Shown here: positions 1 through 64,000 of the stretch, one piece after another
Layout of the letters: the number at the start of each line of letters is the position of its first letter
Position numbering within the stretch: the first letter of the stretch is position 1
Assembly (NCBI GenBank): GCA_977016875.1
Contig: CDRNST010000176.1
Span: 124,001 to 188,000, forward strand
Direction of reading: 5' to 3'
Origin: Pavona decussata
Taxonomy: Eukaryota
DNA length: 64,000 nt
Position numbers and translations under genes: made by a program
Notes under the pieces: generated by a model
What the model was told of the DNA's origin: nothing
The model's database searches: none
Seen by the model: the letters and a program-made list of their open reading frames with translations, nothing else

Positions 1-583
1 GAAATCATACAGATGTTCGCAGAGGTTTCTCATTTGTCTGCTGGCACATAGGGTGATCTGATCCTCTACCAGCAGGGTAGAACAACTCTAGCTTTGCAAA
101 TACTGACAAAACTTCCCAGGTGCATTATATAGACTTAAAAGCCTAAAAAGTGTGTAATCAGTATGTACATTCCTAGCAAAGGAAATTTTTCCCACATCAA
201 ACTTACAGCTTTTTGTGACTTTTTAATTGGTAGCAAGATTTCTTCTAAAAGACTTGTTTACTTCTCTCTCTGATGTTTCCTAACATACCCAAGCTTTGAA
301 GCGTGGAATTAAGCAATGATATGGCTCCATAGGCTTGACTGAAGTGATATTTGAAATGATTTATTTTCTTCTGTAAGTGTAGTAGAGTTGTTGTTTTATG
401 TGACCCAAATGCTAATGTTACGTTGGCATGACCAAAGATCACGTTAGGACTACTTATTGTACCTTAATTAAGCCCCCTCTCTGGATGGATTGAACACATG
501 TTTCAATAGTGCATTGTAACTGTTGTATGTAGGAGATCTTGGGCAAGTTTGCGGAGCCATCCCACGCAATTGCTGCCAAATAA

Positions 584-750
584 CAGTGTTCCAGATAAGA
601 GAGGGGTCTCAGGTCAAAAACCCGAGAAGCCTGGCTTCCTGACCCGACAAAATGAATGGCAAACTTAGGAAGATTTAGAGAGAGCCACAGCTATTGACCC
701 CTCAAAATTCTTCATTGACTCTCTGATTTTGAAAGTTATCTGGAACACTG
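584..750. mobile_element. MITE with 15-bp TIR (hAT-like CAGTG ends); second truncated copy at ~1304-1445
   Basis: CAGTGTTCCAGATAA at 584 and TTATCTGGAACACTG ending at 750; a diverged copy starts at 1304; no clear TSD. Confidence 0.65.
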
Positions 751-1074
751 AATTTATAAATGCCCAGAAATCAAGTTTAAACTGTGTGACATGGTTCCCT
801 GAGAAATCCACCACTACATAAGCTAAGCCAAAGTTCTAACATGATAACAAACTGTCTGTAGGCCAAAGGAGAGCATTTTTGGTGAAAATTGGACTCTAAA
901 TGCCAAACCATCACTTAAACCCTTTTTCAGCAGGTCCTTTGATTAGTCAATTGATAGTTTTTTTTTACTAACCAACCAACACACTTTTACAAGAGATGGC
1001 CTAAGAATGTCTGTAAAGAGGTAGCTAGTCTAAACTAAGATAAGTTCATTGAAGAGTGCAATAATTTCTTCTAG

Positions 1075-4000
1075 CTCACAGAAGAAGATAGAGCTAAGAT
1101 GCGTCAGTACAGACGTGAGGCAGTAAAATGTGAAGCCAGAATGTTTGAAAGAAGAAGAGAGAAGTACTCCGACTTAATCTTACAAGTCATGTCTGTAATG
1201 GACAGGATTCAGGTAAATCCAGTCAGCCGTACTTTAACCTAATCGTAGCTGTTACAAGTGAGACTGATGTACAATGTTTGTTTTCGAAATTGGCGTACTG
1301 ACACAGTGTTTCAGATAAGAAAGGGGTCTCAGGTCAAAAAACCAACAGAGCTGGCTACCTGACCTGGCAATTGAAATGTTAAACTTAAGAACATTTGGAG
1401 AGACTCATCCCTACTAATCCCTGTAAAGTTCTTCACTCAGACTGCTATAACCCTTTAAGCTGTAATAGTGATCAGTATCAAATTTCTCCTTGTGTTATCA
1501 ATGCTTATTCAACCCCTGACCTTATGAGAATTAAGGATATGATCACCCAAGGTGAATTTTCTTGATATTTCAAAAACTTCTCCCTAGTGCTTTTATAAGA
1601 AAAGTATGGGGACAAGATAGGAGAATTTGTTCCTTGATATTAGGGGTTAAAGGGTTAAGAACTCATTGCAGCCTGTAAGCTTAAATTACATAGTTACAAT
1701 ACAAACTTAAATATAGAAACTATGTATGTATTATAAAGCATCAAATCACAGAGGCTAGAATGAAACTATATTATATATACTACGGTACCTAACAATAATA
1801 TATAATTAAAAACATAATCACAAGAGTTTTAGACTTTTAAAAACTCAAACACATAAAACAACTACCGTATTTACTCGAATAAGCGCCGCGGCGCTTATTT
1901 AATTTTTCGTGTCTCTTGTGCGGCGCTTATTCGAGGGCGGCGCTTATTTGAGGGCGGCGCTTATTAAAAGGCTCATACCACAAAGCCAAAACATTTCGAT
2001 TGTACAAGCAAACGCTGACAATCTCCTTACTGCAACAGTTACAGGGAAGAGAAAGAGGGAGGTTGGGCTTGTCGTACCGGCGAAGTTTACAGCCTTCACG
2101 CAAGAACTGAAGAACGCGAACATTTTGAAGAGAGAACTGAATGAAAGAGCATATTGAGATATACTCACTTCGAACTGAAAAACATCACTATTGATGAAAA
2201 TAAATTCTCATTGCTGGCTTACAACCACATTGCAGCGATTACTGTGTATTTTTATCATCTTATGGAAATACTCAAATAAGCGCCGCACCGGAGCTGCGGC
2301 GCTTATTCGAGGGCGGCGCTTATTAACCATTCCATTCCATGTGCGGCGCTTAATCGAGGGCGGCGCTTATTCGGAGGCGGCGCTTATTCGAGTAAATACG
2401 GTAAATGATTACTTACAACTAGAAAATAATTAATGTCATAAAACACTAGAATAAAATAGAAATGACTGTAAATTATATTATGTATCACTCTCTCTCTCTC
2501 TATATATGCTGCATATGAGTACAAAATGCTTTGAGAGAACTGAATTAATGAGGTATTTCCTGGTCTGGTTATTTCTTCCTGCAGGGCAACATGTGAGGTG
2601 GCATAAATCACTGCCTACTCAAGTTTCAACCAAATTTTATTTCATTTTCTTAGGAACAAAGAGAAGCAGAACATGGACACAATGAAAGTGTAAGAGAGAG
2701 AACTCTCACCAATGAAATTGGTGAAACAAAAGATACCAGCAGAACGTCATATGAACCTGATCACAGAAGGCAAACTTGGGATGTTCCTATGGGTGGAAGA
2801 AATTCAAAACAGGAACAGTTTACAAATTCCTTTCCAGATTGGACTGAAAAACAGGGCGACCAATCCAAGAGAGTTGATAGCCAGATGAGTTATTTACCAA
2901 ATTCGGATGAGTCAATGCTTGTCACCTCTGATGAAAGGAGAATACTCAAACACCAGTTTACAGGACAAGTGGATTCTAGGGAACAAACTCGAAGAGTGCC
3001 ACTGGGATTTGTGGGTCCAGATCTTCCTCTTAGCTCTACAATTGATAAAGATGCTTCTGATTTAAAGAGGCCATTTCCACAAGGGCTTTCTGTTGCTTCA
3101 AATGGAATGTTCTCAGATAGCACATTAGACGCAACTCAGAGGAACAAATCACTGTCATTTCAGCAAGATAGGAAAGGTTTGGAGTATGACTCTCTGGCAT
3201 CTACTTCGTTGTCTGTGGCTTTTTCAGGTGAGTGAGTGAGTTTAGCATGAACATGTGATCATCAGAAATTCAGTTCTTGTGAGGTGCTAACCTACAATCA
3301 TGCCCAATTTGGTACAGTGCTCTTGTTTCCTTTTATATGATTGGTCACTTGCTAAAATCAGACCAGGTAGAATCTTCCATAAGACCTTGTGCCAGCGGCC
3401 AATTTAGTGTGGCCATGGGAATCACATATTAAATTAGAAGAATTTCAACATTTTGGCAACCTGGGCCATACTGTCTCCATTGTAAAGTTAACTGGAATGG
3501 TTTTATTGTTAGTTACATCCCATGATTCATTGTATCTGTCAGCTGAGTTAAAAACACTAACTGTTAGCCAGATTGAAAGTTATGTAAATGGATATTTTAC
3601 AGAATTTGTGGTTTCTTCACAGATTCTAGTAATGCTACACTGTATTCAGTGATAGAAACAGAGCCAAGATCAACTGTTCAACAACAAGCTCACCCGCAAT
3701 CAGGAACAAATGATACCTATAATGGAGATTGTTATGAACAGCAAGCATCTACAGCTCAATTGAAAACTCCTCAGACCAATACAAGGTCTATGTCCACAAA
3801 ACAAAAGCATGAACAGCAAAGACCAAAATCTGCTAGACTGTCAAAGGGACCTCCATTGTCAGACCAAGACAAGACCTTGGCAAATTTGGAAAAACTGAGA
3901 CAAAAGCTTCTTGAAGAGAAGCAAAAGCACTTCGATGCTCTGAAGCAACAAGAGCTTAAAAGACTTCGAAAACAACAGAAAGAGGTACCAGTGGAGTTAG

Positions 4001-7000
4001 ATCAGTCTTACACTTCTTCTCACTGCATTACTCATACACACACAACTGAGAGGCCTCGCTCTAGCTCCACACCTTCAACAAGGACTTTAGACTTCAAACA
4101 ATCACCTGGAAATAGCCGGGTGATTGGCAGGTCATCACCTCTCCGCAGGCCTCTTTCAATGCCGCCCGGTGAAATGTACTCAATTCTTGAGCTCAGTGGG
4201 GAGAGTCTTGAATTTGATGCACATGACCATAGCACTGAACCTGAATCATCCTCCGATAAAGAGAACCATATTATGAATGGAGATTTGAGCATGAACAAGA
4301 GTAATGCTTTCTCCAGGAATGTTGCAGTGAGAATAAACAATGGACAAAACATGCATTTAAGCTCCTCTCAAAGGAGTGACTACAAGACCTCTACAATTCC
4401 AAGAGAAGGTTTTAAGGTATAGCCCTTATATTTAAAATATATCAAAATTAATTTACCTTTGGTCAACACTCACAATAATTGGACCTGATGCCTTAACAGC
4501 TGTCATGTATAATAAATATTACATGGGCATGTGGCATTTACTTACAGTATTTACATATACAATGTAGACTGATTGACAAGTTAGACTGAGTTAATTTCAT
4601 TTGCAGTATATGCTTCAAACTAAAAAAAGAACTGTTGTCAGGTGTGGAATGCAAACCATAAACACTGTGTGACTCAGCAGAATAATGTCACAAACTAGAA
4701 TAATTAGGGTGGCCAGGATGGAATAAAATGTCAAGTCAAGTCCTCTGGAATTAATGGTATTCAACATACAAGATTCAGTGTTCCAGTTGCTGGTGAAATG
4801 ACCATCTTCTTCACTATCTCAGCCAGCTACTCTGCTTGGCACTTGTTTGCAAAGCATATCATTGTTTGGTTAGCCATCTACTTTTTATTAGAACTTTCTG
4901 ACAACCCTGAGTTTACAGTACCACTCAAAAGTAAGTTACCACACTCTCACGAGACGTGATTCTCGTCTTGAGAGACGAGACAACCTTCTCACGAGAGCCT
5001 CTAAAAACTGTAAGTACGAAGCTTCATCCTCTTGCGACATAGAACATGAGCCTTAAAAGGGACAAAAATCATTTCATGTTTCAATCAAAGATTATGTAAA
5101 TTTCACACAAAACCCATTGCTGACTTCATCTGGATTTTATAAAACCTGGAAAAATGCTACAGTGCGGTGAACATTGTTTTCAAATGTTGATTTACTTTTT
5201 GACTACTGTTTTACTGATCAGTTGAACCAAAATCCTATAACTTTTGTGATTTCCTTCATAAAGCCGTTTCAACTTTGATCGACCGATTCTTTCAACCAAG
5301 CTGAAGTGTCTGCAAGAATTACATGGCCTAGCCCTCGTCTCTCGAGAAACGAGACGTGACTGGCCAGTAACTTACTTTCGAGCGGTACTGTACCAAACTA
5401 TATTCCATTGCCAGCCAGTTACTTTTAAAAGACAGCCATTGTAGTTAGTACAATGGTGTACTTTAGAATTTTTCCGACAACCCAAAGATAATTCAACAAA
5501 GGTCTTATACCTGACAATATCGCTGCAACTGTTGTTCATGCCCAAGGTTCTCTCCTTCCTCAAAAGGTTTTTAGAGTATCGATATAGACATTTACTAAAA
5601 GTATGATAAACACTTCTTATAATGCACTGTACCTGTTTCCCATACTTAACCACCAGGTCACTTTCTTTTTGCATTGGCCATAAAAGCCAGAACTTGCATC
5701 TTGTAAGCGAGTTGTAAAGAGCCTCATGGTATTGACATTTTTTGTAGTTTTTTGCGAGTAATGGAAGAGACAAATTTGCCAAACTCTCTGCACATGCTAA
5801 AGGATTTCTGACAAGGCTGTTGATGAAAACAGACAAAGTGCAAGGCTTGGTTAAGACAATTAAGGTAAGCAGTTTAGCTTGACAGTATATTTTGTATTAG
5901 AAAATGAACACTCTGTCTCGAGGAGATGAGAGTTTATCTCATCATCATCATTATCATTGTCATCACGATCATCGTCCTTCCAGCTGTCGTCACCGTCATC
6001 ATCTTCATCATCATTGTTACCATCATTATAATAATCCTAGTGGCACTCCTCTTTGTACAGGAGGCCTTTTGGAAAAAGATGGTCCTGTTGGAAGATGTTC
6101 TTTAAGTAAAGGAATTTTATCCACAGCGCAATGTTGTTGGCGGAGGTTTAGAGGTCATTATTGTTGAGCATGTCAGACTTTCAACCTAAAAAGTTGTTGC
6201 TTTTTTTATGAGTCATGCTCACTGTTGTGGTGCCGTGTTCTTAGACAAGAAACTTCACCCCATGTTGTATTTCTTCATTTCGATGTGCACTGGATTAACA
6301 TAGCCTCAAACTGATTGTGAAAACTTAAAATATGCTTTGAGCAACCTTGTGTTTGTCTGTATAGTGTCCCATCTTAGATGCTTTAAAGAAAATACACTAT
6401 TTTGTTTTGGCAGTCAAGGCAAGCTTAAACCACCAGTCTGCTTACTGAGAAGTCAGACATGCTAACTTCAAATACATGTTTCCTTGGAGAGGAAGGGACA
6501 GAGGGAGGGTGGGAGAAAAAGGGTGAAGTTAACAAGTTGTGCTTTCATTTAACAGGACACCAGAGATGTTCTAGAGGATATGTCAAAAGAGGACACACAG
6601 ACCGTGCAGGAAAAAATGTTGAAAGAAAATGTGAAGAGTCATGTATGTATTTAACAAAATTTAATAATTGTTAAGCAGTCGCATTGTGTACATGTATTTT
6701 TCAGTAAGTGGCAGAGGCATATGTGGGAAAAGAAAATCTGAGTCCTCCCAACAGGAGTCAAACCTATGACCTTACGATTACTTGTTCAGATGCCCTATCA
6801 CTGGGTGCAGGTCAGGAGACTCGTGGGAGCTAGGCCATTAAACTACTGGTTCAAAAAGCTATTTCTGCTATTTTCTATTTAACCATAAATTATGTGAATC
6901 TCAATCTCAATACTTTGGAAGTGTATAATTATTAAAGAACTTTACAATTTATTGTAAGCTTGAACAGGGGCTCTCCCCGTAAAGCCCCAAAGGGTTTACT

Positions 7001-9756
7001 GAGAGCTCCTGCCCAAGCATAATTTAATATATGATTTGAAATGGGCAAATAAAAAAATGATTGATTGATGATTGATCGAATTTAAAAGTTTTGTTGAACT
7101 AAAGACATTACTTTTCTTGCTCACCTCTTGCTCTACCCTTTGTCCGACTGGAAAAAATTTTTGTGCTTATTTAGCCTAATGCTTGTTTTAGTTTTGCCTT
7201 GGGTAGACATTTTTCTTATGTTCACTGCACGTGCATTAAACAAATTTTTCCAATTATCTTGTCAGCTCAACGTGGCAAGGGGTAGTCTCCATGATGTCTT
7301 CTTTACAATTCATGTGAAAGAGAGAATGTCTTACATTGCTCACTCAAGGGGTGTAGCACGGGCAAAACAAGTCAAGAGAGTTACCAGGGTGAGTGACTTT
7401 GATCTGCAATGTGCAGTAAATTGATAAGCGTTTACTGATTTATAGAATGATGTCACTGAAGTACTAACTGTATTATATTATTGTCAGAGTTCTGCTGGTC
7501 AGTCAAAACTATCTGCTGTCACTTTACGAGCAATCCAGAGAAGACAGGAAGGCTTGGAAAAGTATCCTTGAATTTAACACTTCGGTAAAAAATTCTTCAT
7601 ATTTTCTTAATAATCCAACAGTTAAATGTAGGATTATCAGTAGTTATAAATGATCTCATGTTTGTAGATCAGTCTAAACCCTCCCGCACTCCCCCCCCCT
7701 CTTCCCCCAAAAATTGAGATAGAAATCTTCCCACTTTACATTGCACAAACACAATTAAATCTTCTCTCTTTTGTTGAAGATAGACTGAATTGGCTGAATT
7801 AGAAAATACTTATTGGATGAAAGGTCACTGTTTTATATATACCAGTATTTTTTTTTTGTCCTTAACCACTTACTATAGTCAAAGTTCTGTAAGGCAAACT
7901 GAAAATCCCAAGGTCAAGCCTAAACCAGAAGTTAGGGAAGAGAAGAAAAGAAAAAACTGGAATATCAGGTCAGTTCAGCTTTTATTACTACTGGTGGTAA
8001 ACAATGGCTGTAAAGTGTGGGTTTCATTGCAGATGTTAGCACAGCGTCAACAAATTTGCATGACCATGAAAGCCCTATTTCCACAAAAAAGTAATTATTT
8101 AAGGACGATGCCTACTTTTGTAACTGCGCATACGCTCTGCACATCTCGAGATACTCAGGCTTCCTATGGGTGGTGCTTACCAATACAGGGATATTTTTGC
8201 ACGGTTTAAAACTATGTGGAGAAAATGTTCAGAATCAACTTAGCAAGTGCTCTTGGTATCTAAAAAGAAAACTGGGGGTAACTAAGCATTTTTTAGAGAT
8301 AATTAAGCTTCAATTTGGAGGAACATGCCATACATTTCTTTGTATTTTACTGCTTTTAAGAATAATTATTGTTGCTTAATTATTTCTAAAAAAATGCACA
8401 GTTACTCCCAAATTTCTTTTTGGATTTTAATAGCCCTTGTTAAGATCTACTTTTCCTGCATAGTCATAAACCGCGCAAAAATACTTCGGTATTAGTAGGC
8501 ACCGTCCTTAATAATAAAATCATGTTACAATAAAGAAGACATGTAATGTAGTAGCTTTTGTAGTTACCAGTGTATTGCAAAAAGGGGGCCTAGCAAAATG
8601 AAAAAAGCCAACAGCAACAACTCGTGCAGAACTGGAGATGGGTGCTGGCAGTGAGTGGCGGAGGCACATACATTCTAATAAAAAGAAATAATTATAATTC
8701 CACTGGGTTAGGAAAATAATGAGATCCCGTTGTTGAGATGTAAATTATCTGGCAGCCAAATGCTCACCATACTATTAAATGTAGGCTTATTCAATTCTTG
8801 GAGAGTGAGACAATATTATGACTGAAGAATATCTTCTAAGTTGTCCTTGTAAAATATTATTAATTTTTTATCAATCGTAGCCTGTAACAGTTTTTTTTTC
8901 ATCTATAAACAGAGTACTGAAACCGCAACTGGGGCATGTGTCGCCACCCCTACCAGACAGGACAAGGTACAGGTTTACTTCAACTTATAAATAAACAGTT
9001 TTTATTTATGTTGATGTAGTCAAAGAATTCAAATGAATATGTGTTTTTACTCCTCAAAGCGGTGTTAATCCTGTAACGTCTCTCTTTTATGTCAAGAAAA
9101 TATTTCATATCCTTCTTCTCCTTGAATCTGGCCAACAAGATACAAAGATCCCAATTTTTTATGCACACGTCTCCACTCAAATCTTGGTGATTTTACTTAT
9201 TTTGTATCCTCGTTTTACTACTCTTTTAGGTCTAAAAAACAAGCAAACAGACCCACTACAGCTCCAGACAGACCACTGTAAGTACACATCTACAGGCCTG
9301 GCCCCAGTTGTTCAAAGAGCGGATAATTTTATCCACTGGATAGGTTACTCTGATTGTTAGAATTTTTTAAATCTCGAATTGTTTTTTCTTTCTTTTAGAA
9401 ATTCTAGGTTGCAAAAAGAGGAAACAGTTAAGCGTCCACAAACGGCAGAGCCAGTTCGTGCAAACCCTGACAGACCATCGAGGGTGAGCTTAGGGGGTGG
9501 CAATTCAAATCAACAAGCCAAAAGGCCTGCGAGAAAAAGTCTGGGAGGAATTCACCAACAGCCTAAGATGGTAGGGGCTTTGGCGAATACCAACCGCACT
9601 GTTCAACTAAGAGCGCAGAAAAGATTAAGCTTACCAGAGAGCGCTCAGCCAAGAGTGAGAGCCCATGTGGGAGCGCGTGATACGATACAAAGGCCACAAA
9701 CAGCTTCTGAAGTCAAGAGAAGTGCAAGAACATTGGCTGCTAACTTTGCGAAATGA
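1075..9756 (+). CDS. CCP110: Centriolar coiled-coil protein of 110 kDa (CP110), 5' end missing from window; 11 exons
   Basis: GT-AG exons in consistent phase: 1075-1212, 2654-3227, 3623-4416, 5748-5864, 6556-6642, 7266-7388, 7488-7561, 7879-7968, 8913-8966, 9230-9277, 9399-9756 (2457 nt, stop TGA). Segments resemble CP110 conserved blocks: N-terminal LTEEDRAKMRQYRREAVKCEAR..VMDRIQ; C-terminal KLSAHAKGFLTRLLMKTDKVQGLVKTIKDT, QLNVARGSLHDVFFTIHVKERMSYIAHSR, KLSAVTLRAIQRR, RVLKPQLG. No ATG exon found in window. Confidence 0.88.
1451..1654. mobile_element. piggyBac-like MITE; decayed relative at ~27898-28084
   Basis: (a)taa|CCCTTTAA...TTAAAGGG|ttaa termini with TTAA-type target. Confidence 0.65.
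1865..2401. mobile_element. Tc1/mariner (pogo-like) non-autonomous element
   Basis: TIR CCGTATTTACTCGAATAAGCGCCG / CGGCGCTTATTCGAGTAAATACGG, TA on both sides, many subterminal GGCGGCGCTTATT repeats. Confidence 0.85.
4916..5390. mobile_element. Tc1/mariner-type MITE
   Basis: TA|CAGTACCACTCAAAAGTAAGTTAC ... GTAACTTACTTTCGAGCGGTACTG|TA. Confidence 0.8.
6705..6850 (-). mobile_element. tRNA-derived SINE fragment
   Basis: Reverse complement reads as a degenerate tRNA-like head (A-box-like CAGTGATAGGGCATC, B-box-like GGTTTGACTCC) followed by body sequence. Confidence 0.55.
8103..8507. mobile_element. TTAA-targeting MITE (Kolobok-like GG ends), copy 1
   Basis: TTAA|GGACGATGCCTACT ... AGTAGGCACCGTCC|TTAA; related to the copy at 31560-31951 over its full length. 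Confidence 0.85.
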
Positions 9757-11779
9757 TCAACAGTTCTGCCTCAAACATTATGATTCTGTTCATTGATAAA
9801 CGTATAAAACTGACTGGAATAGATACGCCTGTTGTATCTTACATTAACTTAGAATTTGGAGGAATAAAAATGGGCAAAAAAATTCGGGAAATGTTTTAAT
9901 GTCATCCTGGCATCAAGGTCAGATTAAAAAGAGTTGGAGCGAATGGGGGAAAAAGCCAATCTGAGATGGCAGTTGAGCTTATACACAAATTAAACAATAC
10001 CTAAACAATACATAAATGACAGAAAGAAAAATGAAAGAGAAAGCAAGAAAGAAAGGAAGGAGGGAGGGAGGGAGGAAGGAGGGAGCTGCTAATTCTTAAC
10101 TTGAGAATAATGCCAGAATATCATTAAAATGTTGTTCTTTTTCTTGCTTATTTTACTCTTAAATGAATACATAGTTAGTGTGTCCGAGAGTATTTAATGT
10201 GAACTGTTATGGTCATCCGTGCATGTAACAATTTTGGTAAAGTTCTTTCAGTGGTAGCCGTTGTTTTTCGTTTTGACACCTTTTCGTAGTTCTTGTAAAG
10301 CTGTTCCAACGACTTCCAACTTCGATTTAAGCTTTTCATGTTGCGGATGATCTTTCTGTCAGTTTGTTGTTCAAGACTCGTTGCCTTTGATCGAACATTA
10401 AAGCTTTACTAAAGAGGTTCTAACCCCTTGAAATGAAAGCACACAGCTATTGCTAAGTAGGCCGGAAAAAGTAACAAAAGGAAACGGTGGAATAAGTGTG
10501 CGATAGTGACTAATGTTCTCATTTCTAATTCACAGATATTTAAACCACTCTAACAACAAATGCGGAAATACCGGTATTTTTGAGGCAAGCACATTCTATA
10601 AACTTATAGCCACGACTTTCAAACAATCACAGCGTGTTTTGCTACCTTCTGTATAAGAGTCGGAAAAAGTTTTGTAGCCTATGTACTGTGGCAGGGCCTC
10701 TGTCTTTAAACTTGGATACACAATTGAATTTCTTATATGTGATGGTAATGCATAAAAATTTATTGTAAAGGCAGGCCATCTTTGGAGTTAAATAAAAATT
10801 GCATCAGTCGCTGCCGAGAAAATTTCCTATAAAAACTTGAGACTTGATAATTGTTTATACCCAGTGATGAAGGCAGTGTGCAAAAGGACATTTTCCCTTT
10901 TTGTAGAAATAAACTTAATAACTGTTCTGCCACTATTGGCCTTGCCTACTTTTTGCCCTGTAACAAGGCACGAGAACTTCGTGTTGAAAATTCTTGCTGA
11001 TAAAGTGCTGTTTAATATTCTAATCTTGACACTACACTTTCGAAGTGGGGCGTGACCGGTTGCGTAAAGGCTCGAATATCGATTTCTGGTCGAAAAAAGC
11101 TTTTTCAGTTTTTTTTTTTTACAAAACAACTGTATAACACGTAACTAGCAAACGAGACCAAATGTGTCTCGTAAAAACCATACTTTAATTTGTTTTTGCA
11201 CATTTTCCCACGTTTGCACTAATACCGTCAGACCCCTTACCACGATGAGCTTCTGGAAATTAACTTGACTTTCTTCATTTTCCTTTGCCATTTTGACAGT
11301 TTCTAGAGCATATACATAGATCGTAATGGCGGTCGAGTCTAACCAATGGAATGGCATTACCTAACTTACCGCCTTGTAAGGCATTGATATGCGTAACAAA
11401 CTTGTCACCATTTTTTTTCTCTGAAAAATAAGTTTACTCTCAGGCCTCGTTCCACTCGCAACTGACGAGAGACCACAGAAACAGCAAAAATAGTGTCGTG
11501 TACTGAAGGGTCTGAAAATAAAAGCATACGGATGGAATATTCTTCCAAGCTAGAAAATCAATGTTCCCCTGTTCCCTAAAAAGACCCAACAGTTCCCTTT
11601 TTTCCCTAAAAGTTACTTCAAGATATCCCTTAGTTTCCTGAAAGTAAATGGCCAGTTCCCTTGTTCCCAAAACTCCTGGAAGGCCCTCTGTGATAGATCA
11701 ACTCAAAAGTCGCAACAGAAGGTTTTGTGGTAGGGTGCCTTCTTTAGCTTATCTCAAATACAGTTGTGACACCAAAAAT

Positions 11780-12652
11780 GCGACCTCCTGTCACCGTTAC
11801 CTATACTTTCTACATGAGGAGTACAGGCGCTCATTACGCTATGATTCATTCTCAAGCGAGTGGGAGACATTTTGGAATGGAGTGCAGATAAAAATTAAAT
11901 TGTGTATGTGTTAGAAATGAAGATAATATTTACGTCTTGATGTGTGAATATGGTACATCTTGCCCCGGCTGTGTTTGTGTGCATCCTAGTGGAGTCTACT
12001 CACCTTGTGGCAAAAGACATCTTTCCTATCTCGTGAAATACACACCTGAATCAAACTCTTGGGAATATATATCATCATGTGACATGGGTTTGAGGTTTGA
12101 AATTTGTGCTTGGCCAAAAACAATTTTATTTATTTTCTTGGTGGTTCAAAAAAAGAGGGTGACCAATACAGTCATCAATACACAGCCCTAACTGATGCTG
12201 ACAGGTATGACCTTGGTACAAACACATGGAACAGAATAGCTGACCTTCAGGAGCTCAAAAGGCATGCTTGCGGCAATGAGGCACTATATCTTGTGAAGTG
12301 TACCATGAAACAACAAATGAATGGCAGTTTATAGCAAGGCCAAAGATGGTAAACAACTTGACGTGTTTGTGTGTTGATGACAAGTTCTATTTAGTAAAAC
12401 GTTTTATTTCCAGCAAAGGAAACCCAAATCAACAGGACAGTATTATTGAATACTATGACCCTGGTAAGAATGAATGGCATGAGCCTGAACACTCCAGTAC
12501 CTTTGAAATGGAACAACGATGTACTGAGTGTAGACTACAACAAAATTACTTTTGCTTGTTTAATGAGAGTGTTTAAAGGATCAAAATTCCTTCAGCAAGT
12601 CTCAATCCCAAAAGACCATTCAGAAGCTGGCAAGAAATGTGTGATCATGTGA
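11780..12652 (+). pseudogene. Kelch-repeat (KLHL-like) pseudogene fragment with C-terminal CaaX box
   Basis: Kelch motifs spread over different frames: RYDSFSSEW, KYTPESNSWEYIS, FIYFLGG..DADRYDLGTNTWNRIADLQ, YHETTNEWQFIA, IEYYDPGKNEW; ends GKKCVIM*. Several frameshifts, no BTB/BACK domain, no introns; AATAAA at ~12705. Confidence 0.8.
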
Positions 12653-13040
12653 ACTGACATTAGAGGAATTAGTTCTGTTAGCTGTCAATCCAGCCAAATT
12701 TAGAATAAAATTGTGTTCACTAGCTTGTTTTATTCCTAGACATTGCACAATCAACTGAGACAACTTCTAAAGTACAATCAAAATTGTGAAGGTTTAAACT
12801 CTGTGGGAGGAGCTCAGCAACCACGTGTATGGCATTTGACTTGTTTGAAGAATTCTTCATCTAAAAAAAAGAAAAAAAAACCCTTCCTGCAGCCACAAAA
12901 TAATCTGGATCAAAATTAATGCCCTCATTTTGGGTGATTATTTTCATCGTCATCTAAAAGTATATATGCTGTACAGGGGCGGGGGAGAACACTCCATAGC
13001 GCCTGGCACTTTTTTTGTATCTGAATCATCCAACAAAAGT

Positions 13041-13080
13041 TGACGTCACATCCGGTCCGAAAATGAGCTTGGCGGGAAAA
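13041..13080 (+). promoter_or_regulatory. Putative promoter: CRE palindrome and E2F site ahead of a GTAAGT donor
   Basis: TGACGTCA at 13041-13048; TTGGCGGGAAAA at 13069-13080; consensus donor CG|GTAAGT at 13112/13113. Confidence 0.45.
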
Positions 13081-13324
13081 TCAAGATTCACCGCGACAGT
13101 TTCGTTCGTTCGGTAAGTAAAATGGCAATATTTTTTTAATCCTCTTCATTTTTTTTCCTTTGGTTTCGTCATGTTGAAGACAAATATGTTTTCTGTTCCC
13201 ACACTTCGTTAGTTAAATGAATACGCTAAATAAGTATTCAAAACCTGTTGTTTTGGAGGCGTCTTCTTTCTGAAAAATGTCTGCGTTTCTCTCCCCTGAA
13301 GGGTTACGCAAATAAGTTAAAAGA

Positions 13325-15336
13325 ATGAGTTCAAGGTGAGTTTCCTTTTATTTAAATAACCTATCCTGAAAAGTAAGCATTCTACTACAAGTAAGGCACA
13401 AAAAGTATGTTCGAGATGTGGGAGAACCCCATTATCACTCGACGTTTTTGTCGCCAACTGTTCAACAAATCGAGTTTATTTAGTATACCTTTGAGTCTTG
13501 CATAACTTTTATAGCTTGCGCCCGAGACGTAAATACTAATATTTATAGTATTTCTTCGCTCATTGCCACTGACAAATATACATTTAACCTCTTTTATTTT
13601 TTTAAATATATAAAAAAACCTCTTTTAAGCTCAATAGAGTTAGGTGCCTCCTTTTTTTTTCGGTTAACGAAATGGATTTTTTTTCCTAAAAAACCAACAA
13701 CTGTAGGTTCGAAGAACAGCCGCTGCAGCCTAAACGCAGGCATGGAAAAGCCTTGGAAATGGCAAGGATATCAGACGTGTGTAGAGAGGACAAGAAGGTA
13801 ATTCTTGTTGGTGATTCAATCACAAAAATTTTGGAAAGGTATGGTTCAACTTATTCCACCTACTTTCTTGCTTCTACAGTGGTGAATGCCGGTATTCCTG
13901 GAGACACCGTGGAAGCAATTCTTTACAGAGCCCTCAACATGCCTTTCCCTTCATCTGTTACTGACATCTCCCTTCTCTGTGGAACTGAAAACCTTTCTTC
14001 TACAGCAGCAGCAACCATTTCTGCAACTGTCATGGAAATTTTATTTATTCTTCACCAAAAATGCCCAACTGCTTCTATTCACCTCTTTCCAATTTTGCCC
14101 CGATTCGATAATTATCAGTCTCAAGTGCGCGTAGGTAACTCACTTATTAATTTTCAGGTCAAAGAAGCCTTTTCAGACAGTGTTTTCCTCCATGATTTGC
14201 CGTCGTCCCTGTACAACAGGAATGTGTACAGGGATGACAATATACACCTAACTAACAATGGCAATGATATCCTTGTCAGATGGATCCACTTCTGCATGAA
14301 AACTTCACCTGTTCCTCAACCTAAGCCTGACCTTCCCCCAGCTGCCACCGACTTTTCAAGTGCTAATGCTGATTGGCCTCCCTTACCCTCATCCACCCCA
14401 AAACCGAGTCTGTTTCTTCATTCCAGTTCAAAATCTAACCCTCCCAGTTCTAACCCCAACCGTCCCAGTTCAAAACTTATCCCCATCCGTCCCAGTTCTA
14501 ACCCCACCCATCCCAGTTCAAAATCTAGCCCCACCCATCCAAGTTCTAACCCCACCCATTCCAGATCAAAACTTAACCCCACCCGTCCCAGTTCTAACCC
14601 CACCCATCCCAGTTCAAAATCTAACCCCACCCATCCCAGTTCTAACCCCAACCGTCCCAGTTCAAAACTTAACCCCATCCGTCCCAGTTCTAACCCCACC
14701 CATCCCAGTTCAAAATCTAACCCCACCCGTCCCTGTTCAAAATCTAACCCCATCCGTCCCATTTCTAACCCCACCCATCCCAGTTCAAAATCTAACCCCA
14801 TCCCTACCCAACCCAGTTCAAAACCTAGCCCCACCCATCCCAGTCCCAAACCTTGTCCTACCCTGCACCCCAGTTTGAACCCCAGCACTATTCTACTTAA
14901 TCCAAAACCTCACCATAATCAACCATCTCCAACGCCTAGCCCTCAACAGCCAAGCCATGCTTCACCTAGTCCAAAATCTGCCCATACTCAACCCAGTCCA
15001 AAACCAAACCTGATTGATGCAACGCCTAAACCCTGCTCAACTAAATCCAGTCCGAAACCCACCCCCACTCAACCTAGATCAAAACATCACTCAAAAAGAC
15101 CCCCAACAAAACCCATATCAAAAGACAGCCCTACTGAACCTAGTTCAATTCCTGATGGAATCCAACCTAGTACAGAACCTGGGCCCACAAATCCCAGTGC
15201 AACGCCAAGCTCTTCGCAACCTGATGCCAGTCTAGCCGGTCCTTCTCGGTTACACTTTTCCATGTCAAAATTGTTTTGCATATATTTGCAGATATGCTTT
15301 CCTTTTTATGTTCTGATTGTTTTAGCAGAATTTTAG
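13325..15336 (+). CDS. SGNH/GDSL hydrolase (PAF-acetylhydrolase Ib-like esterase domain) with Pro/Ser-rich repeat stalk and hydrophobic C-terminus
   Basis: 527-aa ORF 13753-15336 has SGNH blocks VILVGDSI, NAGIPGDT, LLCGTEN, ILPR, DNIHL. It extends in frame to an acceptor at 13706/13707. Two phase-2-compatible upstream starts: ATG 13325 (exon 13302-13335, MSSR|FEEQ..) or ATG 13063 (exon ending 13112). Confidence 0.72.
14425..14885 (+). repeat. Coding minisatellite, mixed 21- and 27-nt units encoding NPT(H/R)PSS(KS)
   Basis: Repeated AACCCCACCCATCCCAGTTCT / ...CCCAGTTCAAAATCT units within the SGNH ORF. Confidence 0.9.
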
Positions 15337-15733
15337 CCCCTGGTCTGAGCAAGCAAAAATTCTTATTGGCTCCTTATCATCTGCGATAAGTGACCGACTT
15401 TCCCGATAGAGAGATATCGCCTAGTTGCAGTTTTTCCCTTTTAGTTTTTCTTTTCTCTTATTCACTTTTCCTTGCAGTTTTCCGATTTTCTTTTTCTTTT
15501 TTCCTGGGATGGGAGCCTGGGGAAGTGATGAAAGAAGTTGTCGGTTTCATTGCTCCCGGGAAACAAATCCTGCGTTCTGATTGGTCAGCGACAACCGCGT
15601 TCGTGTAGTGAACTAATCTTTCAAACTGTGAAATGTGTGTGTGGTTTTGTTGGAGGAAATGTCGGCTTTATTTGCCCGTTTTTTCTCGTTTCTGGATTGA
15701 TCTGGTGCACTAAAGGTTCTCATTGCACACAGC

Positions 15734-18700
15734 ATGGCTACTAAGCATACCAACTCTCTGGAATTGAGCGATTTTGAGCACCTTCGCAAAGAGAACGCCG
15801 TTCTTCGCGACGAGTTAACACACTTGCGTGAAGAAATTTCCGGCGAAAGACGCACTCACGAGCAAATGTTGAAAAGTTTTCAAGCTTGTCACAACGAAGA
15901 TACGAGGAAAGTAAGAGAGGAGAAGAAACTCACATCGAAGTTGGCAGAGGAGAACGGGGAGCTACGCTTGGAGTTGAAAGAGCTCAGGAAGCGCGCTTCG
16001 GTTGGTTTATCAACTCGAGATCGCGAGAAATTGAAACCAGACCAGGCTGATCTTGGCGCTCGTTTGCTAAATGAGCTTACTGGTTTGGGACAAAGGCTTG
16101 GTACGTTACACAGCGATTTATTATCAAGTCCTGTTGCGAGAAGCTTCAACGGAAAGCATTCTGCAAGTCACGGTGAGATCGGAATTTCTAATCTCAGTGA
16201 GTAATAATCTAGTTTAGATATGCTCGCGCGCACTGGTATTATCCATGTTTATTGATGCTGTAGAATCAGGTTATCCGTAACAGTTAAGGAGCAGATTATA
16301 GTAGATGAGACCAGTGTTGTAGCAGTGGATGGAAAAAATATTTGTGTACATTTAACTGATTCGAAAGGAATTATTTTAATCCGAGAAAATATTCAATTAA
16401 TAGCGGAAGGTTTGATTTAGTAATTTCGTCCGAATGATTCGAATAGAATGTTGACATTCCATATTCTTTCGGAAAACAATCGATTAACAATGCTAAGCTG
16501 CCCTGAAAGATCTCTAAAGTTGAGTTTTTGCTTTGTTTAGAACATGAGGGTTTCTCTTAACAAAAATTAAAATAAATTTGGTGCAAAAATCGTTTTACAT
16601 CTTCCTCCTCAAAGGCTGGTTTGTTGATCGTAGAGATGTCCGTGTGTAAATGGCTATTTTCTGAAGTTGCATGTATATTATGCTATTACGTACATAATTC
16701 AAGTGTTTTTGTCTGTATGGGCCTTTGTGGTGATTGGAGCTGTCTGTTTCGTGTTTAGTTTTGCTTCTGATTAACTCTCTTAAGTGTTCCATTAAGAGAA
16801 ATTTAATTATCCCAGATGTGATAAATTCAAATTAAACTAGGTTTGGAATGCGATGTTTTTCTGTAATTGTTTGTTTTCCTTGGGCAGGCAACATTATTTT
16901 TCTGGGAACATGATACAATCAATAATTTAGTTCACAGACTGTAAAATGATTTGTGGTTAGTGCAGTGGGTGATAATTGCCTTGTGATCACAAACTGTGAA
17001 AAGTCAAATGGCCCCAACTCATGGTAGCTTTTAATAATTAATTGTCATAATCCAAAAGAGTTATTTTTGTAGAAAGCCTGATCTGCATCAGAAAACTAGC
17101 TAACACCAGGAAGCTAAGGGTAAACATAGAATTTTGAGTGCAGTTTGGGAGAAATTGAATTTTTGTCACATATTTTATCATTGCAAGTCCCTGTTGTACC
17201 ATAGAAAATTACACAAGGAAAGTACTTGTCTATCAAAATGGATCACTCTCTCATGGCAGAAACTTCAAGTACAACAGACAGCTTTTATTGTTAACAGTCC
17301 AATTGGTGCCAGAAAGATCTAAGTTCACAATGTATAAACTACACCTTAATGGACATCCCATCACATGGGCTCCTTATTATCAACCCTCTCGCAGTGTACT
17401 GGCAGCTGCTGAGTGGTGATTTTGGTGCTTAGTTACCGCTGCTTTCGACTTACTAAGGGCCTGACTACTCGGCGAATTTCAACCCGGGCTAAAAGTTTGG
17501 CTTGGTTGGGAAGTTGAGATTATGCAGTTCCAGATAAATCCAACCCCCCCCCCCCCCCCTTCATCCATGGAACGTCATCGTTATCATCCTAGGAGAAGGG
17601 GAGTCTTAGAAGCCAAAGTTTTAGAAGCAAAGTATGAAGCTAAACTTGAATTTCCTGGGGGAGGGGGGATGCAAAACAAAAAACCTTTCGTGGGGAGAGT
17701 GTGGATATTTTCTGGAACTGCACATTTATGATGAATTTCTGCCTTGGCACAATTGAAATTTTTGTTGGGTAAAATCAAATCAAGATAAATTGTTTATTGA
17801 ATTCACATTGATTTTGCACGGCAGCCCAAATTCACTTTTTTGCCCGGGGTTAGATTTGACAGTATTTACTTGAGATTTTTCAGCCCGTTTGACCGGTGCT
17901 GAAAGTTCCAGCCCTGTTTGAGCTGGAACTTTCACACTGGGCTGAGTTCCGATCCAGCCTGGAACTTTCTTCATTTAATATTATTACAAATTCTTTTCTA
18001 AGAGGATTTGTTAACAATTAAAGCCAGAGTGAATTTCAGCCTCGCTGAAATTTGCCATGTAATCATTTAGCCCCAATAAAACAGTTTGAGATGGCTGACT
18101 AATTGAAAAATTCTCATAAGCATTCTGAAGCATTCATAAATGTTTGAAACTATTTGCTTTAAGTTACTGCAGCTGATCTTCAGTTGTCTTCCTTTCTTAT
18201 TTTTAGTTTTGGTGACCTTCTGATGCTGCCAGGAGCTTATTATCATAAAGCCAAGCCTCATACAGTGTATTTGTGCAGTGGCATTTTCACAAGCTTTTAA
18301 GATAACAAGTTTTTCACAAGTTTTTTTTTATGATAAGCTTTTCTTAAGAAAACTGCTATAGCTGTTCTTTGCAAAACCAAATACAGAGATTACTGTTTGA
18401 AATAGTTTTAGAATACTCTTTTAAAGGAAATTCCTGTCCTTCGCCAACCATGTTTAGTACACTTGTATGTCCCACATGGAAGAGTGACCAGTTTTGAAAA
18501 TATTTTGCCAAGCTATTTATGTGCGATTTTCTTTGATTGGTTATTCAAAACCAATCGTGGGAAAGATTGATCAATCCAATAATCACCAAACCTGTGAAAG
18601 TGCCATTTCACTGACAAAACTTATAGAAGTTGAATGTCCCAAGTATCACAAATATTGAGCGGGAGGGAGTTCCAGTAGCACAAATTAAAAGTTAATATGG

Positions 18701-20056
18701 TTGTGATCTGGGCTATAGCATGACTTTTGTTTTTAACTGGTCTCCTGCACTCAGCCTGGAATGGGTGCATTTTTTTTTCTGTTTTGGATCACTCAAGATT
18801 TTCATATCTGGAAAAGAACTAAGAATGATCAAATTTCTGTAAACTGAAAATAACACTGCTCATTTTGTAGAGGATGCAGCGGCAGTCAAAGAGCACTTTA
18901 AGAAACTCAGTGCTGAACTGGTGAGTTTGAGATCCCTGCTGACAGCAAAATCAGGCATTGGACTGAATGGAATTCTACTTACGGATCACAGAGAAGGTAA
19001 AAACTTATCAAGAATCCATTGCATTCTTGGTAGCCTCAATAAGTATTATATATACCTTTTACCAACCAAGTTTAAGGTCCGTACTGAAAGTGATGGACCC
19101 AGTTTTTTCCCATTGATTTAAGGCCCAGGCACGAAGCACATGGGCCGTAAATCAATGGGAAAAACAAGGATCCGTAACTTACAGTATGAACCGAGAAAAC
19201 AAGTTCAGTAAGATATTTATTTTATCTCTGAGGTTAATTGGGTGCGCACTAAAGGAAAACTTTCAAATTGACCAATCACACTGCATGTACTAACTGAGAG
19301 ATGTAATAAACAGGAAGAAAGAAATAGATCAAATACAACATAACATGGTTTAGAATCCTGCTGGCAGGAGGTGGACCAGCTAGCTATAAGTGCGGGAGAG
19401 GGGTTGAATTCTGGACCACAGAGAACTCTAGGTGAACCTGGGACCTCTGAATTACAAGTCTGATGCCCTAACCACCTGGCCACGCTGCTTCAAACATAGA
19501 ACACAAAAAGACCACCAACCTTTCCTAATAACAACAGTGTACATGTACATTAAGCACCCCAGTATCTAGACTATGAGGGGAGAATGGTAACTGCGCCAGG
19601 GATCCAAATCTTCAGCGCAAGTACCTCTTCTCTGCTGATATGTTTGTAGCTTTAAGTTTCTGCCTCTGTTCTCTGTCTTCTCGACATTACAGAAACGTTG
19701 TTTTTCTTGTCTAGATAGTGCAAAGGAAGGGGAGAGGGCTTGGGGACTGAACATCCTTTTTCCTGAATCCTTTGGTACTGTGTTCACTCCCCTTAATTAG
19801 TTTTAAAACCTACTAGTGCAAAGGAAGGGGAGAGGGCTTGGGGACTGAACATCCTTTTTCCTGAATCCTTTGCTACTGTGTTCACTCCCCTTAATTAGTT
19901 TTAAAAACTAGCTTTTTAATTTTTATTCATAATTATTGTAATGTGTAAATAAATTTATGTCTGTTCTTTGTAGCAAAAAGTTTTGTAATTAGAAAGTGCT
20001 TAATGGGTTAAATGGAATTAGCACTATGATTAGTATCATAAATTATTATTATTATA

Positions 20057-20098
<42 letters not shown>

Positions 20099-23000
20099 GT
20101 TAGAAGATGTGTGGTTGTATTAATTAGGTAACTACTAATTTTCTATTCTGTTATTGAAGTGTACTTGAAATGTTTCTTTTCCCAGTCAAGACCAGAGGTA
20201 TGCCATCAAATTCCGTGGATGGAAACATAACCAGTCTTCCACCAGATGACTTAGTTCATGTTACTGGACCTATCACAGAGGATGCCGTCATCAGAGTGCT
20301 ACAGCAAAGGAGTGCAGCAGGAGAGAATTATGTTAGTACAATAACAATAGGTGTTTCATCTGCTTATTAATCAATACAAAATAGTATTTTAAAAGTTATT
20401 TTGCATCCAAGTTCATTTTGACGCGCAATCAACATTTTTTTTTTTTGACCAAGAAATCACCAAGGTCTTCTCAACAAACTCCTAAAACTCCTTAAGGCAT
20501 AGAGCTTGTGCATAGGGTTGAAAGGAGTGTGTAAAACCTAACAACTGATTAGAAGAGAGACATTCAATGATGATTTACATGTAATTTAAGACTTTAATAC
20601 TTTTACTTTCAGACCAGCTTGGGTCCTGTGTTGATTGCTCTGAATTCATTTGACCAAATTCAGTCAAAGACAGGTCTCATGCCCAATCAACAGCTGCAAA
20701 CAATCATACAAACTGTTACAAGGAAGTTGGCCTCCTCTGGTGCTCCACAGGTTATTGTATTGAGGTATGCAAGTCATGCTTTTTGTTGTCTGTATTTCTT
20801 TGTGTGGTGCAAGTGCAACAGTGTAGTGGTTAGTGTTGAAAGTTGGTGGATTGAGGCTCTGTCGGTGTGTTATTCCCTTAGACAAGAAACTTTGCTCCAT
20901 TATTATTAATTGTCTCTCTTCACCCAGGTGCATAAATGGGTACATGTGACATACTGCTTGGGGGTAACCCTGCGATAGATTAGCATCCCATTCAGGGGGG
21001 AGTAGCAACCAATCCTAGCTGCTTCATGGTACTAAAACAAGGTCATATAGGCCACCTTGTCTCTTGTGTGACCTTAATTGTTAATAAGTTCCTTTCAAGA
21101 CTGTTTTGGGTGGAAGCTCTGATGTAAATCTTCATTTCTCACATTAAATATGAAATATTAAATGTTAAATATTAAATATTAAATAATTAATATTAAATAT
21201 TAAATTTTAAATTTTGAATTTTAAATTTTAAATTTTAAATATTAAATATTAAATATTAAATTTTAAATATTAAATGAGGAGTTCAATAAACAAGGAGATT
21301 CTTCAGATAACTGTAACTTGGCAGAGAGCTGTGGAAAGGTTTCATGTGCAGGTAAAACTTCAATTATAATAGGATATACTACTAACGATTATTGTCAGTA
21401 GTAAATCTTTCTTTGTTTGAAATTTTCAGTGGCAGTGGAGGAAGTGGAAAAACATTCACAGCCCAGGCCCTTGTACAACATCTGCTAGAACAGACAGGGG
21501 GAGGTCTGGATTCTGATATCTGCAAGGTTTGTTTACACATCATTCTATTTTTAGCCATTATGGAAACAGACTTGGTGTTTTCCTCAGTGAAAACCTTACC
21601 AATTTAACATTCTGGATCAAGGATTAGCAAACAAAAACTGTTGTATTTGCAAACACTGGGCAAGTGTTTAGGGGTTTCTTTCATTGTGGTGTATCTGACT
21701 TCCTGGTACAATTCTTCACTAGAGCCTTTAGTTTTGTTTAAGGTCTTTTAAAATCCTACAGGATGTTACACGGCAATCATCGTATAGGATCTTGTAAAAT
21801 GTTACCAGGCTTCTTGAAGGATCCTATTGGATCAGAAAGGCATGATCCAACAGTAACTGTGGAGAAACTAGGAGGAAGTTGGGAGGGGCTTCAAGGTTTT
21901 TTGTTTGGAGATTACAGTGGAAGATCCTTGGAGATCTTTGAGTATTAGAAGTGCAGAGGCTTAAGGATCCCACTCAAGGTCCTATAGGATTGTTATGGCG
22001 ATCTTCAAAGAACCTTGAGAATGTTTCAAAAGTTTCACCATGGATTCCCCCCCCCCCCCCCCACCTCCTATGATAGCAGAAATATCCTGATCTTGTTCTT
22101 TTTGGATCTTACAGTACATGTGTCTTTTTCAGTAAGTCAGTATTTGCTCAGTCTATATTAAGCTCATTTTATGGTTGAATTTTCTGTGCCATTGTCTGAT
22201 CATAGGTAAATTGTGGTGGATGAATCATAGATGGCAAATCATGCTTGAAAATTTTTGGGCTGCACTCTGCTGTTAGTTCAAATACCTGTAAAACTGAATA
22301 AAATAATTTTTAAACAGCTGTTTATTTATTCATCTGCCAATCATCAATGCTAGCATCTATTTATTATTTTCATTATTTTTTTTACAGCATTTTCTAGCCT
22401 CTATCACTGTGCTCCAGTCTCTTGGGAATGCTAAGACAGCTACAAACTCAAACTCCTCCAGAATTGTAAGATTTACTTACCTCACTTGCAAAGCTGTTAA
22501 TAACTTAGTTTTCATAGACAGTGAAGCTCTACCTGTAACTAGACAATTTACGAGATCTACTAGGACATCGAGAAGTAGAACTATTACTTATATTCCTAAC
22601 CGAAGTAGAACTCTTACTTATCAACGTTCATTTTTCATACGCGCGTGCCGCACATGGAAATTGTTTTTCCCGCTGAGCTACGCACAAGTCACATCTCTTT
22701 AGCTTTATTCAAAACTTTATTACTTCAATATTATAAAAAGGCTTTGAACTTGTACGACGCTGATGACATTAGAACTTGGAGAACAATCTGTCCTAGGTGT
22801 AACACAGTGAGGTCTCTCCTATGCCCGCCAACGTGCTGCTTCTAGCAATTTGGTCTCCCGCCTTGTCTCCTCTCAAGTTTTATGCTTACATATTAGTAGT
22901 TTTAGTTGTTAAGCATGTTTTTTTTGTATAAATAATTAACTAGGGATGCGCTGTAATTGGCTACGCTGTAGTAGTCTCCCTGCCTAATTATTATATCTTT

Positions 23001-26000
23001 GGTATTTTTTTTGTTTCTATTGTTTGTTTCCATTCTGTTTGTATTTTAGTTAGGCGAAGCTAAATAAAAAAATAAATAAATTATAGCTGTACTTAATCCT
23101 ACTCTTGTGGAGGTTCGTGATTGGTATATGACAAATCTTTTGACTTTCATGCAACTCAGGTTGCTCAATAATTGTGAGCCCTGCCTGTCCAGCTAACAAG
23201 GCCCTCTTTGTTCATATTAATAAGATTAACATTCATTATTAATAAAATGAAATTATGTAAATATTCAACAATGACTTATTGTTGTCAGCTGACAACTGTG
23301 TGAATCATTTGCATAATTCCTTGATGGTATCTTTTAAATCAATAATTGAAAAAAAAAATGTATTGCATAGAATGCATTTAGTTTTACTTAAAACTGGAAT
23401 TCAATCATTACTTCCTTGTGTAAACAGTGATAAATGTTGCCTGCTAGTTAAGATGCACAAAATGTTAAAAATTCATTAATGAATAAAATAATCAATACAT
23501 TGTATATTGTTGTACTACATTTTATATAAATAATATTGTTAAGTGAATATCTGAACTCATGGATTGTTCAAAATTTGGAGAGTTGTCTACTAGATATTTC
23601 TATTATTCAGGATATAAACGAATTTTTAAGCATTATTAATTAATTTGAGGTTTGTGGAATGGGTAAATATTGTGCACTGAATAGGGCTTTATCCACTGGA
23701 TGTCAAGCTATTAAGCTACAAGATGTATTCAGGTCTAAAACCTGCTACCAGCTGAAATAAAATCCACTTACTGAGAAAAGGAGAAAATTGTATGAGAAGG
23801 TCAATGGTCTTATGAATGACCTTGTAATAATATTAGACTGAACTTACTAGATGAAACTTTTGTATGGGTACACGCTGAGTGCCAAATATTCAAGATCATG
23901 GATGTCTCCTGTATAGTGTGGTGGAGGGCCAGAAGTGGGGGAAGGTGCTAGCATCTGTAAGGAGAGCTGCCTGGCCACAGATGGCACTTTTCCTGTGGTT
24001 GTTATCTCCGTGTTTGTGTAAACAGATCAAAATATTATTAATGTGCATGTACCTATATGTAAATAACAGAAACAATGGAACAAGGTGTATAGTTTGTAGA
24101 CTGCGAATTGGACCTACAAGCTTAGTGGCAGACCAATGGGAGGACCCCGAGTCACACAGCACCCCATTTTTTGTCTGTTGAAATCCAGTTCCCCAGCTCA
24201 TTCAAATTTCTTGATCCACCACTGCAGTTGAAATCATAACAAATGAACTCATGATCGATTTGCCGCTTGAATTGTATAATTTTTGTTTTTCCTTCTAGGG
24301 TAACCTATTTGAGTTTCACATGTCTGATGGTGTAGTGTCAAGAACAAAAATCCAGTGCTACCTTCTTGATTCTGTAAGTTCAGGGAGCCATTTCTCAGAC
24401 AACCTGATACCTTACTTGGCCTTGCTGAAAACTATTCTACAGGGATTTGATTTTTATTGAATTTGAAAGTTGTTTTCACACTCGTATGATAGACCTTTGG
24501 ATTTAGAAAGTTGAGGAGATAGGAATGTTAAATTTGAATACGCATAGGTTTGAATTGATCTTGGTGACACATAAATGACAAATTGTTGGCTGCTCACACT
24601 TAGAGAGCTGCACATACACATGTCTTGCGGTTTAAATTTGTTATCTACCAGGGTGATGATTTTTAAACCAGAGGTTGGGGTTATAGGGAGGTGGGTCCGA
24701 GGGTTATCAAATGGCAATTTTTTTTAATGAGAAGCTAAGTGTGAAGCTAAACTGGATTTTTTTAAACAACTTTTATGAAACTTCACAACAGCATAAGGTA
24801 AAGAAAATTGATACGAAATGTTTACTCTACAAAGGGAGGGGCATTTAAAGAGGACTTAAAAACCTACATGTACACAAGGTATCCTCCATCTTGCAAAATT
24901 AAGCCTTCTTTGGTGAGTGGGGGGGGGGGGGGGGGGGGAGTTGGTGTATGGTTATTTTTTGAAGCAACACCGTAGATGTTGATCACCTGTAAGGTTAACA
25001 GGCTGTTTGCTCTGTTTAACAGACAAGAGTTGCATGTCCACCTGTCGATGAGAAGAATTATCACATATTTTACCAGCTGTTATATGGTGTAACACAGGAG
25101 GAAAGAGGTACAGCTATCAGTTTATCACTGGTCTCCCTGTGAAAACGACGTCTAATCATGAACAATATCCGTACCGATGATTTAATTATTACCTAGATAT
25201 GGGTAGTAATTCTGATTGGTTGAAACAAATTTTCAGTGTAATATGCCTATATCACAAAAAAATTGTGGTTTAAAAGATTATGGAAAGGATCAATATTGGC
25301 CACCACTTCCTGTTGTGTCTTGTTGACTGCCCAGTAGCTTTCGTTTGAATGGTCATACTTTCGGATTTCATCCACAGAATTGAAACTTAGAACCACCTTA
25401 TACAGCACTTGTCATGGGAGGTTGATTTGTCTTTCAAGGCATGTTTAAATTTGACCAGTTGTAATTTTATTCATTTTGAGATTTTGTCCTGACTTGTCTC
25501 CACTTGTTCATTGTGGTTTAACTGTGGAATTACATGTATGAAGTGTCTGATAGGGGATGAGTCATTGTTTTTCCCTCATTAAGCTTGACTCATTCCTATT
25601 TGGTTGACACCCTTTCTTTATAGTCAAGCTTCATCTCCAAGGATACAGTGTTCATCTGCTGTCATACCTCAATAAAAGTCCCATTCCTTACAACGAAGAC
25701 GAGGAAGAGTACAGAGCAAAATTTGAAAGGTGGAGGGTACGTTCACATGTTGATACAAGATGTAGTCACTAAAATTACTGATGAATGTCTTTTTTAATCA
25801 TCATTAATAAATAAATTAATTTGTTCTTTCATTTGATTAATTTGTTCAGTGATTAATTGACTGATTCATCTGTTCCTTTGTTTGTTCTTTGTCGTCATTT
25901 GCATGTTGGGTTTTTTCCTTATTGCTTCCTTTCCAAAATTAGTATCCTATGTAGGCATAATTAGGGTCATCTTGCAACACTTTTCCACTTGTTGCGTGAC

Positions 26001-29000
26001 GATTGACCCCAATAACAGCTGCATAAGAGACTATTCCAGAATTGGATCATATTTTTTCCCTTAAATTGTTCACATTCTTGCAAGTCTTGTATACATTCTT
26101 AATCTGTACTCAAACCAAAGAAGCAAACAATTTTGAAACAAAAAAAGCAGAAAAATTAATAACAGCAACACCAACAACAAAAACAAACAAACAACAAGAG
26201 CAGCTTACCTGATAGCCTGATCCTGTATTGGTGGCAAAGCACTTGTCAGGCTTGATGTCTCCACTTGCATCTTTATTCCCCACTTCTCAAATTCATGTAG
26301 TATCCACTAGACAGTTTAATGATATGGACCTGAGCAAGTATGGAACATCCCTGGCACGAAATTCCTTTTTTTATTGTGCTGCAAAATGTTGCAATGAGTT
26401 GGACCATCAGATAAAAAATTTACTTTACCATCAATAAGCCATCTCAAGAAGACCGTGAAAACCCTCCAATTTTCATGACGTATAAGGCTATTTCCTATTG
26501 TATATAGTAGTTTTATTGTCTTGTTGTAATATATTTTCTATTATTTTCATATATTACATTGTTGTAATTAGTTGTAAATTAGCAAATTAGTTAATTAGTA
26601 TTGTTGTAAATTAGTTCTGAAAAACCCACATGGGAGAAACTAATAAATAATGTATTGTTCTTAGCACTTTAGATTTACTGTACTTCTTTTCATTTTTGCC
26701 TTTTCTTGTCAGACTGCTCTTGTCACACTGGGAATCCCATTTTTAGATGTTTTGAGAATTTTAGTGGCAATCCTGCTCCTTGGTAATGTGGAATTTGTTG
26801 ATGGCGATGGCCCAGAGCTTGATGTCAAAGGAAACAATGGTAGGTATTTTCTATAAAAAATAAAGCAATAAAATAAAAACAGTTAAAGTGACAGACTGCA
26901 CTGAGTCTTCCATTTCTGGTTACTCCTTGTGATTATTTCTTATTTGTATATAAAATCCTGTGTGCTTTATTTTAGAAATCAAAGCTGTTGCGGCATTGCT
27001 TGGTGTGTCTGGTGTCTCACTGTACAGAGGTCTAACGACCAAGACAAAGAACATAAGAGGGCAGATTCTAAGGTCACTTTGTGACTCAGGAACTGTGAGT
27101 ACTGTTACATGTACTTTGATTGTTTTTGCTAGAAACTGAGTTTTGAAGGGCTGTGTTTTGTTCATCAGTGGCTGTTGTTTCAGGGATGAGCAGTTTTTCC
27201 AGACCTATTTTTCATCAGAAATTTTGTACTGTTGACATACATGTAATTACTTTCACCCGATTAAGCTAATACTGGGTGAACGTGAAGTTTGATTCGAGTT
27301 TAATTTCTTATCAGTAAGTATTTTTGCAAAAGACTTGCCCATCAGTTTTGACTTAGACTTTTCTTTACCTTTAGCTTAATATCAACTTTCAAAAACATTT
27401 TTATCGAGTGAGATTAAAACCTCGATTAACTTTTACATGTGATCAGGGATTAGCATTAGTCAGCTTTTGAACAATTGGGCCCTGGATTAAAAGAAATATG
27501 ACTACTACTTTCTCTTACAACTTGCTCAAGAATCTCAGCCCACTGTGTTGACAGGGCGCTGGAATGTACTGAAGTCGCTAAAAGTATAAGCTGCAAAGAA
27601 ATGTTTAAAGTTTTTCTCTCAGTCCATTAAATCCATCTCATGTTAACAGGCGAATATAAACAGAGATGCTCTTGCCAAGGCACTGTACTGCAGGACAGTC
27701 GCTGCTATTGTGCGCCGGGTTAACAGCTACAAGAGACCCGCTAGCATGTTGTCAGTATCCCCTCATGGGTCCTATGAATCACTACGAGCAGCGTCCCCCG
27801 GACCTACTGGGTCTCTTGGGAGAAGTCCACTTAATTCCAGCAATGGTTTGCTAACGACACCGCTGTCAGGTTTGAAACTGATCATAAATCACTTTCACCC
27901 TTGAAGCCCCAGTATTGATCAGCATGTAATTTCTCCTTAAAAACATCACTGGTTGATCAAACAGTCAAGTGATGAGAATAAAGGAAATGATCATTTTAAG
28001 CAGATCGTCCTACCTAGTACCAATAGCAACATACATTTTAGGGAGAACACTTAGGAGAAAATACATTTAGATATTGGGGCTTTAACAACCAGTGATGGGT
28101 GGGGAGTAATTTTCTCAGTAGATGTGGGTAACAGGTGGCCAGCATGGCTAGTTTAATTTTCTAATTAAATTTTTTTTGGCATGAAGCAATGGTACAGTAC
28201 TGCCTGAATCCATATACACATTGGCACGCGTGAACCGCAAAGGCAAAACGCATGAAGGCCCGCGAGAGGAACGAGACAAAACCGCGCGGTTCACAAGACG
28301 AAACCGGGCGCGGATCACGAGACGTACTCGCGCGGTTCACGAAACGAAATCGCACGGTTCACGAGACGAAACCGTGCGGTTCACGAGGCGAAACCTAAGT
28401 TGAGAATTTACCGCGGTCAGAAGGATGAGGCCCCGACACAATTAAGCGTCTTATGGCCTATAGTATTTTGAGTTTATTGTTTTCCGTTGAATAGAATTTT
28501 TTCTCAAGTAAACCGCATGAAACATGAAACGCCGCCTTAAAATACAGCCGTTTTTGGAATCGTCGCGTAGGAAACTAGTGTCGGGACTGTTTTAGGTGCA
28601 TGGATTTCCACCATCGCGTAATTTTATGTACGCCAGCCGTCCATACACTTTCTCTAGCCGTTTAAATTCACGCCCTTAGATTACATGTGCCCCGCGTATG
28701 TGGATTTCTGTAAACAGATCCGGGAAACAGACGGCGACCTGTTGTGTACGTCTTTCCTTAGATCAGATCCTAGTGCATTGTGGTATAGGTTTAGGGAGGC
28801 GGTGTGGCCAAATGGTCAGAGTGATAAGGTCCTGGGTTCAAGTTTCCTCTCTGGTCACTAGCTTGGATTTGTTTCCGGGTAGTCCCCTGTTCAAATCTTC
28901 AACTACACTTTGTAAATAGCCAACTGGTAAGCCATCCTTGCCAGTTGGGATTTTTTTAAGAGTTATGTCGAGTTAGCTATGTTAATAGACCCTTCTCCAA

Positions 29001-31555
29001 AACGGCGGCCGAAAATTCAAATAACTTAAAACTAAAAACGTATACCAGCACTAGAAAGAGCACTTTTACTTTAGTTACCCTGCAAAGTTTCAGCATATCA
29101 GGTGTAATATCAGCTGAGAAAATGTAAGTTGAAAATGACAAATTTACAGACGTTTGTATGACTGGGGGTATGACGTATACCCCTAGTTATACAAACGTCT
29201 GTAAACTTGTCAAATTTCATCTTACATTTTCTTAGCTGATATAACACCTAATAACCTGAAACTTTGCAAGGTTCCTAAAGTGAAAGTGCTCTTTCCAGTG
29301 CTGGGATCAGTTTTTTATTGAGTTCAGTTTTAACTCATTCAAATCTGTTGCCGCCATTTTGGAGAAGGGTCTATAAGCGCTGCAGTGCTGACAGTTGTTT
29401 ATCATCATCATCATCATCATCATCATTAGTATTATTACTATTTTGTCTAGCATTTTTTCAGATTCCCCTTTTGGTTCTGTAGTGTACCCATTTGATGATG
29501 TATGCGGGGTCAATATCCCTTCTTTTTGCCCTGTCATTCCAACAATCTGATCACCGTTAACAGGCGAAACGGAACATGCCAGCCAAAGGAACCACTCCAA
29601 AGATAGCCATCTCTGTCCTAGAAAAATGCGAGCGGCATAACACATCTTGCGAAAACACCCATCTTTAACCATGAGCAGAGATTTCATTTGGCACCAGACA
29701 ATGAATTAAAACAAGTCTCCATATTGGGAAAAAATTGTAAAGAAACTTGGATGAGTTTCAAAAGCTTTTTCTTTGAACAACTTTTAGTTTTATCACTAGT
29801 AGAGGAACTGAGAATTGTTATTTATTTCTAAATACAGTCAACTCCTGTTATTGCGGACACCCTCAGGACCGCGAGTTAGTTTCCGTTATAGCGGAAATTT
29901 ATTTCAGTCAAACATCTGTAATTTATTTTTGCCGGGGATTTAGCTACTATCCCGCGTGTTATCGAGGTGTCCGTAATAGCGAGGTGTCCGCATGGCGAGA
30001 GTTCACTGTATATAGTAGTAAAGTAAAAATTAATCCCAGAAAATGAACTTCATGCTAATACTTAGACAAACAACAACAAAATTACCAAAAGTGGTTTACT
30101 GGATAGTTCAGTGGAGGCGTATTCCATTTTGCATATTAGAGTATCAATTATTGTTCATTACATCTGTTTTATTTTTACTCCAAATTATTTTCTGCCAGTG
30201 AGCAGCTCATCGTCACCTGGACTGGATGGCAGTTTCCTACTTAACAGGGGAGCCTCTGGCCTCATTGGAATCTTGGATATGTTTGGCTTTGAAAACAGCC
30301 AGGTATGACCGCTAGTGTCACACAATACGATCAAATCCGGAGGTTGTAGGTTTGACCTCCCGTCCAACATTACAGTCAGTCCACGTCACGCCTGACCGGT
30401 ATTTTTGAAATTTGAACGGAGTTTGGAAATTAACACGTCAGTTTTGAACATCGCCGGCGAGACTTCAGAGTTCCTGTAGAAATTACCGTAGTTTATTGAA
30501 AAAGAAAGAGTCCAAGCCTGCAGCTGCTTACATTCCTCTTTCTCTCGACGCAGGTGAATCAGTTGCAGCAGATCTGTGTGAACCTGTGCTCTGAAACATT
30601 GCAGCATTTTTACAATACTCACATATTTAAAAGCACGGATGAGTACACCAGGTAAGTAGCAATCTCATAAGGGAGTGGATAGCCTGTTTCAGGCTCCGTG
30701 AGACACGCGAAGGAGACGGCGAGGGGAACGAAAACGAGGGGGACTTTCTCTCTCCCAGTCCCCCTCGTTTTCGTTCCCGTCGCCCCCTCCTTCTCGTCTC
30801 TCGCGGAGTTTGGAATAGGCTAGGGAGCGGAGAGTGTCCCTAATTAGTGTACGGTACATAATAGCGAATATTGGTTTTATCAACAGAGTTGATAAGGTAA
30901 TTTGGCAACTGTTAAGAGATTCCAGTGCTGACGTATTGGGCGTTAGCTCTTCACTCTGACAAAGGACTATCACTGAAAACGTCAGCTCTTTCATCTTTTT
31001 TCGACAGCCAGTTACCTTGTCAACACTGTTGCCAAAACCAAATATTTGTTTTCATTCCCCCATTTGTGCAGCGCCACAGTTTCTTTGAAACTAGTCCCCT
31101 TCACTGAACATAATACATTGACATTCAAATGATTTGTTTTATTGTTTTACTTGTAATTCCGTAAATTTGTATTCACTTCTGTGAGAAGTTTCATTTTACT
31201 GAAGTGTTATTTTTTTTAACGTCTTTATTTTACAGAGAAGAGGGTGTACTGTCAGATCTTGTGGTGGATTATTTTGATAATGCTCCTTGCATTGAGTTGC
31301 TTACCTGCCAGGTAGGTAACGGTCGATAAACATCCACTTTGAAATGTGTTGTTTAATATAAAACAAAAGAGAATCTCTGCTACGTTAGTGTGTTCATGAT
31401 CATCATCATGGTCATCATCATCATCATGTTTCTTGTTCTCCTAGTGGTGAGTTCGGCTTTGTGCTCTCTACATTTAGATCGCAGTTTCCATTATGGGGTT
31501 GCGGGTGGAGTTTTTCTGTCGAGGTTTCCTATACTTAGCCACAGTTTCCAGTTAT

Positions 31556-31604
<49 letters not shown>

Positions 31605-34600
31605 GAGATACTTGGGTTTCCTATGGGTGGTGCCTACTAAACCAGGAATATTTTTGCGCGGTTTAAAACTATACAGAGAAAGCAGAACTTAGCAAATGCT
31701 TTTGGTATCTCATAAGAAAATTGGGGGTAGTCATGCATTTTTCAGAGATAATTAAGCTTTAATTTCGGAAAAAAATCCCATACATTGCTTTATATTCTGG
31801 CCGTTTTAGAGATATTATTGCTTAGTTATCTCTGAAAAATGCGTGGTTACCCCCAATTTTTGTTTGGATTCCAATAGCCCTTGCTAAGATCTGCTTTTCC
31901 CGCATAGGCATAAACTGGACAAAAATACTTCGGTATTAGTAGGCACCGTCCTTAAAGGGCGTCGGACACTTGCCTCTCGCCACCGTTGCTCGGCTGCTAA
32001 AATCATTACCTGGGGCTACGATAACGAGGACATGCGACAGATGACGTCGCCAACAGAGCCTGTGTTGTGTGGAAAGTAATATATCAAACACGAGGAAGAG
32101 TGTTTCCTCCGATTTCCAAACACCGAGAAGTAGGTTGGAAAAACGAAGCGCAACCGAGTTTTTTTTAACCAACTTCGAGGTGTTTGGAAATAGGGGGAAA
32201 CACTCTTTCGAGTGTTTGATATAGCTTCTCAAACTATTGATAATTCTTGGAGAAATTCGAAGTAAAAGTTCACAAAATTTAATGATAATTAAGATCACAT
32301 TTTTAAGCCTCCTTCACGGTAGTGATTTGCTTTGTTTTGGCTGGATGAATTATTAATGAGTTTGAGAAGGCATTTCCCAGCATTCATGAGGGAAGCATTT
32401 ATGACACTTGCTAACCTCACTGACACTCAATACCAATGGTTACCCCTCAACGCCAGAGTGTTGTTAAACCGTTATTTCTCTTGAGAAAGTAACATGCTCA
32501 GTGAAGCCAAATAAAATTATGAACTTTCTTTTTCATTCTTTTTTTCTGTCAGCGTGCTGGAGTGCTTACATTGTTGGACAAAGAAAGTTTATTTGCTAGG
32601 TGTGTATACTTATGTATCAATAATTAATATAAAAACTATGTGTATTGGCTAATATTTACCGAAATTAAACTCGTCTGCCTGTAAATTGGATATTAAATGA
32701 TTTATCAGCTAGCAAAAAACTATTATCTTGGGCTTTCAATTGATCAGTGCATTATGCAGTCAAACGGCTTCTCCAGAGTAGATTTCAGATGGAATCATGT
32801 TGGACTGTTGATAACTCACAACAGATATCCTCTACCAGAGGCTCAGTTGGGTCGGAGGTTTTCAAACCAGGGCCCCGTTTCTCGAAAGTCCCGGTAACTT
32901 ACTGGGCCCGATAAGTATATTTTGAAATTTTTTTTTCGCCGATTACACAGTAATTACAGAAATGGTTCTTGGCCAATGTTTTCATGGAATTGTAAGATTT
33001 AAAAATTTAGTATTCAAAGTCAACAAAAATTGACTTCTTTTAAGAAACATTTATCACCAAAGACACTTATCGGGCCCGATATGTTAGCGGGACTTTCGAG
33101 AAACGGGCCCCAGTCCATGTTTTTTTGTGTGATCTGGAGCGAACTACCCTGCCAGCTTTTACGAAGTCGTTCGCATCTCTGGTATTTCGCGTAGTTGGCT
33201 TGTTTAGCGTCCCCGAGAGACGTTAAACAAGCTAACTACGCGAAATACCAGAGATGCGAACGACTTCGTACATGTCGGTGAACTTCCCAGAAAGAAACCC
33301 TCTGCTAGCAGGGTAGGAGCGGGCAAGAAAATGGAGAAAAGAAACTCTTGTTTCGTGAATCCATGCTTTCAGCTTTCAGTGTCTCGCGAGTTTGGTCTTT
33401 CAGCAATATTTGTGCCTCTCCAATTTTTAGACAAAGCGATAACTGTTTTGCAGTCTTCGTATTTCGGTTTGAGAGTAATGTCCCTGACTTAGATATTAGG
33501 TAGATAGTTTATTGAAGCTATAGAATTACAACTGTAGTGCTGAATTAGACAAAACTTTACAAATGAATGCTTGAACCTCTAACTTTATTTCATTCTAAAA
33601 CACTAGAAGACTCAACTTTTCTTCCTTGGCAAAACAGATATAACTTGAAACATTTGTTGATCTTTTAGGGGAAGCTATCAGAATTTCTTACAAAAAGTCA
33701 AAGCGCAACACAAAGACAGCGAGTGGTAAGTGGCCATACGTGTCCTGGCTGCGATTTATGTTTGAGAAACTTTTTTTTTAACGTATTTACAGTACGCTTA
33801 CTAACGTCAGTATGTCCTCAGACTCACTTAACTGTAATTCCATTTTCCAGTTTCTTTGACCCGGATCCTGGAAGTTCTTGTTTTGGAGTATCGCACTACG
33901 GTGGAAATGTGAGTGAAAAAGCGTTTAGGGAAGTGGTCAAAACTACTACACTCGAACAGGACTAACTAAACCCCAAAATAGATAGTGGTCTCTGCCTGCA
34001 CCCTCCTTGCTCAACCTCAAAAGGTGGTGTCTTTGTTGCATAGCCACCCCTCTATCCAGCAGTAAAATTAACAATGAGATTCAAAACCTCACTTTTCTTG
34101 CACTCCACGCTCAGCTGGAAAAGCCTGTGAAGGAGGCAGTTTCTTGTTTACCTAGCAATGCTGACACTTTGCTAGCTGTATATTTCTATGTCAACTCAAA
34201 TTTTAAAGCCAATGGAATAAAATTTTGTTGGAAATGTTCATAAGATAGGTGGTGTCTTCGATAACCCCCCTACTCCCAGACAAGGTGGGTCCTCTTCAAA
34301 CAAACTTGTTATGACCAGTTCCCTTATTTCTCTTTAAGAACCACGTGAAACTGTTCGTCATACTTGCTCAGTTTTTCTCTTTAATCGTCATACTCGCTCA
34401 GGTTTTCTCTTTAATCGTCATACTCGCTCAGTTTTTCTCTTTAATCGTCATACTCGCTCAGTTTTTCTCTTTAATCGTCATACTCGCTCAGTTTTTCGGT
34501 TTGTAGGGTACTTCAACAAGAACGCTTAACAAATGCAATTTGTTCCTCCATTTTAAAACAACTACATAATTCCGAGGTTTAGAAGGACAGGCTGATTGTG

Positions 34601-37600
34601 TTTAGAGGAATGCGCTGTTTGTGTTGATTGTAGTACTGTTTAAAAGTAACTGTTACTAGTATTTTACGGACTTTTTCGCCAGAACTGCGCTAAAACTATT
34701 TCTGTTTTCAGGTTGTTTATGATGCCAGCTCTCTCCTGAATATTAATCGTGACTCGATTCCGGATGACATAATCTGTGTCTTCTCGCGGCAGGTGAACAT
34801 TTTTTTAAACCTTGCTTGTTTGAATTCATCAGCCTGTTGTAAATTTTTCTCTCAAAACGCTGAATTCCATTTGTTTATTCAACTTCACGTAGTTAAACTC
34901 CTAGCTTTTCCGCTGTTCGAATCTCAAGTTCATAAAATTCCTGCAATATATTCTAACCAATCAGGGGAAGCACGCGGATTTTAGGCCAATCACGTCAAAC
35001 CAAACGTGCCCTACCTTGACGCGTTTTCCCGCGCTTGGCACCCATTGCATTTGTACCTTTTGAGTTCTGATTGGCTCATTAGCTTATCCACGTGTGTTGT
35101 GATTGCCTGGACTAATTACGTTTGTCTTGGTTCAGTGGAAAACTCTCTCAAATTATCAAATATGTGGTTAGCTTTACCTAAGTTTTAACTTGTAATTTAA
35201 ATTATTAATGTGGAAGAATATCTTGCAGTTTTACCCAAGTAAAAGTTAGAAAGAGATGTCATTTCATTTTTGGAGGAAGATAGTGGATATTGATTTTATT
35301 TAACTCATCCTCTTTCTTTCCTTTCAGAACTGCAATTTTGGTTTTGCAACGCATCTTTTTACCAATGACTTGAAACCGCAGCAAGGGCAGACCACCGCTC
35401 CTAAGGGGGTACTACACAGGATATCACCCAGCCCCGCTCAGGAGCCACAAGGGTGAGATATTTAACTCTGAAGGGAGGGGAAGGGTAAACAAGTCAACAA
35501 AGTTGTTTGTTAATTTCAAACGTAAGTGCCAGATTCAAATGTTCAAGTTTTGGATGCCTGCTGCAGTATGCTTTACTTTAAAAGTAAAGAGGTACAAGAC
35601 TCGCGATGGATGCTACAGACCGAAGTAAGGATGGGCACATAGTAACTAAACATAACTCGAAAATGATTTTTCTAGTCCTGCAGGATCCATGGATGTTCCT
35701 CTTCGTACATTTTCTCAAGGATTTCAGGTTAGTTTAGCCCGCTCCCGATGCAATTATTTGCTTACTTTTTCGTTCCTCTCTAAGTAAGAGTTCTTCGACT
35801 TTCTTCTCAAATAAAGTAAGCCAATGTCCTTAGCATCAATCGCTTTCTTTTATTCAGGAAAAAGTTGACGTTCTTCTCAAGACTCTGGTACAGTCTCAAC
35901 CGACGTTTGTGAGATGCATCAAGGTAAAGCTTGCTCAGTTGCGCGCGTTTGTTTGTGTACATAAGAAAAACGACAACAGCTTTGATTTTTGAAAACATGT
36001 CTCGCCAACTCTTCTGTCATCTTCAGTTTTACTTCGTAAAGTACAATGTTGAATGCTAACGAGAAAACAAAAACTGAAGATGACAGAAAAGCTGTCGAAA
36101 AATGTTTTCAAAAATCAAAACTGCTGCCGTTTTTCTTAAACTTTTAGCCTGCCTACTGTTATCCAGACCGCTTTTTTGTTTCTACAGAAGGCCCTTCCAT
36201 AACCTTTTTTTTTTGCACAGATCAACGCACGCGAGGAGCCATATTACTTTGATCGCGGAATTGTCAGCCAGCAGATTCGAGTGCTGCAGATTTTTGAAAC
36301 TCTCCAACTTCTCCAGTCAGGTAGATGGATCTTAATTTCACTGATAAATCAGGCTTTACCCTCAAATGGTTCCTTTTTAGTTCCAATCCAAGGTTCCCTC
36401 CAAGAGGAAAAAGTAGAACCTCGAAGCGGATTAGTAATAATGTTTGTGGGGACGTAAAGAATTATTTGGAAACAGTTAACGTACTCAACAAAGTCGATGT
36501 TTTTCGTCGTGCCAACCATCCCTTCATTAGGAATTTTAAACACATTTAACTTTTTTCTCCATCGCCGGACTAATTTATTTATATTTATATTAATTTGTGT
36601 GCTTTTGCGAATATTCATTATCCGTTATTTAATTTTGCAAATTCGAATGCTATACTGGATGCTCTGGTCCCATTGTGTTTATCGTGTATTGACTTCAATA
36701 TTGTGCATGTTGTATGTATTTATTCCTCTTATTTTGATGGCCGTAAGTTAGAAGACGAAAATAGGTTATTACGCCTCCCTCTTTAAATGAAGTTGTTGTA
36801 AAGCACCAATTCATTACGTAACAAGTTTGTAAGCCTTGACAATGAAAGGATATGGCATTGCAGATCAAGGTGGCGGAAACGGGAGAAAAAAACTTTGTTT
36901 TTTTAACGAGGTTCTTCCTAGTTCTGTTCATATTTAGGGACACCTAGCGAAAAAAAAATTAAGCAAAATACACAAATATTCTTTTCTGTTTTTCCAGATC
37001 GTTTTATGACGTTCCTTTGTTGCAGCCAAATCACGGTGAAATCGCACCGAAATCTCCGTTTATAAACTTTTGTTCACCGATATATAAATATTACATGTAT
37101 ACATACCACTTTTCTAAGCTAATCAGTACTGTTATGTTCCAGGTCTCGCTCATCGCACTCGGTTCCAGGCATTCGCGAGGAAGTACAGATTCGTGTCGCC
37201 TCGAAAGGTCCGCGGTCAGGAGGAGACTGGGTACGAGGATTGCAAAGCCATCTTGGAGACTCTGATGAGGAAAATTGACAGGTCGAAGAGTGACGTCATG
37301 TTTGGTTCATGGGTCCTGGGCAAGAGATATGTATTCTACAGGTAACTGAAGGCCAAGTCTAATAGTAAGCACGAGGTAGAAATCGATTCTCTTATGTTTA
37401 CATTTCTTTTCTTATTTTAATGTAACTTCATGCACCTTGTAATAATATGGCATTGTATTGTTCCTTCTTGGCGAACAATAAATAAATAAATAGTATCTGT
37501 ACCAAACACGTCACGAGTTTATCTAGATGGAAATTCATACTAGGACTCCATAAATCAGTCTTAGGGGGTTTCTAAACATTATCTCAAATTTGGCTGTTAG

Positions 37601-40600
37601 TCGGCCGAGAATGTTTAATAAAGGTCTTGGTCAGGGTAATTTTAGGCCCCGTACGAAAACTAGTTCGGATAAATTTGAAAACAGCGTTTCGCCTCAAAAC
37701 GTATCCAAGTGTTTTGCGTCCACATATCATTTTCGTATCGTTTGTGCCGTTCACACTGAAACACATCCTCGCTCCTAGAAAGGCTAACTACACAGTAGAC
37801 TGAGCATGCGCACATAACCGTTGTGGTGTCTTCGTTTTCACCGTTTCCACCAAAACACCTGGCTAATGTTTTTAAATTTATTCATTATGGAGAGTGTTTT
37901 TCAAAAAGATCCGTTTTAACTGGAGGGGAGGGAGGAAGATATGTTTTCAAATTTACTAAAATAGATTGGCCTCATCTACTTGCTTAAATAACAGCTGGGT
38001 TTTATTTTTTGCATTCGACGTAGAAAGAATGCAATCCTAATACAGATTGGATTCGAGATTCTATGGGACAACGTTGATTGAATGAATGGATATTGGGACC
38101 CTTATCTGGCATCCCCCGCAGATTTTGCAGGGGCGGGTGACATCATCACCAACTTGGTAAAGGAGAGAGAGTCTGGGATCGAAATCATGGAGGACGCTCC
38201 TTAATCTTTGATCATTACAAGTTTATTTATTTCGCCATACAAATTTTGGCTCAGTTTACATTTCCCTTATATGTCATTTTTATGACAGTGAAGTAGTCAA
38301 GCAAGAGTTGGAGAATCTTTATGATGGCCGTCACGTGAACGCTGCTGTGACGATCCAGTCCTGGGTGAGAAGATGGATCTGCCGCAAGAGATGGCCTAAC
38401 CTCAAACGATCGCTTGAAATGCAAAAAAAAGGCCGACACAGCAGCAAAGTGAACCACAAGTAAGGAGAACTGAATAGCAACTTGATCAGATAAGGGAGTA
38501 AGCTCCGTAACAAATTGTGGTGTTTCGCTGCTGGAGGAGCGAAAACGAATGTTTGATTTTATCAGTCAACGTAACAAGGTTCGAAAGCTGGCGCTTCGAG
38601 CGCTCACCCATTGTCAGTCGAATTCAGACGAGAAGAGACCTTTGAAGAGACATTTGTTGTGTTAGATATTACCAAAGATTGATTCAGGCGCTAAAAATCG
38701 TTTGTGCGCCAGTGCTACGCGGCATCAACTTTTCGGACAATATTGTTGGGCTAAAAATCGTCGAATCGTCGTGTCTGACATCGGCTTTTATAAAGCAACA
38801 GGCTCCAAGAACGTGATTGATGTGAAAAGTGATAATCCGAATCATGCCCAGTAGGTTTGAAAAGTTGCACTCCGAGTTCTATGTGAAGTTTTAGTATTTT
38901 TCTTTCGAATTTGGTATATTTAGATAGGGGAGACTGCACATATGTAGCTACATCTCTTGTTTTATCTTCCGTCAATGTTGAGCTATGGGGCTAAATTCTG
39001 TTAGCATCAGGGAAAGGTCTACGGCTCCGAATAAGCTAACCGTCCAAGATTAAGAATTGTTCAACAACATGTCCGAAACTTTGAAAACTTGTTTCTATTT
39101 TCTCATTTCCGATAGTTTATGTATGCATGTATCGAGATTCGGCCTTCCTCTATCGTTTTTTTTTTCCTTTTTTTATCCGCAGCCATGTTCGTAGATCGAT
39201 ATCACCATCGGATGAGCTTCGTGTGGACACGAAAACAGCCGACCAGAATTGCTGTTTGTACGGACTGGACATGGTAAGTGGGACCTTATAGCACTCGGGT
39301 TCGGATTCCTGCAAACGTAGTTTATTCATTAAACAGAGGGCTTGGTTGAGTGTTTTGAAACTCCTGTACTTTGTTGCCTTGAGAAAAGTGAATGTAGCAA
39401 AATTTTTGTTTTGTTTTTTATTAATTGTTTTTAATTGCAATCTCAAGACAACAACAACAATGGCTAACAATACATTACTTTCAAGGTTACAATTTGTTAT
39501 TTTAACTGGAAAGCCATTTAGACTACACCATACAACACGCCTCAAATCAGTTTGAACACTACTCCTTGGGTTCTCCCAGGGAGCCATATTTAAGTATCGA
39601 GGGCAACTGATATCACTGGCAGATACTTTAGACTAACACTTGGCTCGCTTCAGTCTGTAACTGTGAAGTAATAGGCCATTTCCGAGTTTGCTGTGAACCT
39701 CATGAAAGCGAAGCTAAGCGCAAAGCTTTTCATATGGAAATTAGTTTTGTTGGCATATGAATGAAAACTAATTTTCATAATAAAAACTTTGCACTTAGCC
39801 TCGCCTTCATAGTGAAGTTCAAAGCAACTCGGAAATGGCGTTTTTATGTGCGTCCCATTTTTGTGGTCATTTTTGCAGGAAACACCACCGCCTCTGCCTA
39901 AAAGCCGGCCATACACTGTGATGGGTAACATGAAGATGGGATTCCCACAGACTCGTATCATGAAGTTCGATTTTCCAGGTTAGCATTATCAAAAAGTAGC
40001 CTGTTCCATATCTCAGACAGTGATTTCTTTCATTTTCGCGGTTTAGCCGTACTTTCTGAGAGCCAACCAGGCTGCCAAGTAGTGATCACGTGATACCTGA
40101 TCAACATCTCATTTCTCCTTTTCTGGGAAAGCAGTCCATCACAGGATACCCAGCTTGAAGCGACTAGAAGTATTACTTTTAAATCCGGAATGGGATAGTA
40201 GCCCACCGCATCAGACACGGTTCACAGTCCCCTATTTTTTCCATGGGATTTTCGAGACTTGTACGCTTCCATTGAACTCCGCCATCCTGGTTTGTAAAGG
40301 CGAGCGCAACCTGGGGTGAGGCTCCCCTCAGTAGTTTAGACACTCTCCCCAGGTTGCGCTCGCCATTAGAAACAAAGATGGCGGGAATTCGATCGAAGCG
40401 TACGAGTCTCGAAAATCCCACGGAAAAACAGGGGACTGTGTCTGTGAACAGTCTACCCATCACAGGATACCCAGCATGAAGTCAGTAGAAGAATAACTGC
40501 TCCCTCCGGGATGAGATGTTGGGCCACGGCTGGGCTGCCCTCGGACCTCTATAAAGTTTCCCGAGCAATTTACCGCTCACCCATTGATGCAGCTGTTTGG

Positions 40601-41574
40601 ACAGAGCAGAACATGGCCAAACCGACTCTCTTTGTTTATCTTTTCGCTGTAGAAGACGGGAGCGAGGTTATCCTGAAGAAAGGAGAAGCAGTAAAAGTGA
40701 TTCGAGCTTCTGAGAAGCGAGGATATCTTGTCGTGGAACACAAAAATACCACTGTCGACTTGCCATTTCAAGTTATGGAACTCAAGGTACGACGCTTTTT
40801 TTTCTTTGTCATTGCACCATTGGCTTTTACGTTAGAAAAGCGTGGTTAGTAACATTATGTAAAAAGTTTTGCTTACTCCTTACTTCAGAGAAAGTTACGT
40901 TCCTCGGGATCGTCAAGGTTAAGATTGGTTTTCTTCGACTTCAGATCTAAAAAATAGATATCAGTGGAGTATAAAAGATATTACGCTAATATCCAGTGGT
41001 TTTCTGTTTAAGAAAAGCCAAGGAAGTCGAGAGATAGTAGGTTATCCCTAATTAAAGTTTTTCGCTTGTTCACAATCAAAGCTGTCACAATCAAAGCGAA
41101 AAATTAAACTCGTGATGTAAGGAGTTCATAAGTGTCTTTGTCCTAGTCGGACAACACTGCGTTGCATGTGCTCTTAACGTGAACTCTCCACCAATCAGGA
41201 AAGGCCCTGGAAATTTGAGCTGACCAATAACATGGCGACTAAACTGACCAAATTATTCAATTCTGAACAACAAACAGAACACGACTTGTCGATACGTCGG
41301 GCACCAGTAGTCTACCCAAATCCGAGACGCTTGTTTTCAGAACATTATTTTCTAAAGGACAGCCATTATAAATGCTACTGTTAACCAGACAATCACCCTA
41401 CAAACTGCTGTCACTCCAGGATGCAAGCCATTTGTTACATTTCTAGTTCATAACTTCGTAATAACTCTCGGAAATTCTGGAGCCTGCTTCCGATTTAGTC
41501 GAAAAATTAGGAAAAACGTTTTGACTGAAGAACTTAATTTTCTGTAGAATTCTCCAAATCCTTCTCCGAGATGA
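15734..41574 (+). CDS. dachs: Unconventional myosin Dachs (myosin class XX-like), 29 exons, ~1128 aa
   Basis: Phase-consistent GT-AG exons: 15734-16196, 18871-18996, 20186-20331, 20613-20764, 21430-21526, 22388-22465, 24299-24373, 25023-25107, 25624-25736, 26713-26839, 26976-27094, 27650-27869, 30199-30302, 30554-30651, 31236-31311, 32553-32599, 33669-33725, 33851-33908, 34712-34792, 35328-35452, 35676-35727, 35858-35923, 36221-36320, 37143-37341, 38289-38459, 39183-39273, 39879-39978, 40653-40786, 41548-41574 (3387 nt). Motifs: P-loop SGSGGSGKT, SLGNAKTATNSNSSRIG, EKNYHIFYQLL, LAKALYCRTVAAIVRRVNS, IGILDMFGFE, QHFYNTHIFKS, CNFGFATHLF, one IQ motif, and Dachs-type tail YGLDMETPPPLPKSRPYTVMGNMKMGFPQTRIMK..LKKGEAVKV. 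Confidence 0.92.
17523..17723. mobile_element. MITE nested in a TTCAGCCCGGGCTGAAA-type repeat element (~17455-18065)
   Basis: TGCAGTTCCAGATAAATCCA ... TGGATATTTTCTGGAACTGCA inverted termini. Confidence 0.6.
19055..19235. repeat. Palindromic (foldback) interspersed repeat
   Basis: TTTTTCCCATTGATTTAAGGCCCA...TGGGCCGTAAATCAATGGGAAAAA core stem with longer imperfect flanks. Confidence 0.6.
19350..19490 (-). mobile_element. tRNA-derived SINE (same family as 28795-28960 + and ~63340-63485 -)
   Basis: Reverse complement gives GCAGCGTGGCCAGGTGGTTAGGGCATCAGACTTGTAATTCAGAGGTCCCAGGTTCA tRNA-like head. Confidence 0.6.
19716..19907. repeat. Near-perfect direct tandem duplication, 98-bp period
   Basis: TAGTGCAAAGGAAGGGGAGAGGG...TTAGTTTTAAAA begins at 19716 and again at 19814. 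Confidence 0.9.
20815..21060 (+). mobile_element. tRNA-derived SINE with Deu/Nin-like core
   Basis: GTGTAGTGGTTAG head, CTTAGACAAGAAACTT, CACCCAGGTGCATAAATGGGTAC core, GGTAACCCTGCGATAGATTAGCATCCCATTCAGGGGG tail; related fragments at ~6230-6370 and, on the - strand, ~40130-40600. Confidence 0.65.
21155..21275. repeat. AT-only 7-bp microsatellite (TAAATAT/TAAATTT)n
   Basis: Directly visible tandem array. Confidence 0.9.
22472..23082 (+). mobile_element. 5'-truncated LINE (CR1/L2-group) 3' end
   Basis: Frameshifted ORF2 C-terminus TRSTRTSRS..RTLTYQRSFFIRACRTW / ELRT..FKTLL..WRTICPRCNT..CC*, then a 3' UTR and (TAAA)n tail at ~23061-23080. Confidence 0.78.
25940..26033. mobile_element. Small MITE with 9-bp TSD (Mutator-like)
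   Basis: TTCCAAAAT|TAGT...ACTA|TTCCAGAAT. Confidence 0.5.
26205..26660 (+). mobile_element. Decayed L2/CR1 LINE 3' end
   Basis: IHVVSTRQ..ARNSFFYCAAKCCNELDHQIK is typical of an RT ORF2 C-terminus; AATAAA with short repeat tail. Confidence 0.6.
28795..28960 (+). mobile_element. tRNA-derived SINE
   Basis: GGCGGTGTGGCCAAATGGTCAGAG..GGTTCAAGT head; GTAAATAGCCAACTGG...GCCAGTTGGGATT body. Confidence 0.65.
28985..29374. mobile_element. Foldback MITE (ATAGACC termini); related ATAGGCC element at ~39671-39840
   Basis: ATAGACCCTTCTCCAAAA..TTTTGGAGAAGGGTCTAT termini; imperfect palindromy runs to the centre near 29178. Confidence 0.8.
29835..30008. mobile_element. Tc1/mariner-type MITE
   Basis: TA|CAGTCAACTC ... 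GAGTTCACTG|TA. Confidence 0.7.
30680..30822. mobile_element. MITE with 9-bp TSD (Mutator-like)
   Basis: GGGAGTGGA|TAGCCTGTTTCAGGCTCCG...CGGAGTTTGGAATAGGCTA|GGGAGCGGA. Confidence 0.7.
30870..31107 (+). mobile_element. Penelope-like retroelement terminal remnant (inverted pLTR palindrome) with decayed minimal hammerhead core
   Basis: GCTGACGTATTGGGCGTTAGCTCTTC / CTGACAAAGGACTATCACTGAAAACGTCAGC inverted pair inside GGTTTTATCAACAGAGTTGATAAGGTAA..TTACCTTGTCAACACTGTTGCCAAAACC arms, followed by CCACAGTTTCTTTGAAACTA tail. Confidence 0.55.
31560..31951. mobile_element. TTAA-targeting MITE (Kolobok-like), copy 2
   Basis: TTAA|GGACGGTGCCTACT ... AGTAGGCACCGTCC|TTAA. Confidence 0.85.
32080..32350. repeat. 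Interspersed repeat with 5' hairpin
   Basis: TATATCAAACACGAGGAAGAGTGTTT..TTTCCAAACACC / GGTGTTTGGAAA..AAACACTCTTTCGAGTGTTTGATATA (32080-32223). Confidence 0.6.
32871..33110. mobile_element. PIF/Harbinger-type MITE
   Basis: CAG|GGCCCCGTTTCTCGAAAGTCCCG ... CGGGACTTTCGAGAAACGGGCCC|CAG, 3-bp TSD. Confidence 0.8.
33145..33315. mobile_element. MITE with 9-bp TSD and ~50-bp internal hairpin
   Basis: GGAGCGAAC|TACCCTGCCAGC...GCTAGCAGGGTA|GGAGCGGGC; internal TACGAAGTCGTTCGCATCTCTGGTATTTCGCGTAGTT and its reverse complement. Confidence 0.75.
34355..34497. repeat. 30-bp minisatellite, ~4.7 copies
   Basis: TCGTCATACTCGCTCAGTTTTTCTCTTTAA repeated head-to-tail with no spacers. Confidence 0.9.
35967..36136. 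repeat. Intronic foldback
   Basis: TTTGATTTTTGAAAACAT..TTCTGTCATCTTCAGTTTT pairs with AAAACTGAAGATGACAGAA..ATGTTTTCAAAAATCAAA. Confidence 0.7.
40221..40448. mobile_element. Palindromic MITE inserted into a SINE
   Basis: CACAGTCCCCTATTTTTTCCATGGGATTTTCGAGACT / AGTCTCGAAAATCCCACGGAAAAACAGGGGACTGTG. Confidence 0.7.
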
Positions 41575-44512
41575 CCAAAACTAAACGACGAGGAAATCGC
41601 CAACAAGTACGGTAAGATATTCACATTTCTCTACCATTCTTATTTTACCAATATCTCTTTTAATATTCTCTTGACATGATTTGACCCTGGTTTTCGTTTG
41701 ACTTTGTGCAGGGAACATAACACCAATAGAATTTCAAGGTTAATCCAAGTTGGCAGTAGATGACAAAGAGACTGGGACAGAACTCCACTTCGCTGCAGGT
41801 CACGTGAGCGCCTAGTCTTCACTATGCATCCACGTGACTTATTTTCCCGTGACGTGGGATGAATTGTGTATGATCACGTACAGCACACGTGGTTCCTTTA
41901 AGGCGAGTTCACACTACAAACGTGTGCCAAGCTGGCGAGTGTAAACATCACGATAGCATATGACAAGCAAGTGTTCAAACTGCTAAGGGCAAACAGGACG
42001 AATCTCTGATCTCGCCGTTTTCTCAACAACTTTTTGGAGTCAGCAAAGTCGTACTTGACGTGTGAACGTTTGTTAAACAAGTGCTGTTTACATGAAACGC
42101 CTACCAGAGAGATGGGAATAGAAAGAATTGCGTCAAACTCCAATTTCAACAATGAGTAAGACATTTTGGAGGTTACACATCGTGTAACCTCGCATATTTC
42201 TGGAATTTGCCAACTTTTAAAGTTTGCCGTGTGAGGCGCCTTGAGGTTCATTTTTTTATCGCAAGACGCGGGGATCATCAGAATACCATGTGCATACTTG
42301 TTAAAAACAGAGAAAATACGTTGAGATTAGAAAGCACGGCTTGAAAACGCTCCCATGTGATAGAATTAAAAATAGCCGTGTGAATGGTAGAACGAGGCGA
42401 ACCTTCGATCAAGACGTAGAATTTATGAAATAAGAGAACACTGTGGCCATATGTAAGAGTCATTTTCGATTTTAGACTTATTTATGTGACGTTGGCTGGC
42501 TGTAAAAGAAATATATGTTACGCAATCACCAAATGTTAGAAATGTTAGGGTTGGATTTTTAAATCCAACCCTAACAGGTTGCGGCTATGGTTAGGGTTAT
42601 GGGTAGTGTGGGGTGATGCGTATCATGAGAGAACGACCAGCAGCCTCCTTCCCAGGCCCTTACGCTCTTATCGAATGAAACGAGACCATTTCGAGGCTTG
42701 AGGCCGAGCTCAATGGATACGTTATATTTTTTACGTGCCAAGTACGACTGTGAACGAGGCTTGTCCTTTTGTGCTATTAACCAATAAGAAGCGACCTAAA
42801 CCAAGCTTAACTCGGCTGACATTGTTTTCTCCCGCACTGTACACCGGTTACAACGCATATATGAGTTAAAATTCAGATTGGTTCGCTGCATTGTTTGTGA
42901 TTGTTCAAAGTTTGTGAGTTCTTTGGTCTTGTCGACATTGGCATGTGCCAAACCCTATTAAAACTCCCAAGAGCCGCCTCGCTAGAGACTGAAACTTTGG
43001 TTTGCAAAGTATTAAGAAACAAACAGCACCACCTGAAAGTACTACACACTAGCTTTCATTTGAATGGTCACACTTTAGCATTCAACCACAGATTCAAATG
43101 TCAATCCACCTATTACGGCCCCACCGGAAAGTACTGCTCAGTAGCTTTCATCCACAGAATCAAAAGTTAGAACCACCTTGTTTAACATAATAAACAGCAC
43201 TGCAGGAAAGTATTGCTTAGCAGCTTGCATTTAAATTGTAACATTTTATTTAGCCTATTTATCCTATTATCAAAGAACAAAGTCTCCTATCTTGTCTCCA
43301 TACTTTACTTATAAAAGTACCGGGAGAAGTTATTGAAATACCGTAATTCTCATGACCTCAGGAGTTGAATAAGCATTGATATTACAAGGAGAAATTTGAT
43401 GCTGATCACTGTTAGCAGATAGGACCACCTTGTGCAGTGTAGAAAATGATGCCTTAATGTACCACATTGTAGGATTTCATACATAGCCTCAATTGTACAG
43501 CATAACAAATAGCACCACAAGGAAGTACAATCATTCACCAGTTTTCATGTCAAGTTAGAATCACCTCGGTTTAATGAATAAAAATATATACGATTATTAA
43601 CGGAAGAGCGTACTTTTGTAGCAAGAGATCTATTTGGCAGAAAGCACTTTGTTGGCTCGACCTAAGGAGTTAGTCGAGAATAATAATCAAAATGCGTGCA
43701 TTGAAAATAGTACAAATCGTACGAACACTGGCTTAACGTTTGTAAGTATTTACGTAAGGTAGCAATTGCTCTATTACCATATATAATGGCAATATTTTAT
43801 TAACATACGCGCTTTAGTGCCTTAAGTGATCCCATGGAAGTATTTTCCTACGTGTATGAAATTGAAAGTACAGGTATCTTTGTAAGAAAATAAACATAGC
43901 AAATATTTCAATTAACATGGAGTTGGAATAAGCCCCCGTGCGTGTTTCGTTTCGACGTAGTTAATTGAGGGACTGGTAAAGGAACCTTGTTCATCTTCAA
44001 AGTTGATGATGGTGCTGCAGTTTATGTTGGAAGGGCCGCGACCGTGCACAATCCTTTGTTTTAACATTCACACTGCAACTGTTGGGCAGTTGTTCCAACA
44101 CATTTCAAAATCTATCATGGTTTGTGCGCGGTCAAGACCAAAAATGCTAACAAAAACATACAGCAAAGAAGTTAGTTTGGCTTCATAACCATTGCCTTTT
44201 GCGGTTAGCTATGGTCTCGAAAGAGCCAAATTTAAAAGTTTCCCAAAAGGTGTGCGAGCACAGGTATGAAATGTTTGCATACGATGATTAAAAGAAGTTT
44301 TTGAATTTGCTTCTGTACCAACCACATCTTCGGAGACCCAAGGTCAGATCGGGATGAGATGCAGTTTTAAACTACTACTTAAAGTGTAAGTTGGAAAAGC
44401 TACTTGTGTCCCACCGATACTAAAAAAGTGAAAAATTACAAAAAATTTCTTTTACTGTAATGGTTCAGTCCACAAGACGAACTGTTTTCACGGAACCACT
44501 TTCGTCCTCTTA

Positions 44513-44877
44513 AGGCCCGTTTAAACGGTTTCAACATTTACCCAACATCCGTTCAACAAAAGTTGAACGGATGTTGGGCAAATGTTGGATGAACAGAGTA
44601 TCCAAACGACTTCAACGCCATTCAACATTTTTAAGAACAAAGGAAATGTTGAAGCGATGTTGAGTGAAAGTTTCGTAGAACCAATTTAAATTTAATCCAA
44701 CACACTTTCTGCAAGCTTTCAACGTTTATTTGCACTTTCAACAATGTTGAACGACCTGTTCAAACGCCCCCGACATTTGGTTCAATCAGGGCGCAGAAAA
44801 GAACTCTTTTCTGCGCCCTGGTTCAACAAAGTGTTGAACGTATATTGAAGCAAATGTTGAAACCGTTTAACGGGCCT
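44513..44877. mobile_element. PIF/Harbinger-type MITE with nested 34-bp hairpin insertion
   Basis: TTA|AGGCCCGTTTAAACGGTTTCAACATTT ... AAATGTTGAAACCGTTTAACGGGCCT|TTA; many TTCAACA/TGTTGAA subrepeats. Confidence 0.8.
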
Positions 44878-45324
44878 TTACGCGGTACCCGCACTGATCA
44901 CTTGACACCTGACTGACCTTTGCAACAGAAATTCCCTCGCCCTGAAAAGTTTCACACGCTAAAGCGGTATATGGTGCCAGCTGGGGAAGGCTGCAAAAAG
45001 AAATTTCTTTGTTCGCTACCGGCAAAACAAATCAACAGAATTAAACAGCATGGAGCTCTTTCAATAGCCGTTTCTGTCGCACAGGCCAACCAGATAAGTG
45101 GGCACCAAAGTGACGCGATTGAAATAGCTCCTCTATTGGCTAGAAAAAAATATTATAGCAGAACGTGGAAGCCAATCAGAGGTCAAGGTCTTAGACACTT
45201 CTTGAACGAGATTGCCGGAGGCGTTTCCACCCCGTCTTGTAAACTATCACTTGTCCGTTCCCGTCGTTTCGCCCGTGAGGTATTCGCCCAAACCCGAATT
45301 TCTGCCTCTAGGTCTCCGAAGATG

Positions 45325-45435
45325 TAGCCTGTGAAGAGTCAATCGCACGCGCCAAGGGAGGGGAGGGCTCTCTCTCTTCGTGCGCGTTCGATTCCCCTGT
45401 ATCCGCCCCCTTTATGGCGCTTGTCACACGGGCTA
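45325..45435. mobile_element. MITE with 8-9-bp TSD
   Basis: CCGAAGATG|TAGCCTGTGA...TCACACGGGCTA|CCGAAGATA. Confidence 0.65.
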
Positions 45436-47764
45436 CCGAAGATACCCCGGGCCCCGGGGGGCTTACTTGACCCGTGTTTGGGTAGAGGGGTTCCGCTGGG
45501 GGTTTGAAACCCTGACCCTGTTTAGGACGAAACCCTCCCGGGCGAAGATGCAACAGTTGCTATTCCTCTTGTGCATAAAAAGAGAAACACTGTGTAACCG
45601 TTTTACCCATTAGTTGTGTCTTGAGAAAAAAAAAATGAGATATAGAAACTTAAGAAACACACAATGGCTAGAACAATTCAGTTCCATCAAATTGGATATC
45701 CTGCTTATTTTTTCTCGGACATACGCGCTCGGGGGAGCGTAGCGGGACCCACTTGAGCGAAGGACTTTGAGAAAATCTACCTTGTTAGAAATTAAATTTG
45801 ATGTGGTAATCCTGCACTTTATCCCTAAACTGCTTGGTTGGCTTAATTCACCGGCTCTGGAATCTTTATCCAATTTAGCCAGGGTAAAAGTGTCATACGT
45901 GGTGGCATTTGTCTCAATAAGATAGACATGTGAAAATGTTTTCAACTAAGAAAACAAGGAAAAGCTTAGTTGTGGGCGGGGTGGCAAAATATTTGGCTGT
46001 GTGAAAACTGGAGACGATCCCCCACACGCAGCCAGGCTTCTCTTGTCCAGCGGAACACCAAGGCTGGTTTTGGTTAGTACGTTATTTATCTGCCATGTGG
46101 TGTATCATAAGGCTCCGCGATTTGCGCTGCAGCTAGTTAACAACTTCCTTTCAATTAAGTGTGAAGTAACTTGGCGGTGAAAAAGGCGTCATGCTTTTGC
46201 CACGAGTATTATCTTTCACGCGTTCAAAACACGAATCGAGGAGGAAATTGAGAAACGCCTGTAATAAAAACAAAGTGTATAATCACCGTATGACCTTACA
46301 ATAATTATTCTTTTCTCCATTTAATCAATCTTATTTATGGCACAAAAAGGTCGTTTGATGTGTACCGATCTGTTAAGCTTCATAAAAGCTGTCTTCACCG
46401 AGCGCAAACCAAAGCCGCCGACAGTTTATTTATTGTTTAATTAAAACACTTGACTTCGAAAAGGTCGTGTTTTTGCGTGACCACGAGAAGGAAAATCGAG
46501 TTTATGAAAACAACTCTCTAAATTATTGGCACGAAAATCTGTTCGCATCAACACAAAAGCCGCGCTATATGGCTTGTTCAAGTCAGAACTTCTTGACGGA
46601 ACAATGCATCGTACTTAACATGGGCCCACTCGCGTAAGCACGTGAAAGGTCTGAAGAACAATTCGGTGTGGGTGATTTTGTTTTGTTATTTAGTATAAAT
46701 AAACTGCAGCTATCCATGTTCACACGCTGCAAATTTCTTCGAAAACAAGCTTTTGTTTGTAGAACTGGTGTGTCGATTCGAGGACAATGGAAATCAAGGG
46801 CGACATGTGAAGCCTTATTAGCTCGCTTCCGACTTATCGGGATCATAATCGAGACCTCAATAAAATCCTAAACTCATACAAACAGCAATATTCTAATCTT
46901 ATCTCGCACGATCCTACGCGGTCCTGAGTTGTGTTTTTCTATTCATGCCATCTATGTGGCGCCATATAGAGTGAGATGCTATCAAGGAGATCACTAACTT
47001 CAAATTGTTCTAATTTAATTGCCGATTTCATTTCCTGACTTTTCATCTCTACTCAGAATCTCGAGCTAAATAAAAAGCTCAGAAAAGGTTGCTGCATTTC
47101 GTTGCGTAACTGGAACGTTGTAAAATGTCCCCAAACCCGCACGCAGATAGCCCGTCGAGTTTTCTGTAGTTTACATTTTTTGCGGCGCCAATCTAAACAA
47201 AAGGAAAAGAAACGAACCTTAAATGCTTACAAATGACTTAAAACAAACTTCCCGTATAAATATTTATCCATCTGCAGGCGAGAGATAATGGAGAAATGGA
47301 CATAAAATTGAACAGATGATCGCTTCCACGGCCCACAGGAATAGAAAACCGAGACAGGTTTCTGCTCCGCGCTCTAACTTTATCGCTTAATACTTATTTA
47401 GTTAAATTAAACGCATCGTTTTAGAATGCAAATCGTCAGACTATCGGTAATAAGAATTTGCGAAAAAAAACACTGGCAAATTTGCTAATCCGAGCTCAAC
47501 TGCTTGCCATGCATAAAAAACAGTCATTCGAACTTGAAATGTTTGATGTGTGGTCTTAAAAACACTTAAACGTGTACTGTAAACAAACAGTGAGACAGTA
47601 GTCTGAAAATCTGGAGAGCCTGGGTGGTCTACAAGGGCGTTCCCAGTCCTATATCCGTTTGAAGTCTGCTGAAATAGCACTAAGAACATTTGCGTTACAG
47701 TGTGCGAGAGCGTAACCCCAAGGAAGTCATCTCCTGGTCATTCTCTCTCTTGCACGACAGAAAC

Positions 47765-48604
47765 ATGTACAATACATTCACGCCTCTGAGATTTGGTCCG
47801 TATGCGACTCTAACCATCCCTAGCGGACAGAGAATCCAACAGCAGGCTTCGGAAACGCTGTGTTCGTGTTGTTATTTCAGTTCAAGGCTCAATTGCTGTT
47901 ATTCGCCAGGTTACCGGTCTGGAGTCGGGTTCAATTATGGCTGTGCCGAGATGCTTCCCAAACCGCCCTACTCGTACGTGGCTTTGATTTCCATGGCCAT
48001 CAAGAATTCGCCGCAGAAGAAGGTGACGTTGAGCGGTATTTACCAGTTCATTATGGTGAACTTTCCATATTACCAGCAGAGCAGACGAGGCTGGCAAAAC
48101 AGCATCAGGCATAACTTGTCACTAAACAAGTGCTTTGTCAAAGTACCCCGCGACAAGTCGGACCCTGGAAAGGGCTGCTACTGGGCGCTGGATTCGTCTT
48201 TTGAGGAAATGTTTGAAGAGGGAAGGTTTTGGAGACGAAAGCGAAGGCCCAAGCACGCACAGTCGAGGGAAGGCGAAGACGAAAACGAGGTATCTGCCAG
48301 CTCAGGAGACGGTGATGAAATTCGTGACGAGAAATCTGGACAGAAAGCTGCTGAGCTCGCAAAGATGAATTGTGAGAGCGAGGAAAGGAAACGAGAAGCT
48401 TCACACGGAGAATTTCATCGCAGTGTGTCCTCGCAAATATCAGACGTAATGGAAGATCAGAACGGACAATGTATTTCAGCGCAAAATAAAAGACTTTCAC
48501 CTCAGTGCCCCGATAACGAGTCGAAGACGACAAGTATGGCTGCCAAAAGCATTTCTCCTGCTCGCCGCTTAACATTCAGTATCGACAGTCTGCTAAAGCG
48601 ATAA
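47765..48604 (+). CDS. Intronless forkhead-box transcription factor (FoxL1/FoxC/FoxI-related, subfamily uncertain) with C-terminal eh1 motif, 279 aa
   Basis: [65 protein letters not shown]; ends [11 protein letters not shown] (eh1 Groucho-binding motif); first ATG in AAAC-ATG context at 47765. Confidence 0.93.
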
Positions 48605-48916
48605 CTGTTTTAAATAACTGTCAGTGGGAGAACAGTGGAGAAGATGGACCCAGTGACCAAAGAACTAGCTGTGAAATTTTGATGAACATCGTAAGAACAT
48701 GACCGAGTTCCGCTGATGGAAGACATCGAAGCATTAGCATTAATCAGCTGCTCCCGTTTCGACCAAAAATACCATCGCACAACAGTGCTTCCCCCGAGCA
48801 AGTGGAGACCAAAGAAATCAGTTTTTTGTTTAACCTGGTCACATTTTACGAATGCACGTTAAAGAAGTAGATACATAGAACACGAAAGTTTAGTCCCATA
48901 AAGCGACTTGCATTAA

Positions 48917-49687
48917 GGTGGCCGAACACAGTTTTCCAGTATACAGGTGTTAGTGGACATTATTTGAAAACTACGTACTTCTGAGTACCCGAAATTAGCA
49001 TGGTGCAAGATTAACTAAGAAGGAATAAATTTTGATACTTTTCGTTGAGCAAGGTGCCGTTGCCATGGCAACGCAGCAAGCTATTAACCGTCCACAAATA
49101 ATGGTTTTCCTTAATTTTCCGAAAATGCACTCATTAGATTTTTTCAATTTTTTGTATCCAGAAAAACTCACAAAATACTGACATAGTGACCCTGTTTTTA
49201 TGTAATTTTAACAGACAGATCTCCTGTAAATGTTGGTTTTGCACTTTAACGGTTTTTGAAGATACCCTCTGTTAGATTTTGTTTTCGGTTTGTAGGCGAG
49301 TTACGCTTTTAGAAAACTACTGTTTTGTCAAATTTCACGAAATTCTAACGAGCGGTTCCTTAGAAAACAGTTCATTTCCATTAAAACAACCAGTCGCAAT
49401 TTTTTGCTCAAATGCGCATGCGTGGCTTTTAATTAGGTTTTCTCAGCAAAGATGAAAAGCCTACAAAAAGGCTTAGCTCATTGTGAACTCACTTTCTTTG
49501 TTCGGCGCTAAATGAAGAATGATTTACAAACGAGAAACTGTGTTATTTTAAGGGCAAAACTTACCTTTGTGATCCATTTGGTATAAAATCGAGGGATCGG
49601 TAGTATTTGCCTACCACAACCCTAGCGCGCGCTTAATAGCATCACTAACAGAATCTGTAAAGCGCGCGCAAACTGTGTTCAGCCACC
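48917..49687. mobile_element. TTAA-targeting non-autonomous DNA transposon (Kolobok-like)
   Basis: TTAA|GGTGGCCGAACACAGTTT ... AAACTGTGTTCAGCCACC|TTAA. Confidence 0.82.
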
Positions 49688-50834
49688 TTAAGTCAGATAT
49701 GCCTTTCTCGTCAGAGAAGTTCATCATTTTAAACGTTCTCGTTTAGTCGTTTATTTCTTTTGCAAATATTTTAGGAGATTCTTTGTGTGTTTCAAATCCT
49801 CTGGTTGTCGTCATATTTAAATCTGACTGTTTATCACAATTTAAGGTTAATTTTTAGATGTAAGTGTGCGGCTACTGTGGCGAGAAAAGAAGATTTTGGT
49901 TTGTAACAGCAATTTCAGTTGTCATCAAAGCACTAGTGATTTTGAGGACATTTACGCAATTGAGATCCTATTTCCTTTGGAAATTTCGACAACCCTATCT
50001 TAACTCGAGTTAAACAAAATATTTTACACTCAAATGCTTGTCCGCGAGTTATCTATAGCGGTGTTGCAGATTGCAAAAGTAAACACAACAAAACAAAGCT
50101 ACAAGTTGATCTGCGTCCAAAAATTTTCTTGCACCGTGCGACAAAACAAAAAATTCACTGGGTAACTTTCGCAAAACACACTCGTTATTTACTCCTTCAG
50201 TCTTATAATAAACAATCAGTTGTGAAAAAGGCTGCTTCGTCATCCTCTTCAAGTATGCTGTAATTGTTGCGGCACGTAAATATAATTTAAACTATTAAGG
50301 CGTGGGCGAAGCCTTTGACGCAAGCGTTTTCACACATGGAACATCACGAATGCTTTGTAGCAAACTTACAAAGCAGTTGTTTCGTCCTCCAGCGCTGTTA
50401 AACAATATTTCAAGAAATATTACTGGAACTACAAAAATTTGCAAATATGACAAAATAATCCTACTATAAAAACAACTTGCCATAAATCTCAGTTGCAGAA
50501 TATACACAAACCCTGATCCGCCTTTTAAATGGCAAATTCTCAGGGGTATCAATGACTTGTTTATCGAAAATACCAACGCGAAAAAATCTAAACTTGGCAT
50601 TTCATTTAGACCGATTTAGCTTTTTTTTTAGTTTGCAACTTTCTCGATAATCTTGGTTTATCTCGCACCATAGAACAGGCCTCGTAAGTAGAGCTGAGCA
50701 AATACTTTTGTTTTTACACCAGAACGCTATTCGGAGATCTGTTCTTTGTTTTTCTTTCAAATTTAGCTTTAACTTAGTAACATTATTGATAGCCATTATT
50801 GCAGTGAGTTTAGTGGTATTTTACTTTACTTCTC

Positions 50835-51660
50835 AATGTTTTTTTTTTTCGTGTAAACGTGACGGACAGGAGAAGATTGCGGTTGGTTTTTAAAGCATTT
50901 CGCTTGAACAGCAATTCTTTTTTCCTTAACATAAAACCTGACAAACTGAGACCCGCGAGTTTGAATGTTGTAGTATTTTACCTTCATTCTCAATATTTTT
51001 CTTTCTTTGATTAATGTACGTTTGTGCATGGGAGTCGTTCCACATTTGGTCAAACCAGGTCAACCAGGGCCCGGTATTAAATCGCGCACATTTCGAAGCC
51101 AGCTATGTTACCCCGGGGATGTCCGCCGAAGTTTGTGTTCAGAGCAGGGTATTTGTGAAGAAAGAGAAGTCTCTATAGTAATATACATAATTTGCTTGGT
51201 TTCTCTTGTAAACATGACGGACAGGAGAAGATTGTTGGTTTTTAAAGCATATAGCTTGCACAGCAGTTCTTTTTCCTTAAAGCATAAAACCTGACAAATT
51301 GAGACCCGCGAGTTTGAATGTTGTAGTATTTTACCTTCATTCTCAATATTTTTTTTTCTTTTGATTAATGTACGTGTGTGCATGGGAGTCTTTCCACATT
51401 TCGTCAAAGGATCTCAAAGCAGGACCCGGTCTTAAATCGCGTACATTTCGAAGCCAGCTATGTTACGCGGGGATGTCCGCTGAAGTTTGTGTTCAGATCG
51501 GGTTAGTTTTGAAGAAAGAGAAGTCTCTAAAGTAATATACATAATTTATTTGGTTTCTCTTGTAAACGTGACGGACAGGAGAAGATGGTTGGTTTTAAAA
51601 GCATATAGCCTGCACAAAAATTATTTTTCGTTTACCATGAAACCTGACAAATCGACCCTT
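50835..51660. repeat. Tandem repeat, ~355-bp unit, ~2.3 copies
   Basis: GTAAAC(G/A)TGACGGACAGGAGAAGAT recurs at ~50853, ~51208 and ~51562 with colinear flanks. Confidence 0.85.
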
Positions 51661-54600
51661 GAATTTCACTGCAATCCGTCAGCCCAGTGTGGCCGGGTTT
51701 GAGTATGTTGATAAAACTCCAAATGTTTCACCATTCAAAGAAAGCTACTGAACAGTGCTTTCTCTTCTTTGCGGAGCTTTTGTTTTTCTGTAACCCAGGT
51801 GTGCATCATGCATGGTTTTCCCTTTTAAGTTTGTTGGAGAAATTCTATACGATTGAAAACGAAGGCGGTGGGCAGTGGTTTCTCGCGGCACTACAATTGG
51901 ATAAAATCGTCAAGTATGACCATTCAAATAAGAGCTTTTGAGACGAGCAGTAATTTGCCCAGCGCCCCTATCGCAGTTTAACAAACAAAATTTTAATTAC
52001 TTTCCCCATGTAAAAGAAAAATATTTTTGACATCTTTGTCATTGTTGGAGGATCTACACGGTAGATTATTATGAATTTCTTATCTTGTTTAGACGTCGTG
52101 TTCCATTAGGCTATATTACCAAAAGGAAACCCGCGACAAATTAAAAATCCGTCACAACGATATGTCCCACGTTAAAAACTTTACTGACAGTATCACTGTT
52201 TAAATTCTCCTCATGCTCTTCACACAATTTCTATCAGTCAACTTAAGAGAATTTCGTTGCCATTATCTTTTGAAATCATTTTGCTCATTCTCAATTCTTG
52301 GTTATGTGATTTTGTTGTGTAGCGGCAAAGAGAACTTTCGAGTTAATCCGAATTCTTAATCAATAGGTTCCACAACTTATTTTCCATCAATTGAACTCGC
52401 TGTTTGTGTAGTAAAGCGATCGAGGCTCGCGGCAGATTGGGAAAGCAATTATCTCGCAGATGTGTCGCAAAAATTGGGCAATTTCCTTGAATGGGCGCGT
52501 TATCGCTTCTCATCTGATTTTTGCAACGATTTAGGCACAAATCAAAACAGTCGCTAGGTTATCAGTCGTGGATATATAATGCCCGTGTCAAATTCCTCCC
52601 GCGGTTCAGACTCTATGTCGACTGATAGCTGATGTTTTCTGCTCATTATCGGCGAAATGAACTTACTTAAAAATCCATCTTGTATTTCTTAAACAAAAGC
52701 TTTGAAAGGAATGACTTGTTATGGCTACGTTGAAACTAAAACAGCTCCTTGTAATTCCAAAGAGAAGACGCCGAGTAAAATCGCACAAGTCCAAAGTCAA
52801 TGAAGAAATGGTTTTGTGTCTTTTTTGTGTTCGTCTGGAAGCTTCACCTTTTATTTTCTCAAACGAGAGCTTTGAATAGAAAAGCTTGTCATGGGTCGAA
52901 AGAGGGTCAAACAGGGAAAGGAGATTTTTGAGTCACTGAAAAATGTTTTTGCAAGTGTTTCATGTCATATTAAGGTCCGTCTCTAAGCCGACTTTCCAAA
53001 CGGTTAGATCTATAACACTTGTAAATATTCTTAGTCTCGTGACGCCGTTTTCGACAGAGCTGTCAAAGAGTAGTTTAATTTAGCTAATTACTCAGCAGTT
53101 TTGCTATGAATAAACTGTAATGAAAGAAAGAAAAAATATGATTCGCTGCCCGATTTTCAAGGGCATCATAGTTCAAAGTATTTTAAGCTTGGTAAACAAT
53201 AATCCTTTAACTCGACGCGACATGTTTAAGATTGCTAGAGGTTGAAATTTTATGGAGCTAACATGTTGGGAATACGTTGAAATTTCTAACATGACGAGTT
53301 TCAATAGAAATACGTTCGATGGATTCTTTTGTCTATGTCGGCGAAGAGAATTTTATTAGCTTTTAGTTGAGCATTTCATATATTTTGAAAAAAGTTTTCA
53401 CTGAAGAGGATACTGATTTGTAATGTGTTTATTTTGTGTTATAACCACAACCGTTCAATTGAAAATTGTTCACGAGGGAGTGCATGCGTTCTCGCACGTG
53501 CCTTAACTTTATCTCTGATATCTAAGTTATGTCGCGTGCAAGGAGGAGTGATTTCTTGTTATTTTCAGGCCTCTTGAAGCAGTCAAGGGCGATACTTCCC
53601 CTAAACAACTTAATCAAATCAATTGTTAGGGTGAAGACTAATAATATCAAAAATCAATGTGCTTGAACTTTCATCCACGTTTTCAATATCGAGCGCAAAG
53701 TTTCTTCGGACACTGATCAAAATTCTAAGCCTGTGGAGTATAAAGCATGGCATTTTTAAACGAAGGATCTATTACCATTCTGACATGGGATTTCTAGGAA
53801 TTTTGATGCTTGATAAATAGATTACTTTTATGATTTTCTATTTCCACTTATTGTGTACGACCTTATTTGGTACAACATGACGGGGTTTTTACAATAGCTC
53901 TCAAGCTCTCAGGTGGCATAATTCTCCCCCAATCAGAATGTTTCATACAAGTAGTATAGGAAACTACTTGTTTCCTCAAACACCTAAATTCCTGTTGTTT
54001 GAAATGGTGTTTTCCTTACCATGTCACGGTCATGCTTTGGGATGTACATGGATTCCCCTTTAGCGCAGTCTTCAATTCAAGTTTTGTAGAATTCTAGCTG
54101 TCTTTTACTTGCAGACTAATTTTGTTTCTTGTTAGGTAGTAGGTGGGTAGATAGGCAAGTTGGTGAGTTGGTTGATAACTTTATTTAAATAATCTCGAGT
54201 GGATGAGGTTGATTAGAAATCTTGCAGTAAAAACAATAATTTTACGATGTAAAAAAAATAATTACTCCTTGATCCCTTACTTTTGTCACGGACCTGCTGT
54301 TGTCTCACCTGGCATGGCTCCAATGCTCACTGGCTCGCAGTGATCTGGGCACATTTCTCTTAGATTGTAAAACCCTCAAAAACGTCATTTAGGCACACTG
54401 GGAACATTATAGTAGCTGTTTACAATTTATCTGCAAGAGTATTCTTATATCAGTTTGTTACAGGTTTGTTATAAAATCAAATTGTGTCAGATGTTCAGAC
54501 AATTCAAACAAGCCTTAAACACCCCCCCCCCCCACCCCCCCACCGCCACCACTCCATAACTCGCAAAAATTACAATTATGAACAAAATGGCACTTGGAGT

Positions 54601-54966
54601 ATAAATAAAACGTCCAATGAGAAGCGATGACGTCATATTATGTGAAAGTGACGTCATGATTGCCAAATGGCGGCCATCTTGGATCTGTCATCTTTGGTTT
54701 CTTTGATTTCGGATTTTCGTAAAACTTCAGGAAGTGCCAACATTGAATGAAGAGTAATCAAAACCACTAAAACAGCACTAATATGAACTAAAATTATCAA
54801 ACTTTTACCGTAATAAAAGTAATGTTTTTTTAAAAATGAGATTTTCCATTTTCTGCAAGAACGCCTTGTCCGAAATTGGTTGCACTAGGTACTGACCCAC
54901 CACATCAAATTGTTCCTAGGCAGATTCCTGAAAAAGTCACCGAGTTTCATGGCTTTTATGGAAATA

Positions 54967-55572
54967 CAGTCAAACCTCCACTAACGGCCCCCTCTCCACA
55001 ACGGCCACATTTTTTTGTCCCGGCGGACAGTCCATACATTACCTCTTGTTTAAACCTCTCCACAACGGCCACCTCTCTACAACGGCAACGGCCACTAAAG
55101 TGCGTCTTCGACTGCCAAAATAACCTCTCGATAACGGCCAGTACAGTTCTTTTTTGTAAAAACCTTTTTTTATAAACTGATGCAGTAATCGGCATTTGTC
55201 TTCGGAACATTATGTTTCTGTATCCATTTTAATGATATATGTATTTTGATTGTGTTCCATTTATATGCTGGTGAGTAAGCATAAATTTTCTGCAATAATA
55301 TAGCCAATGTTGCAAACCTTGCTCGTTTCGTCTTTTTATCATTTTGATTCAAAGCATTATTTACATTTTATTGTGTATTTTATGTATATATATTATTTAA
55401 GATTGGATTACCATTATAGGCTACAGTAAGCATGAACTTGGCACAATAAACATGTTGTACTTCCTGAAAAAAAAGGTGTCCTATTACTCCCCTACCTCCC
55501 CATAACGGCCACCTCTCTGCAACGGCCACTTTCTTATGTCCCCAAGGTGGCCGTTGTGGAGAGGTTCAACTG
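54967..55572. mobile_element. Tc1/mariner-type non-autonomous element nested in an older element
   Basis: TA|CAGTCAAACCTCCACTAACGGCC ... GGCCGTTGTGGAGAGGTTCAACTG|TA; ACGGCCAC subterminal repeats. Confidence 0.75.
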
Positions 55573-57059
55573 TATTAAAAAGGTTATTGAACTTCAAAGT
55601 CGTCGAGAGCAGAGTGCCCCCCACCTCTCCACACACATACACGCACACACACCTCCCCCGCCGGTCTACTTTGGGTTAAGCTGGCTTTGGCTTAACAATG
55701 CTTCTTACCTGGCAAAAAAATCCACGGTTGCAATAAATCTGATAGAATAATTGATTTGATGGAAAACCAAAATGCAATTCCTAGTTTATGGTAGACCTCC
55801 GATGGTTTTTCTCAGATAGTTTCCAGTTGTTACAAGTCCTTTGGTGTTTCGTACTTAATGCTCACTCGTAATCAGCCTGATGTGATCTCGGATACAAATG
55901 CACATTTCATTGCGTTCTCAGTAATGAAGCAAATTTATCCGAGGCTATAGATGGATTGACGTCACTCAGTGGTACTCACTGTAACTGGGCTGTACATACA
56001 TTTGTTCCCACGAAGGTATCGGGGGCGCGCGAAGCGAGGGGAACGAGAAGGGAAAAAAAGACGATTCCTTATATCTTTCACTCATCTCCCAGCTCGCCTC
56101 GTTTCGAGCGCAGTCTCGTTCATTTTGCTGGGATGTAATCCATGCAAATTACACGAGACGGTCGTACCATCAAAATGAAAGCCACAAAGCAGTTCCAAGT
56201 GGAGATGGGAGGGTGGAGTTGGTTGTTGGTGTGAAAGTGGGTCATTAATTTTGCCTTGTGGTGTAAAAATGACTCTGTTTTTGTTTTGTTTTCAAAGGAA
56301 ACCACGACAGTGTATTAACGTTCATTGTTAAAAAACGAAACAACGAGAAAGGGGCAGCAACTAGATCATTCCTTATTAGAGCGGTTTTTAATTGAGTGTC
56401 GAAAGTAATTTCACGTTTGGTTTGGTTTTGCGTTGCTACGCCCTGTGATTGGTTAACAAAACTCGCGCCACTTTCTCAACCAATGGGAATCCAAACCAAA
56501 ACCAATCGTGTTTTCGCTGCACACGTTTTCCCGCGCTTGGCGCCAAGTTCATTTATTTGCTTCGAATTCTGATTGGCTCGTTGTGTTGTTTACATCTGTT
56601 GCGATTGGCCAGTGTTATTACTTTAGTTTGGTTTTACGACACTCATTTGGAAACCGCTCCAAAATGTGATTTACCTCTATCAGGTTTGAAAACGGCTATG
56701 GGTTTTAAAGGCCACGCGTGCCTTTCTCGTCAAACTTCCCGAAAACATTTTGTTCGCTTATGTTCACAAGGTCCATTACCAGAAATTCGATTTTTTTTAG
56801 ACATTAAAATAATCCCGGAAGCTCAAACGTTGAAAACTTTACAACATTAAGAGACGTATTGGGCTACTATGTACCATCAACCAACAAGATAAGAGCTTGA
56901 AAAATACTTCTCGGGTCCGAAAACTATCCGGAAGTTTTCAGAAACTGACCCCAGGTCTCAAAGCAAGCATGAAAAATAATGTCTCTTTGTTTGAAATGAG
57001 GTCACGCCCCACTAAAGATAAGTCCATGTACTCTCCCTTCCCCCCTCCCCCGAGTGATC

Positions 57060-57430
57060 ATTACTTTCCTGTGGAGTAGTTAGTTGCGCATCATTAGGCG
57101 GTTCTAACTTTTGAGTCGGTAGATGAAATCCTAACGTGTGACCATTCAAATGAAAGCTACTGAGCAGTACATGCCTGTGGTGCCGTTTGTTATTCTGTGC
57201 GATGTGAGTCTGTAGATGAAATCATGGAGTGTGCCAATCAAATACGTTCCCTCCTTCTAAAGTGTAAGGTTGCTCTAATGGGTTTGAAAACTGCTGTATT
57301 TTGATCTAAAATTATGTTAGAGGTTGGAGAACGTGGTGGCATACCCCCACGAAGATTCCTTGAATTACCTTGCCCCTCGGGTGAGCTGTACTTGCCTGTG
57401 GTGGTACTTATGCACTTCAAGGTGATTCTG
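57060..57430 (+). repeat. Abundant interspersed/satellite-like repeat; other copies at ~25330-25410, ~43030-43240, ~51720-51950, ~59150-59230, ~61790-61970
   Basis: GATGAAATCCTAACGTGTGACCATTCAAATGAAAGCTACTGAGCAGTAC..CCTGTGGT units present in both orientations across the window. Confidence 0.7.
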
Positions 57431-57709
57431 TGGATTAAAGCCTGGGGTGGGGGTGGGGCTGGAATGGTGCGATGGTGAGAACACTCGCCTCCTACTAATG
57501 AGGCCCGGGTTTCATTATCGGATTCGCTTCATATGTGAGCTGAGTTCGTTGTTGTTACTCGTCCATGCTCCAAGAGGTGTCCAAATTCCAATTCAATCTG
57601 GAAATTCCCAAGATAGCGCACTGTAATACTTTATTACGATTACGATGCTTGGTTCCTTTCAAGTGCTCAACGTGACTTTGACTGGTAACTATAGCTCTCA
57701 CTCACGATC

Positions 57710-57893
57710 CAACCTCGTTCCCAGGGCCTTTTCCCTGGCTTGGCTGCGGGCTGTATTTGGCCAAGTTTTGCATGAATTATTTAAAACAATCAACCAATCA
57801 AAATGAAGAGTTCATTTGGACGATCCCAGGGCCTTTTCCCGCCCTGCCCCGTCCCGCCGCCAAGCCAGGGTAAAGGTCCTGGGAACGAGGTTG
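57710..57893. mobile_element. MITE with perfect 9-bp TSD (Mutator-like)
   Basis: CTCACGATC|CAACCTCGTTCCCAGG ... CCTGGGAACGAGGTTG|CTCACGATC. Confidence 0.85.
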
Positions 57894-60800
57894 CTCACGA
57901 TCTGGACATTTCCTATATAAACAACTGTATAAAAACTAACTACATGTCACTTATCCGGTGGGGGAGAGGGAACTCCAAGTTGATGACGACTGCGTTAATC
58001 TTCAGCAAGTTTGAAGAGAATCCATGCACGTAGAGCTCAAAAGGTTTCTGAGTCTCGTTTTGTTGGCGTAGTTCAAATTCATTGTCTTTCTCACATCACA
58101 TCATCATGTAGGTCTAAACTAGGATCCCTCCCAAGCCCCGTGGATGTTTCTCCCGCTATTTCTAAATTCCTGTCAAACCATCTATGCGCACAAATTATAA
58201 GAAAGCAAGTAATTTTCAGTCTCATTAGATTCCAAGTTGAATCTTTTCTTCGGAATTCGTACGGCTGATAAGGAAAACGAGTAAGACTACGAGAGAGATC
58301 GCGCATTTTGTTTTATTACTAGCGGAAAATCTTGACTACAGATTCTTATAAACGCTTATGACTGCAAACAAAAGAGCTGTCCACTCGGTCGTCCAGCTGT
58401 TTATCTAGTTTCGCGGGTTCGTTCCCTCGGTTTCTCGTCCGTTCGTTTTCGCCGGCGAGCGCTAGGTGGACCGTTTGATCGCTAACTCGGTCATTTGGCT
58501 ATCCGTTCGCTCGCTCGGATGTTCGTTCGCTCGGGCTTCCGTTTGTTCGTTCGTTTGCGTTTCTGGTTTGTTCAGTTGTTCCTCCGTTTGCCCAGTTCTC
58601 CTTGCTATTCATGGACATAAACATGTTATAAACAATAAAATTTAACCAATTAAAAGCTGTATTAAAAACATTACGAAGAAGTTTCTTTATGTTTTAATAC
58701 CTTTGGCTGTCATGCTACAGAGAAAGATTTCTTCTTTCTTCACTGATCTGACACACAAATAAACATTTTGTGCGGTTAACGAAAAAGGACCAGAAGTATT
58801 AAAAGCACGGCAAGTATGCAAAATAAAGTTGCAAGTGTAGAAATTTTAATTAACGCGCTGAATAATGTTTTCCCAACAGATGTTCAACCTACGGTTCTAG
58901 TAATGTAACATTGGTTCAGTAAGCTAAAAAAGATGTTTAAAAGCCAAGACATTAGATTACAAGGAGCCTTTCCTTTTGCTCAAGAGGAGCGAGTAGCTGG
59001 TGTTTTCCGAATGACTTTAGAGAAACAGCTATTAGTCCAAGACGGCTGATCCAGTCACCTCAAGTCGGCGCAAGGAAACCGTGAACTGGACAAATCTCTC
59101 CTGAGTTTCGCTTTCAAAAACGAGAGTACCACAGACAAAGACAACTAAATAGCTTTCAACAGCATGGCCACACTTTAGGGTTTTGTCCGTAGACACAAAA
59201 GTTAGTCGTAAGGGAAAGTACTGTTCAGTAATCTCATTGCCTCGTCCCCAGTAACTCGGTCGAAACCCATAAACCCGCGCTTCACTTTTCTCCTTCCCAT
59301 AAGCCCCCGCTTCGCGCTCGTTCCCATGCTCCATGTTCGCACTTATTCTCCCTTACAAAGAAGGGAGGAGACCGTGGGGGAAGCAGACTACTCATCATAG
59401 ACTTAAAACACAACAGAAACAGTAAATACTGTCGTGGGAATTAATAAAGTGGGGTCACCCAATGGTTTATATCAGTGAATATCTCTTTGGACGCCTTGAT
59501 CGCCTCAGAAATTCGGAGAATCCCAAGCCGAGCTTTTTACGGGAAAATGACAGCTCAAAATTTCGTATTAAACACTGCAAAACTAATTCCTATTGTTTTC
59601 AGAAGGGCAATGCCCCCCCCCCCCCCCCAAAAAAAAAAGCCGGTCAAGTGGCATTTTTGTATAACCAACAACAGCAAGTAAAATTTGAGGAATAAGATTC
59701 CATTCCCTAAAACTTTCTGCAACTTGAAATTTTAGCTGAAGAATCCGAACGGATCAAAATGAATTAGCTTGCAGAAATGTGCCACAAAACGATGTTAGGA
59801 AAACAGTAGATAACATTTTAGGTGTTTTGCTTGAGTGTTCCCCAATTTAGCTTTTAGGAATTTCGCCCACAAGCATAGAAGCCTGGTTCGTGTCTCAAGG
59901 TTTAGCCTCGGAAGTGAGATAATTGGAGAGACCAGAAGTTGTTTGCTAAAGTAGGGGATTTCGTTCTATGTAGAGTGGATTTAACATGAAGAAAACACAT
60001 ACTCTCTTGAATCATAGCGGGAATATCACTTTCAAGCTGGCTGAATGGCCAAAAACAACACAAACTCGCCGTAAACAAGCTTGATAAGCAGGGATCTTGT
60101 CTCCAAGGATTATTTGAGTTGAAAGAGGCATGTTTTAGTTTTCAAGGACCGCCGTAATTGGATCAACCTTTTAGGGATTTCCCGTAGCCAGCATGGCTAA
60201 AAGTTTGAAAACGATAAAAAGACATCCGATATAGTCTTGAGTATTATTATTCAGATGATTTCCTCAGTGGTAGCACCTTTAATAGAATGTCATAAGCCGT
60301 GCTGCGTAGACTGAGAACACCATACAAGGCGTTCAAGAGGATAAAGGGGATTTCCTCTCGAAATTGATGGCGCCCCTCTGTGGCGGATCCTCTGGGATTG
60401 AGAATTTGAAAACCGGTTCTGTTAGGCCACGAAAATATTAGTTTATGCATCGGATTTGCGGTTTTTAACTCTACAACAAATATTAATTTCAGCCTGCGAA
60501 CAAGCGAGGAGTTTGCCTCGATCACGTACGAGCCGCGGAACCGTGAGAATGAACTAATGAAATCCAACAGGGGATTTAAAACTGGTGCAACTTAACAATT
60601 CAGCGGAACCACTGCCGGCCTGTTCATTTATTTTCTTACCCAATCAAAACTTCCCCGCGTTATGCACCGGTTGCAAACGTTTGGTCCGAGTTTCGATTGG
60701 TTCATTGCGTTACTGCGTTTGGCAAGCTGTCATAAATTAGATGGTATTACCTTTGTTTATGTCTCACAGAGTGTCCCTCTAAGTCGGGGGTTTACTGCTG

Positions 60801-61322
60801 ATGTAGATTCCAGACAGATCTGACTACTTTCGTGGTAGTTTTCATTTTTGTTCGCGTGCCACTTTGTTTGAACAGTTACTTTATCTTGTCGTAGCTCTTA
60901 AAACGCTTATTTCCGGGGAGGATATCGTTCTAATAGGCTAGTTTAGTCAACTCAGCGACATCTCTACATTTCTAAGTCTGCCTTTAATCACGCGAAGTTT
61001 AACATTTTGTTTTTCGGGATCAATTTTCTTGTCAGCGGCTCTTAATACAGACATTTTTTAGTGCGATATTTAATAGCGGCGATTTTAAGTGCGATTTCAA
61101 ATCGTCCGTTAACTATTGGGGTTTTTTCTTATGTAAAGTTTTGATAGAGTGCATCGCGTGGACTCTTCTCCCATCAATACACAATATTTCCATGTATATA
61201 TATCGTAAAACTGCAGGTATTTGGAATGCATGGACGAGTTAAATCATAATCACAGTTGTAATCGCCGCAAAACTCGTTGTCACAACTATCTCAAGACTCC
61301 ACCTTTAATCTTTTCTTGTGGG

Positions 61323-61365
<43 letters not shown>
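61323..61365. repeat. (AAT)n microsatellite; similar (ATT)n at ~20043-20096
   Basis: Directly visible. Confidence 0.9.
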
Positions 61366-61366
<1 letters not shown>

Positions 61367-62269
61367 CACGCGTGAAAAAAACAAAAAACAAAAAACAAAA
61401 ACAACAACAACAACAACATTAATGTGAGTAAAACAGGTTTATCGATGGAATGGAAAGGCCTGACGAAACCATATGATTTAATCTTTTCTGTTTCGAAGTA
61501 TGTTCGAAAAAAACTGCTTCTCTTTCATTATATTTCACTATTTGTTTCACCACTCCTTATAATTAGTACACAAGTATGAAATAGTTACAAAAATTTAACG
61601 TTAAATTAATTATAATTAATTTGAAAAAACAATTTATAATGGGGAGGAGAGGAGGGAGGTACCTCTGGTAAAAACTAATACTGTACCCCTTTGGAGCCAT
61701 TCCGTCAAGGGTTTATTTTTAACGGACCGAGGGCGCTAAAATACGACTAAAACGTAATTAAACAAGCTTGAGAAACTGCAGCAAAGGTCAGGGGGAAGTA
61801 CTATTTCATACAAACAGTCTCAACGTTAGAACCACCTTTTACAGCTTAATAAACAGTACTACAGGAACGTACAGCTCAGTAGCTTTCCAGTTTGAAAGGT
61901 CACACTTCCTAGCACTACACTTTAGGATTACATCCAGATTCCTAAACTTTAGGACCGTATTACATGAAGTGGCAAACTTTCAGCGAGGGAGGGGGGGGGG
62001 GGTGGTAAGAGGGCAATCATCAGTTTTCAATGAATTGTTTAAACACTGGAATGCCAGTTTATGAAACAAGGTGAAACATGACAAATGCAGAATCGTGAAA
62101 GAAAGCATGCATTCTCATTAACAGCAAGCCAAGGCACAAAAGTGACAGTCAGGCATGTACAAATTTTCCCAGTTACGTGGGAGGACACTCTAGATTTATT
62201 GAAATATACGTATTTCACATATTTCACTCCCATCTTTTCACCTCTAAGGGTATATTACGAATTCACAAA

Positions 62270-62390
62270 ATGCCCCCAGCTCCCACTGAGTTGTCTTGAA
62301 AGCTCAGCCAGTTTGTAGAGCACTGTACCGGTATTGCAGAGGTCGTGTGTTCGAATCCCGTTCAAGGCTGAAATTTTCGTTGCTGCTTTA
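62270..62390 (+). mobile_element. tRNA-derived SINE fragment
   Basis: AGCTCAG..GTAGAGCACTGTACCGGTATTGCAGAGGTCGTGTGTTCGAATCCCGTTCAAGGCTGAAATTTT; no acceptor stem. Confidence 0.6.
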
Positions 62391-64000
62391 TATGCAACGA
62401 TGTTCTTTCATTCAGTTCAGAGTTGTCAAAATCGACGTTATGCTATCAACCATTTAACCGGTACAGGTTTCCAAGGAATGTGATTTTGAGTAGCTTTTGT
62501 GACTGTAATCGCAAAATCAAGACAGTTCAGTGCTATAATGATCCAAATCAAGAGAAAATAAGCTCTGATCATGAGACGGGTCTGATACCGATTAGGTTGT
62601 TTTCGTTGCTTATAAGGCGGCACCATAATACACTGACTTAATGCTCTCGTCTAATGCTTGTCTAATCCATCTTGAGTATTACCTTTCTTCAAGAAGTTTC
62701 AAAGGGCACAAAGTGTTGTTGAACACTCAAAACAACACAGTAATCGTTTCCTGTGGAAAAGAAAGCTGTTTCGTGTGGTTTATGGCCATAATTAGAGCAT
62801 GACATGGATCAATCGTAAACGTTCTTAACGGAACGTGCTCTACCAGGTGAAATTCATGATTATACCTAAAATCCCCAGAGGTCGGAGGTCACTCCCATGT
62901 AATATGGGTGCTAGTCGGACCTTCTATTGTAAGGATATAAAATACAGGTTTATGAAATTTCGAAATGTCTGCAGTTAGAGCTACTAGTGACCCTCAGGGT
63001 ATAGATTGAGGTTGAACTTAATAGAGAGATTTAGGATCGCGTTTACAGCAGAGGTGCTGATTCGCGTTAAAGTTCTGACGTTTGATGCTAACGAAAAACT
63101 ACTCAGTTCTACTGAGAAACTGAAAACAGCGAGCTGTAAATGTAGGATTAACATGATCACGTGGTCATTCTGCCGTTTGCCGTAAACGCAATTCTAAATT
63201 TCTCTAATATCTCCTTATTACTCCCAGTAAAAGATTTTAGCAGAAGGCTGAGTTGACCAGTAATCATTCCAAAACCCCTTCCAACTTAACGGGCAAATAA
63301 CTTAAGTTGAAAACAGCATGGTTAGCAATCTCTACTCGTAGGAGGCAGTAATACAAGCTTGGCGAGGAGTTTGAATCGGCATCGATTTGAAACAACTCCA
63401 GCTACTGGTCAATGGGGGACTTGAACTCGCGCGAGTTCTCGAGTTTGAAGTCCGGCGCCCTAACCACTCAGCCTAACTGCCTCCAAAAGTGTGTGATGGC
63501 CGGGTGAAACACAATCGCAGCCCCAGCTTTGTAAGAAGCTTGATCAGTTGCGAAAAGACAACCTGAAAAAAAATTTAAACGTTTTAAATTTAAACTTAAC
63601 TTTTGTATATTTTAATAAATTTGTGCCAGTGATTCCTCAATTTAAAAACTGAGCGATTCCGTTACAGCTGATTTAATCACCAATAAAAATTGCGGGAAAT
63701 GCCAGTTCTGTTTTTCTTTTTGTAGCATGAGAAACGACAAACGGCGTGGCCACAACCAAAATTTAAAGGAGAGGATATTGAATTTCTTTGAGATTTTTAA
63801 ACTGAGCCTTATTCATTCAAATTCATGTTAGTGCATGTAAGCCAGCTCTCGAGGCCAGCAGATTTGCGAGGTAGCACCCTTGTTGAAAATAAAGATCTCA
63901 GTGAGGATAGCGTCTCATCTGAACGGCATTTATCTGTTTTAGTAGCTAACAGTTTATAGTTAACAATCTAGAATAACCCTCCGTTTAGGGAGTTTGCATT

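Follow-up and report, generated by a model that had tools for sequence, protein, structure and literature searches.

The segment from 12974 to 15342 of the window (the whole 64-kb stretch of DNA analysed here) is probably a 3'-truncated and immobile copy of an esterase-carrying subfamily of hAT-like transposons. The esterase unit is present in the genome in six copies: the one in the window, four large paralogs (C80, C142, C6 and C287) with 77-93% DNA identity to it, and a deletion derivative of 572 bp (C257, L042 6441-7012). Every copy starts at the identical transposon tip, and the same junction between terminus and esterase region is found in C6, C142, C80, C287 and C257. The alignment of copies and of their boundaries, proposed as a check in an earlier note made from the letters of the window, returned a multicopy unit whose left edge is a transposon terminus and whose window copy is cut at 15331; the orphan single-copy host gene considered in that note falls with the six copies, while its alternative, a truncated mobile ORF, stands.

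Features of the esterase unit, in positions of the window
Feature	Position	Strand	Basis
Left terminus: 11-nt tip CAGGGGCGGGG and subterminal sequence with CRE-like TGACGTCA (13041-13048)	12974-13057	+	repeat identity
Putative exon 1, non-coding or short upstream ORF	13063-13112	+	donor conserved in C80, C142 and C287; E2F-like GGCGGGAAA at 13071-13079
Putative exon 2, with the sole in-phase ATG (13325)	13302-13335	+	phase, translation, donor conservation
Start of putative exon 3: PAF-AH Ib-like SGNH esterase domain	13707-14319	+	profile, AF2 model, Foldseek
Pro/Ser-rich low-complexity stalk	14320-15270	+	composition, Tandem Repeats Finder
Hydrophobic segment and stop; last two codons and stop derived from the truncation junction	15271-15336	+	comparison with C6 and C142
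Truncation junction	15331-15332	.	paralog homology ends at 15331; single-copy host DNA beyond
GCCCCTG, probable remnant of the extreme right tip (family end ...CCCCGCCCCTG)	15336-15342	+	position after the break

More than 10 genomic copies match the 84 nt from 12974 at 100% identity, some 30 further ones do so at 98-99%, and a 36-mer of this left terminus has 60 matches in the genome at no more than two mismatches. Because the upstream flanks of all copies are unrelated, the repeat begins exactly at 12974; since a search of 12000-16500 against Rfam gave no match, it is not a known small RNA gene. Genome-wide, 60 left and 75 right ends of this young repeat family were counted, with 0 for the control patterns. 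The termini of the family are CAGGGGCGGGG...CCCCGCCCCTG, an 11-nt inverted tip, and three full high-copy elements (L035-L037) combine these tips with subterminal inverted repeats of 0.7-1.5 kb and perfect 8-bp target duplications (CGGCAGAC, GGATAGAC and (C)TTGTCGAC). Paired ends imply long elements, for example of about 12.5 kb on C70 at 656566-669053 and of 11.3 kb on C382 at 121352-132662, with another on C248 at 599214-608547. Short inverted tips starting with CAGGG occur in hAT elements, as in Ac, and the tip of this family fits the hAT terminal consensus (YARNG type). Since the 8-bp target duplications and the CAGGG tip are the only features to which the "hAT" label refers, we call the family hAT-like. 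A transposase for these termini was looked for in the three full high-copy elements, which have no ORF longer than 150 aa, and among the best 150 of at least 150 genome matches to the hAT dimerisation domain (PF05699), none of which falls within any element that could be mapped from both of its ends. In this coral-like genome the hAT-like family has many copies and was active recently.

The esterase copies end in different ways on the right. The C257 derivative consists of 257 nt of the left region of the esterase subfamily joined to a canonical right end, and has a 7/8 target duplication (GCTCCATA/CCTCCATA). Near the five large esterase copies a recognisable right end was found in no case (0/5). 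C6 and C142 stop at one and the same base, each against another mobile element, and this shared end could be the real 3' boundary of the esterase unit, of a kind not recognised by us; the ORFs beyond the unit in C142 belong to no Pfam family. The one-ended state of these copies counts against the preferred reading, as do the shared end of C6 and C142, the outcome of the transposase search and the missing target duplication of the window copy.

In the window the DNA after the break (15332-16100) is single-copy, and the earlier observation that no RT or endonuclease lies downstream of the ORF was confirmed. On the + strand of the window the heptamer GCCCCTG has a single occurrence, 5 nt past the break in homology, with a chance of about 1e-3 of doing so, and by its sequence and position it is probably what remains of the right tip. 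The flanks of the window copy, ATGCTGTA and GTCTGAGC, are unlike each other in an 8-bp comparison, so that no target duplication is seen, and neither a long inverted repeat nor a second terminus was found within the window. The inverted pair CAGGGGC (12974) and GCCCCTG had been noted before as weak evidence for mobility; the pair and its want of a target duplication were found again, but its weight had been set too low, the left member being an exact transposon tip.

Reading and translation confirm an ORF that stays open from 13708 up to a stop codon at 15334-15336, and it is the only open frame among the six copies, all four large paralogs being frameshifted or interrupted by stops. The esterase gene probably has three exons. 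The donor of putative exon 1 (GTAAGT) begins at 13113 and that of putative exon 2 (GTGAGT) at 13336; the GT/AG signals are canonical and are retained in C80, C142 and C287, the exon 2 donor is kept in every copy still holding that stretch, and the window acceptor of putative exon 2 carries a 7-nt deletion relative to the paralogs with its AG still present. The acceptor region, however, shows homology as well to N-terminal coding sequence in relatives from other assemblies. Phase arithmetic and translation give ATG 13325, in exon 2, as the only in-phase start, which after splicing of 13335 to 13707 would yield a protein of 546 aa. The two small upstream exons had been described as being in compatible phase; this is right for exon 2 and its ATG, but the ATG at 13063 in putative exon 1 runs, once spliced, into a TAA within exon 2. 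The CRE and E2F motifs upstream were located again, and an N-terminus without hydrophobic stretch agrees with the reported absence of a signal peptide. The protein searches described below used exon 3 alone, the joined spliced reading having served only for the phase check.

The domain encoded at the start of exon 3 is predicted to have the three-layer alpha/beta/alpha fold of SGNH esterases. Its AF2 model (pLDDT 84.6, pTM 0.83) has PAF-AH Ib structures as all of the top ten Foldseek matches (TM 0.72-0.80, best 0.79-0.80, probability 1.00), and the family profile searched against the PDB finds the catalytic subunits of PAF-AH Ib at E=2e-25. Pfam Lipase_GDSL_2 (PF13472) matches the window domain at E=3e-5 (24.9 bits, below the gathering cut-off of 32.9) and 11 out of 11 aligned members at E<=1e-3, the best at 6.8e-16. 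The SGNH-esterase reading of the earlier note was thereby sustained both by the profile and by structure prediction, which it had suggested as a check, with PAF-AH Ib as the closest relative. Block I (VGDS, with GDS at 13810-13818) contains a Ser invariant in the 11-sequence alignment, which aligns with Ser48 of PAF-AH alpha2; in block II (NAGIPGD, 13885-13905) G62 and G65 are conserved or invariant in the same alignment, and the Asp and His of block V (DDNIH, 14233-14247) align to the DxxH of the relatives and of PAF-AH. The catalytic Ser and DxxH, already read as intact from the sequence, are therefore in place. Block III reads GTEN (13981-13992), with a Glu at the position of the oxyanion Asn (13987-13989). 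This unusual block had been pointed out correctly, but is not a trait of the family: GTNN is present in 10/10 aligned relatives as well as in C80 and C142, and the window alone has the change from N to E, a replacement of AAC by GAA requiring two base changes in one codon. The decayed copy C6, among three paralogs checked, has the Lys codon AAA at this position. The alignment indicates that loss of the oxyanion Asn to Glu is specific to the window copy and that the family retains the Asn.

The stalk, estimated previously at about 300 aa rich in Pro, Ser and Thr, measures 316 aa and is composed of 25% Pro, 23% Ser (together 48%) and 8% Thr. It opens with the conserved motif DWPPLP (14371-14388). 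Tandem Repeats Finder places a 48/96-nt tandem repeat at 14438-14786, weaker up to 14863, an array which has grown to about 5.7 kb in copy C142. Relatives in other assemblies include 34 proteins of about 60% identity, some of them also with the DWPxLP motif and a Pro-rich tail, and one cluster at 90% identity comprises 110 members spread over many contigs, a distribution typical of a repeat. Other esterase loci of the same genome are 24-44% identical to the window esterase. The C36 esterase was considered as a retroelement relative and set aside, since it is single-copy, has a strong GDSL match and is probably an ordinary host gene.

After the stalk the window protein ends in a hydrophobic segment (15271-15333) reading ...VLIVLAEF followed by the stop, whereas C6 and C142 read ...VLIVLAESQT... 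and go on through another hydrophobic segment to a stop some 40 codons later. In the window copy the break at 15331, where single-copy DNA takes over, has produced the ...AEF stop and cost the protein these roughly 40 codons. The comparison of copies shows the window terminus to be an artefact of truncation, the ancestral ORF having continued through the second hydrophobic segment. Of the tail anchor supposed earlier, the hydrophobic segment itself holds, while the terminus that made it a tail anchor is a product of the truncation.

Selection on the esterase, another of the checks named beforehand, was estimated from dN/dS, which is 0.35 between the window and C80 and 0.25 between the window and C142, well below 1. 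From these values between copies we conclude that the esterase was under selection in the transposing lineage. On the window lineage itself 10 synonymous and 15 non-synonymous changes were counted. That cargo carried by a non-autonomous element should be under purifying selection runs counter to expectation, unless the esterase is of use to the element or to the host, and this too weighs against the preferred reading. The wider proposal that a coral hAT-like lineage keeps an intron-containing, PAF-AH-like stalked esterase gene under purifying selection is tentative, and we consider it rather doubtful.

According to the explanation we prefer, a low-copy subfamily of a hAT-like cut-and-paste transposon would bear an esterase gene just inside its left end. 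The ancestral product would be a PAF-AH Ib-like SGNH esterase followed by a Pro/Ser repeat stalk and two hydrophobic C-terminal segments, transcribed presumably from the transposon end with its CRE and E2F motifs. The esterase may serve the element, or may have served it in the past, as functional cargo or as an accessory protein; if it resembles the esterases of CR1/L2 ORF1p and of Ngaro, its expected role would be that of a membrane-tethered lipid deacylase. On this view the copy in the window would be a relic of recent origin, with its ORF still open but devoid of the oxyanion Asn, of the last 40 or so codons and of a usable right end, and may have arisen through aberrant transposition or through a deletion after insertion.

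Two other explanations leave the left terminus as a hAT-like end and differ in what the esterase is. One is that esterase and repeat form the 5' module of an "esterase-first" Ngaro/DIRS-type element, which would have inserted inside the hAT-like left end and spread with it. An SGNH ORF is on record for Ngaro elements (PMC9210276). In C6 another element lies 13 nt beyond the unit and reads in the same direction; it contains a CCHC gag-like ORF, a fragment of an RT and an ORF with an ALOG domain, which is the kind of DNA-binding domain that recombinases of the DIRS type have. This downstream element, however, has a 5' boundary of its own (c6o position 4693), at which another copy, on C20, starts with unrelated DNA upstream and with its own 5' region repeated at its 3' end; for these reasons it was rejected as a part of the esterase unit and was kept only as the basis of this rival. 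C142 ends at the same base as C6, but there a different and very abundant repeat comes next. RT/RNase H and YR ORFs are absent from 12974-15342 and from the single-copy DNA after it, and were seen only beside C6 in the element with its own boundary; around the unit neither split direct repeats nor inverted terminal repeats with an internal complementary region were found, and the terminus family makes target duplications. Conserved candidate introns would be unusual for a retrotransposed module, and identity of the window esterase to the other esterase loci of the genome is low, as given above. We regard a Ngaro/DIRS origin as unlikely. Quite unlikely too is a co-option of the window copy, in which the promoter of the transposon end and the proposed splicing would produce a tail-anchored esterase-like host protein; with its oxyanion Glu this might act as a non-catalytic binding protein. 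The sole open frame among six copies, the conserved canonical splice signals together with the in-phase ATG 13325, and the mainly synonymous differences among paralogs in codons 13708-13758, upstream of the internal ATG, all speak for it, and the two-base change of the Asn codon could reflect selection for a new role. Yet the youth of the copy, whose 84-nt terminus is unchanged from the family majority sequence, explains the open frame equally well, the C-terminus is an accidental product of the junction, and the changes specific to the window, with 15 non-synonymous against 10 synonymous, are less constrained than the average between copies.

A 3'-truncated ORF1-type esterase of a CR1/L2/RTE-X LINE or of a Penelope-like element, the vehicle named in the earlier note, is very improbable and already largely refuted. 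The terminus belongs to a DNA transposon with inverted tips and 8-bp duplications. LINE copies are truncated at their 5' end and not at their 3' end, but the esterase copies share an exact 5' end, which is the tip of a duplication-making transposon, and differ in their 3' ends. No copy runs into an endonuclease/RT ORF of its own, and the only LINE seen is a nested insertion in C6 on the opposite strand. The weak profile match to the zebrafish L2 ORF1p esterase (4c1b, E=4e-3) and the occurrence of such esterases in cnidarians (PMC3905857) would favour a LINE. The best relatives in structure and in sequence are, however, the subunits of PAF-AH Ib, with an E-value lower by 20 orders of magnitude.

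The truncated hAT-like copy that remains the preferred reading can be compared with several known systems. With PAF-AH Ib alpha1/alpha2 (PDB 1wab, 1fxw, 1vyh and 3dt6) the window domain shares the SGNH fold, as modelled, and the GDS Ser, the block II Gly and the Asp-x-x-His at the same positions; it differs in its sequence (about 18-21% identity), in the Glu in place of the PAF-AH oxyanion Asn (the first of the two Asn in GTNN, by residue count on the alignment), and in having a 316-aa stalk, a hydrophobic C-terminus and a transposon as its carrier.

The esterase domain of CR1/L2-type LINE ORF1p was reportedly described by Kapitonov and Jurka in 2003. SGNH esterases occur in the ORF1p of CR1, RTEX and Penelope elements, and those of the CR1/L2 type have been proposed to act on lipids and membranes (PMC3905857). 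ORF1p of this type (ZfL2-1, PDB 4c1b), with cnidarian examples too, is like the window protein a mobile-element SGNH esterase. The window unit lacks, unlike these, a coiled coil, an RRM and an ORF2, its carrier is a DNA transposon with target duplications, and a link to membranes would come from hydrophobic helices on the stalk instead of a basic surface. Ngaro tyrosine-recombinase retrotransposons have an SGNH-hydrolase ORF, according to Goodwin & Poulter 2004 as cited in PMC9210276; it is likewise an accessory ORF of a mobile element, and a putative related element adjoins copy C6. In frog Ngaro elements (PMC9210276) this ORF comes after the YR, whereas the unit in the window begins with a terminus that has inverted tips and makes target duplications, and it contains neither an RT nor a YR. 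In fish the texim SGNH hydrolase genes have been captured and mobilised by Helitrons (PMC4021074). They resemble the present case in being PAF-AH/CR1-related, intron-containing (candidate introns here), multicopy and borne by a DNA transposon, and differ in the phylum, in the rolling-circle Helitron as opposed to a hAT-like cut-and-paste carrier, and in that no stalk or hydrophobic tail is described for texim. Typical hAT elements (Ac/Ds, hobo, Hermes and Tol2) have in common with our family the 8-bp duplications, short inverted tips, internally deleted derivatives and one-ended "fractured" copies, while its 0.7-1.5 kb of subterminal inverted repeat is not usual in that superfamily. A hAT-borne esterase was not found in the literature searched.

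SGNH esterases are recurrent and unexplained passengers of animal mobile elements, among them LINE ORF1p, Ngaro and the Helitron-borne texim. To these the case described here contributes a hAT-like carrier of the cut-and-paste type, a sign of selection on the esterase, and a layout of esterase, stalk and hydrophobic anchor which is shared with relatives elsewhere. In annotation of this genome, masking the ORF as cargo of a transposon is advised over listing it as a novel coral gene. An active and intact member of the family, if found, would offer a simple system for the role of the esterase, excision and insertion being easy to assay. If a hAT-like lineage does keep such a gene under purifying selection, cut-and-paste transposons would be a further independent class of SGNH-esterase carriers beside CR1/L2/RTE-X, Penelope-like, Ngaro and Helitron texim elements, and this would hint at a lipid or membrane step that mobile elements of widely differing kinds have in common.

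The esterase unit at 12974-15342 holds a real ORF, which in our reading of the sequence comparisons is fairly likely to be carried as cargo by a hAT-like transposon rather than to be an orphan host gene. Translation of the window recovered the catalytic motifs GDS and DDNIH named in the earlier note and, behind the esterase domain, a stalk of 316 aa (about 300 had been claimed; Pro 25%, Ser 23%), which a 48/96-nt tandem repeat (14438-14786) encodes in part. The frame is terminated by the hydrophobic segment LFCIYLQICFPFYVLIVLAEF, also described there. The CRE-like and E2F-like motifs and the CAGGGGC/GCCCCTG pair lie where that note had placed them.

Open frame of the esterase unit and its motifs in the window
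Feature	Position	Strand	Basis or location
Long open frame	13708-15336	+	reading and translation
GDS	13810-13818	+	within first 204 codons of ORF
NAGIPGD	13885-13905	+	within first 204 codons
GTEN	13981-13992	+	within first 204 codons
DDNIH	14233-14247	+	within first 204 codons

Two upstream exons had been proposed to be in phase, and the phase check upheld the ATG of exon 2 but not that of exon 1. ATG 13063 meets a TAA in exon 2 once 13112/13302 is spliced, and ATG 13325 with splice 13335/13707 is the only in-phase start of the spliced model (546 aa); the internal ATG 13759 would likewise yield the entire catalytic domain. The ORF of relatives continues upstream of the putative acceptor of the window (...FFSGKPNKYRFGEQ...), where the window in the same frame reads FFS*KTNNCRFEEQ, so that the acceptor region is decayed ancestral coding sequence. 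In the comparison of paralogs 13708-13758 is still coding-like, which together with the decayed acceptor fits, but does not prove, the putative spliced model starting in exon 2. The protein searches covered exon 3.

Dozens of other genome sites match the 84-nt left terminus of the unit (12974-13057) at 98-100%, and a 36-mer of this terminus occurs 60 times at up to two mismatches (reversed control pattern, 0). Alignment of ten sites shows that similarity starts exactly at CAGGGGC, the upstream DNA being unrelated. In this high-copy family three full elements were read (L035 201-5789, L036 201-8149 and L037 201-7691, on contigs C172, C64 and C8); their right ends are ...CCCCGCCCCTG, the left tip inverted, and each lies between perfect direct duplications of 8 bp (CGGCAGAC, GGATAGAC, TTGTCGAC). 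Inward from the 11-nt inverted tip of the family come about 27 nt specific to the end, followed by subterminal inverted repeats 0.7-1.5 kb in length. As the three complete members contain no long ORFs they are non-autonomous. The family is young and has 60 left and 75 right ends genome-wide. An 8-bp duplication and a CAGGG tip are the signature of hAT elements, and the family is therefore called hAT-like. No transposase could be tied to these termini, since among the best 150 PF05699 genome matches none fell inside mapped elements. A further place listed for the family is C176:216342-223788, outside the window.

Other features of the window include short kelch-repeat-like ORFs directly upstream of the transposon copy (12104-12576) and a near-palindrome at 19076-19192 (52-nt arms, 81% complementary, 13 nt apart), a candidate small foldback or MITE. 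A second CAGGGGCGGG word at 38128 (CAGGGGCGGGTGACATC...) stops agreeing with the family terminus after 10 nt and is probably unrelated to it.

A search of the 602-Mb genome found four further large esterase copies, on contigs C80, C142, C6 and C287, with 77-93% DNA identity to the window over putative exons, introns and ORF, all four broken by frameshifts or stops. In all esterase copies the 84-nt end passes into esterase-specific sequence at the same junction. Copy count and boundary alignment speak for multicopy transposon cargo, against the orphan host gene considered in the earlier note, whose alternative of a truncated mobile ORF agrees with a left edge that is the transposon tip and with homology to paralogs ending at 15331. 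A 572-bp element on C257 (L042 6441-7012) joins 257 nt from the left region of the esterase subfamily (terminus, exon 1, part of intron 1) to about 310 nt from the canonical right end, between flanks GCTCCATA/CCTCCATA; it derives by deletion from a complete element that carried the esterase and moved by standard transposition.

None of the five large copies has a right end nearby. The C6 and C142 copies share 341 nt beyond the break at 15331, and their frame continues for about 40 more codons, which include a second hydrophobic segment, before its stop; in the window (...AEF*) the last two codons and the stop derive from the truncation junction. DNA past 15331 is single-copy up to the next gene, which begins at 15734 (ATG), and includes a T-rich 33-nt tandem repeat of 2.3 copies at 15431-15505. 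GCCCCTG (15336-15342), 5 nt past the break, equals the final 7 nt of the family right tip; the + strand of the whole window contains it only here (chance about 1e-3), and it is a probable remnant of that tip. As previously reported, no target duplication surrounds the pair (ATGCTGTA versus GTCTGAGC), so the copy is not the product of an ordinary insertion that later lost internal sequence alone.

An origin of the unit as a nested Ngaro-type retroelement module seems to us improbable. It draws on the C6 copy, where the unit end is followed after 13 nt, in the same orientation, by an element that combines a CCHC (gag-like) ORF with an RT fragment and an ALOG-domain ORF; within this element a LINE with a 972-aa APE+RT ORF is nested on the opposite strand. 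However, the element has a 5' boundary of its own, at which a deleted copy on C20 begins with unrelated DNA upstream; in that C20 copy the 5' region recurs at the 3' end. The C142 unit stops at the same base as that of C6, yet adjoins a different, very abundant repeat. For these reasons the C6 element was set aside as a neighbouring insertion. This low-copy retroelement (C6:4572001-4585300, L043 and L040; C20:5942941-5948849, L048 and L050) also has a CRE/TATA-like 5' region. The repeat adjoining the C142 copy (C142:1423900-1424893; L044 7900-8893, minus strand; 1152 first-look candidates) has a terminus that starts AGCGGAGCTC and is followed by a GC-rich palindrome; many copies are a unit of about 199 nt with 91-94% identity, always preceded by AT.

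Returning to the transposon-borne esterase, Pfam gave a Lipase_GDSL_2 match to the window sequence below threshold (24.9 bits vs 32.9). With the window and ten relatives as its input, a family profile matched PAF-acetylhydrolase Ib catalytic subunits at E=2e-25 and the L2 ORF1p esterase of zebrafish at E=4e-3, and the AlphaFold2 model (pLDDT 84.6) matched PAF-AH Ib structures at TM 0.79-0.80. By alignment the oxyanion-hole residue is the first Asn of GTNN, counted as Asn105 of PAF-AH alpha2; the equivalent in ZfL2-1 is named N195 (PMC3905857). It is kept in all aligned relatives and in the C80 and C142 copies, the decayed C6 copy has AAA (Lys), and in the window two base changes (AAC to GAA) have replaced it by Glu. 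Profile, model and conserved Asn thus point to a family of genuine PAF-AH-like esterases, of whose four defining residues the window copy lacks one. This copy is best described as a truncated, apparently catalytically compromised relic, and is probably silent.

Its 84-nt terminus shows zero differences from the high-copy family majority sequence, the termini of the paralogs being 88-95% identical, which suggests that it is the youngest esterase copy; its open frame is attributed to this youth. Esterase-domain dN/dS between window and copies is 0.35 (C80) and 0.25 (C142), and because neutral decay of dead copies contributes part of this divergence, the ratios suggest that purifying selection must have acted on the esterase within the transposing lineage. 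The window's own branch, with 10 synonymous and 15 non-synonymous changes, points to some constraint, weaker than between copies. In the C142 copy (C142:1425250-1430966; L039 about 1249-6962, minus strand) the 48-nt Pro/Ser-coding minisatellite has grown to about 5.7 kb, whereas that of the window measures about 0.4 kb. The family also includes an older pseudogene (C241:250148-250654; L046 4135-4730), about 44% identical, which likewise has a Pro/Ser-rich tail and a 55-nt repeat, indicating that the esterase-plus-stalk layout is old in this genome. A single-copy 239-aa SGNH esterase ORF (C36:2947218-2947934; L045 4219-4938; Pfam E=7e-16), with only 25-31% identity to the window esterase, is probably an ordinary host PAF-AH-like gene.

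A word-based protein search (ENA, Logan, NCBI assemblies) returned 34 related proteins, none with a name, whose identity over the domain is for the most part about 60%. Among those sampled, a DWPxLP motif and a Pro-rich tail are present in the longer proteins. A single cluster at 90% identity comprises 110 members from many contigs, the pattern of a repeat. SGNH esterases are known from ORF1p of CR1/L2, RTE-X and Penelope elements, with a proposed lipid and membrane role (PMC3905857), from Ngaro elements (PMC9210276) and from texim, a PAF-AH-related gene captured by Helitrons in fish (PMC4021074). The literature search found neither a hAT-type esterase carrier nor the esterase-stalk-hydrophobic anchor layout. 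The carrier class and the selection signal make this case a modestly interesting variation on the established theme of transposon-borne esterases.
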